The translations under genes were made by a program, and so were the position numbers. From the human T2T-CHM13v2.0 reference genome, Homo sapiens, in assembly GCF_009914755.1 (NCBI RefSeq), contig NC_060935.1: a DNA stretch of 64,000 nt, one strand, 5' to 3'. This document shows, in pieces, positions 1 to 64,000 of this stretch. The notes beneath the pieces were generated by a model. That model made no database searches and had not been told where the DNA came from. It saw only the letters and a program-made list of their open reading frames with translations. Every line of letters begins with the position of its first letter. The first letter of the stretch is position 1.

Positions 1-104
1 ACCAGGAGTTTGAGGCTGCAGTGAGATATGATTGCACCACTGTACTCCAGACTGGGTGACAAGAGCGAGACCCTATCTTAAAAAAAAAAAATACTCCAAA
101 ACAT

Positions 105-300
105 AATGGCCTAAAATAACAACCATTTGTTTTCTCTCGTTTCTGTGGACCATGAATTCAGACAGCATGGTGGGTATGGCTTGTCTCTGCTCCATGATGT
201 CTGGGGTCTCAGCTGGAGTGGTTGAAGGTTGGGGACTGGAATCACCTGAGGCCTTTTTACCCATATTTGTATCTGGACTGAGCCTGGAATTTGATTGCTT
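105..300 (-). mobile_element. MaLR (MLT1-like) LTR fragment
   Basis: Resembles MLT1 segments 'ggcttgtctctgctccatgatgtctggggtctcagctgg' and 'ctggaatcacctgaggc'. Confidence 0.55.
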
Positions 301-314
301 CAAAATATTTTCAC

Positions 315-754
315 GGCTGGGTGTGATGGCTCACGCCTGTAATCCCAGCACTTTGAGAGGCTGAGTCTGGCCGTCTGCTTGAGCCCAGGAGTCAGCAACC
401 AGCCTAGGCAACATAGGGAGACCTAGTCTCTACGAAAAAAAAAAAATACAACAATTTGCTGGGCGTGGTCGCCTGCGCCTGTAATCCCAGCACTTTGGGA
501 GGCCGAGGAGGGAGGCTCACTTGAGTCCAGGAGTTCAAGACCAGTCTGGCCAACATGGTGAAACCCCGTCTCCACAAAAAATACAAAAATTATCTGGTTG
601 TGGAGGCTTTCGCCTGTAGTCTCAGCTACTGGGATGGCTGGGGAGGGAGGATCGCTTGAGCCCTGATGGTCGAGATTACAGTGAGCTGTGGTCACGTCAC
701 TGCACTCCAGCTTGGGTGACAGAGTGAGACCTTGTCTCAAAAAAAAAAAAAAAA
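315..754 (+). mobile_element. Composite Alu (left-left-right monomers)
   Basis: Two successive left-arm sequences, then a right arm and poly(A). Confidence 0.85.
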
Positions 755-839
755 TCCTAAAATATTTTCATGAGTTTGTGCTGGGTAGGCCTAAGGGAAA
801 CATGCTCAGTAAATCGAAAAATCTCGGATTACACATAAA

Positions 840-1550
840 CCACCGGCCCCGGCAGGTTAGACTTGGTGGACACGGGAGCCAGCAGCGTGTCAGGTGCTCG
901 TTGACCCCAGCGCCAGTGTCTCCATCCACGTCCTTCACTCGTCAACCTTTCCTGGCCCAGGCTGCGGTGTCCCAGCGCCAGGCTCCGCCCCGCCCTTGGC
1001 TGCCGGCCAATCGCCGCCGACTGAGAGGCGACTATTGGAGGAAGCGGGATGGGCGGTGCCCGCGCCGGGCCGCTAGGGGTGCGGGGTTGGGGAGGAGGCC
1101 GCTAGTCTACGCCTGTGGAGCCGATACTCAGCCCTCTGCGACCATGGCTGTGCTGGCGGCACTTCTGCGCAGCGGCGCCCGCAGCCGCAGCCCCCTGCTC
1201 CGGAGGCTGGTGCAGGTGAGCGGGGTTCGTCCCCACAGCACTCAGACCCGGGATGCGAGGAGTCCCCGCCTCGGAAGCTTCCAGCCCGCGGCCGTTGCGG
1301 CTCCCGCGGCCCGGGCGCGCGGCTTAGGCCCCAGGACAGTCACGCGACGGGTTCTGGTCCAAAAACCGCCTAAGTGCTCCGATAACACCCAGGGACTCGC
1401 CTATTTTTACAGCGCGTTTCTACTTCCAAGGTCTCGGCGTAATCATCTTAATGAGCGTTACTGGTGTGTCAAACAAGGGCACGTGTCTGGGCGGGCAGGA
1501 CCGCCAGGATTGGCGCTGGCCCGGCCTGAGCGGTGGGATCGGGGAGAGTC
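840..1550 (+). promoter_or_regulatory. ACAT1: CpG-island promoter of ACAT1 (TATA-less)
   Basis: High GC and CpG density spanning exon 1. GC boxes at ~984-995 and 1051-1056, CCAAT 1007-1011, inverted CCAAT (ATTGG) 1034-1038, TTGGC-N5-GCCAA 996-1010, E-box CACGTG 1480-1485. Confidence 0.9.
1144..1215 (+). CDS. ACAT1: ACAT1 exon 1 coding part; mitochondrial targeting peptide MAVLAALLRSGARSRSPLLRRLVQ
   Basis: Kozak context accATGG; Arg/Leu/Ser-rich presequence without acidic residues; donor CAG|gtgagc at 1216. Confidence 0.98.
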
Positions 1551-2454
1551 TCTTTGCAGGCCTGTGCAGCTGCTCCCGAGATTTTCTTTAAAACATATTT
1601 GTGTGCGTTATTGTCAGGAGAGGTTCCTTTTCTTTTTTAATACAATAGATAATCATTGGGCATACAAGGGGAGAGGGCACCATGTGATCATAACAGATGT
1701 TTTTTGGAGCAGCCTGAAATTTATCAGGGAAAACAAATGACTACTCAGATAATACAATAAATTATACTTGACATATGAGCAAAGCTCACATACTGAGGGC
1801 GTTCCAAGGGCTGTCGCTCTTCTGACCGTTGTGTTTAGGGAACACAGCAGGGGCAGAGTCTCAAAGAATTTATTCTCCACATGCGTAAGCAAGGGAGTAC
1901 GCACCACAGATTGTCAGGCAAAGCCTCAGGAATAGGTAGAGACCTTCAGGGTGTGGTTGGTGAAGCTTGAGTTTTCTAGGTCGATGGGGGCAATAAGCTT
2001 GGAGATCCAGTTATGTTGTGAGTATGGACTTGACCCTAGTTAAGTAGGGATTGTTGATATGTTTGTTTTTGTTGCAATGGTAGGTCACTCTAGTTCTTAC
2101 GTCTGGGCGTAGAATAACATTACTTGCACAAGGGTGCTGGCGGTAGGAGCTTTGCAAGAGATTGTAAAAGAACCAGTCTAGGACTTGACAATTAGGGAGT
2201 GAGGGTGCGAAGCCAAGGGAAAAGAAAGAGTCTAAAATTGATCCTGGGTGACTGAGATAATAGAAAAGTCACAAGGCGTAGGTTTCCAGGGAAGATGAGT
2301 TTTTAGCCTATTTGTTAGTCTCATGGGATGAGTGAAGAAATCACAAGAAAGTAATTAGGTTATCTTGGGTTTCAGTCAGTATTGACTAGGTGACATAGGT
2401 GAACTAGGTACTCTAGAGATGTAAAAAAAAAAAGTTCAGAACCTTCTTAATTTA

Positions 2455-2915
<461 letters not shown>

Positions 2916-3489
2916 TCATTTACTGAACTATAAACAGGATTTCCAGTTTTCTGTGCTATTTTGTAGAATGGAATTTGACCTCTCATTACATTGGCTCTTT
3001 TCCCTTTGCTTACCAGGTCTCTTTTATGGTCAACAAATCTTTATGGACTTTATTGGAGCACATTGCCTTTCTAGCTCTAATCACTTTTCTCTCTCTGGTC
3101 AAAGGAGTGGTCTTTACTCATTACCTCCCATGTATTCTGCATCTATTTCTCCTTAACTCTCTGCAGTTAAATTTCTTTGCCACTGAAGCTGAAAAATACA
3201 GTGATTTCCTTTTTCTTTGTTTTTTAATTATTTTTTTAAATCTATTTTAATTTTAGTTTTTGTAGACACGGGGTCTGGTTCTGTTGGCCAGGCTGGTCTT
3301 GAACTCCTGGCCTGCCAAAGTGCTGGGATTACAGGTGTGAGCCATTGTGCTCAGCCCAAGTTTTTTCTTCTTGACCTTTATCCTATATTTGACACTATTG
3401 ACCACTCCCTTCTTGAAACTGTTTTGTGTTTTGATCCAGTTTTATTCAGCTTCTTTTAATACTCAGACTTAAAAAAAAATTCCTGTATT

Positions 3490-4143
<654 letters not shown>

Positions 4144-5186
4144 TAGTACACTCAGTTCCCCCGCAGCCAGAGTGGTCTTTTTATAACATAAAAGCTTTCA
4201 GTGGCTTGTCATTGCCCATAGGCCAGAATCTAGACCCTTATGATCTGCTGGGCCCTACTTAGTTCTGTGGCCTCAGCTGCTGCCGTGCTCACTCTGCTTT
4301 TGCCACAGGACCCTTCTTTCTATACTTAGTATGTGTGCCAATTTTGTTCCGAATTCGTGGCCTTAGTCCTACGTGTTCCTGATGCCTCAAATGTTCTTTT
4401 CCTGGATCTTTCCAAGGATGACTCTTTAACATTCATTTCTCAGCTCCATTAACATTGCTAGAAGGCCTTTTTTGACTCTCCCATGTAAAGTAGGCCGTCA
4501 GTTACTCTCTAGTTCATGATCAATTTTGCTGGTTTCATAACATTTACTGTAGCTGAAATTTTGTTTCTCTGAGTTATTGGTAACTTTCAGACTGTCTTCA
4601 AATATTTGTTTTGTGTCTGCTGCCATCACTGGGATAGAAAATAAATAAAATCAGTCTCTTCTTGGAATTCACAGTCTAGTGAGGAGAAAAGCCACCTGAG
4701 GGTTACAAAATTATATATTCTGGAACAATTAGAATGTGCACGGGCGTTGTGGAAGCTGAGATAGGAGTGCTGACCTCTGCCTGGCATGGCTGAGCCCTCC
4801 CTGAAAGATAATTGTGTTATGTAGATAAAACTTAATGGGTTGTGTTCATTCAGCATGTATTATTATACACTATATGGTTCAGTGTCCTGACCATACTATA
4901 ATTTTGTCATTCGTTTCTGATATTGAAGGAGCGCTAGGCACTGTGCTAAGTCATAGGGATGTAACAGTGAGCAAGAGACACCATCCCGCCATCAGGAAGC
5001 CTGTATTATGTTGGAGGGGTGGATAATAAAACAAAGATGTGAACCACATACTTACAGTGTAAGAGGTGCTTTGAAGGAAATAAAGATATTCATATAAAAG
5101 AGAGGAAAAAGTAGAGGGTAACTTTAAATAGAGTAGTTAGGGTGGACCACTCTGGGAATGTGTCATTAGAAAAGACATGAAGAATA

Positions 5187-5843
<657 letters not shown>

Positions 5844-6299
5844 TGAGGAGACTATTACTGGCAGAGGCACACTGCAGAGACCTTGAGGTATCGGGATAGG
5901 GTTTAGAACAAAGAGATGCCAGTGGCTGGCACAGAGCAAGAGTGATGTAAATTTGGAGAGAAAACCTAGAGCCAGATCATGCAGGTTCTTGGAGGATGAG
6001 GTAAAGAATTTGTATATAATTCCAAGAGCAATGAAAAGCTGTTAAATTATTTTAAGCAGTAGAGTGATATGATCTGATTTACATTTTTCAAAGCTGGAGG
6101 GACTGTAGAGAGGTGTCAGGGGAGGCAGGGAACTAGGTAGAAGGCCATTAATAGGAACAAGAGATGGTGGCTTGGACTAGGTGGCAGCAGTAGACATGAG
6201 GCAGAGTGGACGAATTTAGTTATGTTTTGGACGCTGTTCACAGTATCTGGATTTTAGGGATTGCAATAAAGGGAAGGATGAAGGATGATTTTGGCTTGA

Positions 6300-7109
<810 letters not shown>

Positions 7110-7416
7110 TCATAAATGCTTTTTAAAGCCATGGGACTGGATATAACTAAGGATATAGTGAAGTTAAATTAAAAGAGGCCTGGAACAAAGCCCTGGGACA
7201 TTCAGCACTTGGAGGTTGGAAGGGGAAGATGAGATAGTAAAGGAGACTGAGGTAAATATGACTAATGAGGTAGGAAGGAGTCCACGTTTGTAATGGAAGC
7301 CAAGACAAGGAAGGGTTTCTGCAGTGGATTATACATATTACCTCATTTTATTCTCATAACAGCCTGTGGAGGGTATTTAAGAAAACCAAGGTAAGTGTGT
7401 CTAAGTAACTTGCTCA

Positions 7417-7590
<174 letters not shown>

Positions 7591-7711
7591 TTAACTGCTC
7601 AGCATATTTCTCAAAGAAAGGTGAGCCCAGTCTTGCTGATGTGTTAAAAGGTTAAGTGAGACAATTATAGCGAGTTGGATTTTGCTACACAGACATTGCT
7701 GATGTTGCTCA

Positions 7712-8158
<447 letters not shown>

Positions 8159-8423
8159 TTATTTGTTTTTACTTTGTTTTTTAGGTGGGGGGAATCAGAT
8201 CCTGTTTGTATGCTTATGGAATTATCCAGAAGTAAAAGGGGTGAATGATGTAGAGGAGAAGGAAGGGATAACTGTGCCATCTTTGAAAAGGCAACTGGAA
8301 ATGGGATCCAGAGTAAAGTGGAGAGAACCAGGGAAGATTCCATTAAACTGGACCAGAAGCTTGAAAGAAGAGAAGTGGCTTAGTAAACAAGGAACAAACT
8401 AGCTAAGTAGAAAGGGGGCTTTT

Positions 8424-9303
<880 letters not shown>

Positions 9304-9953
9304 AGAAAGGGGACTTTTTGAAGAGATACAATGGGCAAGCACTAGGACATCCAAGGATAGGAAATAAAGTGCAGCTGGCTGGGTACAGGGATGTGTGCCT
9401 GTAGTCGCAGATACTTGGGAGGCTGAGGCAGGAGGATTGCTTGAGTCCAGGAGTTCTGGTTTATTTTTTATTTTTATATATGAAAATTTTCAAACAAAAT
9501 AAATTGCAACTGACCCTGCCAGAACCCAAGCTAGAAAATCACTAACCAAAGCCATCTTTTGCCTCTTGTGGTGTGCCATGGTCTATTTCTCCTGTCTCTG
9601 AGTATATATGTTGCATTCTTTTGCTTCTCAGTGTATTCATGGCTTTTCTCTTTGTTCTAACCGCTGCTTTTCTGTGGCATTGGCTGGTCAGCTCCAGCCC
9701 CTTTTGACTTTTCAGTCCCAGTCCCCACCGTCATCCAACTGACCCAGTCTCTCTGGGTCCTAGCTTGGGTGAGTCCATTCCATTCTTGATCCCATCAGCT
9801 CTGGCCAGAGGCAGGGGAGTCACCTTGTAAGTACTTAGGGTTGTCCTTTGAGAAAGACATGTGTTTGGAGAGGCAGTGACCGGCATGTTTACTACAAGTA
9901 GGAACTTTTTTTTTTGTAAGTTTTTAAATTATTATTTTTTAAATTTATTATCA

Positions 9954-11260
<1,307 letters not shown>

Positions 11261-11457
11261 TAGTTAATCAGAAAAGTTTATTATAAAGCAGTCATTTTTT
11301 TCTAATTGTTAAAAGTGATATATTCTGACCACAAAAAACTTGGAAATAAAAGCATAAGGATGCAGGAAGAAACCACTATAACCTTATCACTGAGAAATAT
11401 AAAATGATATAGTTTAATATTTTTTACATTATAACATTATAAATATTTATATTACAG

Positions 11458-11505
11458 GAAATAAGATATGTGGAACGGAGTTATGTATCAAAACCCACTT
11501 TGAAG
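11458..11505 (+). CDS. ACAT1: ACAT1 exon 2 (EIRYVERSYVSKPTLK)
   Basis: ttacag| acceptor, AAG|gtaagt donor, 48 nt, in frame. Confidence 0.97.
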
Positions 11506-12123
11506 GTAAGTAATTTAAATTGTGCTTTAAAATTTCCAGAATTTAAAGGAAATGTCAATAAAAATGCATATACTTATGATTTGGATACATGTGAAAGTCA
11601 AAGCAGGATTATGTAACAGTTAGGAATAGCTAACTATTCAAATATTCAGTTAAAGTAGATGACTATAATAGAAAAACATGTCAGTTAGTCTCTGCCAATG
11701 TTTGTTGCTTCCTTATAGTCTGCTACAAAACAACATTCCCTCTAGAACTGGGCAGTGTTCTTCTTTTACTCACAGGGACTCGCATTGTATTGTGTGTGGT
11801 ACAAGCAGAGACTGTATAGAAGATCCTAGAAGAGAGGGAGTGGACCAGTTGGGAATTAGACAAGGAGGGCCATTACAGCATCTCCTAGGACCTTCTGAAG
11901 AGTCTCTGTTTTGTAAGGGTCACTAAAGTGACTTAGTTAAGATCTTCTATCAAAATCTAAGCAACCATTCTGTTATTTATCTCTAAACTTAATAGGAGAT
12001 TGTGGAAGACAAGTGTAAGGAGAGAACTGTCACAGTGCTGTTTTATAGTATTCAAGAGAGCTTTTATCTTCTTTTGCTTAAAGTTCATATTATTGTCTTA
12101 CTGTTTAAGAAATTATGGCTCTG

Positions 12124-12752
<629 letters not shown>

Positions 12753-13333
12753 GAAATTCTGGCCCTGGCTCTGTCCTAGTTAAGTGGTATTGCCCCACCT
12801 AGGATACAGGTCTTGATTCCTAGCCAGAGTTCCTTTCAGTAAGGGACCCTCTTAGAGTTGTTTATTATGCAGTTAACAAGAGTAAAGTGGCTGAGTGTGG
12901 TGGCTCATACCCTTAATCCTAGCACTTTGGTAGGCTGAGGCAGAAGGATTGCTTGAGCTGAGGAGTTTGAGCTGCAATGAGCTATGATTGTGCCACTGCA
13001 TTCCAGCCTGGGCAGCTGAGCAAGACCCTGTCTCAAAAACAAAAATACAAAAACAAACAAAAAAACAAGGTACAGTGATCATTTCTTGAATTTTGACTGA
13101 GGAATAGAAAGGAAACTTAAGCTTCTGTCCTCAAACCTCCTGTAGAGAACTGGGAAGGATCTACATCTGTTTTAGAGTTGGTTTCTATAAGGTCTTAAAT
13201 CATAAAGCACTAGCATTGAACTGATTATCTTGACAGCTGTTCAACTATTGAGATTAATTTTTGATGACTCATTCATAGAAGTGTTTTTTTGATAATATAT
13301 TTATGTTTATTTAATGAAATACGATTTGGGTAA

Positions 13334-13492
<159 letters not shown>

Positions 13493-13727
13493 TAGTTACT
13501 TGGCTTTTTGTGTTAAGGGAGCAAAAAGATTCCATGGAAAAGATATTTATTTTGCATTAACTATGTATGTAACACTTAGAAATAACTTAATGCCTACATT
13601 TCTGCTTTCCCTTGTAAAGAAGTCTTTGTACTATACAGTTTAGATTGAAACTCAAAACTGACAAAAAAAAGAAACCATTCCTATTGTGTAATGTCACCTA
13701 CCTTATTAGGTAATCACTGATTATTAA

Positions 13728-14542
<815 letters not shown>

Positions 14543-14673
14543 TTAAGCTTAAATGAAATATTAAATGCATGATATAATTTGTAGTTATATTGGCAGAAGA
14601 AATGTTGTAGTTTATAGTAACATGCTCTATTAAGTTCTGCAGTTGTGTTTGAGTATCGGTTTTTCAAAAGTGA

Positions 14674-14817
<144 letters not shown>

Positions 14818-15122
14818 TAATCAGAGTAATACCTAGGGCTAAAAGACACAAAAATCTAGGCATATTCATATTTTAGAAATGAGATTCTTTCTCATAAGTT
14901 AGTATGTTTTCTCACATGCTCAAGAGTGTCTGGATTTGCTAAGTCCATTTGAAGTATGGTCAAAATGATAGCGTAGGCTGGGTATCATGTCTGTAAGCAC
15001 TTGGGAAGGTCGAGGCAGGAGGATCCCAGGAGTTTGAGACCAGCGTAGGCAACATAGCAAGCGAGACTCTGCTCTTTGAAAAAAAAAAAAGCCTAAGTGT
15101 CTTGTGTTACAAAGTTGTTTTT

Positions 15123-15389
<267 letters not shown>

Positions 15390-15617
15390 TTAGTCAAGGC
15401 ATTTGGGTCTTTCTCTGAGGCTGGGTGACTAAAAATTCATAAATACTGTATTTGCCAGAATAAGACAGGTTTTCATTATAAAGGAGAACACGGTGCTTAA
15501 CCCTGGGAATCAAATCATTGCTTGAGCCCAGGCTTGATGACTAATTTGTAGTCATTAAGTTAAGTTCTACAGGCTTTCTAATTAGCCTTGCTGATCTATA
15601 TCTTGTCTTTACTTGAG

Positions 15618-15671
15618 ATCAAGCAAGAGACAGGCTCCTTAGCAAAAATATGCTGTCATGTCAGGAGGTGA
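15618..15671 (+). CDS. ACAT1: ACAT1 alternative terminal exon in intron 5 (IKQETGSLAKICCHVRR*), giving a 162-aa truncated isoform
   Basis: Pyrimidine tract tcttgtctttacttgag|, in frame with exon 5, TGA at 15669-15671, AATAAA at 16315-16320. The peptide matches my recollection of an annotated short isoform. Confidence 0.7.
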   Translation: MKQETGSLAKICCHVRR

Positions 15672-17207
15672 GACCTGGACACACAGAAGAATCAAGATTC
15701 TCTCAGATCTGAGCCCTTCATTTTTCAGATGAAGATTTTTTTCAGTGTGTCTGAGACAGCCACAGAGTTACAGGGCTGAGCATCTGCCATGTGACAGTCA
15801 TTGGAAATAGAGTGGTGAACAAAACATTTAAAAAAATCTGTACATGTGCAGGTCTCTGTTGGAAAAATGCCTAAAAGAAATGCTGAGTCAGGATTTGAAC
15901 ATTTTGGTATTTGCAAATGCTTTCCATAAAAGTTGTACCAGTTAGACTTTCCAAAAATTGTGTGACTTGTCTGGATCTGCACCACCACTGGGTGGTACCA
16001 AACCCTTGTCAAACTGGTAGGTGAAAAACGGTCACCAGATTTAGTTTCAGAACTGTTTGTCATGGAAAGTTTTGTCTTAATTGAAGTATTGTGGTTCTCT
16101 AGCAAATGCCATTTGTACTATATTGAAATACTTTCATTTAATATTATTTTATTCATTTGTGGATATATACAGTGACTTATAGGCATTCTTGGAAGTGCTT
16201 TGTTTTGAATATTTATGACCTTAGAAAACAGTCAGTTTTACTTTATAATGAAGAATTGATACCTTATTTTCTGTCACTTATTATTGCCATCACCCCCAGT
16301 AAAAAGTACAAGTGAATAAAACTTAGATGAGAACTGATTAAGAATTTCTCTATTTCGGAATAGGCAAAATATTTATGTTTCTTTGGTATAGAGCTTGCTT
16401 GTCTGTATGCCTGATTAAAGACTGTAAGAAGATATTATTGGCTTTATGTTTACATTAATGTTTTATATTAAACTGTTTTTAACTAGCCCTTATAATGCAA
16501 GTGATTTTTTTTTGTTGACTTGTAAAGTAGTAACAAGTTGATTAATATTTATTAAACTTCTATATGCCAGTTGCCAAGGATGTAAAAATATGACAGGGTG
16601 TCTGGCCTCAAAGGAGCATAGTCTAGTGGGAAGACTTGACATGTAAACATATAATAATATTAAAAGCATTGCATAGTAATTGGGGAACACAAAGGAGGAG
16701 AAACTGTTTCAAGAAAGGATAGAAATAAATGGTCAAGGCAGACATGAAGTAGTGTTCTGATTAGTTTTAAGAGAAATGTAGGTGTTTTACATGTTGGTGG
16801 ATGGGGAAAGTGCAGAGGTATGTGTGTGAAATGTGCATGGTGTCTCTGGAGAGCTTTAACTAGTTCCATGTGACCTGAGGTATAGGTTAGGCTGTGAGAC
16901 TGAAAAAGGGGAGAGAAGGGATACTGTAAAGGCTTTATATATTATGCTGAGTTATCTAAGGTGCGAAATGATCAGACTTACATTCTAGCCAAAATGAGTC
17001 AGATGAGTGTTGATGATGCTTTGGTGGAAAGGCTGCATGTCAGAAGATCAAGTGGAAAATTATCTCAGCTGTCCAGGAAGAGATGATGAGGATCTCAGTC
17101 AAGGAAGTATGATTATTTTCATAAACTGAGATTACTTCTAATCTTCTAGAGCACATTAAATTTTTAGCAGCATGAATGAAATGAAGGGTTAGAAGTTAAG
17201 AATTTCA

Positions 17208-18246
<1,039 letters not shown>

Positions 18247-18384
18247 AACTTATTTCTCATTATATTATTTAACACCATTTCTTTTCATCAGGGTGAAGTG
18301 GTAAAGAGGGTACTTCCTGTATTCACTGTGTAACAAATGTTTAATAAATGCATGTAGAATACTTGTTTGGTGGTAGCTGTATAA

Positions 18385-18612
<228 letters not shown>

Positions 18613-18858
18613 TAAATGCTATCTAATGTCCAATACTGTTTGATTTTTCTTACTCTATGTACTTTACAAACTGAACTGAAAGATGGGCTCTATAAATGTT
18701 GATTTTAGCCGTGTACTTTTGGAGAATATTTTTGTATGCCTATTGCATCGGCATGGCTCAGTCATTAAAGAAATTTTCCCACATTTAAATAGGGTAATTT
18801 CTGACGCTTAGCTGGCAACTGCTTGGCTAATTCAAGTATGTGAAGATAAGACATGAGT

Positions 18859-19500
<642 letters not shown>

Positions 19501-19614
19501 TAAGAAATATATTTTAAGAAACGTTAACTATTAAACACTATAAGTTAGGCAAAGTTAATAGATATTTTCTAAATTATGCAAAGTTAACTTTAAAATATTT
19601 CAACTTTTTATCAG

Positions 19615-19765
19615 GGCAGCTGTGCTGAGAATACAGCAAAGAAGCTGAATATTGCACGAAATGAACAGGACGCTTATGCTATTAATTCTTATACCAGAAG
19701 TAAAGCAGCATGGGAAGCTGGGAAATTTGGAAATGAAGTTATTCCTGTCACAGTTACAGTAAAAG
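19615..19765 (+). CDS. ACAT1: ACAT1 exon 7 ([26 protein letters not shown]...)
   Basis: tcag| and |gtagag; 151 nt; frame continuous. Confidence 0.97.
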
Positions 19766-20381
19766 GTAGAGATAATGTTCCAAAAAGGATGAATAGACTT
19801 TTCATGTTGCTGAATGTTTTATGCTTAAGTTTTAAATTAGGACATTATCTTGGTTCATTTCAACTGCTTATGGTTAATAAAAAGTGAAGAGTTGCCAGTT
19901 CAGAGAGAATATAAATCTACCCAACTTAATGTCAGATTTCAATCCATTTATAAGATCCCTGAGTATTACTTTAAATTTGAGAAATTTATTAGAACTTTTT
20001 CCTGTGACAGTCAATACGGTATTTTAAATTGAAAAGGGATTTACTAGAAGGTTACCGGGAGTGCCTCCAAGAACTGAAGGATGAACAGTAGCAACCATTC
20101 AGCTCTGGGAACTTCAGGGATTGGAACTGGGTGTTCACTACTACTAAGACATGCTCTCTTGGCTTCTCACACCTGCAGGCTTTTGTGCTTTATTCTCTCA
20201 GCCTTTCTAAAGTTGCTGCCTCTACCTCTAGGGTCACATATATAGGGTTCTCAAAAAGGAGAGACTTTCTCACCAGTTCCAGCAGAATAAATCCACAATG
20301 AAGACTCATTAACTTGCTTTAGGTTACAATTCTATTCCAGGAATGATTACTGTGCTCTAGGTGACAGAATACTAGAGCTTA

Positions 20382-20940
<559 letters not shown>

Positions 20941-21149
20941 TTGTGAAGCTACTTTGTAAGTTTCTCTTTTTAAGATGGTAACATAATAGAGGTTATAGTT
21001 AACAGATTCTAGATGAGTGTTTACTTGGGATGGTTTAAGTGAAGCAGGGATACAAAGGGAGGCACAGACTACTAGGCATCTTGTACAACAGTTGCTTGCT
21101 GAATGACTACTTGTTTTGAGCGATTTTACTTAAAATATTTTTATTTTAG

Positions 21150-21245
21150 GTCAACCAGATGTAGTGGTGAAAGAAGATGAAGAATATAAACGTGTTGATT
21201 TTAGCAAAGTTCCAAAGCTGAAGACAGTTTTCCAGAAAGAAAATG
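21150..21245 (+). CDS. ACAT1: ACAT1 exon 8 ([31 protein letters not shown])
   Basis: ttag| and |gttagt; 96 nt. Confidence 0.97.
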
Positions 21246-21948
21246 GTTAGTGTTAAGAAATGAAGCATAAGAAAAAATTGAGCCAGTATACCATATCTAG
21301 TTCTTAGAATTGCCTAAGGATTTTGAAAAAGTAATTCTAGAAAACATCTAGATGTTATTTAACATTTTCAGTATATCAGGCTCATGTAAAATTGTTTTGG
21401 TAGTTTATACCTTCAATATATAAATCCCAGGGAAGATATGTATAACATGACTATAGAATTCAGTTTTTCATATGTAGCAGTCTATGATAGGGTCTTCATT
21501 GGCATTGAAAAAAACAGATTTATTGATATAATTTATATACCATAATAACATTCTTCTATTTAAAGTGGTTTGGTAGTTTTTAACATTCATTTATATTTAT
21601 CTCCAGGTGATTCTAGATAAGAATAAATATCTGATTTGAAAAATATGTAGTGAGTACCTGCTATATATTGAATAAGGAAAGTTAGACCCTGGAGACAAAA
21701 ATATTAACTGGTCCCTATGTTTCAAGAGTTGTAGACGAGCATTTATCCAGTGCCATCATGCATGTTTGTGATGTTTGAGAAAACTGTTTTATGTACACAA
21801 AAAGGCATTCTTACATTGTCTTGCAGTTAGCTGTGTACATGTTTCCTGAGGGCAGGAATTGTCTCCACCCATATTTGTAATTTCTTTAAACATTTAGCAG
21901 CCCAGGCAATAGGTATTTGTTGAATTGAACCAAATACATTTATTGTGA

Positions 21949-22421
<473 letters not shown>

Positions 22422-22579
22422 TCATGAAATTGAGTTTACTTGTTAGATATAGCCAACTCCAATATTAAGTATTACTACCTAGGTTGTACTTGTGGCAGAA
22501 TTTAATTGATACATATTTCAATTGAGATAGAAGCTCCTTTAATATTTTCATTATACTTTATATAAGATTAAGCTTTAAG

Positions 22580-22826
22580 GGCTGGGCACAGTGGTTCACG
22601 CCTGTAACCCCAGCATTTTGGGAGGATAAGGCAGGATTGCTTGAGGCCTGGAGTTTGAGACCAGCCTGGGCAACACAGTGAGACCCCACCTCTGAAAGAA
22701 AAAAATTAGCCAGGTGTGGTAGCATGCCTGTAGTCCCAGTTACGTAGGAGGCTAAGGCTGACGATCATTTGAGCCCAAGATGTCAAAGCTGCAGCCAGCC
22801 TAGGCAACAGAGCAAGATCTTGTCTC
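22580..22826 (+). mobile_element. AluJ, diverged
   Basis: Alu consensus; attaagctttaa on both flanks. Confidence 0.8.
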
Positions 22827-23142
22827 TTTTTCTTTTTTTTTAAATTAAGCTTTAAAAAACTTCCTGTCCTGTATGATAAATAGCAGAAAATAAAGTACAT
22901 GCATTTTCCTACAGAGGCAGCTATGTAGGAAAAAAAGAATATGGGATTAGGAGTCCAGAAATACAAAATTTACATGTGTGGTGTTTTAGTATTTATTAAC
23001 TCTGTGGCCTTGGGCAAGTTCTCAATGTCCTTAAGCCGATTTTTAGCTGCAGAAATCTGTCTTGCCTTCTTCCTAAGGACTTAACAGATGCTATTTTGTT
23101 ACTTTATAAAAAGCCTTATAACTTCATTTTTTTTCTTAGCTT

Positions 23143-23355
23143 AGATCATGGTTTCTTAACCTCAGCACTATTGACTTTTGCACTAAGTAATTCTTTGTTG
23201 TAGGGACTGTTCTATGCATTGTAGATGTTTAGCAGAATCCTTAGTCTTTACCCAGTGGCATCTGAACTATTCTGACAACCAAAAACATCTCTAGGTGGTG
23301 CCAATGTTCCTAGAGGCAAATACCCCCAAACTCCCCCCCAATGAAAATCAGTGTC
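23143..23355 (+). mobile_element. MER20 (hAT-Charlie) fossil
   Basis: 'ggtttcttaacctcagcactattgac...gcattgtagatgtttagcag...tgacaaccaaaaacatctc' matches MER20 as recalled. Confidence 0.75.
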
Positions 23356-23531
23356 TTAGATTACTGGAGTAATTTTATAAAGTGTAGAATCCTAGAAAAG
23401 GAAGACATATATTTACATATATTAAAGGGGCTAGGAAATGTGCATTTAATGGGCTAAACTTGGCTTGTGCATATTCTATACAGTAAAAAAAAAAAGATTT
23501 TAACAACCCCCCCCCCCCTTTTTTTAAACAG

Positions 23532-23596
23532 CATTTGCTGACGCTGCTGTAGAACCTATTGATTTTCCAATTGCTCCTGTATATGCTGCATCTATG
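23532..23596 (+). CDS. ACAT1: ACAT1 exon 10 (AFADAAVEPIDFPIAPVYAASM)
   Basis: acag| and |gtgaga; 65 nt. Confidence 0.97.
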
Positions 23597-24640
23597 GTGA
23601 GAACAAAGTGAGGGGCGATACTCCATTATGCTAGCTTCTGGTTTGCTTATACCAAGGTTGCAGTTTTTAAGATTTTAAATGTTATCTGCCAAAGCAGAGA
23701 GATAGCTTGGTTTCAAATCTTCCCATGTCTTCTCCTGAAAAGAGTAAGAGCAACAAGGATAACAAACAAAAAAAAAAAAATAAAGAACAGCTCACAAACT
23801 ACATCTTCAGTAGAACAGGTAAAACTACACATCTGAATTACTTGTAAGTATCATACAGAACTCACACACCTGGTGTGGTAACCACAAAGCGGAGGGAATG
23901 CTGGCTGATGGTTCCAGATCTAGAATGGAAAGCAACTAGTCACTCCCCAGGAGAGGACTCCATTCTGAAAGGGAACAGCTGGCAGCAGGTCTTCAGAGTA
24001 AATAGTAAAACTAGAGACAGAAAACCTACATATTCCAAATTGTCAGTAAGGGCTATCCAAGTCTCAGTGGGAAATTGCTAAGCAGTCACAGGAAAAGAAA
24101 GTTTTAGGGGTTCAGGGTTCTTAGAAATCTTAAGTAAATATTTCCTTTTGAGAGGGCCTCACCCTGACAGTAAACTTCTGTAAGCACCCAGATAAAAAAA
24201 ATTGCAGAATTTTAGTAAAATCAGATTCTCCCCACTGCCCCCAACCCCCGCAATGAAAAAAAAACTGCAGAATCAGTAGGAAACAAGAATAGAGAAGATC
24301 AGAAACAAGGGGCCAGTGGAGTGATGATCTGCTCAGAGCTAGCAGATCTCAGAAAATGAAAGGAACACGCAGCTTCTGAAAGTGAGTAACATCACGTTGG
24401 AAAGCAAGGGTAATAAACAATTCTGGATTCTGAAGGTAGAATAACTTCTGAGAGCTACAGACATAGCTATATATGGGTACCATATTTTGTTTTGTGTTGT
24501 TGGAACAGTGGAAGCTGTTTGAGCTGTATAGGCTAGAAAGCTACCCTTAGTCCACTAGTAGAAGAGAGGAAGATGGAGGAAGAGTTCCACGTTAATTTTA
24601 TTATCGCTCACAACAATCAAATTTCTTCTGTAAAGAAAAA

Positions 24641-24686
24641 GGGCACTCACTAGTAATGTTTTAGGGCACTCACTAGTAATGTTTTA
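24641..24686 (+). repeat. Perfect 23-bp tandem duplication
   Basis: gggcactcactagtaatgtttta twice. Confidence 0.95.
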
Positions 24687-25309
24687 AAAAGTATTAGCAT
24701 AGGGATAATCACTGGCACAAATACACCTTCCTGCATAGCTGAGGAACTACCAAAACAAAACAGATCATATAGTGTAAGATTTTAAATAAATGACTTACAA
24801 TGAAACTGCAACAGATGTAAATATCTGTGGCCCAGATAACCCTACAGTAACATTTATAAAGCAGAAACTGCAGGGGATGCATTAATATCACTAATATTAG
24901 AAACTAATATACCTCTTTCATTAACAGTCAAGAACATAGAAATGGCTGGGTGCAGTGGCGCTCGCCTGTAATCCCAGCGCTTTGGGAGGCAGATCGCTTG
25001 AGCCTGGGAGGTCAAGGCTGCAGTGGGCCATGACTGTGCCATTCCACTTCAGCCTGGGTGACAGAGCAAGACCCTGTCTCAAAATAAATCAACAACAACA
25101 AAAAAGAATATAGAACCAAGCAACACACAATCAGTAAAGCAGAGCTTAAGAATATATAAAGCATTATGTGCCCCTAAATAGAAAATGTACCTTTTCAAAT
25201 ATCTGTGGAAAGAAAATCAAATTTTCTGTCCCCTATGTCAAAACAGACATAATGCAAACAAAATTCTTTGATATAATGGAATAAGATGAGCAACTAAAAA
25301 TCTGAAAAT

Positions 25310-25908
<599 letters not shown>

Positions 25909-26164
25909 TAGGTAAAAATAATAACTATATCTAGGTTAAGAGCTGCCTTTGTGTTTCTAGCTAAACTTAAAACTGCTTCATAATTCCCATTGCTCTTAAG
26001 TTTTCCTTCCTACCCATCTTTCATAAGGCAAAAACCATTTCTGATAGATGGTATCCAATACTGAACAGAGACCTGTCACATCTGTTATTTGAAACCTAAT
26101 AATGTTTTATGCTGAAGAAGAAAAAGTGTACATTTAGACTTTTTACCCCCTTTTTCTCCTTCCT

Positions 26165-26719
<555 letters not shown>

Positions 26720-26791
26720 CTAGTAAGGTTTTCAAGAAGTTAAATTGGAATAGAAACATTTTGGTTAGTCATAAATTCTGTACTTCATTAA

Positions 26792-26938
<147 letters not shown>

Positions 26939-27103
26939 ACAACCTCTGCTATTTAAGGAGACAACCCTATGTGACCAGAAGGCCTGCTGTAATCAGTGTG
27001 ACTACTGTGGGTCAGCTTATATTCAGATAAGCTGTTTCATTTTTTATTATTTTCTATGTTAACTTTTAAAAATCAAAATGATGAAATCCCAAAACATTTT
27101 GAA

Positions 27104-27115
27104 ATTAAAAATAAA
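27104..27115 (+). terminator. ACAT1: ACAT1 polyadenylation signals (ATTAAA then AATAAA)
   Basis: ATTAAA 27104-27109 and AATAAA 27110-27115, about 170 nt after the stop, followed by T-rich sequence. Confidence 0.75.
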
Positions 27116-28433
27116 TTTCTTCTTCTGCTTTTTTCTTGGTAACCTTGAAAAGTTTGATACATTTTTGCATTCTGAGTCTATACTTATCGAAATATGGTAG
27201 AAATACCAATGTGTAATATTAGTGACTTACATAAGTAGCTAGAAGTTTCCATTTGTGAGAACACATTTATATTTTTGAGGATTGTTAAAGGTCAAGTGAA
27301 TGCTCTTTATAGGTAATTTACATTTAGTAAATTACGGTAAATTAAATTACTTCTCTTTACAGTAAGAGTTGGCTATTCTGGACAAACTAGCAGTGCTTCA
27401 TATAATCACTCAAACCACAGTGTGTGCAGCAGTACTAGAAACAAGACAGAAGCCCATGTCCTCAGGGTCTAGAGTGGGGGCAATTTCTTATAACCTCAAC
27501 ATTCAGGGTTGGGGGAGGTCAAGCAGAAAACCCTGGAGTTTGGGCTCTGAATTACTATAGCAGCATAGAGAGTGGGAAGGGAGGTAGAAACTGATATGCT
27601 GAATGGATATATAAAAAAGGGAACAGATCACCACTTCCAATACACGACAATGCCTGTTCTTAAGCAGGACAGACTGTAACAGAAGTATCTCGCATTGCAT
27701 TTTATCTGGGAAAAAATTAATTAATTAAAACGCTACAGGCAGGGGCTATGCACACTACCCTCAATTGCAGCTCTGAAGAGGGAAAACTCCCCCTCAGGAA
27801 GAGGAGGGGGCAGTAAAGGTCATTGTGTACACATTATCTGTTGGCAAATAATGTATTGTAGATCTTTTGAAGGAGCAAAATGACAATATATGGGAGAAAT
27901 AGATTAGATTGCTCTTCAGATTCAGAGGAAGAGTAGAGTATTTTCAAAAACATCTGTAATCATCACCAACTTTTGAGGCTTGTTATGTGCTTTATATGTA
28001 TAAACTCATTTAATTGTCACAAAAACTTCTAAGAGTGGGTACCATTATTATCCCTCCTTTATAAACAAGGAAATTGAGGCATAGAGTAGCTAAATAAATT
28101 CCAAGGGCAAAAAGCTGGCTAGGATTCAACTCCAAGTTAGTCAAGCTCCAGAGCCCACGTTCTTAACTTACTATGCTTTAGTTAAATGCCTTTCAATAAT
28201 TATCTGCCCCGACTTACAAAAACTTCTAACTGAACCAGGAGCTGGATAAGATATAGGAGAAAAGGAAACCCAAAACATGAGAATACTTCATTGAAGATAA
28301 GCAGAAACTAACATTGCATCCAAAGGTCATTGATCTGGAAAACATCTGAGAAGTGCTCTGACAATTCTGGGAAAAAATGGAAAAGAGAGAAGAAACAGAG
28401 AATCAAGTAAGTAGGTTTTTTAATTTGTTTTAA

Positions 28434-28997
<564 letters not shown>

Positions 28998-29371
28998 CTA
29001 AAGAGCATATTTTATTGGCAAAATTAATTAGCAGAAAATCATACTAAGACATTCTGGAGAAAATGTATTAAATTCCTCTAACATCTAGTTAGAAAAATAG
29101 GTAGCCACAGTTCTTATTTCTATTACATTCAATCCAAGAAAACAAGTGACAGGACATCTAACTGTTTTTAATGAAACAAAATAAGATACTAAAAGGTGTG
29201 TCTCAAACACAGAAAAGTTTAGAAAATAAAGTACTCTGATGTTTCCTCCAAAAATGACAAAGGTTTAGGCAAGCCCATGGAATGAAGAATTAAGAATTCA
29301 GTTAGGTGAAAGTTTCTAATTTTTTAAATGACTGCTTAAGGACTGGCTGGGGAAGAAGGAAAGGTAGTGGT

Positions 29372-30230
<859 letters not shown>

Positions 30231-30596
30231 TTCAAGGTTACAGTGAAATGATCCTGCCACTGTACTGGGGGACAGAGGGAGACCTTGTCTCTTAAACAAA
30301 GAAAAGAAATACCATTTACTTTCTGGTTCTCTATTTTTTCTCTTCCTTTCCATTTTTTCCCCAGAATTTTCAGAGCACTTTTCAAATGTTTTCCAGATCA
30401 CCAACCTTTGGATGCACTACTTACCTTCAGTGAAGTATTCTAAAATATGTTGAGTTTCCTTTTTTCCTTGTATTTTCCTTTTTTTTCTTGTGTTTTACAC
30501 CTACCTCCTGGTTTCCCTTGGCCTTTACATGGTGAAATATCGGTAACATGTTATCTTTATCTGCTAAATAAAGGTAAACGCTAGTAGGACAAGTTC

Positions 30597-30839
30597 TGAG
30601 ACTGCCCTCACGGGACTTACAAGAATTGCATGCTGGGTCCTGGACAGAAATATAGTTATAACTAGGCACTAAACAGGCTGCACCTTGGCCCACTTCCTAA
30701 ACCCTCGGGGAGAGATTTGAAGTTTCCTCCAGTCTCCTCATTCGGTGGCCCTGCAATTAAACATCTTTCTTTGCTGCAGCCCAGGGTCTTACATACTGAC
30801 TTGTCATGCACAATGGGCAATGGACCTGTTATGGTTACA
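30597..30839 (+). mobile_element. LTR26-like ERV1 solo LTR, internally deleted
   Basis: TG...CA termini, 4-bp TSD GTTC, 'caagaattgcatgctgggtcctggacagaaatatagttataa'. Confidence 0.7.
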
Positions 30840-30900
30840 GTTCCATATCTTAAGTTACTATAAGACAACAGCTTTAAAATCCAATTATAAAGTAAAAAGA

Positions 30901-31223
<323 letters not shown>

Positions 31224-31339
31224 AAGGGTTGCATGTATCATAAATTATGAGAAGGCAGAAACTGTTAAAATGGGGAAAGAACTACTTTTTATGATGGTCT
31301 ACTTTGTACTTTTTTTTTTGGCAGAAAAAAAGCCAAAGC

Positions 31340-34520
<3,181 letters not shown>

Positions 34521-34913
34521 ATTAATAAAGCAAGACCATCCCTACATAACAGCAATAACCAGTTAAAACTATGAAATGAAGAGCTTTCTAAAAATAGTAA
34601 CAAACAAAAACATCCAGTTTAGCAAGAAATTTCTGATAGGGATAACTATAACACTTTGATACATACCATATGATCGTTACCCTTTGCTTCTTTATGAATT
34701 AGCTTATGACATTAATGTAGTTCAAATATTCCAATAGAAATTTAACCTGAAATAATTCAAGTGATTCTAAAGTTCACCAGGAAGCATAAAAGGGTGAATA
34801 CTTGAAAAAACAAAAACAGTAACAGTGGACACAAAAGTTATAATGATTTAATCAGTGGCACAGAATAGACGATACACATACCATATAGTGTGTATATATG
34901 TGTGTACATTTAA

Positions 34914-35210
34914 TACAAGTCCAAAATCTTTGATCATACACACCTTTGGGGTTAGCTGGGGTTCATAAATCAGAATATTTTGGATTTCTAAAAAATAACT
35001 CAAATGTATGCACCATATGCCCCCCAGTTGAGTCTGGAACAGCAGACTAATCAACATTACTATAAATGAGATAAAGACTGTTAAGTAGCCTCGTGTCATT
35101 TCAGGTCAGGTTTGCCACAGAATGAGTTCTGATGTTAAATCTAGGGGAAAAAAATTGGTTGCCGGAACCTTTTGGGTTTTAGAATTGTGAATAAGAGATT
35201 GTTAATCAGT
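34914..35210 (+). mobile_element. MER46C-like TcMar-Tigger fossil
   Basis: TA-flanked, decayed terminal inverted repeats, internal 'cagaatattttggattt' and 'tcaggtcaggtttgccac'. Confidence 0.55.
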
Positions 35211-35732
35211 GTAGGATAAGACAGACATCTTAAATAAATGAGCAGGGGAAAGGAAAGCTTATCTGAACAAACTGTGCAGTGGTTAAATTGTCAAGTGAAC
35301 AAATTGTCAAGCAGTTAAATATTTAGGGAAAAAATGTACATTGACCCTTTTTTCATATCAGGTACCAAAACAAGTAACAAATGGATTAGGAGCTAACTCC
35401 TAATTTTACCAAATCAGGAAACACAAACCTAGAAACAGGTGATGATATAGGTGAATATGCCTCTGGAAATGGATAAGCATATGCTATGCAAAAAAATGAC
35501 AATTTGCTGGTAGAAATGTAAATTGACGCAAGTTTAATAGCAGCATATGGCAAAATGTACTGAGATCCTTAAAAAAAGGTACACTAACTTCTTGATTTGG
35601 TAATTCTACTCTCTAAAATTTCTAAGGAAATAGTTAACATAAACAAATGTTTATAAAAATGCTCACTGCTGTTTTTGTTTGTAATAGCTAAAAAAAGGAA
35701 AAAGCTTTATATTATTGGAAGTAAAAGCAGCA

Positions 35733-36072
<340 letters not shown>

Positions 36073-36749
36073 AGCATTAGGAAGCTATATGTACCATGTG
36101 TTCAACAATGTAGATACAAATTTACGAAAAAAAGACAAAAGTATGACAAAATGATAACATTTATAAAAAGAAAAAAGTACACAATGAGTCCATTGCTTAA
36201 AGGAAGCAGCAAAATAACTAATAATAAAGTCAAAACTTATGTAATTTCAGAAAGCTGGGCCTGAGCCTAAAAGATGATGACCAGAGAAAGGATGAATGCA
36301 GAATATATAGTAATATGCTTTTGAAATTACTCCTAATAGTCATGACATGTAGCCTTTGCATGAATGCTGATGGATGCTTTTCTTATGCGCAATTTCAACA
36401 CACTATAGTTCTAATATATCCAGGGCTAAATCTGTAACAAGATTTTACTTAACAACACTTCTCAGATTTGGCATACACTGACTGCATTAACCTCTAAGTA
36501 ATATCCAAACAACAGACTGGATCCTCATATGTAATTATAAAAACAGCCATGGATTGTTGTAGTATACATCAACCCTGAAATGCAGTCACTGGGCATTTAA
36601 GTATTCAAATAGGTTACCAGGTACAATAGTATAATTAAGTTCAGGACCTGTGGACTTTTAAGGTAAAATGGGGATATGATTTTGCTCTTGAACATAAAAG
36701 CTCCAAGTACAAGTTATCTTTCAACTTTACTTAGCAGTTCCTGGTTAGT

Positions 36750-38494
36750 TAACTATGAATCTTGAAGAAAGTAAACTTATTTTATTTGTATATGAATTTT
36801 CAGTGCTTAGTACATACAACTATGAATTGAATAAGAAGAAAACTGTGATTTTCAGCATTGTACAAACTCCCAAAAAGAACTGACTTGCAAAGGAATTTAA
36901 TCAGTTTCTAAACAAGACTGCCAATGTAAAGTAATTCAAACTTTTGAAGTTAATGAAAATATTTATTCAAACCTAACTGTAGTACAGTCTCAAGCTGAGT
37001 TAAATAAACATTAACTATATGATATTTAGTTCCTTAGGAATAGACCACTGCCACACCATACAAATTTCTTACATCACAAGTTTTTGCAGTAAGGTTCAGC
37101 AATTAAGAAGACATGATTTCTACACTGAGAAATGTTGTGTTAAAGTTGGATGGATTTATTTTTTTAAAGGCCCAGTACAAAAAAATGGTTGAGGAAAGTG
37201 ACTCTTCAACAAAATATACACCTGTAGAAAAAAATCCCTAATATACTGATATTTAATTGAACGGAAAGTACTAAAGAGAACATACTTTAATATCTAGGCA
37301 CAATTGGTCAGGTACTAATTATAATTTCTGTTCTCATTTAAAAGTTTAAACCAATTCTTCAACTGGACTGATGTGTGTGAGTCTAATACAGAGAAGGCAC
37401 CTCTCTCATCTCTCACTCTCCTTAAGGACCTTTTGAGAGAAACTCTTTGTAACACTTTAAGGGACACAGACAATGCACTATATCTAAGTATAGATATAGT
37501 TATTTAACATACCCATTGTAGGAGAAACTAAAATATAAAACTATGATTTCTCTTTTTACATCTTATGATGGACACAACACCAGAAGATAATCCTCCACAT
37601 AAACTCTCACATAGAACACAAGATTTAAATTATATGTGCATTGGTCACTACAATGTAAAGAGTTCTATGAATTAGTGCAATTCTTTAAATCCCCAGCATT
37701 TAGGGGAAAAGTACATACCGAGAAATCTCTACTACAAACCAAAATTTTATGGCTCAATAGTCTAACCACTTAAAGTTCTGTAAAAAATCTTAAGTTATAA
37801 ATGAAAGATCAGAACATTCAATAAATGGTTTACAAAATTCTCTCTTTAAAACAAAGAGAACAGAGTGATCAGAGTAGGTAAAGTGTGAAATTCCAGAAAT
37901 ATAATACTTACAGCAATTATAAGAAAGGGGTAGTAATTCACTCTAGGAAAAAAACTCATCAAACTGTTGATTTCTAATTAGATATTTTGCTATCAGTTGA
38001 GGTGGTTATTATTTTGTAGTACTTAGTGATTGTGTATTTAAATGTCTTATTGAATAGTTACTGAAGGTAATTTATAAGAATAAGCATCATTTTCCTCCAA
38101 AACAAGTGAGAAACTATTCCAGATGAGTAAGTCTCAGAATTAGGGATCATAAGAAGTCAAAAAACACAGTGTAAGAACATTAGGTTGATTTAACCTCTAT
38201 TTCAACAAGATTTACACAGTATTTACAATATGGAATTGTCAAAGCTATACAGTTTTGCAGATTGGCTTTACTTACATTTCTGCAAACGTTTTTCCCAAAA
38301 TAAAAATATACCAAGTAAGTCTATTTACAAACTAGGAAGCTGTTTCAGAAACAGCATGATTTAGATATAAAGTGAAGTTTCAGTACAATGAAAGTGCAGG
38401 TCATGCTTTCAGATTCTGTCAATATCCCATTCCCTACACTCAGTTTAAGGGATATGAGTTTTTAACACCTACTGTTCTTATGTGTCCAGAATGT
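36750..38494 (-). other. NPAT: NPAT 3' UTR with candidate poly(A) signals
   Basis: Repeat-free AT-rich sequence after the stop; minus-strand AATAAA at 37155-37160, 36962-36967 and 36781-36786. The true end is uncertain. Confidence 0.7.
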
Positions 38495-38572
38495 TTACTC
38501 ATCATAATGCAATGATAACAAAAATTTGTCTACATCCATTCCTGCTGGAAATGAACTGGGAAGCTTCTTTTT
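38495..38572 (-). CDS. NPAT: NPAT last coding exon (18): KKKLPSSFPAGMDVDKFLLSLHYDE*
   Basis: Recognisable NPAT C-terminus; acceptor ttcaacag|; TAA at 38497-38495; 78 nt. Confidence 0.96.
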   Translation of the reverse strand, partial: KKKLPSSFPAGMDVDKFLLSLHYDE

Positions 38573-38929
38573 CTGTTGAAAAAGAGAAAGAAAAAATAAA
38601 CTCAAAACAAGGCCAAAATGCTTTCTTAGTAAGTCACCTAAAACAGTATATTGGGTTCTTTCACATACTACTAAAATTGTCAAACTTTTTTAGTCTATTA
38701 GAATTTTACTTCTATAGAGAAGTAGAGACAAGTTTTATAAACCCAAAGTTACTTAAATATACTTCAATGGCACCTGAATGTTAGTTTATGGCAAAAGACA
38801 TGATACAAATCCAGAGTGTCTGAATGTTGAATGAGACAAGATAGAACATGCTTTCTATGTTAGGTGGTTATTACTGCTTAGAAAGCTTTACTAACAGATG
38901 TTTAGGGTTACAGGTACTTATCAGTTCCA

Positions 38930-39140
38930 AAACTTAATATACACTAGATACTTTATGTATACTACATTTAGACTTCACAACCTAAGATACCTGGTAATAT
39001 CATGTCAAGTGATGAGGCTGAGACTCAGAAAGGCTACAGACTTAACCATGATCACAGGACCAATAAGCAGTAGATGCAGGATTCAAACCCAGACTTGTAG
39101 GGCAACAAAGCCTAAATTATTTCCCTGATACCATACTTCC
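38930..39140 (+). mobile_element. MIR, old and diverged
   Basis: MIR core 'gatgaggctgagactcagaaagg...atcacag...ggattcaaacccagac'. Confidence 0.75.
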
Positions 39141-40293
39141 TCTATGATATTTTAAGCACTTTCTTTCTATTCAATCCACTTACTAAACAGCTAACCAAAT
39201 CGAAAATAAATGGATTTCATTTATCAATGCTATCCCTGCACTGCCTTCCTAGAGACAACCATGCTTAAATAAAAAACATAAGGCCAGGCGCAGTGGCTCA
39301 TGCTTGTAATCCCAGCACTTTGGGAGGCCAAGGTGCGCAGATCACTTGAGCTCAGGACTTCAAGACCAGCCTGGGCAACATGGCAAAAGACTGTCTCTAT
39401 AAAAAAAAAAAACCAGAAAAAATGACCAGGCGTGGTGGCTCATGCCTGTAATCCCAGCATTCTGGGAGTCCGAGGTGGGTGGATCACAAGGTCAGGAGTT
39501 CAAGACTAGCCTGGCCAACACGGTGAAACCCCATCTCTACTAAACATACAAAAATTAGCTGGGTGTGGTGGCAGACACCTGTAATCCCAGCTACTCAGGG
39601 GGCTGAGGCAGGGAATTGCTTGAACTCAGGAGGCGGAAGTTGCAGTGAGGCAAGATCACGCCACCGTACTCTAGTGGGTAACAGCGCAAGACTCTGTCTC
39701 AAAAAAAAAAAAAAAAGGAAAAAATATTAGCCAGATGCAGTGGCGCATGCCTGTAGTCCCAGCTACTTGGGAAGCTGAGGTAGGAGAATCACTTCAGCCT
39801 GGAAGGCGGAGGCTGCAGTGAGCCAAGATCGTACCATTGCACTCCAGCCTGGGCAACGAGAGTGAAACCCTCTCTCAAAAAAATGGAAAAACATACGTAA
39901 ATTTGATTTTTCCACTGCTCTAATATGCTAACATTTTTAAGGGCCTATGGAAGAGATTACAAGACGTGGGGGAAAAAAAAAACTGAAGATCTAAGAACAA
40001 AGTCATTTATTACTTGGTAGTTCTACACAATAGTGTTTAATATTGTTTCCCAATCTTTCATGACTATGTCACGCTCATGAAAAAACTTGAGTTCTACCAA
40101 GAAAGAAAGAAAAACTTTTTTTTTCCCCCGGAAAGATGTTTATAAACAAATGCCTCAGCAGTTTTTCCTGAAAATGCTGTTTCACCTAGACACCTTGTGC
40201 GTACTACACTAACACTGCTGGACTGCTTTGTTGCCCTACAAGTCTGAGTTTGAATCCTGCATCTACTGCTTATTGGTCCTGTGATCATGGTTA
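39043..40293. repeat. 69-bp inverted repeat (arms 39043-39111 and 40225-40293; 68/69 identical)
   Basis: Direct base-by-base comparison. Also visible as the shared peptide TMITGPISSRCRIQTQTCRATK in ORFs 38898+ and 40094-. Confidence 0.97.
39282..39882 (+). mobile_element. Nested Alus: an AluS inserted into the A-rich linker of an older Alu
   Basis: Left arm ~39282-39412, full Alu ~39425-39716, right arm ~39728-39882. Confidence 0.88.
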
Positions 40294-40431
40294 TGTATTT
40301 TGTCAATGAAAACTAAAAGCTGTCTTAGCCATAACGTTCAGTCAAGTTGTTGTGGCAAGAACTGCTGAATTCGCTAATCACTAAAGCGGAAAAAAAAGGT
40401 GTGGTTTTGAAATTAAAACTTTCAAACTTGC

Positions 40432-41566
40432 CTTAATTTTCTTCTTTTTCATTGGTATTGATGAATTTGTAAGATTTTTACTAGAAGGACGAGAGTTTCG
40501 CTCACGTTCATCTAATTCCTCAATTTTCCGCTTTTTTGTGGTGCTCCTTGAAGATGCTCTAAACTGTTGTGTGTTATCTTTCAGAGGAGTTGCTGAAGTA
40601 GTCCTAGAAATGGCTGCCCTGGAGAGAATCATTAATGTGTGGGCAGCCATATTTACACTGTTTTCACTTCCTGTTTCACTGGCAGGGCTGCAGGCAGGCA
40701 AGTCTGGGGTGACAGGAGGGACCATTACTTTTGATGTACTACTGTCTTCACTGAAACGCCTACTAGAGGGGGCCTTGATAATATCTATAGGTTCTTCTTT
40801 ATGTTTTTCCCCTGCCCCTGAGCCAGGTGTCCGGGGCACAGGTAAATCACTACTATCAGCAAGCCTACTTACTGAGCTGTGCCTCTGTATATCCTGTAAC
40901 ATTTCTGTGGTAATCAAAGAACTGGCGGATTTAGTTTGTTCTTGTTTTAGATCCTTCACAGCTGTACCTACTGAAAGTACATTTTTATTGTTTGAAGATG
41001 TGCCTTGTTTTTTGGTCATTTCTTGCAGTGAAGCTATAGATTTCTCACTTCGCAAACCCCCATTTTGCTGCCCAATAGATAGTTTTGAATTTTCTGGATT
41101 TTTCTGTCTTTCTACATCGCTGCATAATTCATTCTCCTTATTAGCTGTTGCTTTATGGAAAGATTCAAGCACAATTTCTGTTGGTGAAACTTTCTTTTCT
41201 GATTGAGTTTCTCTTATGGTGGTATGCCGGCTAATGGCACTTTCCGATTTAGATAAAATCTTAGGCAGAGGAGGCTTCTCTTTCTCTCTTTTGATAGCAT
41301 TATTAGAAGGGGGTTTTAAGGTGGAGGACACATTGGGTGAGTCAAGATTAGGAAAAGAGACTGCATTCCTTTCTTTGTTTTGGGACACCATCTTATGGTT
41401 TGGCCCCTGCGTATTTGCCACAGGAGCAGTAGTGCTGTCGAAACAGAGTACACGTCTGTGGCATGGTTTAGCAGCTGGAACTATACTCTCTTCTGGGAAG
41501 GGAACTGTGGTTTCTTCTGATTTTTTCCCAATATCTGTGGCAATACTTTTGTCAGAAACTTCAGTT
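40432..41566 (-). CDS. NPAT: NPAT exon 17 (residues ~1024-1402; CDK sites S1100, T1270, T1350; basic NLS-like tracts)
   Basis: Within ORF 40381-41643; acceptor ttttag|; ends AAG|gcaagt (GC donor); 1135 nt. Counting back from a 1427-aa protein puts SP/TP motifs exactly at 1100, 1270 and 1350. Confidence 0.95.
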
Positions 41567-41671
41567 CTAAAACAAAACAAAACAAAACTATTTCTAGCAG
41601 CATAAAGAAATCCTTTATGTTTTAAATCTGAGCATTCAAACAATCTATGATAGAAACTACTTTATACTCAC

Positions 41672-41732
41672 TTTTGTGCATGACATCCAACTGAATGACC
41701 TGACGAATCCACCAAATTATTTACTTGTTTTC
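41672..41732 (-). CDS. NPAT: NPAT exon 16 (GKQVNNLVDSSGHSVGCHAQK)
   Basis: ttcag| and |gtgagt; 61 nt; restores phase between exons 15 and 17. Not shown in the ORF track. Confidence 0.93.
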
Positions 41733-41895
41733 CTGAAATTATAAATGAACATTCCTGAGAAAAAGAATATACTCCTCTGAAAGAGGATAGAACAGATGAC
41801 AATTATCACATATCATGAGAAAAAATTTTAAATGGTAGCTAATGTACACACAAATAGAACACGTTGACAAAGCAGCTTTTAAAAAGCAGCTTTGA

Positions 41896-42932
<1,037 letters not shown>

Positions 42933-44281
42933 CCTTTAAGGGTGTTAAATAGGGAAGATGCATGAATAGGTTTATGTCTTTGGAAGATCTGGCAATAATG
43001 TGGAAGATGGAACTGAGAAGACAGAAAACTGGAAGTAGAAACTCTATGTAGATGGCTATATTCCAGGTAAGAGATGATGAGGGTCTGAGAGACAATAATG
43101 GGCATGTACATTTCCAAAAGTAAAGGAAAAAAATAAATTGTGACATTAACCAAGGGGAAAAACACTAGGCAGAAGAAGTCTTTGAGGAAGAGAGGTGAGA
43201 AATATGTAGTTTGAAGGCCTTGAGTTACACAAAATTAGCAAGGGTGGAGAATAGTTTAGTTATGGCTCCAGAAGCCACCATAGTATCAACAGTTATAGAG
43301 AAAGCAAAGTAAGGTAAGAATGGAAAAGTTTCAATGCATAATGCAATATTAGGAGGCCACTGGTGACTCTAGTGTAGACAGTTTCAGTAGATGCATGAGA
43401 AAAGACAGTAATTTGAATGAAGAAATGGAAGATTAAGAGAGGTTAAGAGATTAACATAAAAAGTCAGCAGGTGGGACAAACCTATGTTTATAGCCAGGGA
43501 GAGAAGCCAAACAGGAAAAGTTGAAACATATATAGAAGATAAGAAACTGGAGCACATGTAGACTGCATTAACCTTAGAAAGAATGAAGGACAGTTATTTC
43601 TTTAAGAAAGAAGGATGATTTTGGAAGCAGAATAGGTTATGTACTGAATGAAAGTGATGATCAGAAAGTGAAGTTTAATACTGGTAAGATGGAAAATAAA
43701 ACCACTAGCTAAGAGTGAGGAGGAGCAGGACTAGATTTGAGACGTGTTGTGCAAGACTGGAATAGTTTGAAGGAGGAACAGAAGAGAAAGCAGACACGCA
43801 GATATTTAAAATGATTGCCAAGTGGAAGGTGGGTGAGAAATACATTTTTTTTAAGTGGTAGGGAATGGTAGCACTTCTAAGGCAATGCTAAGAAGCCCAG
43901 GTGTAAAAGTTGAGATGGCTGGCTGGACAGATCAAGGGCTATAGAGTAGCTAGTGGCTATGTAGAAGAATGTGGATATGTAGGTTATTAAGAAAACTGGC
44001 CAAAGTGGCTGATGTGGTGGCTTGTGGGCTCTAGGCTGTTTAGTAAAGGAAGTGAATCCGGAAAGAAGACACAAGTTCAGGTAAAAGGTGAGGATTCAAG
44101 TAAGAAAAGCTATCACTGGTTGAAGAGGAATTCAATGGGTATATGGAAACAAGTGTGTTTTGAGACACATCACTGGCCTTTAAAAATCTTGTAAGTCTAA
44201 TAAAAAGGTGAAAAATTCAAGGTGTGGCTATAGGAGAGGTTGGCTGAAGTAAAAATAAGTCTTAGTAGTGGAAAGGATCTA

Positions 44282-46020
<1,739 letters not shown>

Positions 46021-46935
46021 TTAATTGTTTGACTTTTTACTTTTAGGTCTTTAATCATCTTGGACTTCATCTTTGTATGAGGAAGGGATCTACTTTCTTC
46101 TCTATATATTGTATATTTAATGATCAATACATTTCATATATTATACCATCCATCTTGCTCTGACTTCTGATGTTAACATTACCATGTACAAGGTCTCTTT
46201 CTAAACTATCTTGTTCCATTTGTCTTTTTGTTTTAATTACTGTGGCTCTGCAATATTTTACCATTTGGTAGAATGAGTCTGTCCTCTGCTCTTCTATCTT
46301 GGCTAGTCATGGACTTTTATTCTTTCTCATAGATTTTATAGTTTTTCCCATCTCCCAAAATATTCTACTGGGATTTTTAAGGAAAATTACATTGAATTTT
46401 TGATTCAACTTGGAATAATTGCAATCTTTACACTGTTAAATTTTCAAATCTATGAACATGGTTCTCTTCTATTTATACATCCTTTATGAAAGATTTCAAA
46501 TATTCTCCATTTCTAACATTTTTGGTTAGGTTACTTCCTTTATACTTTATCATTTTTGTGGTCATTATAAACAGTATCTTATTTTGTATAACACTTAATA
46601 GGTGTTTATTGTTGGCACCTAAAACACAATTTTAATTAACCATACCTGGCAACTTTACTGAATTATTAGTTCTATTAATTTTTCTATTAACTCCCTGTGG
46701 CTTTATTGTGTAAAAATCACATCATTTTCCATAACAGTTTAATTCCCTCTCTTCAAATCTTTACACCTATCTCTTTTCTTTTCTGAGACAGGGTCTCACT
46801 GTTGCCCAGACTGGAATGCAGTGGCATGATCATGGCTTACTTACAGCCTCAACCTCCTGGACTTAAGCAATCCTTCTGCCTCACCCTCCCGAATAGTTGG
46901 GACTACTATCTGCCACCACAGCTGGCTACTTTTAA

Positions 46936-47136
<201 letters not shown>

Positions 47137-48807
47137 TAATCAGATGTCAGTGGGGCAAAAAACTGATTACTTAATAATTAATTTACTGGTGTTGGAAACA
47201 CTGGCTTATTACATACAGGGTGGGAATGAGTATCTTTGTGTTATTCACAGCTTTAAAGGGAACCCATGATGTTTACTATAGATAGCCTTTAAGAGCTTTT
47301 ATCGTAAATGGATGCTTAACCTCACCAATGTTTTTTTCTGGTATCAACTTTGTAAGGGATAAAAACAAGTGTCAGACTGTGAAGACATCTGTGATATGTT
47401 ACTAATAAAAGTATAACACCTCAACAGACAGGAAATTTAATAGAGAAGTAGGAAAAGGATATGAATAAGCAATTCACAGAAGGGAAAATATTATTTATAG
47501 TTATAAGAGAAGATTCCAAACTTTATTAGTAATCAGAATAAAGTAAAAGAATGATATGAGATACTACCACTTTAAATCCATCATAGTGGCAAAAGTTAAA
47601 ATATCACATGGTATCAAATATTGGTAGTGTTGTGAGGGAAGCAGGGAAAATAATGGTAGAAGTATAAATTTTCTTCTCTATGACTCAGAAATTCTGGGTC
47701 ATAGAGAAGATATACTTCTTCTCTATTATACCCAGTATACCCAAAGATTTCTGGGAATAAGCCCCCAAAGAAACTCTCATATGGGTTCACACAGAGGCAT
47801 TTACAAAGATGTTCCTCATATCATTGCATGTCACATCGAAAACATCTGAAAAGTCCACTGATAGGACATATATAAAATACATTTATGCAAGTGATAGATA
47901 TCAAATGGCCATTAAAAGGAATGAACTAGTTATAAGAAAGAACATAAAAATAATATAGAGTAGCTATAACAGGACATAAGTCTAAGAGGGTGCCTCAATA
48001 AGTCAAAATGCAACTTAAGCCTACATCAATAGATGTATACTGTTTAGTTTAAGGAAAGGCTGATTTGATAGCAGTTAGTTGAGTTCTCTGTATAATGAGT
48101 GCATTTAAGATACTCAGACTACTGAGAAGAAATACAATGTAATGTGTTAAGTGCTGTAGCATAGGTATCACTAAGAATTAAAGAAAAAAATAAAACCGGA
48201 ATATCCACCTCAGCCACCGCTGGTTAAAAATGCTTCCTAGGAACATTTAAGTTAATTTCGAAGGATAAATAAGAACCAGATTGAGGGTAAGAGTTGGGTA
48301 AGAAGGGGGAATTCTAGGTAGAAGAGATAGCATTGGTAAAAGGTACAGGGACAAGAAAGATCACCAAGTATAAGGTGAGCAGCAACTATAGTTTGTACAA
48401 AGGGTCCATGCTGGGAAGTGGTAAGAGATGAGATGGAGAGGTCGAGAGTGACTAGATGACAAATGTATGCACATATGTCACCCTGAGAAATTTCAATTTT
48501 ATCCTTTGGGCAAAGGGGAGTTGCTGAAAGTTTTTAGGCAGGAAAGCAACATATTCAGATTTGTATTTTAGGGAAAAAAAGTCACTCAGCCAGCAGATAT
48601 GAGGTGAACTGAAACAACAGAGACTAAAAGAAGGGAGACTACATGACACTATTGATACAACTTAGATGAAAAATGACAAATACTTGAACTAAGAAGGAGA
48701 GGAAAATGTGTTTTAAGAGTGACTACCAGGTTTTTCACAAGTAAACAGATGGTTGGGACAATGGCTAAAACAGGGAACACAGGAAGGTAATTTGCAAACT
48801 TTAAAGC

Positions 48808-48972
48808 CTTGCTTCAAGTGTGGTCCAGTACCAGCAGCACTGGCATTGCTTAGAAGCTGTTAGAAATGAGGAATTTCAGGTGCTGTACCAGACCTATCAA
48901 TTCAGTACCTGCATTTAACAAAATCCCCAAGTAGTTCATATACACACTAAACTACAAGAAGAACTGCTCTAA
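48808..48972. mobile_element. MER5-family hAT-Charlie fossil
   Basis: 'caagtgtggtccagtaccagcagcactggcatt...gttagaaatg...tgcatttaacaaaatcccca'. Confidence 0.7.
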
Positions 48973-49297
48973 AGTCTCATACAATTATACGAGGCATTCA
49001 TTAAACACTTGAAAGCTGTTGGGAAAAATAGGGACTATACTTAATTTAGGGAAGCTGCAAAGAACAAACCAAGGACTACTGGGCAAAAGCTAACAGATTC
49101 AACAAAGGAGACAATTTTCTCAGAACCAAAGCTGTTCAGTAACAGTTGGCTGCATTATGACATCTGTTACTAGCAAATGTAGGGTGATCACTTGTTTTAA
49201 AATGGTTTAGGTATTCAGAAAGAAAACATTTAGGTGTTGCTGCAAACAAATGAACATACAAACATAAAGTTAACATTAATGAAATTAAAAATGGTAC

Positions 49298-49406
49298 CTA
49301 TACAAGGCTTGTTTCTTAGTCCCTGAGCCTTCTGAGATTTTGGAGGGACGGGGAATTGAGGGATACTTCTATTGCATACAGGTGCTGTCAAAGGCATATG
49401 AAGAAC
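49298..49406 (-). CDS. NPAT: NPAT exon 15 (VLHMPLTAPVCNRSIPQFPVPPKSQKAQGLRNKPCI)
   Basis: ttccag| and |gtacca; 109 nt. Confidence 0.93.
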
Positions 49407-49481
49407 CTGGAAGAGAAAAAGCCATTAATTACACTAAGCTTGAAAAGCATCACCACACCATTTTCAGTTCATAAATCTTAC

Positions 49482-49597
49482 CTGCCGAGGAGGAGTAGAA
49501 AAGTTATTTCCATTCTGTCCAACCACAGATACTGGGATCATCCCTACCATTCCTTGGAGTACAGGCTGGACTGGAGAGGCAATTATTATGGCAGATC
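49482..49597 (-). CDS. NPAT: NPAT exon 14 (GSAIIIASPVQPVLQGMVGMIPVSVVGQNGNNFSTPPRQ)
   Basis: tttttag| and |gtaaga; 116 nt; followed by a 75-nt intron. Confidence 0.94.
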
Positions 49598-50608
49598 CTA
49601 AAAAAACAATTCTTGTTAAAAAAAGATTTTCTCTGAAATGTTTTGGCACAAAACAAACAAATGTTTGGCACAAATTAATTACTGCTTTGAAATAAATTCT
49701 ATGAACAATCCCTCTTCCTTACGATCCACTCTCCAAAAACAAAACAAAACAAAACAAAAAAAACGAAACTGAAACAGTTTTAGGAAAAACAGCAAGGCTA
49801 ACAAATTAAGAAAAAGTCAATCCAAATATTAAGGTGGTCTTAATGTTATTCAGTCAGTGAACCATGCTGATCAAGCATAAGACTCTACAGCCAAGACATC
49901 ATATTACAATCATATCTGGATTCCTCTAGAAATAATGAAACTAGTTAGAAAATGAGTGGTGAATGTTTCAAGTCTGAACCTTACACCAGAAAATTACAAC
50001 CCCAACTGAATATTTATACCCAGGACTACACTTGTAACCCCAACCTATTACATATCTCAATGGTATTGATCAAAAGGGGGTAAGGTAAGCACGTAACTGG
50101 TCAAAACTATGGAGGGAAAATTACAATGTCTACATGGTCCTCAGAAGTCAACAACATAGTTTGTGGCTACTGTAATTTAGTCCTGTCCATAAACAAACTT
50201 TTGCCTAATACACTACTGTCAGGTTGATCCCCTCATTTTCATGCAACCTACTACGGTCTCTCTGTCTATGCTGGTGCTGCTTCTCTTTATAACTTACAGA
50301 TTTTATAAGTTATAAAAACTTCCTTGCTTTAACTCCAAATCCTACCTTCATTCTTTAAGCTTTAGCTCAAGCCCCACATTCTCTATTAATTCTGACCTCT
50401 CCTTTATGTAATTTGTAACAGCACGTAAAACAGACCCATTAGGTTTAATACTAATTGTTGATATTTAATGAAATTTTATTGTATGTCTATAATGTAACAA
50501 AAAGGGAAAAGAGGGAAGCTTGGGAACCAACACATAAGGAAATGTAAATAAATGTGCCATGAGCACTATCTCTGAGGAACATACAATAAAAAATTATCAA
50601 TATGATAG

Positions 50609-51344
<736 letters not shown>

Positions 51345-51753
51345 TGAAATTCAAGTTTTTCTTGAAAATTTCTCCAAAAAGATGATGAATTCCCTGAAGA
51401 CCATGACTATAAGAGCTATTTTTAAAAACTCCCCCACAACATTGGGTTTTATACAACTATGTGATGAATTAGTCTGTCTTTTCTGTTTATTGTAACTTAC
51501 TAGCACATAGATTGAGAAGTATTTGTGAAAAGAAAAAAGAAAAACCACTAAAGCCCATAGCTTACTAGCAGATTAAGAAAAATAAAAAAGGTTTGAATTA
51601 GCTAGCATAAAGAAGCAGCGTAATCACAAATTTCAGAATCTTTTCTCATACCATCTACTCATTAGTTATTACTTCGCAGTCAATAACATCACATACAAAA
51701 GAAATTAGATCCCAACCCAGAGAAACAAATTTCAATTATGTTATTAAAGTTAC

Positions 51754-53406
51754 CTTGTGAAAAGTTTGGTGACACAGCTTGGTTGACAGCAAATACACTG
51801 TTTGACCTTGGTGGTGTCTGTAACTGAGGTGGTAGAGGTTGAGCAGTCATAGGTGCAGAATTTCCAGGCAACACCACTACATTAGACTGACTTACAGATG
51901 TTCCTAACGCTGTTGGATCAGTCACACAGGTAGCTATCAGAATGTTATTTGAATTGCCAAAAGCTGTGCTTGTGGCTGGCATCAACTGTATATATCCTCC
52001 ATCCTTGGAAACACATGGTGTAACATTAGCTGAAAAAGCAATGCCATCTTCATTCTGAGTATTGTTTACTGCAGAGTCTTCAGATTTGAATGTTAAAAGA
52101 CTCTGTTCCATTGAGGCTGAATCCCCTACTTCGGCATATACAACAGCACCTACAGTTTCTTCTGAAGATAGGCATTTAACTAGTTCTGCATTTTTAGTAG
52201 GTGATTTAGTAGGAGAAGACAAGATTATAGTTGGCAGGTTTTCTCCATTAATACTAGAAACAGCACTGGTAAGTTCAGTATCTGAGGAAACAAATGGATC
52301 ATCACTAATGATAACTTTGAGAGAGACGATATTTGATGCATCTATCTCTGCTGAGTTGTTGCTAGAAGGTTTATCATCAGTATTTTGGGACTCAGGGTGA
52401 GAATCTCCCACTGAAGAACACACAGATTCTGGAGGAAGAGAGTGACTGTTTTCTACAGGAGTGCCTTCTGGAGGCGTCAGTGCAACTTTCTCACAGTTAG
52501 CATTTCCACCTAAAGAGAGAAAAATAGTATTCTCTTCTTTTACAGAAGATGAAGGCTCCTGTGAATTCTCAGACTTGGATGCCTGAGCTTCATTTTCTGT
52601 ATGATTTAACTCAACAGATGCTGAATCATTAGATGGTTGTTTAGTAGAAGACAGCGAATCTCCAAGATGAATTTCTACTTGTCCAGATACATTTAAATGT
52701 GAACTTTCAACAGACACAGGTAGTATTTCACTTTGAAGACAAGAATTATCTTGGCAATTTGATAGCTGTGACATAACTGGTTCTAACACATTAATTTCTA
52801 TTTTACTCTTGTGAATTTCACTAGAATCTGATGACTTGGAACCATGAAAATTAATTTTAAGTTTTACTGTATCATTAGAATTTTCACAAAATTGACTTTT
52901 TTTAGATGGCTTTCCAGTTAATGAAGTATCTTGGGATAAAAGTTGAGAACTCTTCCCAGAGAGAATTAAGTTTTCATTGTTAGCTTCACAACCAAGTGAA
53001 ACAAATGAAGTTATTGGTATATCAGGCTGATCAGGCTGTAACTGAGATTCACTCGGTACATTTGAAGACAAAGAGTTCTTTTCAATCCCTATAGCCATTT
53101 CAGTTTCAGTGGACATCTGATTGGTGTATAATTCAGCACAATGTGGATTACATTCAGCATTAGAATTCCCTCTTTGGTTAAAGTCATTCAAATTAGGCAC
53201 GGACTCAAAGGTAATGTCAATGTCACACTTCTGTTCAGTGGGTACAGCTGTTTTAAAGGCCTTTTTCTGTATGCTGGTACTTATTTGGGAAAAATTTTCC
53301 TGGTCTTCTTGTCTAAGCACATCATGGTTGTTGCTATTCTTCAAAGCATTTAATGGGTCATCATTCTGATAGGATGTACAAAAAGCGGGCTGACCAGACT
53401 GACCAT
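51754..53406 (-). CDS. NPAT: NPAT exon 13 (1653 nt; Ser/Asn/Glu-rich disordered region; CDK2 sites S775/S779, SSPTKSPTK)
   Basis: ORF 51689-53344; ttgcag| and |gtaact; S775 codon at 52216-52214, S779 at 52204-52202. Confidence 0.96.
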
Positions 53407-54171
53407 CTGCAAAGTATCAGGCAGGTAGACAGATATGGTAAATATGTTCAGCTTCTGAGGTAGTCATTTTTGCCATAAAACTTATTTTGCCAAGAAAATA
53501 ACTCATCTTTGCATACCAGTAAGTGGAAGTCTGATACGCTGTGTTTCCCATTTACTGAGTATCAAAAAATTTACAGGTACTTTCTAGTTACTGATGACTT
53601 TTTACACAAGTGTCAATTTGTTTTCCAAGCTTGGAAGACAGATGATACAAAGAAGGAAAAAGTAAAGAGGTTTAATATTTCAATAGGTAAAAAACATACT
53701 GGCTCCAAAAATGAAGTTTATTTTGAAACACTAACTTTTCAACTTCTAACATTTCTTCTGACTTTAATTTATCTACTGTCTCGGCCTCCCAAAGTGCTGG
53801 GATCACAGGCATGAGCCACCACGCCCAACTTATCTGACATATTCTTAAAGGTGAGATGGGGCCAAGTACATTTTGCATGATTGACACTTGATCTCATTGT
53901 GTACTGTTTAACATTAAACACATATTTACTGAAGACCAACCATACTTGGTTACTGGGATACAAAGATGAATGATCCAATCTCTAATCTTGGAGAGGTTAG
54001 TCAAGGAACCAACTATAGAACAGAAAGTCATAAGAAAGCATGGTAAAAACTGTAACAGCATAGGAACAAAAGGTACCATGAGAAAAAATTATAAAGGAGG
54101 CACTGTATGAGAAGATCTTAAAAAAAAAAAAAAAAAAAGAGTATGATATGAGTAAGGAAAGAGTATTTCCT

Positions 54172-54473
54172 TTTTTTTTTTTTTTTGAGACAGAGTCTTG
54201 CTCTGTCGCCCAGGCTGGAGTGCAGCGGTGCGATTCTCAGCTCACTGCAGCCTCTGCCTCCCGGGTTCATGTGATTCTCCTGCCTCAGCCTCTTGAGTAT
54301 CTGGGATCACAGGTGCGCGCCAGCCACCACACCTGGCTAGCTTTTGTATTTTTAGTAGAGGCGCGGTTTCACCGTGTTGGCTAGGCTGGTCCTGAACTCC
54401 TGACCTCAAGTAATCTGCCCTCCCTGGCCTCCCAAATTGCTGGGATTACAGGCATAAGCCACTGTGCCTGGCC
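54172..54473 (-). mobile_element. AluS
   Basis: Alu consensus. Confidence 0.88.
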
Positions 54474-54594
54474 TGGAAAAAGTGTTTCAGAAAACAACAA
54501 TACAGCATTCACAATTTAGGACAGAAAACATTAACTTGAATCAGTATGAAAAATATTTTTTAAAAACCAGAACATTTATGTCAACTAGCATATA

Positions 54595-54924
54595 CAGCAG
54601 TCTCCCATTATCTGTAGTTTTGCTTTCTGTGGTTTCAGTTACCTACAGTCAACCAGCCTAAAAATAGGTGAGTACAGTACAATAAGATATTTTGAGGAAG
54701 ACTACATTCACATAACTTTTATTACAGTATATTGTTATAACTGTCCCATTTTATTATTAGCTATTGTTAATTTCTTACTGTGCTTAACTTTAAATTAAAC
54801 TTTACCATAGGTATGCCTGAAAAGGAAAAAACAGTAAATACTATATAGGCTTTGGTACCACCCAATTTCAGGCACCCACTGGGGGGCTTGGAATATATCC
54901 CCCATAGATAAGGGGGGACTACTC
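54595..54924 (+). mobile_element. MER44A (TcMar-Tigger MITE), full length
   Basis: TA TSD; TIRs cagcagtctcccattatct / agataaggggggactactc; internal 'aaaataggtgagtacagtacaataagatattttgag'. Confidence 0.85.
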
Positions 54925-55800
54925 TAATTCTGTTAAATGTGACACTTGCTGCTGAGTACAGAGCACATCTGAATCCTTATTGTGGGGAAAACAGTAGAAA
55001 TTGTATAGAGGCCACATAAATTCAGGATAAGTAGTTCCTCAGTGAAGTAGGAAGACTTTCTCAGAAAACGGAATTTCAAGTTTCACTTTGTACAGGGAAG
55101 AACTTAAGTGAAACACAATCTTCTAGACATAATATATACTGCAAAAAACACAACCCACTATAATTCAGCCTAAGAAGAAATGGAGAATTGGACTTGATTG
55201 TTGGCAGAGGAATTAAAGGAGGCACACAGTCTGAGATTCTCCAAGGACAGGATGTGAATGAACACTGGAAGCCATCAGATTTTTTACTGGTGGGAGCAGG
55301 TGATAACATTTAAAAACAGGTGCACAAAAAACATGTGCCTTAATAAAAATAAATGTTACAGACTTTTGAGCAACTGAACAACATTAATACTAAATTGTAC
55401 ATGTCAAGAATTGAATTATAAAGGAATGAGGTTGAGTGTGGTGGCTCACACCTGTAATGCTACCTCTGCTTCCCAAAGTGCTGGGAGCATCGTTTGAGGC
55501 TGCATGCAGTGAGCTATGATTGTGCCACTGCACTCCAGCCTGGATGACAAGAGGGAGACCTTGTCTCAAAAAACAAACACACACCAACAAAAAAAGCTTA
55601 TAGTAAAAGAATGAATACTGTAAATTTTCTTTTAATCAAACTACCAAAGATTTATAATTGTTTTTAACAGAGAGAAAAATACAAAAATGACCTATAACAA
55701 TCTGAACAACTTCTACTTCCAAATTAATATTTTCTGCCTTTGAATTTTGAGACTAATATTAAGATTTGGATTGATGATATTAACAAAATTAAATTCTTAC

Positions 55801-55929
55801 CAGATTCTTCTGTTTCAAAAGAACCTTTAACTGCTAGATTAGTTTCATCTGCTAAGACTATACTGGGATTGGATTCCATAGGTTGACTGGAAATACTTTG
55901 TGATATATTTTTATTATTCTTTGTTTTGC
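55801..55929 (-). CDS. NPAT: NPAT exon 12 (GKTKNNKNISQSISSQPMESNPSIVLADETNLAVKGSFETEES)
   Basis: taacag| and |gtaaga; 129 nt. Confidence 0.93.
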
Positions 55930-56099
55930 CTGTTAAAAAGGGAATATGGAAATAATTAAATGACCAAAACAAAAAATAAACATCAATGAATACAGCTTGT
56001 TGGTGATTACGCAAATGTTAAACTTCGATTTAGGGTTTTATGGATGTTTAAAAAATGTTGCTTTTAATATCATTTACAAGTACAAAGATTTTCCCACTA

Positions 56100-56208
56100 G
56101 ACAGGTGTTTCTTAAACTTTAGCCCAGTAATTTGCATTTTCTAACGAGTTCTCAGATAATGCTGAGATTGTTGGTTTGGGGGACTATACTTTGAGAACTA
56201 CTGCACTA
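56100..56208. mobile_element. MER5A-like fossil, internally deleted
   Basis: 'tttgcattttctaac...atactttgagaactactg'. Confidence 0.6.
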
Positions 56209-56548
56209 AATCATAAGATTGAGGACAATGGCCAATTTTTTGTATTCCCTTTGTACGATTCAATTGTGTTTAACACATTTGTATAGTGGTAGACATCAAC
56301 ACATTCCCTGATGACTGGCAAAAATGCCACAAAAATAAAAAACAAAACTACTCTCCACTTTAACAGCTAAAGTTTCTCAGCTAAAAACAAAACAACAAAC
56401 ACTCCTTTAACATATCCATATAATGTTTGATGAAATGAAAACAAGAACTTTTTTAGATACTCTGGGGAATGTTGATTCACTCTGGTTAAGTTACCAAAGA
56501 AATTGTAGAAGCCTTTTTTTTCTGTCTTGAAATAAATAGTCTCCTTAC

Positions 56549-56645
56549 CATAGTCAAAGAGATCAAAGAGTGCCTGAAATGCTGGGTCTGATTCTGTCTG
56601 TTCCAATATGTCCTGTATAGCTTCTTCAGACATGTGAATTTCACT
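56549..56645 (-). CDS. NPAT: NPAT exon 11 with DLFD transactivation motif (SEIHMSEEAIQDILEQTESDPAFQALFDLFDY)
   Basis: ttgcag| and |gtaagg; 97 nt; LFD falls at residues 331-333 by back-counting. Upstream exons lie outside the window. Confidence 0.94.
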
Positions 56646-56716
56646 CTGCAAGAAAGGAGTGGCGTGAAGGCATGATTCTAACTGAATTTATATATATTTA
56701 CATATTAGATATATAT

Positions 56717-57573
56717 AAGACAGGGTCTCACTCTTTTGCTCAGGCTGGAGTGTAGTGGTACAGTGGTAGAGTCACTGTAGCTCACTATAACCTGAAATTC
56801 CTGGGCTCAACTGATGCTCCTGCCTCAGCCTCTTGAGTAGCTGGGACTACAAGTGCACCACTATGCCCAGCTTATTTTATTATTATTATTATTTTTGATA
56901 GAGATGGGGTTGCTACCTTGCCCAGGGTAGTCCAGAACTCTTGGGCTCAAGTGATCTTCTTGCCTCAGCCTCCCAGAGCACTGGGATTATAGATGTGGGC
57001 CACTGTACTCAGCGTGAATAATATGATTTAATACCAGCAAAATAATTAGCAGACACTCGACTATTTCTGACTTTTTATGTAGTAGCATTCCCCCACTCCA
57101 AGAAAATTTCCAATGACATGCTCATTTAAAACAAATTAAAACAAAACTAGATAGGTGTTTCCTAATCCTACTTCTTAGAGGTAAGAACTTTGGTGAATAT
57201 ATTCCTAAACATTAAAATGATATAAAATGAATATACGTATATAAATGGAAATAAAATCATACTATAAAGTTCCCTTTTTTTTGTTTTGAGACAGGGTGTC
57301 ACTCTGTCACCCAAGCTGGAGTGGAATGCAGTGGCGCAATCACAGTTCACTGCAGCCTTGACCTCCCAAGCTCAGGTGATCCTCTCACCTCAGCCTTCTG
57401 AGTAGCTGAAACTACACATGTGTGCCACCACATCCAGCTAGTTTTTATATTTTTAGTAGAGATGGGGTTTTGCCATGTTGCCCAGGCTGGTCTTGAACTC
57501 CTGGGCTCATGCGATCCGCCCACCTCGGCCTCCTAAACTGCTGGGACTACAGGCATGAGTTACTGTGCCTGGC
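56717..57573 (-). mobile_element. Two AluJ (~56717-57013, ~57285-57573)
   Basis: Alu consensus; TSD catactataaagtt around the second. Confidence 0.85.
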
Positions 57574-58009
57574 CCATACTATAAAGTTCTATAATCTACT
57601 TTCTTTACATTACTCTATTGTAGACTGCTTTATAGGTCCTTCAATATAAATCTATTTTATCCCTTTTATCTGTCTGCTCTGGGTTCTTCATGTAAAATGC
57701 TTTCCTTAAATGCTGCCAATCCTTATCTATTCAGCTTTAAAAGTAACATGCCAAAACCTACCTCAAAAGCCCTGTACCAATGGTGGAGGTGAGCTTGTCA
57801 ACTACAAGCTAAGCTATGGAATTATGTTGTAGAACCATTTGTATTTTTAGTTCTTTTGAGTTAGATTTCTTGCTGGGAGGGCTCATGACTGACAACAGTG
57901 TTTCTGGGGGAGTATGAGAAATAGGGAGTAGATACAGTTTAACTCCTTCCTTAATTTTGCACCTTATTATTATTTTTGTGTGTGTGTGTGTGTTCATGAA
58001 TTTCAAGAT

Positions 58010-61160
<3,151 letters not shown>

Positions 61161-61945
61161 AAACACTCCCCTTTGGGCTTCAAAATGGTAGGCACTTCTT
61201 TCACCAGTACCACAATGTGCTTGTTGTTCATTTTCCTTTATATCACACTAATTTTGCATCCAAGGAAAGGAGGCCTGCATCGAGGTCATAATAAAAAAAA
61301 AAAAAATCCTCCTCCTAAATCTAAAGCCTTGGTGAGCTTCCCAGCATGTGAAGCAAAATCTGAAAATCTTCACTAAGAGGTTATTCAGGTCATGGACTGT
61401 CATCTGCTTAGAAAGACGGTATCTTTTCCTGAGAATCTGTGGCAGACAGAAGTTAACCTAAAAAGCTTGAAGTTTATCCATAGTGCTGTCATGGTCAGTC
61501 AAGTAGTGTGATGGCTTTTCAAGGGGTGGGGCCTGTGCTGCCACCTGTGTCTCAGTTTGTCCAGGATATGCAGGTCCTTTTACAAGGTTCCCATCAGCAA
61601 TAAGAGACTGGAGACACTCATTCCAGCATTGCATAGAGAGAGCTGTGTCTTGCTGACCCAGACCCTGCCATTGCTGTTTAGGGTCACCAGGCTGAGGCTG
61701 AGCCAGATTCTTAAAGGGCAGCACTACCAGGCCAGTGTGCTTTTTCCCCTTGTCACCTTGGCATCTTCCTTGGTATGGGGGTCAGAAAGGAGTCTGCATA
61801 TGTGACAGCCCCACTCATAGAATTGGTACTATTGACACAGGACTTCTAAGTGTCAAAGAAGAGTGAGAGCTCTCTCCCTGCACACCCTGGGTAGGCTGAA
61901 GCATCATGACCCCTGGAATTTTACACCTTATTATCCTGTTTGTAG

Positions 61946-64000
<2,055 letters not shown>

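What the first reader, a model, noticed from the sequence alone, without database searches (positions are those of the whole stretch)
39043..40293. Young 69-bp near-perfect inverted repeat built from an ancient MIR in the last NPAT intron
Seen: 39043-39111 and the reverse complement of 40225-40293 match at 68/69, about 1.1 kb apart. The left arm sits inside a longer, heavily diverged MIR. The right arm has no MIR flanks, no TSD and no poly(A). Established: MIR copies are ancient and differ widely from one another, so two independent insertions would not be this similar. Seen: in the NPAT (minus-strand) transcript the single mismatch is a G-U wobble, giving an uninterrupted 69-bp helix; on the other strand it is C-A. 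Inference: the right arm is a local inverted templated copy (template switch or templated end-joining) or is homogenised by gene conversion. It could loop out the Alu nest, shorten the intron, be edited by ADAR, or seed a 1.2-kb inversion.
Basis: partly seen in the sequence, partly recalled or inferred. Interest (0 to 1): 0.8.

Follow-up and report, generated by a model that had tools for sequence, protein, structure and literature searches.

The report
Young inverted MIR copy in NPAT
A 69-base piece of an ancient MIR repeat in the last intron of NPAT was recently copied backwards 1.1 kb away, so the intron RNA can form a long near-perfect double helix; this looks like an ordinary DNA-copying accident with no sign of a function so far.

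Summary
39043-39111 and the reverse complement of 40225-40293 match at 68 of 69 bases, or 70 of 72 for 39040-39111 against 40225-40296. The spacer is 1113 nt, and 0 of 100 shuffles gave a match. The T2T genome search found only these two places.

I built a MIR profile from 109 copies elsewhere in the genome. It places the left arm inside a roughly 170-190-nt decayed MIR (56.3 bits). The right match stops at the arm edges, and its flanks score nothing. All 18 substitutions and a 1-nt deletion that separate the left arm from the MIR consensus are also in the right arm. The right arm is therefore a late, inverted, sharply bounded copy of the left arm. It is younger than the Alu-in-Alu in the spacer.

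The best reading is one templated inverted insertion by template switch (MMBIR or snap-back type). This is a known kind of mutation, unusually long and long-range here.

In NPAT pre-mRNA, ViennaRNA predicts an uninterrupted 69-bp helix with pair probability about 1.0. It loops out two antisense Alus in a GC-AG intron.

Function, editing, age by phylogeny and polymorphism could not be tested. The feature is probably neutral.

The parts
38943..39125 (+). Decayed MIR SINE that contains the left arm (the source element)
   Evidence: A profile of 109 MIR copies from elsewhere in the genome aligns to 38943-39112 (envelope 38925-39133) at 56.3 bits, E 1.6e-17. The upstream flank alone scores 14.7 bits, E 6.9e-5. 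A tail profile extends the alignment 14 nt past the arm, to 39125, but weakly (12.2 bits).
39043..39111 (+). Left arm, the template. The minimal copied block is 69 nt, or 72 nt if 39040-39042 belong to it.
   Evidence: It matches the MIR consensus at 39 of 57 aligned positions, with 18 substitutions.
39112..40224 (.). 1113-nt spacer. It becomes the loop of the predicted RNA helix.
39283..39878 (+). Alu-in-Alu, antisense to NPAT. The outer Alu is split into 39283-39399 and 39730-39878. The inner full Alu is 39424-39702 plus an A tail, flanked by the 8-nt direct repeat GAAAAAAT at 39416-39423 and 39719-39726.
   Evidence: Four plus-strand sub-threshold SRP/Alu matches in Rfam. hmmalign places the outer pieces on Alu consensus columns 1-114 and 133-280 and the inner Alu on 1-280. 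Non-CpG divergence is 24/218 for the outer pieces and 16/233 for the inner Alu. The direct repeat was read.
40225..40293 (-). Right arm: the inverted copy of the left arm. It reaches 40296 if the 72-nt reading holds.
   Evidence: The MIR profile matches only inside the arm (19.6 bits), and the flanks give no hit even at E<=1000. Its one private change (T for C, in MIR sense, opposite 39089) departs from the MIR consensus, which the left arm keeps.
38573..40431 (-). Last NPAT intron (1859 nt), a GC-AG intron. The helix starts 135 nt after the 5' splice site and ends 467 nt before the 3' splice site.
   Evidence: The intron RNA starts GCAAGU and ends CAACAG. The frame is open across the exon 17 / exon 18 junction, with only the terminal stop.

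Best explanation
One mutational event copied 69-72 nt from the middle of an old MIR (39043-39111) in reverse-complement orientation into a site 1.1 kb away (40225-40293). The event came late in primate evolution, after both Alus had entered the spacer.

The most likely mechanism is a transient template switch of a 3' DNA end, at a stalled fork or a resected break. This is the MMBIR-type templated insertion, or snap-back synthesis, and has topology '3-2-1-4' in the four-point model. The end copied the nearby sequence from the other strand and then returned to its original template.

Shown here: the copy relation, its direction (left to right), its sharp limits, and its youth relative to the Alus.
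Inferred: the enzymology.

Consequence: NPAT pre-mRNA carries a 69-bp uninterrupted helix that closes a 1113-nt loop holding two antisense Alus. This is a thermodynamic prediction only. The helix is probably a neutral by-product and a likely substrate for A-to-I editing. It is not a selected element.
For: - Identity and chance: 68/69 (70/72) identity, and 0 of 100 shuffles gave a match.
- Copy number: the genome search found only these two places for the 72-mer, and the same two for a 211-nt query.
- Family: the core 14-mer occurs 1240 times in the genome against 11 for the reversed control, so the sequence belongs to a high-copy family.
- MIR context: the profile from 109 independent copies gives 56.3 bits on the left, with 14.7 bits for the left upstream flank alone. 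On the right it gives 19.6 bits confined to the arm, and nothing for either right flank at E<=1000.
- Shared decay: 18 of 18 substitutions and the 1-nt deletion of the left arm against the MIR consensus are shared by the right arm. The only difference within the aligned part is private to the right arm.
- No retroposition or transposon marks: no TSD around the right arm or around the whole unit.
- Age: arm divergence is 1/69, against non-CpG divergence of 6.9% (inner Alu) and 11% (outer Alu). P = 4e-4 that the copy is as old as the inner Alu.
- Known mechanism: inverted-repeat-creating template switches are documented between human and chimp. [quoted passage not shown] Germline templated insertions occur in human genomes, with junction 'microhomeology' that tolerates a 3' mismatch (PMC8421209, passages). 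The outer junction here reads AC, one mismatch, then the copy, which fits that pattern.
- RNA: 69 of 72 arm pairs are in the MFE structure of the whole intron, and the median pair probability is 0.999.
Against: - No outgroup or second human genome was available. The empty site, the true age and the junction microhomology are not observed.
- The inner junction shows no microhomology in the present sequence.
- The 1113-nt distance is far beyond the +-100 nt searched in published short-range scans (PMC7954356), and 69 nt is long for such events. This is an atypical member.
- MIR continuity on the 3' side of the left arm is weak. The left downstream flank alone gave no hit, and the tail profile adds only 14 nt (12.2 vs 7.6 bits). 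An inversion with a duplicated breakpoint is therefore not firmly excluded.
- The genome search tool gives lower bounds only.
- The age from 1-2 differences has a wide interval: 0.2-40 My, or 1.7-50 My, at 1e-9 per site per year. Error-prone synthesis could have made the mismatches at birth.
- Neutrality is assumed, not shown.
Confidence: 0.78

Rival explanations
1. Two independent MIR insertions in opposite orientation, with a 69-72-nt core later homogenised by gene conversion.
For: Both arms match the MIR profile. Gene conversion would also produce shared derived substitutions.
Against: The right flanks give no MIR signal at E<=1000, while the left upstream flank alone scores 14.7 bits. Identity drops to background within a few bases of both arm ends. 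From recall, not tested here: two old MIRs at about 30% divergence each offer no stretch of identity long enough to start conversion.
Confidence: 0.04
2. An inversion of the spacer made by a staggered break. The 69-72-nt overhang was filled in on both products and so duplicated in inverted orientation at the two ends of the inverted segment.
For: The geometry fits: inverted duplicates flank a 1.1-kb segment. MIR continuity on the inner side of the left arm is only weakly detectable.
Against: This model predicts that the MIR tail stays attached to the right arm on its inner side. The tail profile extends 14 nt beyond the left arm and not at all beyond the right arm. The right inner flank gives no MIR hit.
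Confidence: 0.06
3. Whatever its origin, the helix is kept by selection as a functional RNA bridge. It would bring the GC donor and the acceptor together, hide the antisense Alus, or serve as an editing or dsRNA-sensing site.
For: The helix is predicted with probability about 1.0 in the whole-intron ensemble. It encloses two antisense Alus. The intron has a non-canonical GC donor. The only mismatch in the 69-nt core is G-U on the gene strand. In a published catalogue, A-to-I sites are strongly enriched in long-range helices below -30 kcal/mol (odds ratio 13.2; PMC8052449, passages).
Against: Near-identity is what a young copy shows without any selection. G-U versus C-A is a coin toss for one transition. 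No compensatory change can exist with a single difference. No experimental or comparative data were reachable. Four literature searches were tried and none brought up a report on this helix. A search for NPAT + intron + A-to-I + editing gave 3 papers. The one I read lists NPAT only as a predicted miR-17 target. The other two are, by title and abstract, reviews of nuclear bodies and condensates.
Confidence: 0.07
4. An assembly artefact, or a private variant of the sequenced haplotype, rather than a fixed human feature.
For: Only one assembly could be examined.
Against: A chimeric-read artefact would be an exact copy, whereas the arms differ at 1-2 positions. The copy sits 1.1 kb from its source in ordinary unique intron sequence.
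Confidence: 0.03
5. A DNA transposon or MITE whose terminal inverted repeats happen to resemble MIR.
For: Inverted termini of 69-72 nt around a roughly 0.5-kb non-Alu interior.
Against: There is no TSD around the unit. The genome search found no other copy. MIR homology continues about 100 nt outside the left 'terminus'.
Confidence: 0.01

Closest known systems
Template-switch mutations, four-point model (Loytynoja & Goldman 2017, PMC5453318; Walker et al. 2021, PMC7954356)
   Same: [quoted passage not shown] The result is a new inverted repeat that can form an RNA stem. The switch-point order is 3-2-1-4.
   Different: The template lies 1113 nt away and the copied block is 69-72 nt. The published hominid scan searched only +-100 nt around mutation clusters, so an event of this size would not be in those lists. 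The ancestral state is not seen here.
MMBIR-type germline templated insertions (MMB-TI; Osia et al. 2021, PMC8421209)
   Same: A templated insertion from a nearby inverted template, present as a germline variant. The outer junction shows interrupted microhomology (AC, one mismatch, then the copy), as that paper describes.
   Different: Microhomology cannot be scored without the empty site. The inner junction shows none. I did not see that paper's size and distance distributions (passages only).
Inverted Alu pairs as intronic dsRNA and ADAR substrates (recalled general knowledge)
   Same: An intramolecular intronic duplex made from two copies of a SINE sequence in opposite orientation.
   Different: The best inverted Alu pairs in this window are 76-88% complementary over 160-305 nt. 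This helix is shorter (69 bp) but uninterrupted. It comes from one ancient MIR copied locally, not from two insertions.
Catalogued long-range intronic helices (PCCR, PMC8052449; PHRIC, PMC10691357)
   Same: Complementary boxes within one intron that loop out sequence. Such helices are associated with splicing and editing.
   Different: Both catalogues exclude RepeatMasker-annotated sequence by design, and PCCRs also require conservation. This helix would have been filtered out. NPAT is not mentioned in either main text (0 occurrences). The supplements were not examined.

Membership tests
MIR SINE (left element) | Significant match to a family profile over much of the element, not only the core | tested here: met
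   56.3 bits, E 1.6e-17, profile positions 49-236 of a model built from 109 genomic copies. The name 'MIR' for this family is my recall; the profile itself comes.
MIR SINE (right arm as an independent insertion) | MIR homology continuing beyond the 69-72 nt shared with the left arm | tested here: not met
   The profile match is confined to 40239-40290 (envelope 40219-40307). Neither flank alone gives a hit at E<=1000.
Template-switch / templated inverted insertion | The inserted block is the reverse complement of nearby sequence and carries that sequence's private mutations | tested here: met
   70/72 identity; 18 of 18 derived substitutions and the 1-nt deletion are shared.
Template-switch / templated inverted insertion | The block is absent from the ancestral (outgroup) sequence | not testable with these tools
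   No primate or other human assembly is held. Only relative dating against the Alus was possible.
Template-switch / templated inverted insertion | Microhomology at the switch points | tested here: inconclusive
   At the outer junction 2 nt match, then one mismatch (39040-39042 vs 40294-40296). The inner junction shows none. The empty site is needed.
Short-range template switch as scanned in the literature | Template within about 100 nt of the mutation | tested here: not met
   1113 nt between the arms, against a +-100 nt search space (PMC7954356).
Retroposed SINE copy | Target-site duplication and a 3' tail | tested here: not met
   The longest shared flank word is 5 nt and not adjacent. The flanks printed in that call show no A-rich run next to the arm.
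DNA transposon with terminal inverted repeats | TSD around the unit and further copies in the genome | tested here: not met
   No TSD. The search found only the two arms in the genome; this is a lower bound.
ADAR substrate | A long, stable double-stranded RNA in a transcribed region | tested here: met
   A predicted 69-bp helix at -133.7 kcal/mol with pair probability about 1.0. It holds 27 and 11 adenosines on its two strands. This is a prediction only.
ADAR substrate | Observed A-to-I sites | not testable with these tools
   No editing database is held. The literature search found nothing on this intron.

The most novel reading that the evidence does not exclude
The copy was kept because it works. 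It would be a hominid-age, one-step-born RNA bridge in the terminal GC-AG intron of an essential cell-cycle gene. The bridge would zip the intron from 1859 nt to about 600 nt of open path, sequester two antisense Alus that could otherwise be exonised, and form a 69-bp perfect duplex that is hyper-edited or read by dsRNA sensors.
Probability: 0.06. Interest if true: 0.55.

Novelty: new member of a known kind. Interest (0 to 1): 0.3.

Why it matters
This is a clean natural example of a single templated copying error turning dead repeat sequence into a very stable long-range RNA helix inside a gene. It shows that such events occur at kilobase range and at about 70 nt. Published short-range template-switch scans (+-100 nt) do not reach that range. 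Published long-range helix catalogues mask repeats and would filter it out.

If the helix forms in cells, it is a good test object for three questions: how far a new intronic duplex alters splicing of a weak GC-AG intron, how heavily a perfect 69-bp duplex is edited, and how fast such arms decay. As a single locus with no evidence of selection it remains a minor finding.

Tried and rejected
- Finding other MIR copies by similarity to the left element failed. The genome search returned only the two arms. A single-sequence nhmmer run and a sensitive blastn over the window gave nothing significant. I therefore anchored on a 14-mer of the arm and built profiles from the copies found.
- Rfam: no family matches either arm. 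All 9 matches at E<=1 lie in the Alus and are below their gathering scores.
- Complex multi-template event: I looked for further small templated pieces next to the arms. No word of 10 nt or more from the four flanks recurs in 37000-42500 on either strand.
- Baseline rarity: in the window this is the best of the 13 inverted matches of >=40 nt and >=93% identity, taken from 69 HSPs at >=90%. The 30 unrelated 3-kb loci (90,420 nt) held none of >=40 nt at >=90%. I give no genome-wide frequency.
- Literature: NPAT + intron + A-to-I + editing gave 3 irrelevant papers. GC-AG + intron + NPAT gave 0 papers. 'Long inverted repeats' + intronic + human + chimpanzee gave 3 papers, none on such events (listing only).
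- Rejected readings: a DNA transposon, a retroposed MIR, and gene conversion. The reasons are given under the rival explanations.

Full report
**Observation.** The repeat is real.
- The repeat finder reports a single inverted pair in 38400-40600. The arms are 39040-39111 and 40225-40296, 72 nt, 97% complementary and 1113 nt apart.
- Base by base, the only differences are at 39042 (T vs A) and 39089 (C vs T).
- None of 100 dinucleotide shuffles of the window gave any match to the 69-mer at up to 3 mismatches.
- Identity falls to background immediately outside both ends.
- In the whole T2T assembly, the search tool finds the 72-mer only at these two places. A 211-nt query around the left arm again finds only itself and the right arm. 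The tool warns that its counts are lower bounds.
- Among all inverted matches in the 64-kb window this is the best. There are 69 HSPs at >=90% identity, and 13 of them are >=40 nt and >=93%. This pair is first at 98.6% over 69 nt. The long inverted pairs in the window are 76-88% complementary and are Alu-sized.

**What the arms are.** The left element is too decayed to find relatives by pairwise search, so I took another route.
- I took a 14-mer from the arm. It occurs 1240 times in the genome against 11 for the reversed control.
- I collected 70 copies and built a profile. Iteration grew it to 109 copies from sequence outside this intron. From recall, this is the MIR family.
- The profile aligns to 38943-39112 (envelope 38925-39133) at 56.3 bits, E 1.6e-17. 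The sequence upstream of the left arm scores 14.7 bits on its own (E 6.9e-5).
- On the right, the match (19.6 bits) lies wholly inside the arm. Neither right flank gives any hit at E<=1000.
- The left downstream flank alone also gives no hit. A profile focused on the MIR tail extends the left alignment 14 nt past the arm, to 39125 (12.2 bits). The right alignment stops inside the arm (7.6 bits). Continuity on that side is therefore only weakly shown.

**Direction and relative age.**
- Over the 57 arm positions that align to the family consensus, the left arm has 39 matches, 18 substitutions and a 1-nt deletion. The right arm shares all 18 substitutions and the deletion.
- The one difference within that stretch is private to the right arm. 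The left arm and the consensus both have C there.
- The right arm is therefore a copy of the already decayed left arm. The copy is sharply bounded and has no target-site duplication or tail.
- The spacer holds an Alu inserted into the A-rich linker of another Alu, both on the plus strand. The outer pieces cover Alu consensus columns 1-114 and 133-280, and the inner Alu covers 1-280. An 8-nt direct repeat flanks the inner Alu (read).
- Non-CpG divergence from a consensus of 109 Alu hits is 16/233 (6.9%) for the inner Alu and 24/218 (11%) for the outer one.
- If the arm copy were as old as the inner Alu, <=1 difference in 69 would have P = 4e-4, and <=2 in 72 would have P = 0.002.
- The order is therefore MIR, outer Alu, inner Alu, then the inverted copy. 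The template was already about 1.1 kb from the target when it was copied.
- A clock gives 7 My (0.2-40) for 1/69, or 14 My (1.7-50) for 2/72, at 1e-9 per site per year, and twice that at 0.5e-9. The rates are recalled values. Error-prone synthesis could have introduced the mismatches at birth.

**Mechanism.** The best reading is a single templated inverted insertion. A 3' end left its template, primed on nearby sequence of the opposite strand, copied 69-72 nt and returned.
- In the four-point model this is order 3-2-1-4. Together with its mirror, that type creates inverted repeats and makes up 31% of the high-confidence human-chimp events (PMC5453318, passages).
- Germline templated insertions ascribed to an MMBIR-like process are reported in normal human genomes. 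Their junctions often show microhomology interrupted by one mismatch (PMC8421209, passages).
- The outer junction here (two matching bases, one mismatch, then the copy) fits that pattern. It could also be chance. The inner junction shows no microhomology.
- No further templated fragments lie beside the arms.
- What is unusual is the scale. The hominid scan of short-range template switches allowed only +-100 nt of search space (PMC7954356, passages).
- Abstracts seen only in the search listing state that template switching can create RNA hairpins and new miRNA genes (PMC8794818, PMC10710096).

**Rivals.**
- Gene conversion between two old MIRs is unlikely, because the right arm has no MIR flanks and no residual flank homology.
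- An inversion with a staggered, filled-in breakpoint would leave the MIR tail attached to the right arm. The weak evidence points the other way. Only an outgroup can settle this.
- A transposon with inverted termini is excluded. There is no TSD and no other copy, and MIR homology runs on outside the left 'terminus'.
- An assembly artefact is unlikely, because the arms differ at 1-2 positions.

**Consequence for the RNA.**
- The intron (38573-40431, 1859 nt, minus strand) begins GCAAGU and ends CAG. The frame is open across the annotated junction, so this is a GC-AG intron.
- Folding the whole intron puts 69 of the 72 arm pairs in the minimum-energy structure, with a median pair probability of 0.999.
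- The isolated duplex is -133.7 kcal/mol on the NPAT strand, where the core mismatch is G-U. On the other strand it is -130.2 with one unpaired position.
- The helix starts 135 nt after the donor and ends 467 nt before the acceptor. It loops out 1113 nt, including both antisense Alus.
- It carries 27 and 11 adenosines on its two strands.
- In a published catalogue, long-range helices below -30 kcal/mol are strongly enriched in A-to-I sites (odds ratio 13.2; PMC8052449, passages). Editing is therefore a reasonable prediction.
- That catalogue and the RIC-seq-based PHRIC set both remove RepeatMasker sequence, so they could not have listed this helix.
- All of this is thermodynamic inference. Co-transcriptional folding, helicases and proteins are ignored.

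**Function.** Nothing here indicates selection.
- A young copy is near-identical by default.
- One transition is G-U on one strand and C-A on the other, so the wobble on the gene strand is a coin toss.
- No comparative or experimental data were reachable. Four literature searches were tried, and none brought up a report on this helix or on the GC donor of this intron.
- I rate a selected role at about 6-7%.

**Limits.** A wider baseline of the frequency of such repeats was not possible.

**Verdict.** It is a large, long-range member of a known class of mutation, with a striking but untested RNA consequence. Interest 0.3.

Noticed in passing
window 40423-40440 (donor) and 38565-38580 (acceptor), minus strand: The last NPAT intron uses a non-canonical GC donor (AAG|GCAAGT) with a normal polypyrimidine-CAG acceptor. 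The reading frame across the junction is open to the terminal stop. A search for GC-AG + intron + NPAT found 0 papers.
   Followed up: partly
window 39283-39885: An Alu is inserted into the mid A-rich linker of an older Alu. An 8-nt direct repeat, GAAAAAAT, lies at 39416-39423 and 39719-39726. Both Alus are antisense to NPAT, and no Alu exon is annotated in this intron.
   Followed up: partly
window 27975-28174 (+), 7325-7441 (+): Other MIR copies in the window, detected by the first self-built profile (E 5.2e-16 and 1.1e-4). The first is better preserved than the one in the NPAT intron.
   Followed up: no
window 39243-39855: Sub-threshold Rfam matches to mir-1268, mir-3135 and mir-619 all fall inside the Alus. 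They are far below their gathering scores and are Alu-derived look-alikes, not miRNA genes.
   Followed up: no
window 40120-40400: The unique intron sequence around the right arm keeps several CpG dinucleotides in an AT-rich context close to the exon 17 donor (read). I could not check whether this reflects constraint.
   Followed up: no
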